Positions 1 through 64,000 of a stretch of DNA of 64,000 nt are shown here, piece by piece. Made by a program: the position numbers and the translations under genes. Under the pieces are notes generated by a model that ran no database searches, had not been told where the DNA came from, and saw only the letters and a program-made list of their open reading frames with translations. Where the stretch lies: positions 67,208,001 through 67,272,000 of the forward strand of contig NW_026262723.1 of NCBI RefSeq assembly GCF_021869535.1, in the 5' to 3' direction. Position 1 is the first letter of the stretch. Each line of letters begins with the position of its first letter. The DNA comes from Mytilus californianus (lineage: Eukaryota).

Positions 1-368
1 ATTTTAATGTGCGTATTGTTATGCGTTTACTTTTCTACATTGGCTAGAGGTATAGGGGGAGGGTTGAGATCTCATAAACATGTTTAACCCCGCCGCATTT
101 TTGCGCCTGTCCCAAGTCAGGAGCCTCTAGCCTTTGTTAGTCTTGTATTATTTTTAATTTTAGTTTCTTGTGTACAATTTGGAGTTTAGTATGGCGTTCA
201 TTATCACTGAACTAGTATATATATTTGTTTAGGGGCCAGCTGAAGGACGCCTCCGGGTGCGGGAATTTCTCGCTGCATTGAAGACCTGTTGGTGGCCTTC
301 TGCTGTTGTCTGTTCTGTGGTCGGGTTGTTGTCTCTTTGACACATTCCCCATTTCCATTCTCAATTTT
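1..368 (+). mobile_element. Non-autonomous interspersed repeat, probably Helitron/Helentron (HINE)-like
   Basis: Bases 77-368 recur as a reverse complement at 44061-44350. Class assigned from resemblance to bivalve non-autonomous repeats. Confidence 0.6.
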
Positions 369-1443
369 ATTTATGATTCGATTAAGCAAAAGGAAATCCG
401 GGTAACAAACTAAAACCAAGGGAAACACATCAACTATAATAGGAAAGCAACGGAACAACAGAAACACTGAACTACAACAAAAGCAAACGCCAACATACAT
501 AGAAATAGATTGTCTGATAACAACTGCCATATTCCTGACTTGGTACAGGACATTTTTAGAAAAATGGTGGGTTGAACCTGGTTTTATGGCTAGCCAACCT
601 CCCGCTTATATGGCAATTAAATGTGACTTAATAGGTAAACTGACTACTAGTATAAAAAGCTACACCAGAATAAAATGTTAACGGCAGTCACAAAAAATTT
701 CGTGGTTTCATATATAGCTGGTTGTGATGGTAGCAATATTCTGTCAAACAATTATATTTAAATGTTTGTTTGATTTTCTTCAATTCTATTGTTGCGTGGT
801 TTTAAAACATTATTTGAACATGTAATACATTTGTATTGAACTGCAGCCTTCTAGGGCCACTGATATCGGTCATGATATTTAGCTAAATTGGTATTGGCCT
901 AGTTTTAGTCTAGTTTTGTTTTGTGTCATTTTCTATGACATGACTGTATCATGGCTTTGTATTGCCTTGGTCTTTCCTTGTGCTCTAAATTTTTGTGTCT
1001 GGTTTACTCTTCTGGTTCTTACTATACTATAAAGTACAAGGTGCAGGTTGTACAACAAATGCCAATACCAGAAGAAAAACTTCCGAAGGAAAGTAAATAT
1101 AAGAACACTTATATCATTCTAAAAAGGATGCAAAGCTACAAAAGGACCATGTAAATACTCTTAAAGTACAAAAAAAATGTATATGTGGGAACTAAATACT
1201 TTGTCAACAGCTTGACAATGATGAGTTGTAATGTGTGTGCACTTTTCGGATCTGTCAAACACATACTTTCTATTAGCCGATATTTTGAATTACAAGAGTT
1301 GGGGTATTCTTAGCACGACATCGCGTGCATTCCTGTTTACTTTTGGAAGTATATAAAAACTGCTTTTTTTTTAATGATTTAAAGTTTGAAAAAAAAACTT
1401 TCAACCTTGCCCCTAACATCCCCCCTCCCCTCCCCCCCCCCCC

Positions 1444-1867
1444 CCCCAAAGGTGACTGGGGAATAGAAATATGGTCTCCATTGGTCTTCCTCCGACCGGC
1501 AGTAAAACCCTGGCTAGAGTGGGGCGTCCGTTTGGCTGTGCGGGATGTACAAGTACACAGCAACGTCCGGTCACAATGGGAACGTTAAATCCGATGTTTC
1601 GTGTAGGGTGCCACGCTTTTTGAACGTTAAGAACCTTTGCAACAACTCTTTCATGGGTCCGTAGGTGGCCTGTTGCAAGGCTAAATTTCTGTCCTTATCC
1701 AATATACCCTTATTTTCCAGTGGCAGTAGAATTTTACTAACCTTATCCCGGACGGCGTTAATTACGAAACCTACAAAATTAAATGGTATTTATTATTACT
1801 TTGTTTTCGTCCTGAACATGCATGGAATATTTGCCACTGGACGTTAAGCAATCAATCAATCATCAAT
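1444..1867 (+). mobile_element. Structured SINE-like element (Deu/Nin-like core, (AATC)n tail), diverged copy
   Basis: Starts CCCCAAAGGTGACTGGGG, ends GGACGTTAAGCAATCAATCAATC; colinear with the other copies in the window. Confidence 0.9.
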
Positions 1868-2566
1868 ACTTTAAAGAGATAATTTCTTTACGTCATTTAA
1901 AAATATGATCCTGCATTATACAAGTAATTTGACGCCTTATTCCTTTAAAACGGTTTGAAAGAGTTTGTTTAACATTTTACAATGAAGACTTAATCATACC
2001 GTACTTTATCATTAGCTTTTATGTGCAGTTTGTTGTTGATGATACATGTTTGCAGTTTTTTTATTTCACATGTTTTTATGCTAAGAGATTGTTTTCATGC
2101 ACACACCACCACCCCTTTTTGATAATAGAACGAAACTATTTTTGCAGTGTACATAATTTTGGTTTGTCTTTTCTCAAATAGGCTGAAAAAGTAAAGTTAA
2201 ATTTACTAAAGGAACACAAATCATTAGATACTAAAAAAAATATACCTTTTACCACATTCCTTTATCTGGACCAAGGCCTTCAAGTTTGGACAAAGAACGA
2301 TTATGCAAAGAAGTGAGGCAGCTCTCTTTACACATAAATATGATAAAGGAACATACTTCTTTGGAAAAAAAAAGAATAGCTGAAATGTATAATTAATAAA
2401 AAAAAAATGTCCTTCCAGTTGGGCTATCCCAACTGTATTGAAGGACAACACCATAATGTCTATTTATTGTCTACTCATTAGCATGTGATTATTCTCTGTG
2501 CGATGTTCTTTTCACATCAGACTATTCATGATGGTTTCATAAAAATAGAACCTCCCATAATTATTT

Positions 2567-3890
2567 CTTTTTAGCTCACTGTTCCTTGCCATCACTTGGC
2601 GTCCGTCGTCGTCGTCCGTCCGGTGTAAACTATTTCAAACATCTTATCCTCTAAAACTACTGAACCAATTCCAACCAACCTTAGGCTGAATGATCCTTAG
2701 GGTATTTAGAATAAAGTTTGTGTTTTATTTTCTGTTTCGTCAAAATACATGGCCGCCATGGATAAAAATAAAACATAGGAGCAAAACGCAGTTTTTGGTT
2801 TATATCTCAAAAACCAAAGCATTTAGAGTAAATCTGACATGGGGTAAAAATGTTCATTAGGTCAAGTTCTATCAGCCCTGATATTTTCAGATGAATCTAA
2901 CAACCCATTTTTGGGTTGCTACCACTAAATTGGTAATTATAAGGAAATTTTTCAGTTTTTGGTTATTATCTTGAATATTATTACAGATAGAGATAAACTG
3001 TAAACAGCATAAATGTTCAGCAAAGTAAGATCTACAAATAAGTTTATACGACCAAAATTTTCAATTGACCCCTTAAGGAGTTATTGCCCTTTAAGGACAA
3101 TTTTACACAATGTGTTAATCATGTTTTCTAACTTTAAAAAATCTTCTCCTCTGAAACTACTGAACCAAATTAAACCAAACTTAAGTTGAATGATTCTTAG
3201 GTTATCTTAAATAAAGTTTGTGTTTTATTTATCTGTTTCCTCAGAAAACATGGCCGCCATGGCTAATAATAAAACATAAGGTAAAATGCAGTTTTTGGCA
3301 TATCTCAAAAACTTAAGCATTTAGAGCAAGAAATTAAAGTATTCATTAGGTCAAAGTCTACATGCCCTAAAATTATCAGCCAAATCGGGTATCTGATATT
3401 TAGGTTATTGCCCCTGAATTGATGATTTTAAGGAAATTTTGCAGTTTTCGGTTATTATCTTGAATATTATTATAGGTACAGATAAACTAAACAGCAATAA
3501 TGTTCAGCAAAGTAAGATCTACAAATAAGTTTTTATATGACCAAAATTGTCAATTGACCCCTTAAGGAGTTATTGTCCTTTAAAGACAATTTTCACAATT
3601 TTTTCATCTAATCTAGATTGCTTACCTTAAAAAATCTTCTCCTTTGAAACTGCTGAATCAATTTCAGCCAAACTTGGGCTAATTGAGTTTCAGAGTATCT
3701 TGTATAAATTTTGTATTTTATTTCCTTGTACGTCAAGAAACATAGCCACTATGGCTAACATGGAACATAGGGGTAAAATGCATTTTCAAGCCACTCATTA
3801 ATATATATTGAAAAGCAAAAATAATCATTGATGAAAGATTTAAGCAAAAAAATACAGGTGAGCGATTCAGGCACTTGAGAGCCTCTTGTT
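2567..3890 (+). mobile_element. pearl/HINE-type Helentron-associated element with internal ~500-bp tandem repeats
   Basis: TTTTTAGCTCAC start, GTC/GTCC microsatellite, repeated cores near 2640, 3140 and 3630, then CAGGTGAGCGATTCAGG subterminal inverted repeat and a 3' palindrome (AGGCACTTGAGAGCCT) followed by CTTGTT. Confidence 0.8.
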
Positions 3891-4280
3891 CTTTTATTAT
3901 TCAATTCCAAAACAACGAAAAGTGGTTGGGATATGTGTCAAAATTACGTGAAGTTGATAGGAGCAAACCACATTCGATACAAATAGCTACTATTTCTTCT
4001 TAGTTATGGTCTGTCAAGTTTTCAATGTCCTTTGAACATTATAAATGCTCAACTTGTAAAATAACTGACAAACCATCATGTAACATATATAAAGAAAAAA
4101 TGTGTTAAGAAATTAATGACAATTAACATTGATTCGAAATATAACTGACTTAAATAAAAATTATTATTTTACTTTATACAGGAATGGATGCGTTTTAGTT
4201 AGTTAGTACATAATGGCTAAAAAATATGCCCAAATTCATACTGTTAACCTATATTAGAGAAACAATCGGTGAAAAATATG

Positions 4281-4678
4281 ATTGATTGTTGGTTGCTTAA
4301 CGTCCAGTGGCAAATATTTCATGCATTTTCAGGACGAGAACAAATTAATTAATACAATAGGTAGGTTCTGTAAGAGGGGCGTCCGGGATTAAGGTCGGAG
4401 AAATTTAGACTGCCACGGGAAATGAGGGTTTATTGGATAGGGACAGAAATTTAGCCTTGCAACAGGTCACCTACAGACCCCTCAAAGAGTTGTTGCAAGG
4501 GTTCTTAACGTGCAAAGAGCGTGGCACTCTCTTTACACGAGCCATTCTGACCGGACGTGGCTGCAAACTTGTACATCCCGCACAGCCAAACGGACGCCCC
4601 ACTTTAGCAAGGGTTTTACTGCCGGTCGGAGGAAGACCAATGGTGACCATACTTCTATTCCCCAGCCACCCTTGGGGG
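4281..4678 (-). mobile_element. Structured SINE-like element with 7-bp TSD
   Basis: Reverse-complement copy with a ~20-bp internal deletion; AAATATG at 4274-4280 and 4682-4688. Confidence 0.9.
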
Positions 4679-6544
4679 CCGAAATATGAGAATAAATTTA
4701 TAAAATTTAATAAACCAGAATTTAGAAAATGATATAAACTTTAACAAACATACTGTATAATATTTAGTGACTGTAAGCAGAAAATCCCAAAAACATCTTT
4801 TTTTCCTTAAATTTAATCCGTTGCCATATTAACAAAACAACATACAGTGTGGCATGAAAAAAAATTATATACTTGGTTTTTTTTCAGAGAGTTTCAACAA
4901 AATAGGTGACCATTCGTGCCCAAATTAGGTTGATAGAAACAAAGAACTGGTATTAATGTGTTAAATGTACAAAAGCAGTTTTAATCATTAGTAGTCCAAA
5001 AATAGTCATATTGTGGGGAATCAAAATTAATATTTGGTAACAGCAAAAACTCTTAATGATTTTGACCTTATGAAACGTGAAGGTAAAGTAGAATTTTGTT
5101 TAACTGTAAAAAGATTACATTTAGGCTTTATTGCATACAATCCGAGTGTGAAGACATTTACGATATTGTGTGGGGTATTATTGTGAATAATACATTGCTG
5201 ATGAATATGTGCCGATTAGGGTATACAAGAAGCAGTAAATTACTCTATATGTCATTGTGAAACTGTTATCTCCTAGCAGTTCTTCATCATACTCGGTTTG
5301 CTTGTTTCTTTAATCTCAAATATGAAGCAAGTATTTTCGCTTATAGTCGGAACGCAAATTGTTATTCTCGGCTACATCTAACGAAGTATCCATTATTTAA
5401 ATGTATTAGCTAGTATTTTCAGGGCTTTCATTTTCAATAATTACAGGTAAGCTGCTTTCTGTGTTTGCAATGACAATAACAGTGGCATCAGTTTCCATTT
5501 CTTCTACTGACTTTTGTAACAAGTATCTACTTTTTGGTTTTGAATTCCGTTTCTATACGTTATTTGATCTTACATTTCGTTAATTTTAAGTTTCTTGGTT
5601 TTTGTACGCCCGTTTACGGGATTGTTCATCTGCATGGCAATCTGGATTTTTGTAAAAATGAACAATTTTTTAATAAATAAAAAAAAAAACACACGACTTT
5701 CTTTTTATTTCATGAATATCTAATATGTTTTCTTTCAAATTTGTCAGTGACATGTTATGGTATTGTTAGTCGTGGGATATAAACAGAAAATTTTGCAATT
5801 TATAAACAAAAATTATTATAGATTTTAACGTAATTTTAAATGGTTGCTATGGAAACAAACTATAACGTAAATTATTTTAACGTTTTTGAGTAGTGTGGGA
5901 TTTTGTTTTTGTCAACAATGTAAAAATGTTTATCGTTTTTATTGATGAACTTTATTTCCATGGTACTTTAAAATGCCTTATTTTTCAATTTTCAAAGGCT
6001 ACGTAATTAGGCATAATGTTGTTAGGATGGTTTCCATGGCAACAAAGGATCAAAAGAAAAAGATAAATATATTAAACTTAATTTCATACCATATCTTCCT
6101 CAAAAACAAAATATTAAGACATTTAAAGAGTGGTCATGAATCGTCAATCAACAGGAACCTGTATGATTCTTACAAAGACAGATACTTAATTAGTTGGACA
6201 TACTTTTCTTCAGGGCAAGTATTTATCAGTTTATTTCGTGTCTATTATATAACCACAGCCTGTACCACAAGCCTGCCCTCTTTTCATTAAAAAAGACATA
6301 AATGATTAAAGCTTGTCATCAAATTTGTACTAACAACATGACGAATACTACATGTGAAGTAAGACCAGCTTACTCTCGGATAGATAGCACATGATATCAA
6401 TGCTGTATTTGATGAGATTCATAATGCTCAGTATTTAGTTTCAAAAAGGTGCTTTATAATAAGACTTGTTTGTCTTTTATCTTCCATGGCGTTTAAAATT
6501 TTTATTTGATTTATGAATTTGAATGTTTCTTTGCCTGTTTTTTA

Positions 6545-6715
6545 ACTTATAAAATCATGATAGATAACAGGATTAAAATTTTGTACATCAGACGCTTGTT
6601 TCTTCTCCAAAAGACTCGTCAGTGAAGCTAGAATCTACACGAGTTAAAAAGGTCAAATAAAGTACGAAGTTGAAGAGCATTGAGGGCATAAATTCCGAAA
6701 GGTTATGCTTTGGAA
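6545..6715 (-). ncRNA. Degenerate retrozyme fragment with a minimal type I hammerhead ribozyme (family 1)
   Basis: Minus strand reads GCTTCA-CTGACGA-GTCTTTTGGAGAA-GAAA-C-AAGC-GTC-TGATGT. The stem II closing pair and the palindromic loop III are mutated. Confidence 0.7.
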
Positions 6716-7479
6716 AAATATCTTTATTTTCAATCTGTTTATAAAAAAAAGATTTTTCTAAGCTGGTTTTTTTTCTAAGGTTTTAAAATGCTCAGTTGCA
6801 ACTGAACAGCATGTTTCTGAATCTTCATCCTGAACCTCCTTTAAAGATTTATTAACACTGTTCTATTAGATATGTAGCTGATGCATAATGTTCTTTTGAA
6901 ATTTTCTTCGGCATAGAATACAAATCCTCAGAACCATTTGCCAATGACATGTCACAACCACCTGAGGAGATATCGCTTATTTTCATTTTCTGTGGTCATG
7001 GTGTCATAATAGTATCCTCTTATGTTTCTGGTGATAATCATAACTATTAACCTCATTACTGTCTTTACTATTTGAAGAGATGTCACGGTCAATTCACGAA
7101 CTCTTTTCAGAACAAGAGACAATTTCCTAGAACATGCGAAGCATGCATGGTTTATACAATGATGACAATATCAATTATCACTTTTCTCGTTCCTACTAGA
7201 ATAAAGCTCCTCGTGTACACATAACGAATGTCCTCATATTGCATATTTATTATATAAAAACCTGTTAAGTATAGCCTCACTTGCATTAAAAATCAATACA
7301 TATTCGAATAATGCCGACACTGCCAATGTACAAAATATTATTTCCACCACAGTCTCATTTGATATCTATTCTTTTCAGTCCCCAAAGTCTGAATCATTTT
7401 GAGAGGACCACACGCTTATGCAATAACTGAAAATTGAAATAATTTCACAGTATATAGTAATGAAGGAGTAAAAAAATAA

Positions 7480-9425
7480 TTGAAATAAAAAGTTTTTCGA
7501 ATCTCTTCTACTGTTCTTAGGTGGCCAGTGTTGTTTACTGCGTTTATCTTTGAACATGCAGCCTCCCATGCTCTTTTTTCTTTGCACTGTTTGTTGTTGT
7601 GTTACTCAGTCTGCTAAATAGTTAAGATTTATTCATCTCCACTTAAAATTTGAACTCCTTTTCTTACTCATGATTATGTATAATAAATATATCTATTTTT
7701 CTTACTCATGATTATGTATAATAAATATATCTATATTTTTGTCCTTCCTATAATATTTGTTTACGTATTTGCACGGGCATTTGGTTAAGCGGGTACCCGA
7801 TGTACCAAATCTTAAAAAAGCATTTACAATAATTAGATAACACTTTATCAGTCAGATATCACATGGCAAACCGTGACCTTTAAAATTGATGATTCTCCAT
7901 GACTTGAACAAAAATATCTTGTGATGAAAAACCATGACCATTAAATGTTTCTATATTTTGATGCAAGAGAGATGTTATTTTTTCATTATCTTAATCAAGT
8001 CATGAATATCAATGACCGAAAAAAAACCAACCAGGATCATGTAAATTCATCACATGGATAATTTTCAAAGTCATGGTTTTTGTTTCAGCCTCAGTCCTTG
8101 TCCGAATATTTGAAACTTACATTGTCTTTTCGTTTTGTCAAACAGGTCCTTACATCTGGAACAAATCTTAAATTTCTGAGCTGAATTAGATTTTTTGACA
8201 ATGTCATCAATATCATCTTCCTTTGAATGTTCTTTCTATTCACTCATAACTTGTTCAGTTGCAGCGTCGATAAATAAATTAAGTTGTGATAAATGAGTTT
8301 GCTTAAAACTCTGAACTTGATCATCATCTTCCATCAATAGTTTATCAATATTTTCTTGTAATCTCTGCTCACAAAACCATTTTTTTGTGTACAAATCGTT
8401 CTAGGCCTGGATAGAAACAGTCTCATTTAATCCAGCAACTGCTTTTTTTTGTTATTACAGAACATTTTGCTTTATTATTGGGTTTTATATTCCAGATTTT
8501 TCCCACAACTTGTTCAATTTCAAATATATATATTGCCTTTTGCGTTGTTATCTAGCCATTTTCACAATGTTGAATATTTTCTCCCAGCACTGATATTCCC
8601 AATAATATCTGCAACTGTTCAACTGTGTGAAAGAGAAAAAAATGTCATATTTTGAAGTTAACTGACTGGCCCAATAAACTGATAATTTCTCAATTTGTAT
8701 ACGTGTTCCAATAGTACAGACATACTGCATTCGCCATAATTATTGTCATCAGATGAGTTGCATTTTGTCAGCATCCCTAAAACAGATTTCACAAAATCAT
8801 TTCGATGTCATTAGAGAGATATTCGTTTAAATTAATATTTCTAATGTCTTCAAGGCTATTAAATGATTCCTGAATGGTTTCGATATCTTCAATTATTCCA
8901 GTCTCCTCTGAATTTAGAATGACTGACATCAAATATATCTTTTCAGTGGTGTTTAGGTGTTGAACAAAGTTGTTAATACTTTCATTTTTTCTTGTTATGA
9001 GGAACTTGTTTGAAAGCATCTGTTAATGGACAATTTGAGTCATTATCTTGTTCGTAAAGATTAATAGCATGTTCTTGGATTTGTAAGTTGATGGTGTTGA
9101 ATACAGATGGTCTGCACTTTCCATACATGGACAAAAATCTGTCCAATGATGTTGAAAACTACATACTGTAATGGAAGCGCTATATGATTTTACATTTTCT
9201 TTTACTTTCCTGTATATATAAAACACTGAGGAATGTTTGCAGCAAATTTTGGACGGCATAACATCATCATCTCCATTTTCAACATCAATATTACACACTT
9301 AAAGTAACTCATTCTTGAAATTTTCTTTATGTGCCAGTTTCTTTGCTTTTTGACCACATATACGACAAATACATTTCAACCATGCTGTATGTTGTTGAAA
9401 TGTGTTTTGCTGTTCAGAATTCATT
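7480..9425 (-). pseudogene. Decayed transposase-like gene with an N-terminal RAG1-N/Chapa-like zinc-binding domain
   Basis: HTAWLKCICRICG matches H-X7-C-R-X-C-G, followed by IDVENGDDDVMPSKICCKH and FQHHWTDFCPC. Downstream broken frames read [25 protein letters not shown] and [18 protein letters not shown]. Many stops and frameshifts. Confidence 0.65.
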
Positions 9426-9744
9426 TGCTGTAAATTTAAGATAACAATTCTTTTACAAGAAATATTATGAATATAAAGTTGTGGCTCCAATGAGCCTGAA
9501 TCTGTGCACAGCAGCTATATATTTTTTTATTAATTGAATTGATCATTTAAAGTGGACCTTCTCCTGAAAATCTCTGCTAAGGTTGATTAAAATCAGTCGA
9601 GCTGTTTCAGAGAAAACGATGAAAATGCGAAAAGTTAATTCATTTATTTCAATTGAGCAAATGTAAGTAAAATGCAATCTAATTATATTTCAACAATCAC
9701 TCCCCGTGTTGTTTTATGTGAACCACGAAGCCGATTAGTGACAT

Positions 9745-10190
9745 AAAACTAAAGGCTCCTAGGAGCCAGAATCGCTCATCTGGAAACCTAGGTTTATTGC
9801 TTTATTGGAATAAAGGGTGCAACCAGAAAAAGATTGTGTCATCCTGATCATTTCTACAACTTTGATTATCTATATGTTATAACTTTCAAAATATAGCCAA
9901 AAAACAAAAAAAATCAGCTAAAAATTTGATGTGTAAGAGGCCATAACTCCACCATCAGTACACTAATTTTGATGACATTTTGAAGGCAGGTAGAGTTTTA
10001 TCATATTGATCATTTTTGCTGTTTACATTAATTATCTATCTGTTATTGTTTTCAAGATATAGGCAAACAACCAAAATAGCGGGAATAAATGGACCTATCA
10101 GGGACCCTAACTCGATCATCAATAATCCAATTATGATCATCTATCTCTCATAGTTTCCAAGATATAGGATAAAAGGTCTGACAAATTGAT
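9745..10190 (-). mobile_element. HINE-type element fragment
   Basis: Terminal palindrome GGCTCCTAGGAGCC plus GAATCGCTCATCTG at 9749-9782, followed by HINE-like core sequence. Confidence 0.55.
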
Positions 10191-10204
10191 ATAAATTTAC
10201 AAAC

Positions 10205-10995
10205 AAAAGGCTCTCTGGAACCTGAATCGCTCAGCTGTAATTTTTTGTGTAAATCTTTCATCAATGATTATTTTGCTTTTTAATGTATATTAATGTGTGC
10301 TTCAAATTTCATTAAAGGTTTCTTTGTATCTGTCATAGTCTACAAAAGCAAAAAAAAAATGCAATTTAACCCTATGTTCTATTTTAGCCATAGTGGATTT
10401 GTTTCTTGACGTACAAGAAAATAAAACACAAACTTTATAATAAATACCCTGAAATCATTCAGCCTTAGTTTAGCTGAGCTTCAGGGGAGAAGATTTTTGA
10501 AAGTTAATAAACATGACAAACAAATTGTGAGAAGTTGTCTTTGAAAGGCAATAACTCCTTAAAGGGTCAATTAACAATTTTTGTCATATTAACTTTGCAG
10601 ATCTTACTTTGCTGAACATTATTTCAGTTTACAGTTTATCTTTATCTATATTAACCAAAAACTGCAAACTTTCATAAAATTTATCAATTTAGGGGCAATA
10701 ACCCAAAAATCATTGTCTGATTCGTCTGAAAAAGAAATGGCTGGTAGATCTTGATCTAATGAACAGTTTTACCCCCTGTCAGATTTGCTCTAAATGCTTA
10801 AGTTTTTGAGTTCTATTTTTAGTCATGGCGGTCATGTTTTTATTACGAAACAAAAATTAAAACGCTAACTATATGCACTAGATACCCTAGTGATCATTCA
10901 GCTTAAGTTTGGTTAAAATTGGTTCAGTTGTTTCGGAGAAGATCTTTGAAATTCCGGACGACGACGGACGTCAAGTGATGGCAAAAGCTCACATT
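10205..10995 (-). mobile_element. pearl/HINE-type element related to 2567-3890
   Basis: Reverse complement of the same core; GACGACGACGGACG microsatellite and AAAGCTCAC terminus near 10985. Confidence 0.75.
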
Positions 10996-11003
10996 TTCTT
11001 TTA

Positions 11004-12059
11004 TACGGCTGGTAATCTACACAATCAGAACAATCGGTTCTGCAGAGAAAACCGCGAGAGAGTGTTCCGGTTATGCTAGAGTGGAGTCATTGTCGCCGCT
11101 TCGCAAGGTATGTACATTTCTAAAATCGCAGTTTTCTAATTCAACTGATCAAATATTGCAAATCGGGGAATGCTATGCTGTGGTGAATGCTTTTATGAAA
11201 AGAGACATGTACTGTTGTGCATGGAGTTAAACTCCTGCAAAATCAATCGTCCCACGAGTGATTGCCGAAAAAAGTAACATTAAACTTTTGAGATGTTTCT
11301 ATTAACAGACCTGCAAGTTCAAATTTCGTGTTTTTTTTCTGTCCACGGGACTGAATGTCGTTATTGGCGGGTTACACGCTGTCAGAAGTTGATAGACGTC
11401 TCAATAAATCTAAAAACTGTCAATGTTCATTATTTCATGCGTGAGGGAATCGGTTCTGATGGAGGACATCATGAATGCTTGAGGGGAAGTACAAACCTAT
11501 CTTATCGAAAGCTAATGAATATCACAATCTAGTACCAGTATTGATTATATATGATAATAACTTACCCAAACTGGGGTTTATCATTGATCAATGCTGAATG
11601 AATGCGGCTTAAATTTCATTAACAAAAATTGCAACAATCGCCTCAAAGAAAGGCAAGTAACTTGCATAGTTTTAGTGAAGTTCATACTAAATATAAATTG
11701 ACAATGGAAATGGCTACATAGTAAATATAAGTGGTTTAGAAAAAATGATTGACTATGTTTTTTCCCGCGTGCATGCAAGACTTTAATCTATGTTTCAGAT
11801 GGATAGAACACGCCACCATTGTCTGCAGTGTAATAAATCATATTCTCAACGTCCAAAGCTGAACTTCCATGTAAAGCTGGTACATGACAACATACTAGAC
11901 ACAAAGTGCAGCTACTGTGACAAGACATTTTCATGGAGACTTGTCTCATTGGCACTCAAACCACATCTTCTTATTTCTAATAACTGGAAAGCCCTCTCGT
12001 GGTTCATGCGGTTTTCATTGCAGAACCGACTGTTCTGCTTGTGTATATTACCAACCGTG
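11004..12059. mobile_element. Non-autonomous TIR element (~50-bp imperfect TIRs, (C/T)ACGG...CCGTG termini) carrying a C2H2 zinc-finger exon
   Basis: 11004-11054 is the inverted repeat of 12008-12059. Flanks TTTA/TGTA are a possible 4-bp TSD. Confidence 0.75.
11799..11937 (+). pseudogene. Truncated C2H2 zinc-finger coding exon
   Basis: TTTCAG|ATG acceptor; MDRTRHHCLQCNKSYSQRPKLNFHVKLVHDNILDTKCSYCDKTFSW gives one full and one half finger. Cut by a ~45-bp repeat remnant at 11936-11980. Upstream donor AAG|GTATGT at 11108. Confidence 0.7.
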
Positions 12060-13051
12060 TGTAGGAAGGGTGAGATAAAAAGAGTCATAACTCTCAAACG
12101 GTTTTCCAATAAGCTTGAAAACGGCAGAGTAGATGGATCTGGACTTTTAGTCAGGTGAGCTAAAAAGTGGGCAGGGAGGGTGGATATAAATTTCATTACA
12201 TTGGTCAATATAGTTAACATTGGTACATTTTATGACCTGTTAGTAGGAAACTTCCAACCAACAAAATTAATAACTTTTTTGGACTTAAATTTGATTAAAA
12301 GCAACCTAATGCCACTTTTAATAAACCTGAGAGCCCAATACATTCACATATATTTATTTTCATGAATATTATCCTTCGCGAAATTTGTGAAATAAGTATA
12401 ATTAACAATATACATGTATTTTTTCGAAAGAAAAAAACTCTCACAACATTCATTTGTATTGAAGAAATGACTAGTATTTTGGTCGGTTCGTGAAGAAATG
12501 ACTCCAATTAAGTGGTGGCATGCAAACTCAAAAACATGCGTACCGTGTTATTTCTAAGTGTCTACCACAGGCTGTAACCAATTAGCAACAGGAAACATCA
12601 AGGACTGACAAGAAGACAAATTCAACGTCAAGAAAACAATTATTGTTATGAGACGTTTCCTTATTGGGTTGAATACACTTAGGAAAGATTTTGACTGCGA
12701 ATACTTTTGTGTATTTTTCCTCTCTGACCATGCATAGGGGGACGATTTGGATCCAGCAAAACTCAGCATAAAATCTGTGACGATTGGTCGGAATGTTCGG
12801 CGGAAATCACCTTCACCTAAATATTTGAATTCTGCTTTTTTTTTAGGTTTAAAAAAAAACATTAATTCCTCTATAAAGTTGTTCGAACTAATTATCATTT
12901 TAACTTTCTTGACGCTAAACTCATCTTCCTGTGCAAAATTTTCTTCTTGTCGCTATACAGTTAGACCATCCGTCACTGACCATATACAAAAACGTTGTAA
13001 ATAAATATTCTGATCGGACTAATACAATACATTACAAGCTTTATTTTTAAA

Positions 13052-16000
13052 CCCCCCAAGGGTGACTGGGGAATAGAAGTATGGTCACCATTGGTCTTCC
13101 TCCGACCGGCAGTAAAACCCGTGCTAAAGTGGGGCGTCCGTTTGGCTGTGCGGGATGTACAAATTTGCAGCCACGTCCGGTCAGAATGGGGACGTTAAAT
13201 CCGATGCCTCGTGTAAAGAGAGTGCCACTCTCTTTGCACGTTAAGAACCCTTGCAACAACTCTTTGAGGGGTCCGTAGGTGACCTGTTGCAAGGCTAGTT
13301 TCTGTCCCTATCCAATATACCCTCATTTCCCGTGGCAGTCTAAATTTCTCCGACCTTAATCCCTTAATTTATTACAGAACCTACCTATTGTATTTATTGT
13401 GAACTTGTTCTCGTCCTGAATATGCATGAAATATTTGCCACTGTACGTTAAGCAACCAACAAACAATCAATCAATCAATCAATTATTTTTAAACATTCAA
13501 AAACATATAAAACAGCTGTATAGTGAGCTGTTCAAACAGACAACAGAAGAAAAAAAGTTTAGACATGCAGATCAGACTAAATTTGCCCCCCCCCTTTTTT
13601 CCCCCCCAATAACATACAGAACCTTTAAATGCTCCTCCCCTTTTTCAGAACCAAATGGTCATTCCCTATTAAACATTGGTAACTCATTCACCATAATACA
13701 TTGCATGGCCAATTTGACACAATAGATTACCCTTAATAAAATGAACCCCCAAGTGTGACTGGGGAATAGAAGTATGGTCACCATTGGTCTTCCTCCGACC
13801 GGCAGTAAAACCCTTGCTAAAGTGGGGCGTCCGTTTGGCTGTGCGGGATGTACAAATTTGCAGCCACGTCCGGTCAGAATGGGGACGTTAAATCCGATGC
13901 CTCGTGTAAAGAGAGTGCCACTCTCTTTGCACGTTAAGAACCCTTGCAACAACTCTTTGAGGGGTCCGTAGGTGATCTGTTGCAAGGCTAGTTTCTGTCC
14001 CTATCCAATATACCCTCATTTCCCGTGGCAGTCTAAATTTCTCCGACCTTAATCCCTTAATCTATTACAGAAACTACCTATTGTATTTATTGTGAACTTG
14101 TTCTCGTCCTGAATATGCATGAAATATTTGCCACTGGACGTTAAGCAACCAACAATCAATCAATCAATCAATTATTTTTAAACATTCAAAACCATATAAA
14201 ACAGCTGTATAGTGAGCTGTTCAAACAGACAACAGAAGAAAAAAAGTTTAGACATGCAGATCAGACTAAATTTGCACCCCCCTTTTTTCCCCCCAATAAC
14301 ATACAGAACCTTTAAATGCTCCTCCCCTTTTTCAGAACCAAATGGTCATTCCCTATTAAACATTGGTAACTCATTCACCATAATACATTGCATGGCCAAT
14401 TTGACACAATAGATTACCCTTAATAAAATGAACCCCCAAGTGTGACTGGGGAATAGAAGTATGGTCACCATTGGTCTTCCTCCGACCGGCAGTAAAACCC
14501 TTGCTAAAGTGGGGCGTCCGTTTGGCTGTGCGGGATGTACAAATTTGCAGCCACGTCCGGTCAGAATGGGGACGTTAAATCCGATGCCTCGTGTAAAGAG
14601 AGTGCCACTCTCTTTGCACGTTAAGAACCCTTGCAACAACTCTTTGAGGGGTCCGTAGGTGACCTGTTGCAAGGCTAGTTTCTGTCCCTATCCAATATAC
14701 CCTCATTTCCCGTGGCAGTCTAAATTTCTCCGACCTTAATCCCTTAATCTATTACAGAACCTACCTATTGTATTTATTGTGAACTTGTTCTCGTCCTGAA
14801 TATGCATGAAATATTTGCCACTGGACGTTAAGCAACCAACAATCAATCAATCAATCAATTATTTTTAAACATTCAAAAACATATAAAACAGCTGTATAGT
14901 GAGCTGTTCAAACAGACAACAGAAGAAAAAAAGTTTAGACATGCAGATCAGACTAAATTTGCCCCCCCCCCTTTTTTCCCCCCAATAACATACAGAACCT
15001 TTAAATGCTCCTCCCCTTTTTCAGAACCAAATGGTCATTCCCTATTAAACATTGGTAACTCATTCACCATAATACATTGCATGGCCAATTTGACACAATA
15101 GATTACCCTTAATAAAATGAACCCCCAAGTGTGACTGGGGAATAGAAGTATGGTCACCATTGGTCTTCCTCCGACCGGCAGTAAAACCCTTGCTAAAGTG
15201 GGGCGTCCGTTTGGCTGTGCGGGATGTACAAATTTGCAGCCACGTCCGGTCAGAATGGGGACGTTAAATCCGATGCCTCGTGTAAAGAGAGTGCCATTCT
15301 CTTTGCACGTTAAGAACCCTTGCAACAACTCTTTGAGGGGTCCGTAGGTGACCTGTTGCAAGGCTAGTTTCTGTCCCTATCCAATATACCCTCATTTCCC
15401 GTGGCAGTCTAAATTTCTCCGACCTTAATCCCTTAATCTATTACAGAAACTACCTATTGTATTTATTGTGAACTTGTTCTCGTCCTGAATATGCATGAAA
15501 TATTTGCCACTGGACGTTAAGCAACCAACAATCAATCAATCAATCAATTATTTTTAAACATTCAAAAACATATAAAACAGCTGTATAGTGAGCTGTTCAA
15601 ACAGACAACAGAAGAAAAAAAGTTTAGACATGCAGATCAGACTAAATTTGCACCCCCCCTTTTTTTTCCCCCAATAACATACAGAACCTTTAAATGCTCC
15701 TCCCCTTTTTCAGAACCAAATGGTCATTCCCTATTAAACATTGGTAACTCATTCACCATAATACATTGCATGGCCAATTTGACACAATAGATTACCCTTA
15801 ATAAAATGAACCCCCAAGTGTGACTGGGGAATAGAAGTATGGTCACCATTGGTCTTCCTCCGACCGGCAGTAAAACCCTTGCTAAAGTGGGGCGTCCGTT
15901 TGGCTGTGCGGGATGTACAAATTTGCAGCCACGTCCGGTCAGAATGGGGACGTTAAATCCGATGCCTCGTGTAAAGAGAGTGCCATTCTCTTTGCACGTT

Positions 16001-17618
16001 AAGAACCCTTGCAACAACTCTTTGAGGGGTCCGTAGGTGACCTGTTGCAAGGCTAGTTTCTGTCCCTATCCAATATACCCTCATTTCCCGTGGCAGTCTA
16101 AATTTCTCCGACCTTAATCCCTTAATCTATTACAGAAACTACCTATTGTATTTATTGTGAACTTGTTCTCGTCCTGAATATGCATGAAATATTTGCCACT
16201 GGACGTTAAGCAACCAACAATCAATCAATCAATCAATTATTTTTAAACATTCAAAAACATATAAAACAGCTGTATAGTGAGCTGTTCAAACAGACAACAG
16301 AAGAAAAAAAGTTTAGACATGCAGATCAGACTAAATTTGCACCCCCCCTTTTTTTTCCCCCAATAACATACAGAACCTTTAAATGCTCCTCCCCTTTTTC
16401 AGAACCAAACGGTCATTCCCTATTAAACATTGGTAACTCATTCACCATAATACATTGCATGGCCAATTTGACACAATAGATTACCCTTAATAAAATGAAC
16501 CCCCAAGTGTGACTGGGGAATAGAAGTATGGTCACCATTGGTCTTCCTCCGACCGGCAGTAAAACCCTTGCTTAAGTGGGGCGTCCGTTTGGCTGTGCGG
16601 GATGTACAAATTTGCAGCCACGTCCGGTCAGAATGGGGACGTTAAATCCGATGCCTCGTGTAAAGAGAGTGCCACTCTCTTTGCACGTTAAGAACCCTTG
16701 CAACAACTCTTTGAGGGGTCCGTAGGTGACCTGTTGCAAGGCTAGTTTCTGTCCCTATCCAATATACCCTCATTTCCCGTGGCAGTCTAAATTTCTCCGA
16801 CCTTAATCCCTTAATCTATTACAGAACCTACCTATTGTATTTATTGTGAACTTGTTCTCGTCCTGAATATGCATGAAATATTTGCCACTGGACGTTAAGC
16901 AACCAACAATCAATCAATCAATCAATTATTTTTAAACATTCAAAAACATATAAAACAGCTGTATAGTGAGCTGTTCAAACAGACAACAGAAGAAAAAAAG
17001 TTTAGACATGCAGATCAGACTAAATTTGCCCCCCCCCTTTTTTTCCCCCCAATAACATACAGAACCTTTAAATGCTCCTCCCCTTTTTCAGAACCAAATG
17101 GTCATTCCCTATTAAACATTGGTAACTCATTCACCATAATACATTGCATGGCCAATTTGACACAATAGATTACCCTTAATAAAATGAACCCCCAAGTGTG
17201 ACTGGGGAATAGAAGTATGGTCACCATTGGTCTTCCTCCGACCGGCTGTAAAACCCTTGCTAAAGTGGGGCGTCCGTTTGGCTGTGCGGGATGTACAAAT
17301 TTGCAGCCACGTCCGGTCAGAATGGGGACGTTAAATCCGATGCCTCGTGTAAAGAGAGTGCCATGCTCTTTGCACGTTAAGAAGCCTTGCAGCAACTCTT
17401 TGAGGGGTCCGTAGGTGACCTGTTGCAAAGCTAAATTTCTGTCCCTATCCAATATACCCTCATTTTCCGTGGCAGTCTAATTTTCTCCGACCCTAATCCC
17501 GGACGCCCCTATTACAGAACCTACCTATTGTATTTATTGTTAATTTGTTCTCGTCCTGAATATGCATGAAATATTTGCCACTGGACGTTAAGCAATCAAC
17601 AATCAATCAATCAATCAA
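13052..17618 (+). repeat. Tandem array of 7 SINE copies with 6 near-identical ~260-bp spacers (period 687-694 bp)
   Basis: SINE starts at 13052, 13746, 14433, 15122, 15811, 16500 and 17189; units are near-identical with a few diagnostic SNPs. Confidence 0.97.
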
Positions 17619-17624
17619 CTCCTC

Positions 17625-18090
17625 ATTACAGTTGTTGCCCTATAATTACGATTTTTACCAATTTGTTTGCGTTTTTTCTTAATAATTTAAAAACTATATT
17701 AGATAGATAGAAACTTTTAAGTAGCAAAAATGACCAGCAAGACAAGATCTACAAAAAAGTCAACTTGACAAAAATTGTTAGTCGACTCCTCATTGAAGTT
17801 ATTACTCTTTAATGATGATTTTTCCAATTTTTGCCCATTATTTTGGAAACTGTAAAAGATAGATAGAAACTTTAAATAGTAAAAATGATCAGTAAGGCAA
17901 GATCCACAAATAAGCCGTATGGTCGAAATCTTCAGTCGACTCGTTATTGGAGTTATTTTCCTTTAATGATAATTTTGTTGCCTATTATCTTGAAAAGTAT
18001 AATAGTAAAAGAAAAATGATCAGCAGAAAAAAGTTGTAAGTTAACTGTTAAAAGAGTTATTCCCCTTTAATGATGGTTTTCATTTAAAAG
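17625..18090 (+). repeat. Degenerate tandem repeats of HINE-core type
   Basis: Recurrent GAGTTATT..CCTTTAATGATG..TTT and GCAAGATCTACAAA motifs about 130-160 bp apart, similar to the cores at 3020-3100. Confidence 0.55.
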
Positions 18091-18820
18091 TGGCCATTGT
18101 TGAATATGCAGGTAAGTTAAAATAAAATAAAATATGTTCACATATGACAGCCGTAAAAGCATCATAGGCATGAATACCTTAGGACAGTTTTGACTTACTT
18201 TCTATGACATAATATGATACATGTAGTCATATGATGGTCATAAAATTTTTCCTAAGATATATTGTAATGCCGGATTTCCCCCTTTTTATTGTAAACCTAT
18301 GTCTGTATAGTTTCTTGAAATTATTGAGGATAAACGATAGATGTTAGTGAGATGTCTAATGTTGCAAGTAATGTCAGACTTGTAATTTGTTATTTTGGCT
18401 GTTGTTTCAATGATATGACAGATTTTTGTGTATGTCAGTTTGTTAAGAAGTTTTATTTCACGTACTGATTCCATATTTTCGCGGTAGTTACCTTATTAGA
18501 ATATAAACTCAAATAAAACTCTTCTAATGATCTACTAATGTATTTAAAGTCAAAACCCATCTTTATTGATGAAGATAAATCCATGTTTACAAACAATATC
18601 AACATTACGGGAATTTCCCTTGTGTGATCCATGGTTGCCGAATGGTAAACAATATGTAACAAGCTCTGCCATTGGTCAGTCGAAAGTATAAAAGCAAAAA
18701 CAGAACCGAGAGGGTGTTGGGTTGACAAAGAATGGGAAGTGAAAAACTTTAATAGAAGCTGGAATATGTCTGAGAAATACAGACAAGCGTTGAAAGTTAA
18801 CTTTGTTTTAATCTAAGATT

Positions 18821-18923
18821 GTCGGTGCCGGTGACGGTGCTAAATACGGGTGACGGTGACGGTGCTAAATATGGTTGCCGGTGACGGTGCTAACTACGGT
18901 TGCCGGTACCGGTGACAGTGCTA
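18821..18923. repeat. GC-rich minisatellite (GGTGACGGTGCTAA core)
   Basis: Four imperfect repeats about 24-27 bp apart. Confidence 0.85.
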
Positions 18924-19439
18924 TTGAAGTGATATTGAAGGTGCACATTAAGTGTTCTGTTGGCGGTTCCGACATGATTAATATGTCATTTAATTTGTTA
19001 TACTAAGTTGTTGTCTTCAGTAATGTAGTAGGGTGGTAATATCCTTAAATTGAGATTATAGAAAGATTCTAAATAAGTGGCAACCTTGTTACTTGACTGT
19101 TCAATTAAAGACTAGTTTTGTTTGTATATGCAAGACCAACCATTACCGGGGACCTGGCCAGACCAGTGAGAGAGCCGGCAAGACCCATTCTCTCCGTCGT
19201 GGATTATTTTTGATATTAATAAAATATGAAACTTTATTTTATTCAGATATTTTATTTCACAACTGAGTATATATATAAACACAAGTATACGATTTCCCTT
19301 TCTCTAACGTGTTTTGGTCCGACGGTAAACAATGGACGTCGAACCTTACACTTTATAGATCATTTTACTCTCTTTTTTCTTTGTGACCCTGTGTTCTCTG
19401 GTGGCCGACTCTAGCACCAGGGAGGCAGCGTTTCAATGT

Positions 19440-20420
19440 CTTATGACGTATCAGAGAATAATTTCGAAAACCAGGCCCATGGTTTTTAAAGGTCTATCTG
19501 AGCCATGTCAATCTCTGTAAAGTAAATTGTTTGATGAACATGATTTCAAATTTTGAATCATTTCTTCAGAAGGTTTTGAAAATTTAAAATTATTTAGAAG
19601 CCTAAGAGATGTTTGCTTTTAAACAATAGATTTATTGATATGTTGAACAGCTTCTATAACTGTGTCCGCGATAGTGGTTTGGTTTTTTTCAAATACTTTG
19701 TTCGCTTATTGATGCTTCTCAGGTTTATTGGTATCCAATTGTTCAAATGAAAAAAATGGTAAATCTTTTATCAAAAATAAATAAGGTGTTTCAGAAATTT
19801 TCGAAGTCCTGTTGGTAAAAGTTTGCAGATATTTAAGCCTGTTGGTGTTGAAGCAACAAGATGACAATTTGGCAGTATTTGATGACATACAAGAGCAATG
19901 GCTTTGCAAATTCTATAAATATCTGGATTTCTAATGTAATGGATGATTGAATTTTGAAGAATATATGACCGAATTATTTATAATGTTATATTGGTAAAAA
20001 TCGTGGTGAAATGAAAAAGTTCCAGCTGAATTTAGAAATACGTATTAAATCTGTTTTATTTGAATGAATATCTTATTTGCAAGAGCATACAGGACATGCT
20101 ATGGCAATACATAATATATACACAATGTGACAAAAGACTGATAGCAGAGAACAATACAATAATAATATAACTAATCAATAATATCCGATCTAGCTTTCCA
20201 GGCATTCTTCAAATAGTTAGAGCTTAATTGTAAGCATTCTAGATGTAGTTTTCAACTAACAAGATATTTCCATTGATGTCTTAATTATGTGGAGATAAAC
20301 ATGGATCTCCAGATTTGTCGTTGTAAATAGTTTTGAAACACAGTGTAGACAAAAGATTCCCCAAGATTTTTAAATACTAATTTCAAAAGTTCAATGTGTG
20401 TTTTTTTTATATTTTCGAAA
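19440..20420 (-). mobile_element. Possible decayed non-LTR retrotransposon fragment
   Basis: Broken minus-strand frames with LINE-like composition (ETPYLFLIKDLPFFSFEQLDTNKPEK, VFEKNQTTIAD); no diagnostic catalytic motif intact. Confidence 0.3.
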
Positions 20421-20887
20421 CTTTTCGCAATTTCTTTTGCAACTGTTTCTTGAGTAGGCTGTATAGTAAAATTATGATGATTATTATTGAAAGCAATGCG
20501 TTGATTGGTCAGATCAATTAAAAATAAGGTTATTTTGGAATGCTTTGATTATAATAATCCATCGAATAGTGAAAAATAAGAATTAAAAGTTGAAATTCCA
20601 ACAATTTAAACACAGAATTGACCCGTTTTCATTCAAAAACATCCTGTTTAACGTTTCATTTTGGTGTAAAGTAGATCAGAACTCTGTGACTATAAATCGT
20701 ATCTCTTATCCGAAAACTTAGCGGAGATAATGCGCTCATTTTACTCATTGTGACGTTAAATCGCAATTTCGACCAGCTGTAGATCAAGTAAGCAGTGTTA
20801 TGTTATTAAAAATGACACCGATTGTAAAACGTTTTTGTGTCTTTCTATTCCAAACTCTGCATTTACGTCAAGTTTCGTAAAAAACAG

Positions 20888-21179
20888 GTTTTTATGCCCC
20901 ACCTACGATGGTAGAGGGGCATTATGTTTTTCGGTCTGTGCGTCCGGTCGTTCGTTCGTACGTCCGTCTTTCCCGCTTCAGGTTAAAGTTTTTGGTCAAG
21001 GTAGTTTTTGATGAAGTTGAAGTCCAATCAACTTGAAACTTAGTACACATGTTCCCTATGATATGATCTTTCTAATTTTAATGCCACATTAGAGTTTTGA
21101 CCCCAATTTCACGGTCCACTGAACATAGAAAATGATAGTGCGAGGGGGGCATTCATGTACTATGGACTCATTCTTGTTC
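20888..21179 (+). mobile_element. Short HINE-type element
   Basis: TTTTTATGCCCC start, GTCC/GTTC microsatellite, GGGGGCAT subterminal inverted repeat, ends CATTCTTGTT. Confidence 0.75.
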
Positions 21180-21479
21180 AGAATATTCCAAAAAGTATAG
21201 CCATTTTGTCACAACGTCAGCAAAACGTAGCTGAAGCATTAATTCGATCAAAATGCTCTTATTCTAAAAAGTATATTATGATTATAATACTGCTTCAGTG
21301 TAAACCAAATGAAAATGTAAAATATAGATTATTAAAATCACAATCAAACAGTTGATCAGATGAGATTGTAAAAGATATTTGGAGTATTTAAACAACAAAA
21401 AAAATCTATTTCAAGTATGTTTCAATTTTTTTTTGCTTACTATCGGAACGTCGTCCATTTACAGGTTTTACATCTTTTA

Positions 21480-22640
21480 ACGACAAAAATGAATGTTATC
21501 GCAAATTGAAAAAAGAGAAATTGAGGGAAAAGGCGTATCTCAATTGTGAGAAACATAAAGACATGTATAATGCCACAAAGAGACAAACACGTGAAAATAA
21601 TGACAATATCAAATGCAATAGCTTGGATACATTGAGGCAGAGAAACCATTGCACAAGGATAAAACAAGAAAAAGAAGAAACTGAAAATAAAAGATTACAG
21701 AAATACAAAAGTCAAAGGACTTGAACAGTGATGAATTAAGTAAAGAAAGCATTCGAATCAAAGGTTAGTCAATACGGGTAGTTAAGAAACTAACGGGAAA
21801 TTTACTACGCACTCCTCTTAAACGGGCTGACGTATTATCCTCACATCTAAGTGGTCACAAAAGTCGTGCAGTTGAATTAATTTTGAAACATCTAAATTTC
21901 ACAACAATCTTTTGAGAAAAACAAGCCTTACTTTGTAATTCAGTCTCGAGTTCGAGATCGAGAAACATGTTGTTGTCGGAATCATGTTGAAGTTATGTAT
22001 TTATTCAAAAGCTGTATTGATTTCCGAAAGAAGCATACGCCTATAAATGATGCTTATCCTGTACTTGAACATTTGAATAAAACACTTTGTAAAAGAGCAA
22101 ACGGTAATGACTTTCATAATGTCAAATGTGTGGAACGAAAATGTACAGATTGTGGCTTGCAAAATTTTTAAATATCTGAAAAAAAACTTGGCAAAAGAGC
22201 TGATGCGCCCGACGTTAAGTGGATGTGAATACGTAACATTAAAAGTAAAAACATGCGATCGTAAAAACTTGACATTGGTTTAAAAAGTAACAAAACCGTT
22301 CCAAATGTTTCGGTTTCTTGTCGACCTTCTGTCGTAATTTTATTCCATGTATTCCGTGCTGAATGTCAAGTCCTCGCAACTAGAATCTCTTAAAACAAAT
22401 TTTCCCGAAAATGAAATTATTTGTGTACACGAATTCTCCTACAATTATGGATGTAAATAAAAAGAGAAATACGATCAAATAACTTTCAAAGAAGAGAAGT
22501 TTCGTTATACGTGACAATAATTTATCGCCAACCCTGTATCAGGCGATGAAAATTTAGATGAGTACCTGGAGCTCATAGAAGAAAAAATTTCGAATCTTAC
22601 GCATGTTTACAATTTTACGCTTGAAGTTTAGAGACTAGTA
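21480..22640 (+). pseudogene. Decayed DDE DNA transposase (CMC: Chapaev/EnSpm-like), 5' part
   Basis: Broken frames include RETCCCRNHVEV, RKCTDCGLQNFKISE, CVHEFS and EVSLYVTIIYRQ. The frame THVYNFTLEV*RLV continues after the LINE insertion. Confidence 0.6.
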
Positions 22641-22644
22641 CTCC

Positions 22645-22778
22645 CGGTGGATCGCTATCCTTGCCGTGGTCGGTGGGGGCTTCCGTGTCTCAGTGATCCT
22701 GAGAGCTATGCCAGCTGGAGCTTCGTCTCCTGGTAGGGTTACCCATGCTGGACAGGTCGAAGGGTAGAGACCAGACTA
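22645..22778 (+). mobile_element. RTE-clade 5' conserved motif (BovB/Bov-A-like)
   Basis: GAGAGCTATGCC...TAGGGTTACCCATGCTGGACAGGTC...AGAGACCAGAC parallels the recalled Bov-A/RTE 5' segment GAGCCATGCC..TAGGGCCACCCAAGACGGACGGGTC..GAGAGTTCTGAC. Confidence 0.6.
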
Positions 22779-22805
22779 GAGTTGCCCGATGTTTTGAATA
22801 AATTA

Positions 22806-22928
22806 GGCTCTCCAACCCGTGGGCCGTGAGTTGCTACCCGTGTCGGTGGTTAACTAGATCCTTGCGGATGAGGGCTGTAGTCAGACTCGTTACGTTCAGA
22901 AAATACTCGGACGGACTAGACTATAGTT
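22806..22928 (+). ncRNA. Candidate degenerate HDV-like ribozyme
   Basis: P1 GGCTCTC/GAGGGCT with a G1-U wobble; ATCC-TTGC-GGAT immediately before P1 3'; GT junction; P4-like stem; partial P2 AACTA/TAGTT. L3 is shorter than canonical. Confidence 0.35.
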
Positions 22929-23379
22929 CAATAAGATGCTTTGGCTCCGATATAATCTAAACGGAAGGTTGGATGGACCCGGTCCGATCAATCGGCTGGT
23001 CATGACGAGCCCTTTGGTTAATCCTCAACAATAAGCTTTCATATAATAATGTTCATTATATACACAGGTATTTAAATTAAACTATTTATAGTTAGGATAA
23101 CCGAAAAAGGCGATGGCTCATGGGTCAATCAAGTGGTACGCTTTCTATTTTGTTTGATGGATACGTTCTGCTTCAGTATACTATTCTTGGAACATCCGGT
23201 GCTTTTCCCAGTGGATCTTGGGTGCTAATTTTGGGGACGAGCTGCATATACTTGGAGCTCGTTTTCAGCATTAGCACTTGACCCCGGCTAACCACGGAAA
23301 CACAGCATCGCCCTTGTAGGCACTCTGAGGTGGGTGGATGACATGAATGGTGAACCTTTCTCGTTTCTTATTGCACACT

Positions 23380-24806
23380 AAAACCAACCCTCTAAATCAG
23401 CTTTGTTATATAAAAAAAGAAAATGTGATGATTCAGTGCCCTGTCAGGAAGATGCCAGTTGGCCCCGATTTATAGTTATTACAGGTACAGTCGAAAAACC
23501 TGTTTCAAAGATATCTCCTTTTGTGATTCACAAACAAATCCAGAGCATTGCTGGCACTGTAAAAAAAAGTTTCAAAGATGAGATCAGGAAATTTGTTGGT
23601 TGAATGTTCCAACAAAAGCCAATCAACAAATTTGCTGACAATGAAAACAATTACAAACTTTAATGTTTCTGCCTCTCCTCACAATAGTTTAAACAGTTGT
23701 AAAGGGATCATTCGAGACAGAAGTCAATATCTGGGCGACCTTACCGTGGAAGAAATGTGTGATGAACTTTCAAACAAAGGTGTAACTGATGTTGTTGGAT
23801 TTCAAATAAAAAAGAATTGAAATGTAATCAAAGTAAATACATAACTTTTGACCTTTAGAACTCCAACTCCTCCTTCATCTATTTCTTTAGGTTGCTTCGG
23901 AATCAGAGTTGACAGGTTTATCCCTAACCCAATTCGATGCTTCACTTGTCAAAAGTTTGGTCATGGAACCAATCAATGTCGTGGTACGCATAGATGCTTC
24001 AAGTGTTCTGACGAAGGGCACGAGGGAACAACCTGTAACTCTGAATCTTCTTAATGTGTAAACTGTGGTGAATCCCATTTTTCATCATCTAGGGACTGCC
24101 CTGTTTACCTTAAAGAAAAAAAATATTATTAATTTAAAACAGTGTCTGTTTCGAATGATCTTCTAGTTTCGAACAAACCATCGTACGCCGGCAAAGTTGG
24201 CCGCTCGTTCAGTCACGAGACTACACAAACTCGCATGACCTGGCCAATTGATGCTGATACTTTTACAAGGTTGCCTGTTGAAACAGAAACTTCCGATAAA
24301 ATAATAATTCCAAGAAAACTAAAACCAGTACTCAGTCAACTCAATCTTACTTACAGAGTTCAATGTCATCACCTAAAAAAAATGAAAAAAAGAAATCAAG
24401 TAAAAAAGATGTAGATAAATCAGACAGTTGGGGTAATGGATCTATCTGGGATTTTCCCGGTGACATAGATAAATCATGCGTCTTAAATAGTCTTCCTACA
24501 TCTGCATCTAATAAAACGTCTACTAGTTTATCTTCTGCATCTCGTACAAAGTCTACGAAAGCCCCGTTTTCTCTTCGTTCTCCAGAACAGATGAACGTCC
24601 CCAAAACGCCAGCAAATCCGTCCCCTCAGAGGTCTTCTGATAGGAGGTCGCGGGGTAGGGGTCGAGGCGGAGTAACACCAGCTGCTTGTAGTCAAGGAGA
24701 TCGACGATTCTCCTCAAACAATAGATTCGCAACACTTAATGATGAATCAGAAATGGAATGCAAAAGTGTTGTGCCACCCGAAAGATCACAATCACAGGGT
24801 GATTGA
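23380..24806 (+). pseudogene. LINE ORF1 (gag-like, three CCHC knuckles), frameshifted
   Basis: WPRFIVI, SPFVIHKQI, RSGNLLVEC, PHNSLNSCKGII, PNPIRCFTCQKFGH, CFKCSDEGH, CVNCGESH. Confidence 0.9.
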
Positions 24807-24856
24807 AATAAGAATGCTAGCAAACTCGATAGCATTCGTCCTTCTATTCATAAACC

Positions 24857-27800
24857 ATGACAAATATCATTCAATGGAATTGGCGAGGTCTTAAAATAAA
24901 TCTTCTCGAGTTAACGCTTCTAGTTCAGTCGTTTTTACCTATTGCATTGTGTCTTCAAAAACTCATCTAAAAGAAAGTGACAATGTATCTTTAAAAGGAT
25001 ACAACATCTATAGCACATTTTCTAAGGAAGCCGAACGTGCTGCAGGCGGATCAACCATTTTTGTGAAGGACAACGTCATTCATAGCACAGTCCAACTCAC
25101 CACAGATCTGCAGGCAGTTGCAATTCGTTTATCTTTAGATAAAACAATTACATTATGTTCTATATGTATTCCACCTAATTCAACTATAGATAAAGCTAAA
25201 CTCAAAATCTCACTGATCAGTTACCTTCACCTTTTATACTTGTGGGGAAGCAAGTCTCATAATGCCAAAGGTAAGATCATTGAAGACTTTGTCTCTCAAG
25301 AAGGAGTATGCATTTTTAATGATGGATTTAATACTTATCTTCACCCTGGAAACGGGTCTTATTCTGCTATTGATATAGCTATTTGCGATCCGTCTCTTCT
25401 TTTGGATTATTCATGGCGTGTCCATGATGATCTATGTGGAAGTGATCACTTCCCAATAATTTTGAACATCTTTTTACTTCTGCTCAACAGAGAGTACCAC
25501 GTTGGAAACTGGACAAGGCGGACTGGCCCTTGTTTGAGAATCTCTGTCAAGCGGAACTTCAGTCAAAGATGTTTGAGACTACAAGATCCAATTTTAACTT
25601 TTAACAAAGTTTTAACGTCAATTGCTGACAAAACAATTCCTAAGACCTCGGCAAATCCGAAACATCCCAGCAAACCATGGTTTGATGACGCTTGTGATCA
25701 AGCCATAGATGACCGTAACAAATCTGAAAGACGGTTCAATCAACATCCTACGACGGAAAATTTAAGTAATTTCCGTATGTTTCGCGCTAAGGCACGGCGG
25801 ACTTGCAGGCAAGCACGACAGACGTCTTGGAAAAAATTTGTCTCGGGGATAACATCTCGCACTCCGATGACAAAAGTATGGAACATGATACAAAAGATAA
25901 AAGGTAAAAATTCTAAAGCCACGGTAAAACATTTGAAAGATGGTAATAATTTATATACATCTGAAAAAGATATTGCCAACAAGCTTGGTGAAACTTTTGC
26001 GAAATCTTCTTCTTCTAACAACTACAGGGAAGATTTTAAAAAAGTTAAAAAACAAAAAAGAAGAAAGAAAGTTGAACTTTAAATCGAAAAATGGTGAAAA
26101 TTATAATAAACTCTTTTCTCTGGAAGAACTTAAAACATCTCTGTCAAAAGCCCATTACACAGCTTGTGGGCCTGATAATATTCACTACCAACTTTTAAAA
26201 CACTTGCCAGATTCCTTGCTGGAAGCTCTTTTGCAGCTCATGAATAACATCTGGGAATCTGGTGATTTACCATCAATTTAGAAGCTTGCAACTGTCGTGC
26301 TTATTCCAAAACCAAGTAAAGATCACACGGATCCTATTAACTATCGACCAATTGCTCTTACCAGTTGTGTCTGTAAAACACTAGAACGGATGGTCTCAAT
26401 GATCGCCTTGTTTGGTTCCTGGAATCAAAATGGCACTACATTGAAGTATGGTATTTTAAAAGATCTTTTTGATATGGGGTTGAAAGGCAATATGCCAAAT
26501 TTTATTTCGAATTTTCTGTCTAACAGACAATTTAATGTTAGAGTCAATTCAACCATGTCTGATCTGTATGATCAAGAGATGGGTGTCCCTCAGGGGAGTA
26601 TTTTATCTGTTACATTATTTAGTCTTAAAATTAACAGCCTTGTTGAAGTTTTGAAAAGTAATATTGAAGGTTCATTGTACGTTGATGATTTTTTAATATG
26701 TTACAGAAGCAAAAATATGAATAACATAGAACGACAATTACAATTATGTCTTGGAAGAATTGAAAAATGGGCCTCGGAAAATGGTTTTAAATTTTCTACT
26801 TCAAAAACGGTTGGGATGCATTTTTGTAACAAAAGGAAATTGCATCTTGATCCAGAACTCACCTTATGCGGAAACCCAATTAAAAATGGTTGATGAAATC
26901 AAATTTCTTAAGTTAGTTTTCGATAAAAAGTTAACCTTTCTACCCATATCAAAATGTTAAAATCGAGATGTTTAAAAGCATTAGATATTTTAAAAGTTGT
27001 CGGCAGCACTGACTGTTAATCCCATTTATGAAGATATATTTTCAAATCATGAAAATAAAATTCCTCCATTAGGAATTCGTTTAAAACCACATTTAACCAC
27101 TTTTGATTTAAAATCTGTTACACAAGTTGAAACTTGCAAATGTCCTCCATGGGAACTTCCCAAACCGAAAATGATTTTTGATCTCCGTAAATACAAAAAA
27201 ACGGAAACACACCCTCTTTTAATTCAATAACATTTTGCTGAAAATAAGGCAAATTATTCAGATTTTCCAACTTTTTATACAGATGGATCGAAAGATGGTA
27301 ACCGAGTTGCATCTGCTGCTGTCTTTGGAGACAGACTTGCGACTCTCCGTTTGTCATCTGCCGCATCCATATTTACTGCTGAAGCAAAGGCAATAAGTTT
27401 GGCTTTGAAATTTATTGCTACTTCAGACAAATCCAAATTTATTATATGTTCTGATTCACTTTTATGCTTACAAGCAATACAACATACTAAAATTAAAAAC
27501 CCGATAATTCTCAAGATTTCATATGTAAAAAGGAATTTAAAAATTCTTCATAAAGAAATAAGTTTTCTATGGGTTCCGAGTCGATGTTGGAATCCATGGA
27601 AACACGGTTGTGGACCAGGAAGCAAAAAATGCCCTGGATGATCCTTTATCTAACTGTGATATACCATATAATGATTTTAGATCTAATATTAGATAATATG
27701 TTTTTAATATTTTGGAAAATGAATGGAGTAAAAAAGATGATAATACATGAAATTAAACCTAAATTAGGTAAACCTTTTAATAATTTAATGTGCAGAAAAG

Positions 27801-28030
27801 ATCAGTGTGTTATTTCTAGATGCCGTATTGGTCATACTAGAATAACACATGAGTATCTTCTGAAAAATGAAGAAGAACCACAATGTATACCTTGCAACTG
27901 CAAGTATACTATTAAACATGTTAAATATATTGACTTTGCTGATATTCGTAGGAAGCATTTCAATGTCAATAATATGTATGATTTATTTGATAGTGTTCCA
28001 ATTACAAATATTATTTAAATCTTAAAAGAA
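24857..28030 (+). pseudogene. LINE ORF2: APE endonuclease, reverse transcriptase, RNase H; disrupted and internally deleted
   Basis: MTNIIQWN; CGSDHFPII; NYRPIALTSCVCKTLERM; GVPQGSILS; LYVDDF; YTDGSKDG; FLWVPS; RCRIGHTRITH. Confidence 0.92.
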
Positions 28031-28294
28031 GTTGGAGTATATTATAAAATAAAAAAATGTTGTAAAATATTATAAAATATTTTAATTTTTATCATCTTAT
28101 CTTAGTGTTGAATTTTATTTGTAAATAAACAATTTTGCTTTAGACTTGAGTTTTAGTATATTGAAAGACCTTTTGTCTGATTTTAAAAATATACCTTAAA
28201 TTGTAAAAATATTTGAATTAGCTCTAGCCGCAATATACATGTAGCCATTTTGCGATAAGGCGGCGTAATGCAAGCACAAATCAATCAATTAATC

Positions 28295-28700
28295 AGAAAC
28301 TAGTATCTGAATACCTTAAATCGACTGATTATGAAGTAGAAAAATGCACGAATTTACTGACGATTGTGTATCCCAATATAAATCACACCATTACTTCAAT
28401 GAATTGTCGTTTGTACAAACAGATTATGCTCATTGCATTCTTAGAAATTTTTTCCGAAACATCACACGACAAGGGTGTACAAGATGCAACCGGGTAATTC
28501 GTCAAGAATCTAGCCGATTTCACCGTAATGCACAGAAAAGCTGTTACACAAAATGCGCTCATAATTTATACACGTTTAAAATTGATAACTTGTCTAATCC
28601 GATAAAGTCGCCTGGTTTAGTAAAATGTCGGCTGTTCAAATACAAAGAGAATGTGCCACTAAATAAATCGCCAATTCAGACCTATACTAAATGTTCGAAA
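28295..28700 (+). pseudogene. CMC-type transposase relic, 3' part (continuation of 21480-22640)
   Basis: QKLVSEYLKSTDYEVEK-MHEFTDDCVSQYKSHHYF resembles the HEFTDGC..QYKS catalytic-D motif. Confidence 0.65.
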
Positions 28701-28714
28701 ACTACATCAAGTTA

Positions 28715-31650
28715 CAGTGTTTTCAATAAGAGCCGGCGACCGACAAAATCCGCCGCCTATTGCGTGTATTGTGCCGGCTATTATGAATTGACAAAAATAT
28801 GACAGACCCGAAAATCGCGTTGTCGGGATCTGTCGCACATCTTTTTTCTACTGACTGGTTCCAAGTCGTCCGCCAGTCGTAAATAATACAAAGTAAACGT
28901 ACACCAGTTTCAAATCTTTTGAGCGTTTGAAACAAGGCGATAAAATTTGTACAAATTGAGATTGATTTTGACGCGGATATTTTAAGACTGCTCGTATTCA
29001 AACATGAAGAGAACGATAACTGATTTCTTTCAGCGACAGCGTGAGCCAGCTTTAAAACAGAGCAAAGGTAAGAAAGCTTAGTGTATTCTTACATGGATTT
29101 AAACATGTGTTCATTTATGTATCGTATTGTATAATCGCCAGAGTATAAAGTAAAATTAAACACGGTGAAATCAGTCTGCATCTGACAAATGGATTAAAAA
29201 ACCCAGAGATACTGTCTGTAATCGTATTCGATTTCTGGGACTGAGTGTAACTTGATAAACTGTCGACACTACATAATTCCTATTTTCTAAATTTAAAATT
29301 TATTATTTTTCTACCCATATTTTGTCAGTTGCTTACTGCAGGTTGACAGTTTCCTCAAGCAGCTCTAGTTTCCTCTGCCAATAAAACTAACCGTCCTGCA
29401 ATAACCCAAATGGTGTTGAAACCCAAATCAAGATGAAGTAACCCAAAACGGTGTTGAAAATCCAATTAATCAAAAACAGATGTTCTCTATGGTTTATACT
29501 TTTCTCGTTTGAATTGTTTTACATTTGTCATTTCGAGGTCATTTATAGCTGACTATGCGGTATGGGTTTTACTCATTGTTGAAGGCCGTATAGTGACCTG
29601 TAGTTGTTAATTTCTGTGCCATTTGGTCTGTTGTTGAGAGTTGTCTCATTAACAATCATACCACATATTCTTATTTTTATATAAAAATTTTAGTTTGTGT
29701 CCAATCTCTTGTAGGTCAAGAGGACCCAGCTCCTGAAGTGGATTTGAATCACAACAGTATTCCGGTGACACAATGCAGTTCCAAAGTCCAATGTTTCCCA
29801 TGACGTGGAGTGCAGTTCAACAGTTGAATCAGTTCGAGAAGAAATTTTCATTCTAAATCCAAGTCTGTCAGAAAATGAACATAATAAACTTATAGAAACT
29901 AATTTTCCTGATACTGACAGAAATAAAATTCATCATTATGTGTTGTGTCGTCAACAGGATTGTTGTTACTTTTCAGCAGTGGAAAAAAAAATCAATTGGC
30001 ATTAAAAGATATATTTGAACATTCATGGTTAACCACAAAAACTCTTGTCATTTTGCCCCGTAACACGGCTATGAAATTTCATATTTGTAAAGGAACAGGG
30101 AGTTCATTGTTTACTTTGTAAAAAAATTAATATGAAAAATTCAAGAAATAAATCATCTGTATTTGAAGAGGAACCTAGTAAAAGATTTCGAAAACTTGCT
30201 ATGCAGGATCACCTTAAGAGCAAGAAAGACGAGGCTGCAAAGTATAGTGAATTATTAAATCGAGTGTCTGTGTTCCAGAAAGAAATGGATCACAAAGTAG
30301 AGGTCAATAAAAAAATCATATTTCAAGCCTTCTATTCACACTTGTTTATAGCAGATCAAATTATTTCTAACTTTAAAAATAACAAGCTACTGAAGTTTAT
30401 CGAACATAGGTTTTAGTGATCTTATATATTTTAGCCACATATCAGCTGGTTCACAACGAGAAATTGCCCTTACGATTGCAGATACTTTGAAAAACAGTTT
30501 AATTGACAAATTACAACAAGTACATTGTTATGGTTTAATGATTGATGATCTTTCAGATGTCTCATCATTAGAACAGATGATTACATACATTCAATAAATT
30601 GACTAAATTACTAAAACTGTGCTAGTTGCTTCCCTTTGCATTGCAAATTAATTACAAAACTGTTGAGTCTGCTAATTCAGAAACTTTATTCACGGTATTG
30701 ATTGAAAACCTAGAATCCATGAAGCTAGACATTAAAAAAGTTTCAGGATTGTGCACCGATGGAGCTAGTGTGATGCTCGGTAAAAAGGAAGGGTTGGGTG
30801 TTAAACTGAAAAAAACAGAACAGTTCACTTATTGCAACTAATTGTGTTTGCCATCGTCTCGCCCTGGCCTGTACTGAGACAAACTCATCCCTCAAATATA
30901 TTGGCAATGTTGAAACCTACATGCTTCAACTGAGGAAGTTATTTCATTGTTCGCCTAAGAAGATGGCATCTTTTCTTAAACATCTTGAGGGTTACCGAAA
31001 CTTGAACATTTCTGTCAGGCCATCGACAGATATCAGAAAGTAAATCTCCAATAAATGTAGCAAAAGAGGAACTCAAACCTGGTGGTAGATTAGAACTGCT
31101 TGGAATGTCTCTTAATGATTTTACAGAGAAGCAACTTGGTCAAACACTCACTAATTATATATATCAGCACTTATTGAAAACGTGGAAAAACGTTTTCTGG
31201 AAACATACCTATTTTAAGTGCTTTAAACATTTTCAATGCATGAATTGTTCAGAGTCCTGAGTTTTTTAACTATGGAGATGAGTATATCTGTGTCATTAAC
31301 AAACAATTTTATGAGGCATCAGTAACATCAATTGATGAATTAAAAGCTGAGTGGAACTTGATTAAATATCACTTGCAAAAACTGACAGCTAAAGTACCTG
31401 AAATAAATGGAATCACTCCACTAGAATGGTGTTTAATGGAGATTATTGATAGTAGACATGCATATAATTACGTGTGTCCTAGCCTGACATGACTGGTTGA
31501 AATAATATTGACTCTTCCAGTGTCTAATGCTTGGCCTGAGAGAGGCGCATCCAAGTCTAGCTCATAAAAACAGATCTGCGAAACAGGCTCAAAAATGATA
31601 TGTTGAATGGGTTATTATGTGTTACAGTGAATTGGCTTAGGACTGGAGAA
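28715..31650 (+). pseudogene. hAT (ZNF862-like) transposon with a decayed, intron-containing transposase
   Basis: Likely left end CAGTGTTTTCAATAAG. Exon 1 at 29004-29067 (MKRTITDFFQ..., GTAAGA donor). Motifs CYGLMIDDLSDVSSLEQMI, CTDGASVMLGKKEG, VCHRLALAC and LTLPVSNAWPERGAS. Confidence 0.85.
29490..29682 (+). mobile_element. Short interspersed non-autonomous repeat ending GTTGTCTCATT..CAATCATACCACAT..TT
   Basis: Same family recurs at 47160-47410 (+), 53290-53425 (-) and as a remnant at 11936-11980. Confidence 0.7.
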
Positions 31651-31690
31651 AACTTCCTTTCAGTGCCAAATGCAAAGGTAACTATTTGAC

Positions 31691-32071
31691 AAAAAATGAA
31701 AACAACACGTTATCAGTTTCATGCGTTCGAAGCGCTTTTCTGGATTTATCTTCATCAGGAACGCTCAAGGCCGAATGTTTCAAAGCCAAGGATGTATAAG
31801 GACCGAAAACGTTGAAGAGCTATAAACCAAAAAGGACCTAAAAAATAGCTAAATCCATCTAAGGCCAACTTTGCCTAAGGGAGTTGAAACCTTAGTTTCT
31901 GTATAATTTAAAAATTTATAAACCGGCAATTTCAGATGGTTTGTTATAAATCATGTCAGTACCGAAGTACTAACTACTGAGCTGGTGATACCCTCGGGGA
32001 CTGATGTCGACCAGCAGAGGTATCGACTCAGTGCTGTAAAAAATGAAAACAACACGTTATCAATTTCATGC
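31691..32071 (-). ncRNA. Retrozyme monomer (347-bp unit plus 34-bp terminal direct repeat) with a minimal type I hammerhead ribozyme (family 2)
   Basis: Minus strand reads GCGTTC-CTGATGA-AGATAAATCCA-GAAA-A-GCGC-T-TC-GAACGC at 31723-31764, with a perfect 6-bp stem I and the AAGCGCTT palindrome. 31691-31724 is repeated at 32038-32071. Confidence 0.85.
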
Positions 32072-32098
32072 CACCGGCTCATTTGCCAGTGTCAGTTA

Positions 32099-32232
32099 GA
32101 GCTTTTGCAATCACTTAGCATCCTTGTTTGTACAGAGAAAACTTTTCACATTTTCATCTTCTTCTCTGAAACTGCTATGACGATTTTTAACCTTTACATT
32201 CAAGGTGAGCGATTCAGGTTAAGAGGAGCATC
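32099..32232 (+). mobile_element. Miniature HINE-type element
   Basis: GCTTTTGCAATCACTT...AGGTGAGCGATTCAGG, collinear with the ends of 2567-3890. Confidence 0.55.
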
Positions 32233-33602
32233 CAGGATTTGTTTCCTTGAAGATTCAACACAATTTTGAATTTTTTTTAATTAACATGCACAGCTTACTA
32301 TAAACTACATTAAAACTCATTATCGAAGGCTTCACTGCAAATGTAGACTAGAATGAAGAACACCAACCAAAGCATTGTTCCATACTATAATGTATACTGC
32401 ATTATCTGCTATAAATTATGCATAGATTATGCATTAGGTTTTTTCTCAATTACAATTATTTCCATTTCACATAGATTAAAATGAAATGTTCATTCTTGTA
32501 ATAATATATACTGACAGGTGGACTCACTGATTTTTTAATTTATTTTGAACTCACTGATTTTTAATTCTTTTTGAACACCAAAAATTCTTCAATATTTGCC
32601 AACAACAGATCACTCCTATCCAGTAATTAGATTATGGATGATATATAAATTTATGTACAAAATCCAAAGTAATAATGGTCTTTATTGTCTTTTTGCCATA
32701 GTGGCATGTAACTTTTTAAACAGTCACATTATACTTCTATTTCATTCTAAAATTCTAGTTTTAGGACAGGAAATCCAAAATAAAACTGTCTTAATGGAAG
32801 CAGAAACACAGACTGATCAACAAATTGATGTTGTAGAGGGGCCTGACCCCATTATAATATACAGACGAAATAACTGCCGATTACAAAATTTTGATATGCG
32901 TTGGCGAAAAAATAGAATTGATGACTGGGGATGAACTTTTCCTGATTGTTCATCTGTAATTAAACTTGAGGCTTTTTCTTCGATAAAGTTAACAGTGATA
33001 GATTTAGATAAAAGTTGAGAAAAAACTAGATAAGCAATTGTACCGTCACAGTCAGTTAGATTTATTTGGTTTTATATTGACAACGGACATGTTAATATTG
33101 ATATTATCGAAGACACACATTTTAAGTAATTGGAAGCATACTCGTCAAAGGAGTAATATACAAAAATGTACACTGAATCATCATTTCTATCTTTTAAGCT
33201 TGGCGAGAAATACAAGAAAACAAGTGGTCGAAATTTGATTTATTTATTTTATGCGAACTATCACCCAAAATATTTAATTATGCAACTTCGACAATTTCTG
33301 TTTTTCCCTTTTTTGTTCCGCGTTAAATTTTCATTCAGCACGATAACGTCCTACTGTTCTCGATTTAAATTATTTTTTCTTGTGGTCTAAATCATCTATG
33401 GATAGGGAGGAACCTGTTGATGATGTTTCTCTTTGAGATATCATTAATGCAGTAAAAGAAAAAAGGTTACATTTATTCAACGCACAAAGAATTGTCTGGT
33501 TTTTAAAAAAAATAAGGTCACGGATGACCTTTGTGTCTGTTTCATTCCAAGTTAAAACAGAAAAATTTAACAATATCAAAAGTATAAATGGAAATACAAA
33601 CT

Positions 33603-33742
33603 ATGAATAAAATTGTTGACGAGGTCAAAAAGTGTAACTACCTGACTCAAATTGCCGATCGAAGTGAAGCCGGTTGGGAAACCGTTAAACAATATGTGGC
33701 CAGTGATAAGGACCACGAAAATAATGTCAACGAGGCTTCGTA
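33603..33742 (+). pseudogene. DIRS/Ngaro-like ORF1 (gag) fragment
   Basis: IADRSEAGWETVKQYVASD resembles the IAD.SE.GW.TV..Y...ASD motif of YR retrotransposon ORF1. Confidence 0.6.
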
Positions 33743-34038
33743 AATAAGAAAGACGCAAAGAAAGCTACATACTTCAGGTCCTTCTGTCATGTCTTGTGTT
33801 GCAGCTTATTCCATCAGCAGCTCTTTTGTGACCCCAACCTGGTTTTCAAACGTAACACTTTACTCAGACATGCCCCACACCAGCAGCGGGAATCCTAAAA
33901 AGATAGAAAGAGCCTGTTACGATGGGTTCAATGCAGCATTAGAAAAATAGATACCCTTTCGATCCGAAGCTTACACCCCAGTTCTATTGTTATACTTCAT
34001 AGTTTCTATTTCTGAAACAAGTGTAAATTGAATAGATC

Positions 34039-34873
34039 TATTGTTACGAATAACAATGGATTTTGACCACAGGGTGTGACGAGCGGGGTTTCTGGAAACC
34101 CCTGCTTCTACATCCCGCAAACAAAGTCCATTGTTATTAGAGGTCGGTCATTTAAAAACGTATCAACCGTATCATATTCGTTGACGTATACGCATCTGCA
34201 TATATACCAAAAAATATTATGTGATCCCGAGCTTAAGACTATTATACGTTGAGCTTCATTTTTTTTTTAATCAAATTGGATCCTATTCGAAACAATCAAA
34301 CACAAACTTTCAATATTTGCGATGATGGTGTTTTGCAAAAAAGGGCGTCTATCAACGACTCCTGCATGCTCTCGGAAAGGAGCGAATGTGGGGCAGTGAC
34401 ACGAATCCTTTTATAAAACGCGTAAATATATTGCAAGTTCTTACCTGAATAAACACAAAAAAAAATCAAATGTACTACATGTTCCACAAAAATCGATATT
34501 TCCTAATTGTTTCACGTGAAAAATATATATCAAGCATATCTTTGAAATGTATGTTAATAATATTATACACATTGTATGTACACATCGTAAGTGCATGCGT
34601 TTCATATCCGTCTTCCCATGTAGTAAACGACATTTAAATCATATGAAATTGAAGCAAACACATTCAAGACGTTTTCCAAAAATTAAGTCAGATACACAAT
34701 TATATACTAGCATTAGAAATTAATCAGTTGCCCATCTGCATTATTGAAAGTATATATACAATTAAAGCTCGGGATAACATACTGTTTTTGGTATATCTGC
34801 AGATGCGTATACGTCAACGTATATGATACGGTAGATACGTCTCTAAATGACCGACCTCTATTCGTAACAATAG
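34039..34873. mobile_element. Small MITE (TIR TATTGTTACGAATAACAATGGA) interrupted by a 721-bp TIR element
   Basis: The outer right TIR is split. The inner element 34139-34859 has ~75-bp TIRs (AGAGGTCGGTCATTTA.../...TAAATGACCGACCTCT) and an ATT duplication. Confidence 0.85.
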
Positions 34874-35133
34874 AAATTGATTATTTTTTAAATAGCATGA
34901 ACATAAGAAATTACTAATAGTGTTCACTACAAATTGTTTCATGATATTAAAAAAAACACATTTTAGGAAATTCCATTAAGCATCTATATGGAATACAAAA
35001 ATAATCCTTTAAATACTCTTTTGCTCGAAGGTAATTTTTTTTTATCCCAGTCATGTCTCTATTCTAAAGCATTGATCTTTAAAAAAAAATTGGGATTCTA
35101 ACTCCCGGACCCCCCCCCCCCCCCCTGGTTACC

Positions 35134-35267
35134 AAGTGGCTGATCCGGGGCTGGGGGTTCCGCGGGTTGGACCCGACTTTTATTTAAAACATCAATGCAT
35201 TTGAATGGTTGGAACCCCCACCCGCTTTTTCTCTTGAGTTGGAAACCCCCGGCTGGATCAGCCCCTG
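35134..35267. mobile_element. Short MITE with (C/A)AG(T/G)GGCTGATCC TIRs
   Basis: AAGTGGCTGATCC (35134-35146) versus GGATCAGCCCCTG (35255-35267). Confidence 0.6.
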
Positions 35268-35893
35268 ATTGCCCTTAAAGGGAGTTCCTCTATATTTAAT
35301 ATTGTATGTTAAGCGTGTCTGATAGTTTGGTTTCTAATGCAGACACACCTATCCCTTAGTATGTTCGAATATGAATGTTTGTTTATTCTCGAGAAGAGGG
35401 GGGGGGGGGGGGGTTTGTTTTTGATAAAATCGTAAAATATAAAATACAGTTATGATTACCTTTATTAAACTGATACAGGTAAGTACTTTGGGTTATACCA
35501 TTGCCTTTATCTGTAGTCTCTTCTACCAAATCCAACGCTTGACTCAAAATGTCGTCCGTCGTATACCCGTCCATATTGACAACTGTATACCAGGAGCATG
35601 ATGTATTTTTTTGTTTGTAATAAGAATACACGAAACAGTCAACCTTGACCTGCTGATCCATATTAGCACATGGATTTAACGGGAATATGCAAAACAACTT
35701 TGACATTTGTAAAATATACTCACTTGTCAAAGTTTGAACGAAGATACCCAAAGAAAGTTTACTAATGGGGTTTCATGTAAAAAAAAAAGTTTTTCTTATA
35801 AATCATGGTTTGATATTGTCAATAAATATGCTATCGTGTTTTCTTCATTTAATAATCAATGTTAACAAATATAGTTTAGAATGGGGTGTAAGT

Positions 35894-35997
35894 TAGTTAT
35901 ACACCTCGGGATACGGCGTGTCTGGATAAGAAACCCCTCCGGCCTCCGGCCGACGGGGTTTCTTATCCAGACACACCTATCCCGAGGTGTATAACTA
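35894..35997. mobile_element. Palindromic (foldback) MITE
   Basis: Near-perfect ~44-bp inverted arms TAGTTATACACCTCGGGATA...AAACCCC around a 17-nt loop. Confidence 0.85.
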
Positions 35998-36169
35998 TTA
36001 CAGGAACCAAGTCTAAACCAGAATGAATTTGTCAAAAATTAGTATTTATAGTTCTGCAGAAAAAACTATCCACTCTATTCACTATTTTTCACATATTTGC
36101 TCTTTGTTTACTATGTTACACGTGAAAAAACCACCTGTGATATTTGGGTTGTTGGGGATATTCATTTCG

Positions 36170-36700
36170 GATTTCTTGAAACATTCAATTGGTTGCTGAT
36201 TTGAGAGGACTGTATGGCTACTGCCCATTATCTACAGAATTGGAAGCATTGTTATTTCCAGACACAGATGTAATTTGATGGTTTACGTCCCAAAATCTGT
36301 AGTTTAACTGGCAGTTTGCGGTGGTCATTATCTGATGGTCCCTCGATCTAGCTATCAAGACACTTGATATTCCTGTGCCCTGTAATTGACATAATGAAAA
36401 ACAGGTCAATGCCAACCCTCTTTAATCCAGTTTCACTGTAGCCTTAACACAATTGCTTGTATACCTTTTATTTTATACAGCATCTTTTTAAATACATGAT
36501 GACAGACCAGAGAGTATGTTTTTAACCATTAGCTGTGCTGCGTACCAGCTGTTGTCTTGTCTTTGCAACGGTTGTTTGGAGACTTGCTTAAAAGACTTTC
36601 AATATTTCGTTTAATGTGGGGACATCTAGCGTTTCAAATTCTGCATCAAAATTGTAATTCAGCCAACGACAGCCATGTAAGGTTTGTCCATTTTACAGAT
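36170..36700 (-). pseudogene. Crypton-type tyrosine recombinase relic, internally deleted
   Basis: Minus frames CVKATV and LKRVGIDLFFIMSITGHRNIKCLDS*IEGPSDNDHRKL fit the YR C-terminal TGH..SL..Y motif; also FETLDVPTLNEILKVF. Confidence 0.65.
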
Positions 36701-36731
36701 AATGTCGAAAAAATGAAAACACTTGATAAGA

Positions 36732-36845
36732 TTCCGAAGCGCTTTTCTAGACGAATATTTGAAAGCCAAGGCTGTATAAGAATCGAAACAGTTGAAGAGC
36801 TATGTACTTAGAAAAGTAATAGCCAAATCCATCCAAGGTCAACGA
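36732..36845 (-). repeat. Retrozyme family 2 remnant lacking the CUGAUGA half of the core
   Basis: CGAAGCGCTTTTCT...GAAAGCCAAGG.TGTATAAG...GTTGAAGAGCTAT matches 31728-31822 with a deletion. Confidence 0.65.
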
Positions 36846-37549
36846 CTAATTTCAATGGTTTGTTTAAATTGTTACATGTAGATTTGTTGAAAATTTTAAT
36901 ATGCATAAGGTGCTCGTAGGTAGCAAAGTCATTCCTGAAGGCGGAACATGGGAGGTCCATGTATTGCAATAAATGTTGTGAAATTGGATCTTCTTTCTAT
37001 AAATGTGCCAAAGTTTTCAACATATACACGTGTGATAAGAAAAAAAATTAAAGAATGGAAATACGAACTTTCCAACTATAGTATTATAGAGTAATAAAGA
37101 TGAAGAGCTGTGCCTAGTAAGATAGAAAGTATACTACCAGAGACATTGCCTTCAACAGTGTAAATTATAACATTAATTGTACGACAAATCATGAAAAAGA
37201 TGGAAAGAGAAATACCAAACCCAAAACGACCAATAAACAAATCGTATAGAAGTTTTATAGACCTGTCGATGATTAAGCCACAAATTATAGACAGAGGGCA
37301 CAAGAGAATGGCAAATTTGACAGTTATGAAACAACATTTTGACCTAGTAGAAGAAATTTTTTTGAAAATACTTCTTTCGGCCTGGTTATAACACAAAACA
37401 ATAGTACCAAATATGCTTTCGAAAAACCAATTAGAAGTAATTAATAGTTAATCAACTAATCACATAAAAAATATATTTTATTCAAAAAAATAACGAACTT
37501 CTATTCTTTAAAATATAGATATTTTGATATATATATATATATATATATA

Positions 37550-38300
37550 ACTATAACTTTATTGCAAAACGTACAAACCTATCGGGTTAAAATGCAAACA
37601 TAATATACACAAGAAAACATACATCTTTTTGGGATCTAAAATAGTTTTAAGTTTAGAGTTTGAGTCAAGCTGGTTAAAATTAGGATAATGGTTTTTAATT
37701 GCATTTATTAGGGGATTTCTAATATTACTGTTGATTTGGCAATGAAGGAAAAAGTGTTCCTCATAGTCTTAAATTTTGCAAACTTTTCACACTCTGTGTT
37801 CTCTTTGAAATTTTTTACCAGTTTACTATAAAGGTAAAGATTTTAACTGTTATCGATATTTGAAAGTTTTTCAAGAGTGATTTTATCATACTTTTCTTTA
37901 ACAATATGTTTAAAAGTTTTTTAAGTGAATTTTTTTATAAGTTTAAAAGGTTTGTCAAAATCAACATATTCTTCTTCATCAATATTAAATTCTTTTAAAA
38001 ATGTGCTTTGCAAAAGTGTACCAAGTATATATTCCATCTTCAGACCTAGACTTATTTACTTTGAAAGCTTCTTTCACAAGAAGGTTTATTTCATGGCAGT
38101 TAATTCTACAAAAATATAATAAAACTTGAGTTTTTATAAAGGAGTCAAGTGGAAATCGTCATAACTCAGACTTTGCAACTATATTACATGAGGTTTTTTT
38201 TAATTCCAAGAACAGTTTTACATTTATGATGCACTTTGTCAAAGCTGAATCTATCTGTCAAGGACAAAATATCACAGTTAGTTCCATGCATTTATAAACA
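37550..38300 (-). mobile_element. Possible decayed LINE 3' fragment with adjacent (TA)n
   Basis: Broken minus frames (CEKFAKFKTMRNTF) resemble LINE ORF2 C-termini; (TA)n at 37527-37548. Confidence 0.3.
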
Positions 38301-38621
38301 CCTTATAATTCAACCTGTATTTGAATAAAAATAGGGTGCGAACGTGATGAAGGAGCGAACGAGACAGATACCTTTTTATTTTGTTTGGGAGGGGGGGGGG
38401 GGGGGGGGGGGGGTTAAAATTCTGCAATGAATTGTTACGCTCTGGTCATTGGTCTGACGTCATGAACTAAGACTTGAATTTTTCTAGTTCATGCAGATGT
38501 CTCCGGATACACCTCGTACGGTATTTTTATGAAAGTAGGGGTTTACCTGAACTTCTATTAAAAGATGCTATTTAATCGATGTATCATCTTCATTCACAGG
38601 TGCATTTGTCCAAATTCATTT

Positions 38622-39115
38622 CTGTTCATCGCCATTCTTTATGTTGTGTATTTCTTGTGTATAACGTCATTTGTGGACGGCGCCAAAAATTATAAATAGC
38701 AATTTGCATGCACCGAGGAGGCTTTTCACCTCACATGCAGAACGTTCGCTGTTTTTAAATATTAGAAAACAATAATATTGCACCAACCAAAGGATTGTAA
38801 ATGCTGTAAAATGACGCAAAAACATATTAGTTTTGGACAGAAATTGGTAAATGTCTATTCCGAGACTTTATAAAAATATTTATATTCATTAATCGGAGCT
38901 AGGCTACCATAAAACTCTGTCGTCTGCCGTCTTGCACCAAGCTGCGTAGTCTGTGTTTTTATTTTAGATAGCACAAAGCAGATTTGCTCGGTGCTAGTAG
39001 GAACCATTATTAAGCTTTTAGGGACAAGTGCACCTATATTTATTATAATATATATCTCTTTTCATGTGTTTTATGAACTACTATATTTGTTGTATTGCAT
39101 ATTACTGAAGCTTAA
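38622..39115 (+). repeat. Copy 1 of a ~500-bp diverged direct repeat (copy 2 at 44903-45555)
   Basis: CCATTCTTTATGTTGTGTATTTCTTGTG...GCATATTACTGAAGC shared. Copy 2 has a ~190-bp extra segment and lies upstream of the Harbinger transposase. Confidence 0.9.
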
Positions 39116-41780
39116 TATGGCTTCTAAATTTTAAGAACCCAGAGGGTCAAATTGCAAGATGGTTTGAAATTCTTGCTGCTTATGATTTTAAAATTGAGCA
39201 CCGGGCTGGTCGCTCACATGCAAATGCTGATGCCATGTCAAGGATGCATTGTCATGATGAAAATTGTAGTCATTGTAACAGAGCTGAAGATAAATTCCAG
39301 AAGCTGGAAGTTCAGATGAAGTTGTACCCAATACTGTAGAGGTGCACCGTGTTCTTAATAAAAAGGGGGTGAAATATATCTCCTCGCCTGATCCAAATAC
39401 TAATAATATGATGACTTCAGAAAATATTGCTGTATATGTAACTACCAGATCGGGGAAAGCATTAGATAAATCCCACTCCTGGAATAGCAATAAAGCTGTG
39501 GAGTTGGGAAATTACCCATGGTGATAAATGTTATGATTTTACAGGAGAAAAAATTTGCTGAATGTCAAAATAATGACACTGTTTTACATTTATTAATTAA
39601 TTAGAAAGAAAATGGGGAGAGACCTGTTTGGGAGAAACTTTATCTGTGTAGTTCCGCAGTAAAATATTATTGGTCTTGGTGGGAGTCTCCTTATATAAAA
39701 CAAAAGGTTTTATATCAGAAATGGGAAAATGTAGATGGTAAAGGAGAAAAATGGTTAAAAGTTATTCGTAAAAAGCTTAAATAGTTATTTTTTATTCCAA
39801 TTACACAATAGTGTTACTGGAGGGCATTTAGGTGTCAAGAAAACTCTTTCTTAAGTTAGGGAAAGATATTCTTGGTTCAAACACAGGGATGATGTGGCTA
39901 ATTGGTGCCGGCAGTGTGATATTTGTGCCTCTAAAGAAGGTCCAAATAAAAAAGCCACATGCTCCACTCCAACAGTATAACGTTGGGGCTCCTTTAGAGC
40001 GTATAGCAGTTGATATTTTAGGCCCTTTACCCAGAACATATATATAAGGGAAATCGATATTTAATGGTTGTTGGGAGATTATTTCTCAAAATGGGCTGAC
40101 GCAATACCCATAAGGAATCAGGAAGCCACAATGAAATGTACAAGCTGTTAGGTTTACATAAAACCCGAACTACGGGTCTGAGACCTCAAAGTGATGGCAT
40201 GGTAGAAAGATTAAATAGTACCATTGAAAACATGTTAGCTAGTTTTGTTTCTGAAAATCAGAAAAATTGGGATGAGTACATATTTTTGCTCATGATGGCA
40301 TATAGAGCTTCTGCCCATGAAACCACCAAGGTTTCCCCTTATGAAATGACGTTTGGCCGCAGTATAAATTTGCCCATTGATCTTACAATTGGACACCCTG
40401 ATTCAAATTTGATGAAACCAGAATATAGTTCTGAATATGTTGATGAGTTGTCTACAAAATTATACAAAATTCATAAATTTGCACGAAAACATATTGCTGT
40501 TGGTAGCAATAATATGATTGATTGATTGATTGATTGTTGGTTGCTTTACGCCGCATTAGCACAACAAGGCTATATCGCGGTGAGAGCTAATTCGAATATT
40601 TTTTAAAATTTAAAGCATATTCTTAAAATCAGACAAATGGCCTTTCAATAAACTAAAATTCTAGATTAAAGCAAATTGATTATTTACAAATAAAAATGAA
40701 CATTAAGATAACGTGATAAAATTTAAAATCGTTTTAAATATAATAACATTTTTATATTTTAGAATATATTCCAACTTCTTTTAAGAATGAAACAATATTT
40801 GTAAATGGAACATTATTAAATAAATCATACATATTATTGACATTGAAATGCTTCTTACGAGTATCAGCAAAGTCAATACAATTGATTAAAACATGTTTAA
40901 TACTATACTTGCAGTTACAAGGTATACATTGTGGTTCTACTTCATTTTTTAAAAGATATTCGTGTGTTATTCTAGTATGACCAATACGACATCTAGAAAT
41001 AACACACTGATCTTTTCTGCACATAAAATTATTGAAAGGTTTACCTAAATTAGGTTTAACTTCATGTAATTTATTATCATCTTTTTTACTCCATTCATTT
41101 TTCAATATATTAAAAACATATTCTCTAATATTAGATTTAAAATCGGTATATGGTATATCACAGTTAGATAAAGAGTCACCCAGGGCATTCTTTGCCTCAA
41201 GGTCTACAGCTGTGTTTCCAAGGATTCCAACATGACTCGGCACCCATAGAAATAATATTTCTTTACGAAGAATTTTTAAATTCCTCATTACATATAAAAT
41301 TTTGAGAATTGTTGGGTTATTAATTTTAGTATTTTGTATAGCTTGTAAGCATGAAAGTGAATCAGAACATATAATAAATTTGGATTTATCTGAAGAAGCA
41401 ATAAATTTCAAAGCCAAAATTATTGCGTCTGCTTCAGCAGTAAAGATCGATGCATCAAATGGCAAACGGAGAGTTGCAGCTCTGTCCCTGAAGACAGCAG
41501 CAGATGCAACTCTGTCACGCAATAATATGAAACGGTTGTATGACAGAAGTACAAATTTGCATGAATATTAAGCTGGTGATGATGTATGGTTTTACAACCC
41601 TGTTCGCAGTAAAGGGTTAAATCCTAAATTATAAAGGCCTTGACTAGGACCTTTCTCAGTGTTAGAAAGAATAAAAGCTGTTATTTACAGAATAAAATAA
41701 TGTCCAAGGACAAAGCCTAAGATAGTCCACCATGACCGATTAAAATTACATGTTGGTGAAACATTACCTTTCAATGGATG
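39116..41780 (+). pseudogene. pol: Gypsy LTR-retrotransposon pol relic (RNase H end, H2C2 zinc finger, rve integrase, GPY/F), 5'-truncated
   Basis: LIWLLNFKNPEGQIARW, HANADAMSR, GGHLGVKKT, WCRQCDIC, PLERIAVDILGPLP, PQSDGMVERLN, LGPFSVLE. Confidence 0.92.
40517..41518 (-). mobile_element. 5'-truncated Nimb/I LINE (open RNase H frame, 3' UTR, (CAAT)n tail) inserted in the Gypsy integrase
   Basis: Perfect 11-bp TSD GCAATAATATG (40506-40516, 41519-41529); open frame 40752-41522; same family as 27270-28294. Confidence 0.95.
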
Positions 41781-41961
41781 AAAATTAAATATAAAGTTCT
41801 ATAAATGAACCTATATATACTAGTAGATAAAAAAAATATGCTGGATGAGGTTGCATGTCCTAAACCTTCTATCATATATATCATGCTGCTAATATTTTAT
41901 ATCATGCTTGTTTTAATACAATAAACCAAACTTGTGTACTGAAAAACACTTTTTTCTTAAT

Positions 41962-43318
41962 ATGCAGATTACGCTATACAGATGTGGTCTTTGTCTGAAT
42001 CATGACTTCGACTGCCCTTTTAAAGTTGAGAGGCACATGGATGAACAGCATTCAAAGTTTGGGTACATGTGCCCAGAATGTAAGAGGATATTTTTAAGAA
42101 GAGACATCAAGCAAATAATTGCTCAAGGAGGGGAGCATGTGGCAAGGACTTACAGTTTGTCAGTATGGAAAATTTCTTTTTGGTGAAATAGAACAACAAA
42201 AATTAAAGAAATTCAAAAGAGAGAGCAGACAGATGATAATAGAAATTCACCCCTAGCAAACTGAAAATAAGGAAAATAATATTAAGGGGGATGTACAGAA
42301 ATCACAGTGGGGAACATAAGTCTGTAGAAAACAATAAAAATATTCATAGAAAGAGATGAGTGATAAAGATCAGCAAAAGAAAGAGAAGACAAAGGAGAGC
42401 TGTGAAAATGTTAAACAGGTTAAAATTGAAAGCAAAAATGATAAGGTGTATCAAAAGAAAAAGAAATTAAATGAAAAGAAAAGAAAACGTTCTTTGTCAC
42501 CCACACGATCCACTACCCCTATACCACATTCGAGGAAAATTGTTATCAAACCTGCAGAGAAAGTGATGCCAACGACCCCTCATGTATATGCCCCAACTTT
42601 AGTGCCACCCCTTCTACCAATATTTTCCTCATTAAGATCACCAAGTACAGTATGTATGGATGAACACATTGTTTATATTACTGAACCGATATCAGATACT
42701 TTATCAAAATCAATATTAGATAGTAACAATAATGTACATGTGGTCACAGATATTTTTGAAAGTATAATTCCTACCCCCGAGAACACCACCAGTATGTAGT
42801 ACGCAAACAACTAATGAATCCAAACAATGTGATGTTTTAACCTTGCTGGCCCCAGATGAATATATCCCTGAACTTAATGCACCAAGTGTGAATGCACTTA
42901 CTGAGGAAATCAGCTACACCCCGACTCCGAAAAATACTTTACAACTTAAGGCAATGGCCAACTGCCAGAAATGTCGTATAATTTTAAATGTGGGAGGTAG
43001 TAGGTTTGAAACCTGTTTTCCTACCCTCCAGCAGGACCCATCAGCTATATTGTCTTACATGATACTGAAGGACTCATCCTTGAAACTTTATAAAGTTGAT
43101 AATGTGTACACTTACTTTTTAGACAGAGACCCCGTCATTTTGTGCATATCTTTAATTATCTTTGTTCAGAGTGCAGTATGGACTTATATACTTTACAAAG
43201 AACCGTTATTGCTCTCCGTGAACTTCAGAGAGAGTGTGTATTCTACAATTTAACCCACCTTCATTGTTTATTAGAGAAAAGAATTGTGGACATACTACAA
43301 GGACATTTATTGGAGTGA
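41962..43318 (+). pseudogene. Intronless ORF: N-terminal zinc fingers, Lys-rich and Pro/Thr-rich linker, C-terminal KCTD/T1-type BTB domain; frameshifted
   Basis: YRCGLCLNHDFDCPFKVERHMDEQH and YMCPECKRIF; IILNVGGSRFET...TLQQDPSAIL...YFLDRDP, then after a 1-nt shift RHFVHIFNYL...LRELQRECVFYNLTHL...*(43318). Confidence 0.8.
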
Positions 43319-44060
43319 CATTTTGTTGTTATATAATATTACTTTGTATTTGCAAAATTTAGCACGGTAGATGGCATCATTGGCCTACTTATGTAATTTC
43401 CGTCAGCTTTAGTCACTCTGTATTGCAATTTGCTACTGATTGCCTGTTTTCCAGTGGAAATTGGCAATATTCATCCCCGCATCACTTGGGGGGTGGTTTT
43501 TAAATTATACAATAAAAGGTTCAATGTTGGTTCTATCCTAATCTTTGTATCACTTTGAGTTTCTGAGACCAACATAGTTACATGCTGTTTTATTTAAAGC
43601 TAATCTCAGGAATCTAAAGTGAACTTTAGTTTGATAAGGCCTCATTTGAGTAGACTAGTGTATATATGCTACATGTAGTATAGTGTTAACAAGTAATTAG
43701 TTCGCTTGAATAATATTTTCTTATGGTGAATTGTATCAAGTATCTATTTCATGATTTTGAATGCTGATCTATTATTGCCCAGTCTTGGGTGTTGTTACAT
43801 TGTTGATTGGTGCAGTAAGTGGTATTATATACATTCCAATTGTAATTCAATTGGAATGTATATTCCGTTAAAGTTTATTTATCTTTAGAAAAAAAATATA
43901 TATATATTATTGAGATGACTATAAGAATGTATTGATAGTGAAATACAGGAACTCATTAATAACTATATATATATATATATATGTTGTGGGTGTAAAACAA
44001 AACACTAGGATTAGTAGTATATTGACATTATTGAAATGACTATTATGATATACTTCAATG

Positions 44061-44350
44061 TAAAATTGAGAATGGAAATTGGGAATGTGTCAAAGAGACA
44101 ACAACCCGACCATAGAGCAGACAACAGCCGAAGGCCACCAATGGGTCTTCAATGCAGCGAGAAACTCCCGCACCCGGAGGCGTCCTTCAGCTGGCCCCTA
44201 AACAAATATGTATACTAGTTCAGTGATAATGGACGTCATACTAAACTCCAAATTATACACAAAAACTAAAATTAAAAATGATACAAGACTAACAAAGGCC
44301 AGAGGCTCCTGACTTAGGACAGGCGCAAAAATGCGGCGGGGTTAAACATG
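44061..44350 (-). mobile_element. Reverse copy of the repeat at 77-368
   Basis: Direct sequence comparison. Confidence 0.9.
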
Positions 44351-44499
44351 TTTTTTGGGAATATATATGTTTGTGGGTGTAAACCAAAACACCATGACTA
44401 AAGAAACACGTGGAGAAATGACTCTCAGTACTTATATTGACATTCCTTGGAATGATATCTGTGATTTTAAAAATAAAGATTTAATAAATATATATATAA

Positions 44500-44840
44500 G
44501 TACACAAGTACGTCTATACAAGTGACAACTCTACAACAGATCGATCAATTGGATCACCAGTAAATGTGATACACGGTTGAAAACACATATTATATTCTTA
44601 ATTACTCTAAATATCAGCTCAACAATGTTAAATCTGCAAATTTGCGGAAGCAAATTTTTGTTCTTCCCTCGCCGGGATTCGAACTCATGCTATAGGGATA
44701 TCGAGACAACACCGCCTGCACTGTGTCCAGCGCTCTAGACCACTCGGCCACCTAGACTGAACTTAAAATTCAGCTTACGGTGGCCTAGTGTTTCCTTTTC
44801 TCGTCAGTAGAATCTAGAGTTGTAACACAGTACATGATAT
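44500..44840 (-). mobile_element. tRNA-derived (Pol III A/B box) repeat with an overlapping hammerhead-like fold
   Basis: Minus-strand A box TGGCCGAGTGG (44740-44750) and B box GAGTTCGAATCCC (44674-44686); upstream CTGACGA...GAAAC (44790-44807); no acceptor stem. Confidence 0.6.
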
Positions 44841-45807
44841 AGTATTCTCAGAGAGAGACTAAACAATTGTGATTGACTTCATCGCTACTTTCACTTTACG
44901 GTGCCATTCTTTATGTTGTGTATTTCTTGTGTATTACGTCATTTTTGGTCGGAACCAAAATTATAAATAGCAAATTTACATGCACCGAGGAGGCTTTTCA
45001 CCTCACATGCAGAACGTTCGCTGTTAATATTAGAAAACAATAATATTGCACCATGCAAAAGATTGTAAATGCTGTAAAATGACGCAAGCATATTAGTGTT
45101 GGACAGAAATTGGTAAATGTCTATTCCGAGACTTTATAAAAATATTTTAATTCATTAATCGGAGGCAACCCTAAAACTCCGTCGTCTGCCGTATTGCACC
45201 AAGCTGCAGTCGGTGTTTTTATTTTGGCTAGCACCAAGCAGATTTGCTCAGTGCTACACCAAGTGAAATGACTTGAAGAAAAAGTATTTTTATTCAAGAG
45301 AAAGCTTCTAAGTATTTACTTATTAGTCTTTTATTTATTCTTATGAAATCATGAGATCAACTGAATATATAACCTGCACCAAGCAGGGTCCCAAATTATT
45401 TGCTTGCACCTACTAGATTTTTTTGCATCAAGTGTTAGTAAGAACCATTATTAAGCTTTTAGGGACAAATGCACCTATATTTATTATAATATATATCTCG
45501 TTTCATGTGTTCTATGAACCACTGTATTTGATGTATTGCATATTACTGAAGCAGAAAATAATACAATTTATGAACTTCCATTATGGTTTTTATTATTACT
45601 TCCTTCACCAGAGGCCCACATAAGTAACACGGGTATCCTGACTCGTAAACCCCGAAACGTTACAGAATTGTTGCAATCAAAGTTATGTTGAAAATTTTAA
45701 AAAAAAGTTTGTGTTTCTGCTTTATAAAACCAGCATTTCAGTGTATATATAACTGTAGGTATATGAATTGTACAAACGTAAGTTTTACAGATTTGTTGCT
45801 TTAACAG

Positions 45808-47012
45808 GTGCTCGATGCTTTGAGGTACTTTGTATCTGGGAGTTTCATGTAGGTCATTAGAGATACTGTGGGTATAAACAAATCAACAGTAAGCAGGAGC
45901 GTTAATAGAGTATCTAAAGCCCTTGTTGCTAAAACTGACTAGTATATCAAGTGGCCGTCAGAACAGAGGACACGTGAAATAATTCTAGGTTTTTATGACA
46001 ATTGAGGTTTCCCGGAGTAATTGGTTGTGTTGAAAGCAGCCATGTTAGTAATTGCAGCACCTTCCAACGATAAACCCTCATTCGTCAACAGAAAGGGCTT
46101 TGATAGCATAAATGTGCAGGCCATTTTTGATCATGAGGGTATTTATCAACATAAATTTGTATATGTTTCATTGATACCACGGAAGCATAATTGATAAACA
46201 ATATACAGCCGCAATATTATATAACAATATTATATACTCAGTCACAAAAATTAGTCAATCTTGTTTTAATTATTAAAATCATTTAATTATGGAATCGCAT
46301 AAAAATTCAAAACAATCTTGACTTGCTAATCAGATCGTACGTCCATATAAATGACAAATGCCAGAAAATAAACCTACTGTTTAAGTAGACCAATTGTCGC
46401 TTACAAATAAGAGTATATGACATTATTAAAGGAGTACGTTCCAAAACAACAATCTATAAAGTAACACGTTTGAACTGTGTCACAAAATTTTCAACTCAGG
46501 CTATTCTATGGATTAAATTTGTGTTGTTGTAAAAATCATTAAAAAATAAAGCTAGTTCTCAAATACTTTTTAATTTCTATTTTTATATATATTTTTTTCT
46601 AATTATTTCTTGATTTATATTACAGTTCAACAATTATGTTTGTAGGTAAATTTACAAACATTGGAGCAAGGTGACCTGGAAGTGTTCATGACAGTCACAT
46701 TATGAGATTTTCCCAAATATCTGGACATTTGGAGCAAGCTCACACGAGTGTGTAAAAGATGGCTTGATACTTGGTGACAGCGGCTACGCATGTAATAGTT
46801 TCTGATGACGCCTTATATCAGGCCGACAGTGCCGTACCGGAAGAGATTCAATAAAACCCACGCGCGCACAAGATCCTGTATTGAAAGAACCTTTGGGTGG
46901 TGGAAGAAGAGATTCAGTTGCCTACACGCAGAATTACGACTAAAACCAGAGAAAGTGTGTACCTTGATCATGGCCTGTGCAGTTTTGAATAATCTTGCAA
47001 TAGAGATGAGAG
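45808..47012 (+). pseudogene. PIF/Harbinger (HARBI1-like) transposase relic with an intron at about 46139-46645
   Basis: ALRYFVSGSF, GINKSTVSR, YIKWP, GFPGVIGC, PGSVHDSHI, LGDSGYAC, LMTPY, IERTFGWWKKRF. Confidence 0.9.
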
Positions 47013-47429
47013 TACTCTCAGATCTGTACTGTGTCTATTATTGTTAGGGATGTATAAATACCCTGCCACGTACGTTCTGTGTTTTTGTTAAGATCACTCA
47101 CAAACATGTTTAACCCCGCCACATTGTTTACGTGTCTGTCCCAAGCAAGGAGCCTGTAGTTCAGTGGTTGTCGTTGGCTCATGTCTGTCATATTTGTTTT
47201 TCGTAAATTGTTTTGTTATAAATTACTCCGTTAGTTTTCTCGCGTGAATTGTTTTATATTTTCCATGTCGGGGCCTTTTACAGCCGACTATACGGTATGG
47301 GTGTTTGTTGAATGCCGTACGGTTACCTATAATTGTTTACATCCACTTCATCTGAACGTCGGTGGATAGTTGTCTCATTGGCAATCATACCACATTTCCT
47401 TATTTTTATAGAGTAAGTAAAGCGTCATT

Positions 47430-47720
47430 CTCCTGAACTTCTAACTGGTTCAATCTTCTTATTTCCTGTTTCAGTTTTTCATTTTCCTGTTTTATTTTGT
47501 CGACCTCCAGTTTAAATTTTTCTTCCTGGACAGTCAACACATCATATTGATTCCCTGCTAGCATTTCCGTTTTTCCTGGACAGTCAACACATCAAATTGC
47601 TTCTCTGTTAGCATTTCCGGAGTAATTAAAGTCCTCGATGGTTTCTTCTTAGAGAATCAAGTGCTAGTACATCTTGGTAAAGAATTTGCAAAGGCGTGAG
47701 TACATGTATCATTGTCTACT
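47430..47720 (-). pseudogene. Probable C-terminal coiled-coil remnant of the Harbinger Myb/SANT partner ORF, with a 49-bp tandem duplication
   Basis: Minus frame YDVLTVQEEKFKLEVDKI...QENEKLKQEIRRL; convergent with the transposase. Confidence 0.4.
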
Positions 47721-48062
47721 GACAAATAACTTTCTGGCTGGACTTGAACCTCACACGTTGAGAAAGATTCAACCGGAGAAATATCTGGTGAAGAGATTGA
47801 GCTTGAAGTATTTGAAAATCTAGATTCAGATGAATTATAAGGTATCGATTCGACATAAAGAGTGTAGTATTTGAATAGCTTCTTGAAAGAAAAATAAGTG
47901 TTAAGTGTTTTAACCGGTCGAATGATTTTACCCCCAATCTAATCTTCAATGAAGTGTTAAAACGACAATTAAAATATCGAAATGTCTAAAAGATAAAATA
48001 TCCATAGTTAATATCATAAATATGTTCAATTGCCGAGAGTAAAATTGAAATTGGATAATCAT

Positions 48063-48756
48063 GGGCAGTCCTAGCTGCTGAACCGTAGTTCTTATGGTCC
48101 TTATGATACCGGTAGATGGTCCGCAAATTTGTCAAAAAATATCATAAGGACGATTAGGGGACGCCCATTTAACTGTGGTTGGGGCCTGGCAAATTTGAGG
48201 AGTTCAGAATATTCATTTCCAATTTAAAGGAGGACCAGAATGCTTATTTTCTACTCTTTCAAAAAGTGACTTTTAAATTTTTTAGATCCTTTTTGGTTTA
48301 TGCTTTGCAACGTTTTCGGTCCTTATACATCCTTGACTTTTAAATATTCGGCTTTGAGCGTTCCTGGTGAAGGTAAATCCAGAAAAGCGCTTCGGACGGA
48401 TCAAATTTATTACATGTTGTTTTCATTTTTTAAACTTGATTTGATTAAATGATTGAGGACCTCTAAAGAAGAAGGTCGTAAATAATAGTCCGAGCGTAGC
48501 TAGCCAAACATATTAAGATCGTTTTATGGCAAAAAAAAATAAATTTTGTCCAGTCGAAAGCAACTGATAATATTTCTATTGCATACCTTTGTAAAGTTGG
48601 CGAGCGGAGCGAGCCAAAAATATATTTTGGCCAAAAAATTTATTTTCAAGTGTGAGAAGGTAAGATTATGTTTTTCCGACTTCATAGGGCCAGCCCCACC
48701 CCTCAAATTCAAATGGTTTTCCCCTAAGAGCTACGGTTCTGCAGCTACGGCCGTCC
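48063..48756. mobile_element. TIR element (~32-bp imperfect TIRs) hosting retrozyme and MITE fragments
   Basis: GGGCAGTCCTAGCTGCTGAACCGTAGTTCTTA versus the reverse complement of TAAGAGCTACGGTTCTGCAGCTACGGCCGTCC. Confidence 0.65.
48280..48432 (+). ncRNA. Retrozyme family 2 fragment with a hammerhead carrying an A6G core change
   Basis: GCGTTC-CTGGTGA-AGGTAAATCCA-GAAA-A-GCGC-T-TC-GGACGG at 48358-48399. Confidence 0.8.
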
Positions 48757-48789
48757 GTGAATACGAAGGTACATGGTGTATTCATAATG

Positions 48790-48945
48790 ACAGGACACAA
48801 GTTATTCTAACCCCGAGCCATGTCTATTTCTGAATGCCGGATGTTGTGGGGACGATGCACTGAGCGATGCCAATGTTCAAATTAGTCTTGTTTGAACCCG
48901 CGACCTCCCGCATTCCAAGCAAGCACACTTTCCACGATACCACTT
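48790..48945 (-). mobile_element. Degenerate tRNA-headed SINE (Meta-SINE-like)
   Basis: Minus strand GGAGGTCGCGGGTTCAAAC (B-box-like) followed by AAGACTA...GGCTCGG..TTAGAATAA..TGTGTCC, resembling the bivalve Meta-domain SINE body. Confidence 0.45.
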
Positions 48946-50351
48946 AAGGCGATGTCCTTTATATGAGAGTATGTTTCAGTGGGTTTAAAAGTTTTAAGTT
49001 TAAAGACTTGTTTTTTCCCCCTTCTGTATTGTAAAGAACAATCGTATCATATGAATGACACGCTCAAATATCTGACATAGCCAACTACATACAAGATATA
49101 TATATTTTAGATAGAGTCCTCTCTTGCGGATGGGACTATTATATCGGTACTGTAAAATTACATATTTTGTTTTGTAGCAATAAAACTACGTATGGTGACA
49201 CATCTCAAAATTTTCAACAAGTTTTGTTTAATTAATTTCTATCGTTAAGATTTCTTTCTTTTCACACATGTTTTCCATGACTACATTATTTTGAACTATG
49301 GCTACACAAATGCTCCATAACCCATGCCTTTTATTATATTTTTGAAAAAATTATTTCATTCCTCGAAACAAGGTTTTTTTTTAAACTCAATGCTGAATTT
49401 TATTTTTTTCCAAATAATCAATTGAAACCAACTATTTTGTTTTGTGTTTTTTTTCAAGAAATATATCTTTTTAGAAGCAAATATTACTAAAAAAAAATCA
49501 AACAAACATAAAATGTGTGCGCTAAAACATCCATAATTGTACCTCATCACTTCTGTGACGTCATGTTAAAAATCGAAACGCTGAAATATTTCTCCAGGAA
49601 GCAATATCGTAGGAAAACTAAATTAAAAATGACAATATTTGAGAGAATCAAAATAAGGAAAATTGGATTATCACACTTAAACTGGGTGGGTTGCCCATAT
49701 TCGCCATGGACACATTTTCGCCGTTTTATGATTTTGTTCGGGAAATGTTGCGGTTTTTTTTTTTCATTACCAACCAAGATGTCTGCAGTCGTCCGGTAGC
49801 ATAGTTAAGCAGTTTCATACCGTCTTATGTGCAGTAAATAATTGTCGTGGTAAGTTTTCAAGGATACATGAGACTCGCGTTAAATTTACTTGGTTTATTC
49901 GCAAATTATCCTTGAAGTCCCCGAGTGTATAAAGATAGTTATAGTAAGTTTGATATATATACACAGATGAAAGCAGATGAACCAAGCATTTTAGCGTTGA
50001 ACACATACCTGATATGTCATACACCTTTTCAGTATAAACAAAGTTCTACATGACAAAAATAAGCCAAAACGTTTAATCATTCACAACTTTCATTTTGACG
50101 CCAATATTTACATTTGACATCACAATCATTGTAATTCCACGCACGAATACGGGAGGCCCCAGTGTGATATTCCAAAACATACGAAATTGTGCCCAATAAA
50201 CAACGTTTGAACGTTCACATGTATTTGAACGCCCGTCTTTCCTTGGTTGAAATATTATAAATATGTGTCCTCTATGAGGGTGTGGGTAAACAGCAGTAGC
50301 GGATTTGGGCGGGGGCGGAGCGGGCGTGCGCCACTCTAAAAGGAAGCAAGT

Positions 50352-50480
50352 TAACTCGTACCATTGCAAACTCGTACCACGTCAACTCGTACCACTAAAA
50401 TTCAACTCGTACCAACGTAAACTCGTACCACTGCGAAGTCGTACCATTCAGAACTCGTACCACTGCAAACTCGTACCATA
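50352..50480 (+). repeat. Array of ~8 AACTCGTACCA motifs; inverted copies at 51868-51912
   Basis: Direct reading; the motif spacing is 15-20 bp. Confidence 0.85.
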
Positions 50481-51027
50481 AAAAAATATATTCAATAGGC
50501 CCTATACGAATGTTTTATGACTTTTTAAAAAATCTTTATAAAAAAAAGTTGAAATTCTTTGAATTTTTTACCAGATTTTAATTTAAACTAAGACAAAAAT
50601 ATTAATGTTATTTCTTAATAACCATGTTAATTAATATATTAATTTCATAATTTCATAAAATGGGGCATGTTTGTGATGTTCCTCATAACCACAATGGAAG
50701 ACAATTGTATATGGTGCCACTCTATAGTTAGACCCCGACAAGAACATATAGTAAATTGAATATTTGATGTTTTGTTGAATTTTTATACAACAAATATGTT
50801 GTTGAAATTGTGGTAAATAAAGCACCAAAAAAGACACTTATTCTTTGTTATTCTGCCTACCAGTCACAATGTCATTAGACACATCAATATAAATTTCATA
50901 TATCAATTGCTTACCTTCTTTAAAGAGAGAAGCCATTCTACGGCTACAGATGATTTATGATAATGCAGAAGATTGTAATGACCTTTCGTATCAATTGTTT
51001 GTACATCTTTCCGTACCAATGAGATGA

Positions 51028-51450
51028 TTGATTGATTGATTGTTGGTTGCTTAACGTCCAGTGGCAAATATGTCATGCATATTCAGGACGAGAAGAAGTT
51101 CACAATAAATACAATAGGTAGGTTCTGTATTAGATTAAGGGATTAATGTCGGAAAAATTTAGACTGCCACGGGAAATGAGGGTATATTGGATAGGGACAG
51201 AAATTTAGCCTTGCAACAGGTCACCTGTTGACCCCTCAAAGAGTTGTTGCGAGGGCTCTTAACGTGCAAAGAGCGTGGCACTCTCTTTACACGAGGCATC
51301 GGATTTAACGTCCCCATTCTGACCGGACGTGGCTGCAAATTTGTACATCCAGCACAGCCAAACGGACGCCCCGCTTTAGCGAGGGTTTTACCGCCGGTTG
51401 GAGGAAGACCAATGGTGACCATATTTCTATTCCCCAGTCTCCCTTGGGGG
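51028..51450 (-). mobile_element. Full-length structured SINE-like copy with 12-bp TSD
   Basis: TSD CCAATGAGATGA at 51016-51027 and 51451-51462 defines the exact 5' end as CCCCCAAGGG. Confidence 0.95.
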
Positions 51451-52457
51451 CCAATGAGATGAGCGTGGTCGTATTGTTCAGCGAAGATCTGAATATTGCT
51501 TACAAATAAATTTCATACTTTCTAAATGTTGGTCATAAACAATTTTAAACCTTTTAAAACAATATAAATAAATTCTCTCATTAAATAAAATTCCTTTTAG
51601 AAACAATTATGACTACCAAAATCTATTCAATGTTACTAATTTGTAATGATTAAAAATTAAATCAAAAATCTGTCAGTTAAAGTTAAATAAATGAACTGTT
51701 CAAGGGAGACAACAAAGCTAATTTGCCACAGTTTTCTCTATCCAATTAGCCAAGGAAAAATAAGCTAAAAATTGGTCATTGTCATACTTTTTACAGACTT
51801 AGGAGGTATTGAGTGAAATTTAAATATAGATTTATCATTAAACACCATTTGAATGCATTTAAATATGTTGGTACGAGTTTACAATGGTATGAATTTACCA
51901 TGGTACGAGTTTGTTTTGCTATAAATAGCTTATGTCAACAAGTTTGATACCCGGGATATTTTGAAAAAGATCCAAAGTCATCGCATCACAGTCAATACAC
52001 AGTTATTCATGTAAGTATGGTTATTTATGTGTTGAAAAGCAATAGGCATTGCGTATTATATGCAAGGAAACATTTCTTTTAATTATGTTTACTGATTTGT
52101 CTAAATTTTGATTACAAAATAGGAAAAAGCAAGCGTCCGCATTTACACTACAGAAAATAATATGATATGCGGACACACGATATTTTGAACACATTACACG
52201 TGTAGTGGTGCAATGTCAATACCAAGATGTGGAAAATAAGCAAAATTCTCTTAGAATCTACTAGTATTAATGCGAATCCTATACATTTATATCAATAAAG
52301 TGTTGATTTGGGTTTATTTGTTTTCCTTTCATTTTTGCATATTACGAATATAATGCGTTTACCAGTCTGATTTTCACTCCAGTTGCACCCATCTTCACTA
52401 GGTCAAAAACTGAAAAACGTCTTTCTCAAAGCCGATCTATTTCTCTCTCTTTACAGA

Positions 52458-52796
52458 ATGTCTACATGTTTAGGACTTTTTGCAAGAGCAATTGGAATGA
52501 AATCAAATGTATCTAAAACCGTCGCCAAAATGAAATTGCAACAATGTCTCGTAGACGAGTGGCTATTTGACAATGATGCTGTTTGCTGTTTATTTATGAA
52601 ATTATTATGTTCATCAAAACATGTATATGTATCAACACTACTATGCGAAATTATTGAAAGTGATAAGATAAATGAATTCAGCAGCATTGTGTTTATTGCT
52701 AGAAAATTAGGTAGAAGAGGTAAAGAGTTGGAAATTCTTACTGCAGAAGAGGCAGACGAACTTATTGATATCACGGATATTCTTTTGAAGAAATGA
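52458..52796 (+). CDS. Candidate intact orphan 112-aa protein (coding second exon of a small gene)
   Basis: Donor CAT|GTAAGT at 52011; polypyrimidine acceptor TTCTCTCTCTTTACAG|A-ATG; open frame; AATAAA about 30 nt after the stop; helical, protein-like composition. Confidence 0.45.
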   Translation: MSTCLGLFARAIGMKSNVSKTVAKMKLQQCLVDEWLFDNDAVCCLFMKLLCSSKHVYVSTLLCEIIESDKINEFSSIVFIARKLGRRGKELEILTAEEADELIDITDILLKK

Positions 52797-53482
52797 TTTA
52801 ATCAAACGTTTTAAAATATGATAGAAATAAAATAACCATTACATCGGTTTAAAAGATCTCTTTAGACTTTCTGCGAGCGTCCAACAGTAATGACCTTGTG
52901 CATCCAGTCGTCTGTCTGTCTGTCCGTCTGTCTAATGAAAACAAAATCCTACAAATCGGAAAACAAACATAACTAGAAAACTGACAACGTCATGAAAGGC
53001 ACCACCGGTCATTTTCAAAAAACGAAAAATCGGAAATGCTCCACATGAAAATCGGAATGGAGCTTCCTCCATTGGTATTAAATGTTATGTGTATCCATCT
53101 AGGCACATTTAAGATAAATTGGTGAATGAATCTAAGATAGACAGACTGACGGATAAGGTGATTTTTGTCTCTTGTCTTGAAATTAAATCTATTACCGACT
53201 ATCAGTACGACTGACGAAAAGAAATCTATCGTACTTGCTGCCATTTTAATAATGTAAATTGCTTTCTATATCTGTATATACCTATCTTCTATATAAAAAT
53301 AAGGAGATGAGGTATGATTGTCAATGAGACAACTATCCGCAAAAGTTAAAATAAAGTGGATGTCAACAATTATAGGCAACCGTACAGTCTTCAACAATGA
53401 GAAAACCCATACTGTATAGTAAATAGTCGGTTCCTAAAACATTGAGCAAAATATTAAGTAAGTCTTCTGATATTTTTTTCAG

Positions 53483-53921
53483 AATTTTAAGAGCAAAAAA
53501 GAAATCACATATATTGAAATACGACCTGAAATCGCTGAAGAATGCTGTCGAGAGCGTTAAGTCTGGTCAAATGTCCGTGAGAAAGGCAGCGGAGCATTAC
53601 AACGTGCCTAAGTCAACCGTTGGGGATAGAGTGACCGGAAAAAGAAATATAGAAGTTGGCAGGGGCCGCAAACCAGCCCTGACCCTAGAATTAGACAATT
53701 CAATAGTCAAATCTGTAAAACGGGCATCACAGTTAGGAGTTGGCATATCACGCAGGCAACTTCTTGTGAGAACTGGGACATTAGTTAAAAGGCTAAAGAT
53801 CAAAACGCCTTTCAAAAACTCTATACCAGGAAAAGATTGGTGGCAGAATTTGAAAGAACGCCACAATGACCTAGTTATTAAACAGCCTGAAAAAACAGGC
53901 TCCCTTAAATTTCAAATATAA
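53483..53921 (+). pseudogene. pogo/Tigger-like transposase N-terminus (HTH psq + CENP-B-type HTH)
   Basis: YDLKSLKNAVESVKSGQMSVRKAAEHYNVPKSTVGDRVTG and PFKNSIPGKDWWQNLKERH; TTTTCAG acceptor. Confidence 0.88.
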
Positions 53922-56900
53922 AAATCTAGCCCAAAGGCGTCATATGTTAAAGGACTACCTGATTTTTAAGTGATTAGGAAATTAAACACATTGCAACGAA
54001 TGCCAATCGATTTGAAATTGACAATTATCACAAATATATCACGTATATATTTGCGTGCATGCATCTTGAAAGACAATATCACAATGGAATTTGTCAGTAC
54101 AAAAAAGTTTATGCTTCTTATATCATTTAATAATTGGCGTGGTCTGAGATATTCAATGAACTTTTTCAATCTTATTTTTCTCACCTTTCCACGTGTATTA
54201 CCAGTTCCTGTGCAAAAACCATTCTCAGACATGCTTTAAGATGCACTGAAAGGGTATTAATGAAAGGTAATACTATATATATACAAAGTAACTACGTTTT
54301 GAATAGCAAGAACAGATTGAAAATAAGTGTCCGCAATTTGACGACAAAGTGTCCGTATTTAACTCCCTCTGTCCGCATTTACACGACTGGGCATTTCCGC
54401 GGGTTTTAAGTGTTTAATTGTCCAGTCTACAAGGATTTTTTTTAGGGACAACATCAAACGATCGATGAAAGTCTTTGACACTGTGAGTTCTATTTCTTTC
54501 CGACATCGAACCTTTGAACCCCGAACTTGATACTGACCCCTTCAAAAGCACTATACAAATTGGACAATACATGTCAATTTATGATATTATCTTTATACCA
54601 AAACCAAAGTTCAAACTTTTTTTATAATTTTCTCTAGACATGCATGGAAAACGGTAACAAAGTGGTTATAATGAAAAGTATATGGGCATAATATTTTACC
54701 AGTTTTCATTGTTATGACCGGTGGTGTGTAGCATTGTTACAGAATAAAGAAATAATGACAAGGAAGAGTTGATAATCGAATCGTTAGAAAAACGGAAGGG
54801 CAATCAATGCAAACCCTAAAACAGATAAACAAGATACATTCGACACAAACGAGAAACACGAACCCCAAAAAAACTTGGACGAATTCAGACTTTCCGGAAG
54901 GTAAGCAGGTCCTGCTTCTTGCAAGGCTTGTTTACGTTGACAATAAGTAAGTACATTTTATTAGATAAACTAGACCCACAAAGTCATATACATTCAACAA
55001 CATGCAACACTGAAAACTACAAAACAAATGAGAAACACGGACTACCGCAAGACACCCGCTGCAGTTCACTTTCAGGAACAAAAGAAAGGACCCTACGCCT
55101 ACGGCAACTGTAGAAGGTCTGTTGTCATATTGATTACAGACGCACTTACCGGTCAATCAGGGGGGTATGTAGAATTAGTATATAAAAACGGTCACTGGTG
55201 ATATATAGCGGAGATCGTTATTCATGCAAAATTCAGTTTGTGAATACGGACATCTCGAAATAAGCACAAGGACAATTAATCATAGGGTAAAATATCCTTC
55301 TTTTTTTTAAAGGAGTAAATGTTCTGTTATCCAAAAATAATGCCAATCAGTAATGGATTGCAACCATTCAATCAATGACGTATATTCAGTGTTGCTTATG
55401 AGACGGTATTAAACATCATATATGCATTGTGAGTTATCTATTGGTAGCTTATATCTGTGGGAATATCTTTAGTTCTTCTGATCTCTTCAGTCTTTCATCC
55501 ACGGATTATCTTATAATTTTTTTTTCCATGAAAATCACCCATGCGCAGTCATTAGCAAACTCATTTTCGTTTTTTTTTAATATAATAAATCATTTGTAAT
55601 ATGGATTTAATCTAAAAAACTGATTTGTACAACTTTTTGTTCCGTTTTCTGTACTTGGTTGATAATTTGTTAGTAATCAAAGACAACGGCGAAAATGTGT
55701 CCCCAGTGGTGTGTGAAATACTTGATTTCGACCGACTTTTGGCTATTCTGTAGACCGAAAAAAATAATGAACGAGTGATTTTTATGAATCAGTTCTGTTT
55801 ATCGAATAGTTAACTACATGCAAGTAACATAAAAAGATACTGGCGTTATAAAATTCGTTGTCTATGGGTAAAAATGGCCGGTTTTTGCGGCGAATATGGG
55901 CCTCCCACTCTAAGATTTTCCCTGGTATTTCAGGAGTAAGATCAAGTTAATAGCGTCTTTGTTAAAGGTTGCAAAATGTGTTTGGTCACATATATAGTTT
56001 CATTTTGACTTAATTTGGAGGTCGTCGGAGGATAAGAAATCATGAATAGTGAACTTTAAATAAATAGTGAATGAATGAGTTTTTAATCTTAATTACTTTA
56101 TTCCAAGCAGTAAGTGTGTGAGCGTCCTTGTATACAAATTAATGTTATTCTAGCATGATATAGGCTACCCTTCAATATGGCCCATAAACTTAAGGAATTT
56201 GTTTACAAATATTGATCTGCTGATACATGGATGAGAGAGTAAGAATGTTATTCCTTTTATAACAAACAAAGGAACGTATGTAGAGAATTTAATGGAAAAG
56301 AATATGCACCTTTTGAAGAAACAAGGATCACAGATGGTTCACAACCATTCATACAAACAAAACTGGAACAATCTTTCATCATTTCTACTATTTGTTCAGT
56401 TTCATTTGTCATTTCTAGGTGCAGGCCCACCACCTGTTTGCTTTAAGTATTTGGTATTTTTTCAGCATACTGCTTTTTTTGCCTGTGTTTGCCATTTGGG
56501 TTTAACCTCTTTTCTGTACGGCAGTAAAATCCTAGATCATTTAATTGACAGGATATGCCATATGCAGTAGCGATTTTTCTAAGGAATCCCAGTTTGATGA
56601 CCTTTTTTTACTTTCAGCGTCTATTTGACTCTCCATTTTGATTCCATACAAAATTCGCGAAAATGTGCACGAGGACACTGTATTAGAACAAGCTAATTCT
56701 GGATTAAATAACACTTAAAATTGTTAAATGACACTTAGTTGAAAATGGCCTTAATTATGCTTTAAGCAACGGATTTTAAACTGTTTATTATAATTAATTA
56801 ATATTTAAGAAGTTATAAAGTATCTTTTTTCTTTTAAATAACGTTTAACTTAAATGACGTTTGTGCAACCCAGTCCAGGTATTTCAGTGTCCTTGTAATA

Positions 56901-57059
56901 ATTTTGAAATGGCCGCTCAAGAGGACGAAAGGATGCTGGTAGGCTGATATGCTATACGCAAATTGATTGATTATTTGTTAAATCAAAAGTTTTTCTTTAT
57001 CTATATTTATCTATAGGATAACCCATTATCGTATATGCTAACACGGTATACCATGTTAT

Positions 57060-57460
57060 CGACATTACAGCATAACCCCACTAAACCTAGCATCTATTCA
57101 ATAGGATAACACGAGTCACATCGGGTGCTATGTGGAAGAAGCCCATATGGATACATTGATTTAGAACTTTTTATCAAACTGTTCAAAGACATCTTCCTAA
57201 AATATACATCTAAAAGGCCTCAGCACAACATCTGTTTGGCAATGGATAACCATGAAAGTCGGTACAAGGCTGGACAAAAAGTTCAGCCCCTGCTTCGGAG
57301 AGCCGCATCGGCCTATGAATTTTTCTTAGCCCATAGAACTGATAAATTTGACAATAACTAGAAATGTAGAGCTATTTTGCCAACCACTCCACATATATTG
57401 TAACCACTGGATGTTGAAAGTTTCAAGCCATTAAAGAAAGAATTTCATGACCTTTCTCTT
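57060..57460 (+). pseudogene. pogo-type DDE_1 domain relic
   Basis: SPYGYIDLELFIKLFKDIFL...LAMDNHES and PHIL*PLDVESFKPLKKEF. Confidence 0.75.
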
Positions 57461-58097
57461 ATGCTAGGATATGCTAGCACAGATCTTATTATTGGATAAA
57501 GCAGCTTTGCAATTTCTGATACATTATGCATTGTTAATTATTTTAATTGTTGATTGGACCAAGTGTGTTTATTATACAAGTAATAATATATTTACTATAT
57601 GTAGTAGCAATATGAGAACCCATACAATAAGACAACAAAGGGAATGTTATCAATGTCCAGAAGACGTCAATCCTGCAACTCAGATTTTTTGGCAAACAGA
57701 GGATCGGTATTAAACTTTTCAAAATATAATTTATATAACAAGAGGATATGGATTGTGGAAAAGTTATACTACCCCTTCTCTGAAACACTTGAAAAGGACA
57801 TGATTTAACAAGTAGCAAATATGAACACAATATATTCATATTTATTATACTTCATGTCAAAATGCTAGATTTTGATTGGTTAATACGAGGGAGACAATTT
57901 ACTCTATCCCATGGCAATTACTCTATTACCCTTCACGGAGAGGCTTGCTCAAGTGTTCGCTTTAATAAATACGAATGATTGTTATGTACAAGACGACATA
58001 ATTTATGACTTTGAATTTGAAATTTAATAGACAATAATAACAGAACATTCTCGAAAAAACATTGTCAACCTTGGCTTCGCCTCAGTTGACAATGTTT

Positions 58098-58420
58098 TCT
58101 CGGGGTAACAATCTGCTCTATCACCCTCTCAGCTATCTGTTATTTATATACTAGAATATACATTCACTACACTAATAATACTAATGAAATGTCCATTAAA
58201 TGTTCATAAACACACAATCAAAGTTTAAATTAAATAAAAACGCCATGAAAGTTCAGTTATATTTTCTCGGGTAACAATCTGCGATATCACCCTCTCAGCT
58301 ATGTGTTATTTATATACTAGAATATAAATTCACTACACTAATAATACTAATGAAATGTCCATTAAATGTTCATAAACACATAATCAAAGTTTATATTAAA
58401 TTAACACGTCACGAAAGGTC
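58098..58420 (+). repeat. ~167-bp tandem duplication adjoining a small foldback element (58020-58105)
   Basis: CTCGGG(G)TAACAATCTGC...ATCACCCTCTCAGCTAT...GTCCATTAAATGTTCATAAACAC occurs twice. Confidence 0.85.
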
Positions 58421-58833
58421 TATCTTAAGTTATTTTCCCCTCCCCCATTGTTTATTATCCTCTAAAAGTCCATTAATACAAGCTGAAATGAAATTTTCCT
58501 TTCCCCACACAGTGCTTTTTTTCCGATTCACTACCTTCTATAATTGTTACTGTAGTTTCTTTATATTAGTCATTGTCTTCCCTCAAAAATTCCTTGATGG
58601 ATCTAGCTAATTCTCTAGTAGTTTTTTGGTAACTAGGTTCAATTTTCCATGTTTACATTCAGAATCGGGTATGAAATATGTGTTTTACTCATACACGCAA
58701 TGTTCCAGCTAGGATTTCAAAAGGGCAGGGTGCCAATACTGAAAAGGGCATTACATGCGAGAAATGATAATATGAAAAGGGGATGTTTTAATAAAGATAT
58801 TAATTAAGCATTGCCTTTATTCACTGAAACACG

Positions 58834-59256
58834 CCCCAAGGGTGACTGGGGAATAGAAATATGGTCACCTTTTGTCTTCCTTCGACCGGCAGCAAAACCA
58901 TCGCCAAAGTGCGGGGTCCGTTTAGAATGTCGGGATGTACTAGTACGCAGTCACATCCGTCGAATGGGGACGTTAACTGATGCCTCGTGTACAGAGAGTG
59001 CAACGCTCTCTGCACACCAAGACCCTTTGCAACAGCTCATTGAGGGTTCCGTATGTGACCTGTTGTAAGGCCAAATTTCTGTCCCATCAAATATACACTC
59101 ATTTTGGCAGTGCCAGTTTAAATTTCCCGACCTTCATCCCAGACGGCCTCTATCACAGGACCTACCTATTGTATTTATTGTTAATTTGTTCGCGTCCTGA
59201 ATATACATGAACTATTAGCCACTGGACGTTAAGCAACCAACACTCAATCAATCAAT
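58834..59256 (+). mobile_element. Structured SINE-like element, diverged full-length copy
   Basis: CCCCAAGGGTGACTGGGG start; GGACGTTAAGCAACCAACACTCAATCAATC end. Confidence 0.9.
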
Positions 59257-59535
59257 TATCAAATATTCAAATTAAAACAGCATATGTCAAAATTAAAAAT
59301 ATCTAACATTACAGACTCGCATATGATGCGCACACAGTATTGACAAGGAAGTTTTTTTTCCCTAATGTCGGATAACAAAATCAAAGTAAAATATAATCGA
59401 TCTTCAAAAGTGCGCCATGTAGAAAACACGGGTGCCATCAGGAAGGATTGCCCTTTCCACTTTTTTTCACTCTACTGTACCCATAAAGAATAATAACTAA
59501 CCCTAAAAAAATGACACTTCTTTTCCCTTATAAGA

Positions 59536-59827
59536 TTGATTGATTGATTGTTGGTTGCTTAACGTCCAGTGGCAAATAGTTCATGCATATTCAGGACGAG
59601 AACAAATTAACAATAAATACAATAGGTAGGTTCTGTAATAGGGGCTTCCGGGATTAAGGTCGCAGAAATTTAGACTGCCACGGGAAATGAGGGTATATTG
59701 AATAGGAACAGAAATTTAGCCTTGCAACAGGTCACCTACGGAGCCCTCAAAGAGTTGTTGCAAGGGTTCTTAACGTGCAAAGAGCGTGGCACTCTCTTTA
59801 CACGAGGCATCGGATTTAACGTCCCCA
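59536..59827 (-). mobile_element. 5'-truncated SINE copy with 14-bp TSD
   Basis: TSD TTTCCCTTATAAGA at 59522-59535 and 59828-59841. Confidence 0.93.
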
Positions 59828-60284
59828 TTTCCCTTATAAGAATAGTTCGTCAGAATTGTGGTATAGTGACTTTTCTTTGGAGTGCTTGGTAGTGGTGATA
59901 TGGGTTTCGGCGTTTGCAGATCTTTTAATAGGAGAGGAAACATTTGAAAATATACAATACGCCCCTTCAATGATATTGCAGGCATGTTGAATAGGGGGCA
60001 GATTTCACAATGGTTTTGAAAAATACGGGAAAACGTCATTGAAACTGAACAGTTGCTTAGAAACATGCACAGGATTTCCCCTTACTTTCTTACCATTCCC
60101 AGCTCTATCTAAAAAATCTGCCCCTATTCATCATGGCTGCAATAACCGTGACGTGGCCTATTGTAAGTTCCTAGAGAAAGTAATAGTTATAGCTAAATAC
60201 TATAGATTTCTGAACTTTCGAAAAATTGTGCATATTCATCTATATACAATAAAATGTGCGGCCTACAGTTTTATAACAATACAA

Positions 60285-60770
60285 TGAACTGTGCGACACA
60301 CATCATTTTACCAATACCATAGTCTATGCGACACCCAGCATTTTCACAATACAAAAATCTGCAATGGACACACAATTTTTCAAAACATTATCTGTGTGAT
60401 ACAAATAATGTTTGCAATAAAAAGCGGCGCAAGGTATTTTCCAACCAGAATGTTTTGTTCGTCGCATAGTACATTACATAAATAACTGATTTGTGCGAGG
60501 CACAGCTTCTTTGCAATGATCTGTGCGGTGTATATCATTTTCAAAAAACAATATGAACTGTCCTGCGAAAAGCATTTTCACAACAAAATGATTTGCGCTG
60601 CGCTCCACATATTCACAACAGAATGTATTGTGAACATAATTATCACAACAGAATAAAATATCAATGACCTATATGGTGTTCGGCATTTATTCAATCAAAT
60701 GTCCTGTTCGGCACACAGAAATTTCATAAAACAGTAACCTGTAGAGTACAGAATTTTCACAATACAATAA
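60285..60770 (+). repeat. Highly degenerate ~35-40-bp tandem repeat
   Basis: Recurrent A(A/T)CTGTGCG....CATTTTCACAA(T/C)A motif. Confidence 0.5.
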
Positions 60771-60808
60771 AAAAAAAAAAGACAATATTTGCTGTGCAAC
60801 TCGTATAA

Positions 60809-61084
60809 GGGAGCTACCATTTGATTTTTATGGGGGCTAGGATGAAATTTTTAAAAAAAGGCAGGACAGGAATTTTGAGTAAAAAAAAAGGCAGAATGAG
60901 TAACTTGGCAAAAAAAAAAAGCTGGATGACAATTTATGTAAAAAAAAGTGAGGAAAAACTAATAAAAAAAAAGGCAGGACCGAATAGAGTGAAAAATAAA
61001 AAGGTAGAACAGAGATTACAACTAAAAAAAATGCAGGACAAAATTTTTTATCCTAGCCCCCATAAAAATCAAATGGTAGCTCCC
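60809..61084. mobile_element. PIF/Harbinger-type (Tourist-like) MITE
   Basis: Perfect 35-bp TIRs GGGAGCTACCATTTGATTTTTATGGGGGCTAGGAT; TAA TSD on both sides; A-rich internal repeats. Confidence 0.92.
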
Positions 61085-61454
61085 TAATCACCAATATGAC
61101 AGTTGTTTTCCATTCGTTCCGTTGGTTGATAAAGTCTAGCGTTTGATTTTGTCAGTTTTTATGGACTTCTCCTTTTTAGATTTAACTTAGTATTTTTGTT
61201 ATTCTTTTACAAAAGAAAGATCCCGGCTTAAATAGACTTTTGATTGGATCAGATAAAAATATAAAATTTCCTGGAAAGTACAGAGGGAATTGTTATTTCA
61301 TCTTGTTGAACGAATAGAATTAAAATGAATGTTTTCATTATTTGTGTGAATCCAATTTTCTTTAAATTCTGAAATTTTAGAGACTTAAATCAGGTTGCTT
61401 GGGTTATTGAATTTTAAAACTCATTCGCTCGAGCAACTGTTAATCAAATTCAAT

Positions 61455-61615
61455 TTGCTGACAAGGTCGTAAAAAATAATAAGCGGATCAAAATTATCAA
61501 TAGGTAATGTAATGACGCCGCTTGGGAAACCGTTCAACAATATGTGGCAGTGATACGGACAACGGAAATAAAACCGTATCGAGGCTGAAAACAGAGCGTT
61601 TCGTAAGCGCAAGTT
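61455..61615 (+). pseudogene. Second DIRS/Ngaro-like ORF1 fragment
   Basis: AAWETVQQYV(A)SDTD...IEAENRAFRKRK; nucleotide similarity to 33600-33770. Confidence 0.55.
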
Positions 61616-61766
61616 TAAATCAAATGAGAAAGACACAAAGAAAGCTGCACCTTTACTCCGACATACCAGGCACAAGCAGCCTATTAATCATTCAGCCATC
61701 TTCCAAAATGGTAGACGATGGAGGGTTCCGAGATGATGGTGGAAAAGATGACTGAAAATAGTCATG

Positions 61767-62190
61767 TTAGGTTTGACACTCGAGAATGTTTTGAATGACT
61801 TCAACAGGAGATTTCTTGAAACATTCAATTGGTTGCTGATATGAGAGGACTGCATAGCTATTATTATCTTCAGAATTGGTAGCATTATTATTTTCAGACA
61901 CAGAGGCAAGTTGATGTTTTTTACATACCAAATTCTGTAGTTTACCCGACAGTTTGCGGTGATCATTTTCTGAAGTCCTCTGAATGTACGTATCAAGACA
62001 CTTGACATTCATGTGCCCTGTAATGATAAACAGCCGGTCAATGCCAACCCCTTCAATAGTTTCTACTGTGGCCTTAATACAATGATTTCTATATCTTTTT
62101 TAATAATTCAGCTTCGTTGGATATACGTGCCATCACACCGGAGATTTTGTTTTATCCATTAACTGCTGCGTTCCAGCAGTTTTCTTTATT
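61767..62190 (-). pseudogene. Second Crypton-type YR relic (further piece at 63170-63280)
   Basis: ITGHMNVKCLDTYIQRTSENDHRKLSGKLQ; nucleotide homology to 36170-36560. Confidence 0.65.
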
Positions 62191-62209
62191 TTTTTTTATT
62201 ATTGTATAA

Positions 62210-62840
62210 CCCCAAGGGTGACTGAAGAACATACGTATGGTAACTTTGGTTTACCGGCAGTTAAACCCTTGCAAAAAGGGGCGACTGTTTGGCTATCCGG
62301 GAATACAGGGGGGGGGGGGGGGGGGGGGGGGGGAATATATGATTAGGTCAATAAAGATCCCATTACTTGTTACATAAAAGCACAGTATTTTTGTCACAGC
62401 CAAGTATCGCCGTAAGTTAACATTACATAAGGAATCTTGAGCTTCAGATCTGAGCAAAGGTGAAAATTTTCCTCATTTGAAACTTAGGTATTCCACTTTT
62501 CCAACACACCACAAACCCAACCATTATGGGAAAAGGTTAGAGTTTACCTACGCAATATATGAAAAAGGTATACATTTTTAAAATCTAAATTGTATGAAAA
62601 GGGTGGGGTAACAGAACCCCAACAGCACCCCAATAAAAAAAGTATTGATATGCGCCTTCCCTCCCTCCCCCAGGGATGTACAAGTACACAGCCACGTCCG
62701 GTTAGAATGGAGATATTTAGAGGGAATTCCATGGGCTCCGCAAGACCCCATGCAACAACGTTTTGCAGGGTTCGTAGGTGGCCTGTTGCAAGGTAAATTG
62801 TCAGTCTCTATCCAATATACCCTCTTTTTTCAGTGACAAT
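62210..62840 (+). mobile_element. Old SINE copy split into a 5' piece (62210-62305) and a core piece (62673-62840)
   Basis: CCCCAAGGGTGACTG start; GGGATGTACAAGTACACAGCCACGTCCGG...GGTGGCCTGTTGCAAGG. Confidence 0.7.
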
Positions 62841-63713
62841 CCAGATTTCGCGTAGAGACCTTCTTGACCTTTGCGACCAAAATGTAATAAAATGTGCAAA
62901 TGAGCTTATTTTGTACTGTCATGACTGTCTAAACTGAAGACTCTACTTGATAAAGAATATCTCCCTCAGAATCGGATTTCTTGTGAATGTTCACGTAAAG
63001 GCCTGATGCTTCCAGTTTCAATATTATAACAAGCCTAACATAACACGATTTGAAGTCATGAATTCCCGGTCTTTCGTAAGGCTGATTTGCCTGTTCTATG
63101 GTGGACTAGTACGTGCCTAGATATGGCAGTCCTGATACCAATTAACGTAGACTTACACTATTCTGTTTCTTTTTCATTTGGAGACTTGCTTAAAAAAAAT
63201 TTAGTCTTTTGTCAAATATTGAGATATCTAGTATTTCAAATTCTACATCACAATACTTCGGCCAACCATTTTTTGTTTATGTTGAGTCAAAACTAGTTAT
63301 TTTAATCAACAACACAAATAACTTCAATTATTATTTTATCAAATTGTATCAACACATAAAACACTTATAACGTATCAAGTATTATACAACACTCAGTGTA
63401 TACACTGCACTGTTAAAGGTCGACCTGACTAGAATATTACATTTTCACCTTTTTTCAGATTAATTGTCTGTCATTTCATTAATCATGATAACACACACAA
63501 ATATTTAATTAAAAATTCACCACTTAAGAGTAATAATGAAAATACACTATTTCACTAATTGTTTTAAAACACATAATTTTACTAAATATTTAAAGTCCAC
63601 CCTACCATATGTGATAATATATAATTAAAATATATTATTTCACTACATCCATAAGTCCACCCTACCAATCCCCTTAATTAACATAGCTCATTTACTAACT
63701 AATCCCTTTATCT

Positions 63714-64000
63714 CGTCCGTTTGGCTGTGCGGGATGTATCAAGTATACGCAGCCACGTCCGGTCAGAATGGGGACGTTAAATCCGATGCCTTGTGTAGAG
63801 GCCACGCTCTCTGCACGTTAAGACACCTTGCAACAACTCTTTGAGGGGTCCGTAGGTAGCCTGTTGCAAGGCAAAATTTCTGTCCCTATCTAATATACCC
63901 TCATTTTTTTGAAGTGGCAGTCGACATTTTCCCGACCTTATCTCGGACGGCCTAAATTACAAGACCTACCTTTTATATTTATTGTTAATTTGTTCTCGTC
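63714..64000 (+). mobile_element. 5'-truncated SINE copy running off the window end
   Basis: CGTCCGTTTGGCTGTGCGGG...TTTGTTCTCGTC. Confidence 0.9.

Follow-up and report, generated by a model that had tools for sequence, protein, structure and literature searches.

The window analyzed here, a stretch of 64,000 nt from Mytilus californianus (contig NW_026262723.1), contains a repeat of ~425 bp whose first 36 nt, at 58834-58869, read CCCCA-AG-GGTGAC-TGGGG-AATAGAAATATG-GTCACC. In the original prediction, these bases were described as an H-type pseudoknot, with CCCCA pairing with TGGGG (stem 1) and GGTGAC with GTCACC (stem 2), at the fixed 5' end of a "headless" SINE. The sequence is exactly as described, with AG between CCCCA and GGTGAC as a 2-nt loop 1 and no spacer between the stems. 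The locus raises the question of what defines the 5' end of such an element, and whether the terminal fold takes part in defining it.

A retroposon with a fixed 5' end

We compared ~40 full-length genomic copies with their flanks. Each is bounded by target site duplications (TSDs) of 9-12 bp that adjoin (N)CCCCCAAGGG...(ATCA)n, save for 0-2 additional nt at the 5' junction. C predominates among these additional bases; G, T and A also occur, G in only ~10% of copies. The true end had been placed from a single TSD at 51451. This duplication (TCTCATTGG, at 51450) is real, and the ~40 further copies agree with it, their TSDs likewise abutting (N)CCCCCAAGGG with 0-2 extra nt. Copies truncated at the 5' end carry TSDs yet no added C-run, which indicates that the C-run of full-length heads is templated and rules out non-templated C addition by the reverse transcriptase. 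A rolling-circle element (Helitron/Helentron) on the other strand is likewise ruled out, given TSDs, 5'-truncated copies and a LINE tail. The element spreads by LINE-type retrotransposition, and its 5' end is fixed. At SINE target sites, TCA or ATC directly precedes the TSD, matching the (ATCA)n tail, which suggests tail-to-target annealing during priming.

The claim that no tRNA head or B box follows this end was borne out by Rfam, ARAGORN and box matching. Searches of the window with Rfam at gathering thresholds and with ARAGORN returned nothing, and permissive Rfam scans (E ≤ 10) of one old and one young SINE copy revealed no tRNA, 5S, 7SL, snRNA or ribozyme. The best A and B box matches in the SINE were no better than those in shuffled sequence. 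A tRNA, 5S, 7SL, snRNA or known-ribozyme head is thus ruled out, there being no Rfam or ARAGORN match, and no family consensus extends 5' of the fixed end.

Within the window, the word CCCCAAGGGTGAC occurs 12 times at ≤2 mismatches against 0.4 expected, and BLAST of one SINE unit against the window yielded the copies listed in Table 1. The original prediction had counted seven copies as independent. This holds for those starting at the 5' end at 1443, 4678 (-), 51450 (-), 58834 and 62210, but the heads from 13053 to 17189 belong to one tandem array. In this array (13053-17617), the first copy has GGG at nt 8-10 where the other copies have GTG; because it differs from the rest at nt 9, the array is probably a young, satellite-like product of unequal exchange between two insertions lying side by side. 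Head-to-tail SINE dimers were also observed elsewhere (locus L016, and joints in RNA-seq).

Table 1. Coordinates of SINE copies, parts of the 5' fold and the partner LINE in the 64,000-nt window
Feature	Position	Strand	Remarks
Flagged SINE copy, full length, (CAAT)n tail	58834-59256	+	Old, ~82% identity to the young consensus
Stem 1, 5' strand CCCCA, at element terminus	58834-58838	+	Conserved in all lineages, invariant
Stem 2, 5' strand GGTGAC	58841-58846	+	Sequence and cross-lineage covariation
Stem 1, 3' strand TGGGG	58847-58851	+	Sequence and lineage comparison
Loop 3, 12 nt, A-rich, AATAGAAATATG	58852-58863	+	AGAA core common to LINE modules ((U)UAGAAUA)
Stem 2, 3' strand GTCACC	58864-58869	+	Sequence and lineage comparison
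Hairpin II, pyrimidine-rich loop	58873-58887	+	Consensus GGTC-TTCCTCC-GACC; first G mutated in the flagged old copy
Old full-length SINE copy	1443-1867	+	5' C-run expanded
Full-length SINE copy	4279-4678	-	A13>G, giving G-U in stem 2
Tandem array, 7 SINE copies/heads	13053-17617	+	Period 689; unit of SINE plus 264-bp spacer
Young full-length SINE copy	51025-51450	-	TSD TCTCATTGG
5'-truncated SINE copy	59534-59829	-	TSD TTATAAGGGA, without added C-run
Old decayed SINE copy	62210-62848	+	Split by insertion at 62305-62665
5'-truncated SINE copy	63714-64000	+	Runs off the window end
Partner LINE, 5'-truncated	40508-41522	-	ORF2 C-terminus with RNase H-like part; 3' UTR ends ...GCGGCGTAAAGCAACCAACAATCA(ATCA)n

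Across the genome (1.65 Gb, ~35% GC), at least 8,588 SINE heads match the first 35 nt at ≤3 mismatches, whereas the reversed control pattern gave 0. Young copies are 96-97% identical. In ~5 of 90 copies, the 5' C-run has grown to 8-13 or more Cs (window 1430-1443; loci L021, L029, L060 and L062), and C-runs of 5-10 are found in a metagenome LINE family. The body of the SINE contains a hairpin of ~14 bp at consensus nt 157-187 (GUGUAAAGAGAG...CUCUCUUUGCAC; e.g. window 13209-13239), the opposite strand of which gave a weak mir-7143-like Rfam match (E 0.59). The ~360-bp insertion that splits the old copy at 62210 has a run of 26 Gs at one end and a TSD-like GGGA(T)GTACA. Elsewhere, the window holds another LINE fragment, which encodes APE and RT domains, as well as a transposase-like ORF bearing an HTH_psq domain (24949-26893 and 53442-53921).

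In one raw RNA-seq run, the element was present in RNA with a strand ratio of ~3.5:1, which would be an excess of sense reads for a dUTP-type library. The run showed no accumulation of 5' ends, and 88% of the SINE-matching reads continued into unlike sequence. These reads are uninformative, speaking neither for nor against a discrete SINE transcript.

The element can be compared with LP-SINEs (Matetovici et al. 2016, Genome Biol Evol, PMC4758252). These SINEs of gastropods and bivalves are TSD-flanked and tandem-repeat-tailed, and over their first ~70 bp they are homologous to the beginning of Nimb-clade LINE 5' UTRs. Both the published elements and the present one are mollusc SINE-like elements with variable TSDs, a tandem-repeat tail, mobilization by a LINE and no Pol III head. 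The present element fits the LP-SINE class when matched to the published description, as distinct from LP-SINE or Nimb-17_LMi sequences. Such membership would explain the "headless" state as one of a kind already known. To that description, the present analysis adds a cross-lineage covarying stem, a possible pseudoknot, two further hairpins, similarity to ~100 nt and a named partner LINE. The folded nature of the shared 5' domain appears to be new, and SINE sequence strings gave no match in the literature. Canonical tRNA-, 5S- and 7SL-headed SINEs resemble this SINE in size, TSDs, LINE-derived tail, copy number and 5' truncations; in contrast to them, it has neither a Pol III head nor A and B boxes, and a T4 run occurs in one active subfamily (absent in subfamily A, one in subfamily B).

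The partner LINE and stem 2 across its relatives

A 5'-truncated copy of the partner LINE lies in the same window (Table 1), and its last ~40 nt and (ATCA)n tail are common to the SINE. The genome contains many intact copies with a 1225-aa ORF2 carrying APE, RT and RNase H-like domains, including two full-length copies of 6.19 kb with TSDs (L042:2796-8982 and L043). Among 20 full-length copies, 15 start with (C/T/G)CCCCCGGTGGATC or (C/T/G)CCCCCGGTGGATCGC right after unrelated flanks, so the LINE also begins with a C-run. Apart from the tail, SINE nt 1-385 showed no similarity to the partner LINE above that of shuffled sequences. The SINE body is not collinear with this LINE, which rules out an internally deleted LINE (SIDE). 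In the partner LINE as it now stands, the 5' end is rearranged and the A-rich loop is missing.

The first 147 nt of this LINE (L042:2796-2942) match an HDV-like ribozyme descriptor anchored at nt 1, as did 1 of 5,000 shuffles. The fit (P1 1-7/32-38, P2 9-17/139-147, P3 18-20/29-31, J4/2 CUAA) is the sole match in the first 1,200 nt of the LINE, and its core is non-canonical, with a weak P1.1 and C-G as the first pair. A related LINE on an ENA metagenome contig (58% ORF2 identity) carries a canonical HDV-like ribozyme upstream of ORF1 at L102:555-628, with P1 GGGAUGC/GCAUCCC, P3 GGG/CCC, L3 UCCACGU, GG for P1.1, J4/2 CUAA and P2 GAGAGCA/UGCUCUC; this ribozyme is absent from the Rfam results at gathering thresholds. 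The descriptor (P1-P2-P3/L3-P1'-(P4)-J4/2 with C-P2', a nested double pseudoknot that begins at the cleavage site) follows the published motif and recovers both L102:555-628 and the non-canonical fit in the partner LINE; it found no match in the SINE.

ORF2 of the partner LINE has hundreds of relatives with the same domains at 50-63% identity. Our LINE set comprised the contigs of these relatives, fetched with their flanks, and metagenome contigs from a pattern scan. Most of the 119 matches of that scan were chance, and the only real family came from two sample series. Right after unrelated flanks, the LINE 5' terminus consists of a C-run of 4-10, 1-3 nt, a segment of 6-8 nt, 0-1 nt and a G-run of 2-6, followed by an A-rich loop with a (U)UAGAAUA-like core and then the complement of the 6-8 nt segment. 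The SINE head shows the same ordered arrangement. On three contigs (L103, L231 and L232) the module was not found, probably because the 5' end is missing.

We compared stem 2 in nine lineages, namely the SINE (GGUGAC/GUCACC) and LINE relatives from other organisms (GUGGGUC/GGCCCAC, CGGGUC/GGCCCG, UGGCAGG/CCUGCCA, GGGAUC/GGUCCC, GGGGACC/GGUCUCC, AGCUGGGU/GCCCAGCU, UGGGUU/GACCCA and GCGGGUCC/GGGCCCGC). In a MAFFT alignment of 15 LINE modules, 96% of the stem 2 cells were paired, and both sides had changed in four of seven pairs. The covariation score of 0.333 compared with 0.163 ± 0.019 in shuffled controls, none of 500 shuffles reached it, and controls with slid registers collapsed. When the 3' strands were permuted among the nine lineages, none of 20,000 permutations reached the observed complementarity. 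Judged from this comparison, stem 2 is a real helix under selection for pairing, in an arrangement that permits an H-type pseudoknot. The C-run and G-run of stem 1 are present in all lineages and never vary, so that this stem offers no covariation as proof; we infer it, and hence the full H-type pseudoknot.

For the G-run of the module, the C-rich loop of the hairpin that follows (CCCCCU, CUCC or UUCCUCC) is another possible partner, in the 5' UTRs of five LINE contigs (L106, L107, L105, L109 and L229) and at SINE consensus nt 41-55. Such re-pairing with the loop of hairpin II might constitute a conformational switch.

Structure within the SINE family and relation of its head to the LINE module

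Within the SINE family, the proposed structure is paired in 95.7% of cells across 86 heads, and covariation among these heads equals that of shuffled controls. The C-run can pair with another G-run, at nt 79-82, just as well as it does in stem 1, and the only double change within the family (C4U with G17A) occurs 4 times genome-wide. As predicted, the copy at 4678, listed at about 4.66 kb, has A13>G and so a G-U pair in stem 2; as support for stem 2 from within the family, however, this G-U change is at chance level. The covariation asked for in the original prediction is accordingly found for stem 2 across lineages but not within the family, and stem 1 is invariant across the lineages.

In nt 1-60 of the subfamily consensuses, seven of the eight variable sites fall in loops or linkers, and the eighth turns the closing G-C of stem 2 into G-U. 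The position of variable sites outside the stems is suggestive of structure (our own hypergeometric estimate, p ~0.03-0.06). Nested folding energies of the SINE head were no more stable than those of shuffled sequences (z near 0), and rough nearest-neighbour arithmetic, done by hand rather than with a tool, put the pseudoknot at ~-10 kcal/mol, about equal to the best nested fold at -9.7. Motifs with the same stem and loop lengths number 19 in 128 kb (both strands) versus 6.3 in shuffles. Such geometry is not rare in itself, so the evidential weight lies in its position at nt 1-2 and its conservation.

The resemblance of the SINE head to the LINE module extends beyond the putative pseudoknot. 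Downstream, the succession of hairpins is the same in both: one with a pyrimidine-rich loop (SINE GGUC-UUCCUCC-GACC), next a GUCG-UAAGAGG-CGAC-type hairpin, and then AAAUGGGGC, after which comes a hairpin whose loop is GUUUGCCGUG (SINE GUUUGGCUGUG). The stems of hairpins II and III covary among the LINEs. A covariance model built from LINE modules alone found its best match in SINE loci on nt 1-40, with weak scores of 14 and 12.6 bits (E 0.3-0.7), and shifted the SINE stem 2 by one column. Because MAFFT and covariance-model alignments both misplace the register of this stem, we compared the SINE stem 2 by our own parse. Plain sequence similarity between the SINE head and LINE 5' regions is marginal (z 1.7-3.2), and the 5' module matches no Rfam family. 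On these sequence features, common descent of the SINE head and the LINE module is likely, though not proven, with convergence as the alternative. The label "headless" is thus misleading: the element has no Pol III head, but it does have a head that resembles the 5'-terminal module of Nimb/I-like LINEs.

Possible roles of the 5'-terminal domain

We consider it reasonably probable that an LP-type SINE begins at the flagged bases, with a LINE-derived, folded 5'-terminal domain acting in cis. The ~425-bp non-autonomous retroposon would be copied via target-primed reverse transcription by the very active 6.2-kb Nimb/I-like LINE. Its head, about the first 100 nt, would correspond module by module to the structured 5'-terminal domain of this LINE clade: in order, the terminal C-run, a stem 2 of 6-8 bp whose loop includes a (U)UAGAAUA-like A-rich stretch besides a G-run, then one hairpin with a pyrimidine-rich loop and another with the loop GUUUGCCGUG. 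Since covariation is seen in the stems, and the module persists in a SINE that codes for no protein, the domain may act in cis as folded RNA or first-strand cDNA, at a step common to LINE and SINE and other than translation. A candidate step would be the making, protecting or marking of the exact 5' end, or recognition by LINE protein to complete integration. The fixed 5' end would then simply coincide with that of the source RNA, copied through to the final base.

Comparable arrangements are known from other non-LTR elements. In the trypanosomatid pairs RIME/ingi and NARTc/L1Tc (Pr77 hallmark, L1TcRz), a short 5'-terminal module is common to a non-autonomous element and a LINE; as proposed here, the module defines the 5' end, and as here the LINE carries RNase H. 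However, Pr77 is an HDV-like ribozyme and a promoter, whereas the SINE head fits no HDV-like descriptor, and the trypanosomatid elements are deletion derivatives, whereas the body of this SINE is unrelated to its LINE. The 5' RNA of R2 is likewise a pseudoknotted, structured 5' RNA in a LINE, kept by its non-autonomous derivatives; R2 combines an HDV-like ribozyme with a conserved 5' pseudoknot, and it differs from the present case in LINE clade, fold and sequence. In R2, the pseudoknot at the 5' end serves as a binding site for the R2 protein.

An alternative that we regard as possible, if somewhat unlikely, is a DNA-level internal promoter, probably for Pol II, that would start transcription at nt 1 and leave the RNA fold a secondary role. 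A promoter function was proposed for the LP-SINE head from its position, without a test, and that report discusses no RNA structure (Matetovici et al., PMC4758252). Thousands of young copies imply a portable promoter, and the first ~112 nt are nearly invariant between young SINE subfamilies; the ~3.5:1 ratio of RNA reads would also agree with such a promoter in a dUTP-type library. However, that stem 2 and hairpins II and III have changed in a compensatory way speaks for selection on a single-stranded fold rather than a duplex motif. Transcripts beginning with C5-6 would match no standard initiator, and the extra junction bases, with C prevailing and G so infrequent, leave no clear cap footprint. 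The two roles are compatible and, by analogy with L1Tc, in which Pr77 is both promoter and ribozyme (PMC3383444), could coexist.

It is unlikely that the head, as a self-cleaving ribozyme or a processing signal, releases the element's 5' end from read-through transcripts of the host. LINE 5' ends are known to carry ribozymes, HDV-like in R2 and L1Tc and twister variants in Perere-3, and this explanation would accommodate both the canonical ribozyme of the related LINE (L102:555-628) and the descriptor fit at nt 1 of the partner LINE, as well as the RNA reads that run from the SINE into unlike sequence. Against it, the core of the partner-LINE fit is non-canonical, and the SINE and the compact LINE modules leave no room for P3 and L3, most of them being without a C in the J4/2-equivalent loop. 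In the SINE, the HDV-like descriptor finds nothing, and no Rfam ribozyme appears even at E ≤ 10.

The original prediction had favoured RNA processing or exonuclease stalling as what sets the 5' end. An xrRNA-like block, or a recessed, G-C-clamped end that would stop 5'-3' exonucleases at nt 1, seems to us very unlikely. In its favour, the helix begins at nt 1-2, the geometry would be feasible, with a loop 1 of 2 nt, no spacer and an A-rich loop 3 of 12 nt, and the module is terminal in all lineages, but the head has no ring-forming three-way junction and no likeness to a known xrRNA in Rfam. Stem 1 is moreover unproven, the pseudoknot is by our hand estimate about as stable as the best nested fold, and RNA ends do not pile up. 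That the complementary segments are a functionless chance feature of one SINE family is scarcely credible: covariation within the family is absent, fold z-scores are near 0 and such geometry arises once per ~7-20 kb, but at least eight other lineages begin with the same arrangement, their stem 2 sequences being different yet complementary.

A stronger proposal can be made, which we hold only tentatively and think rather doubtful: the C-run pseudoknot module may represent a new class of 5'-end-defining RNA element common to Nimb/I-like LINEs and LP-SINEs. It might be a novel motif that cleaves itself or is processed in trans, or else a terminal fold that LINE proteins have to bind to finish integration. 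If true, such a class would account for the fact that a parasite without coding capacity imitates its LINE at both ends.

LP-SINEs have been reported as the sole SINEs with a LINE-sequence head, and the role of this head and the polymerase that transcribes it have been in question since 2016. A helix that is kept by compensatory change in distant LINEs and retained by a non-coding SINE shifts the question from whether the head is a promoter to what a folded 5' terminus does in retrotransposition. It also places a highly active LINE/SINE pair of a mollusc in a broader context, that of non-LTR elements with ribozymes and structured 5' ends.
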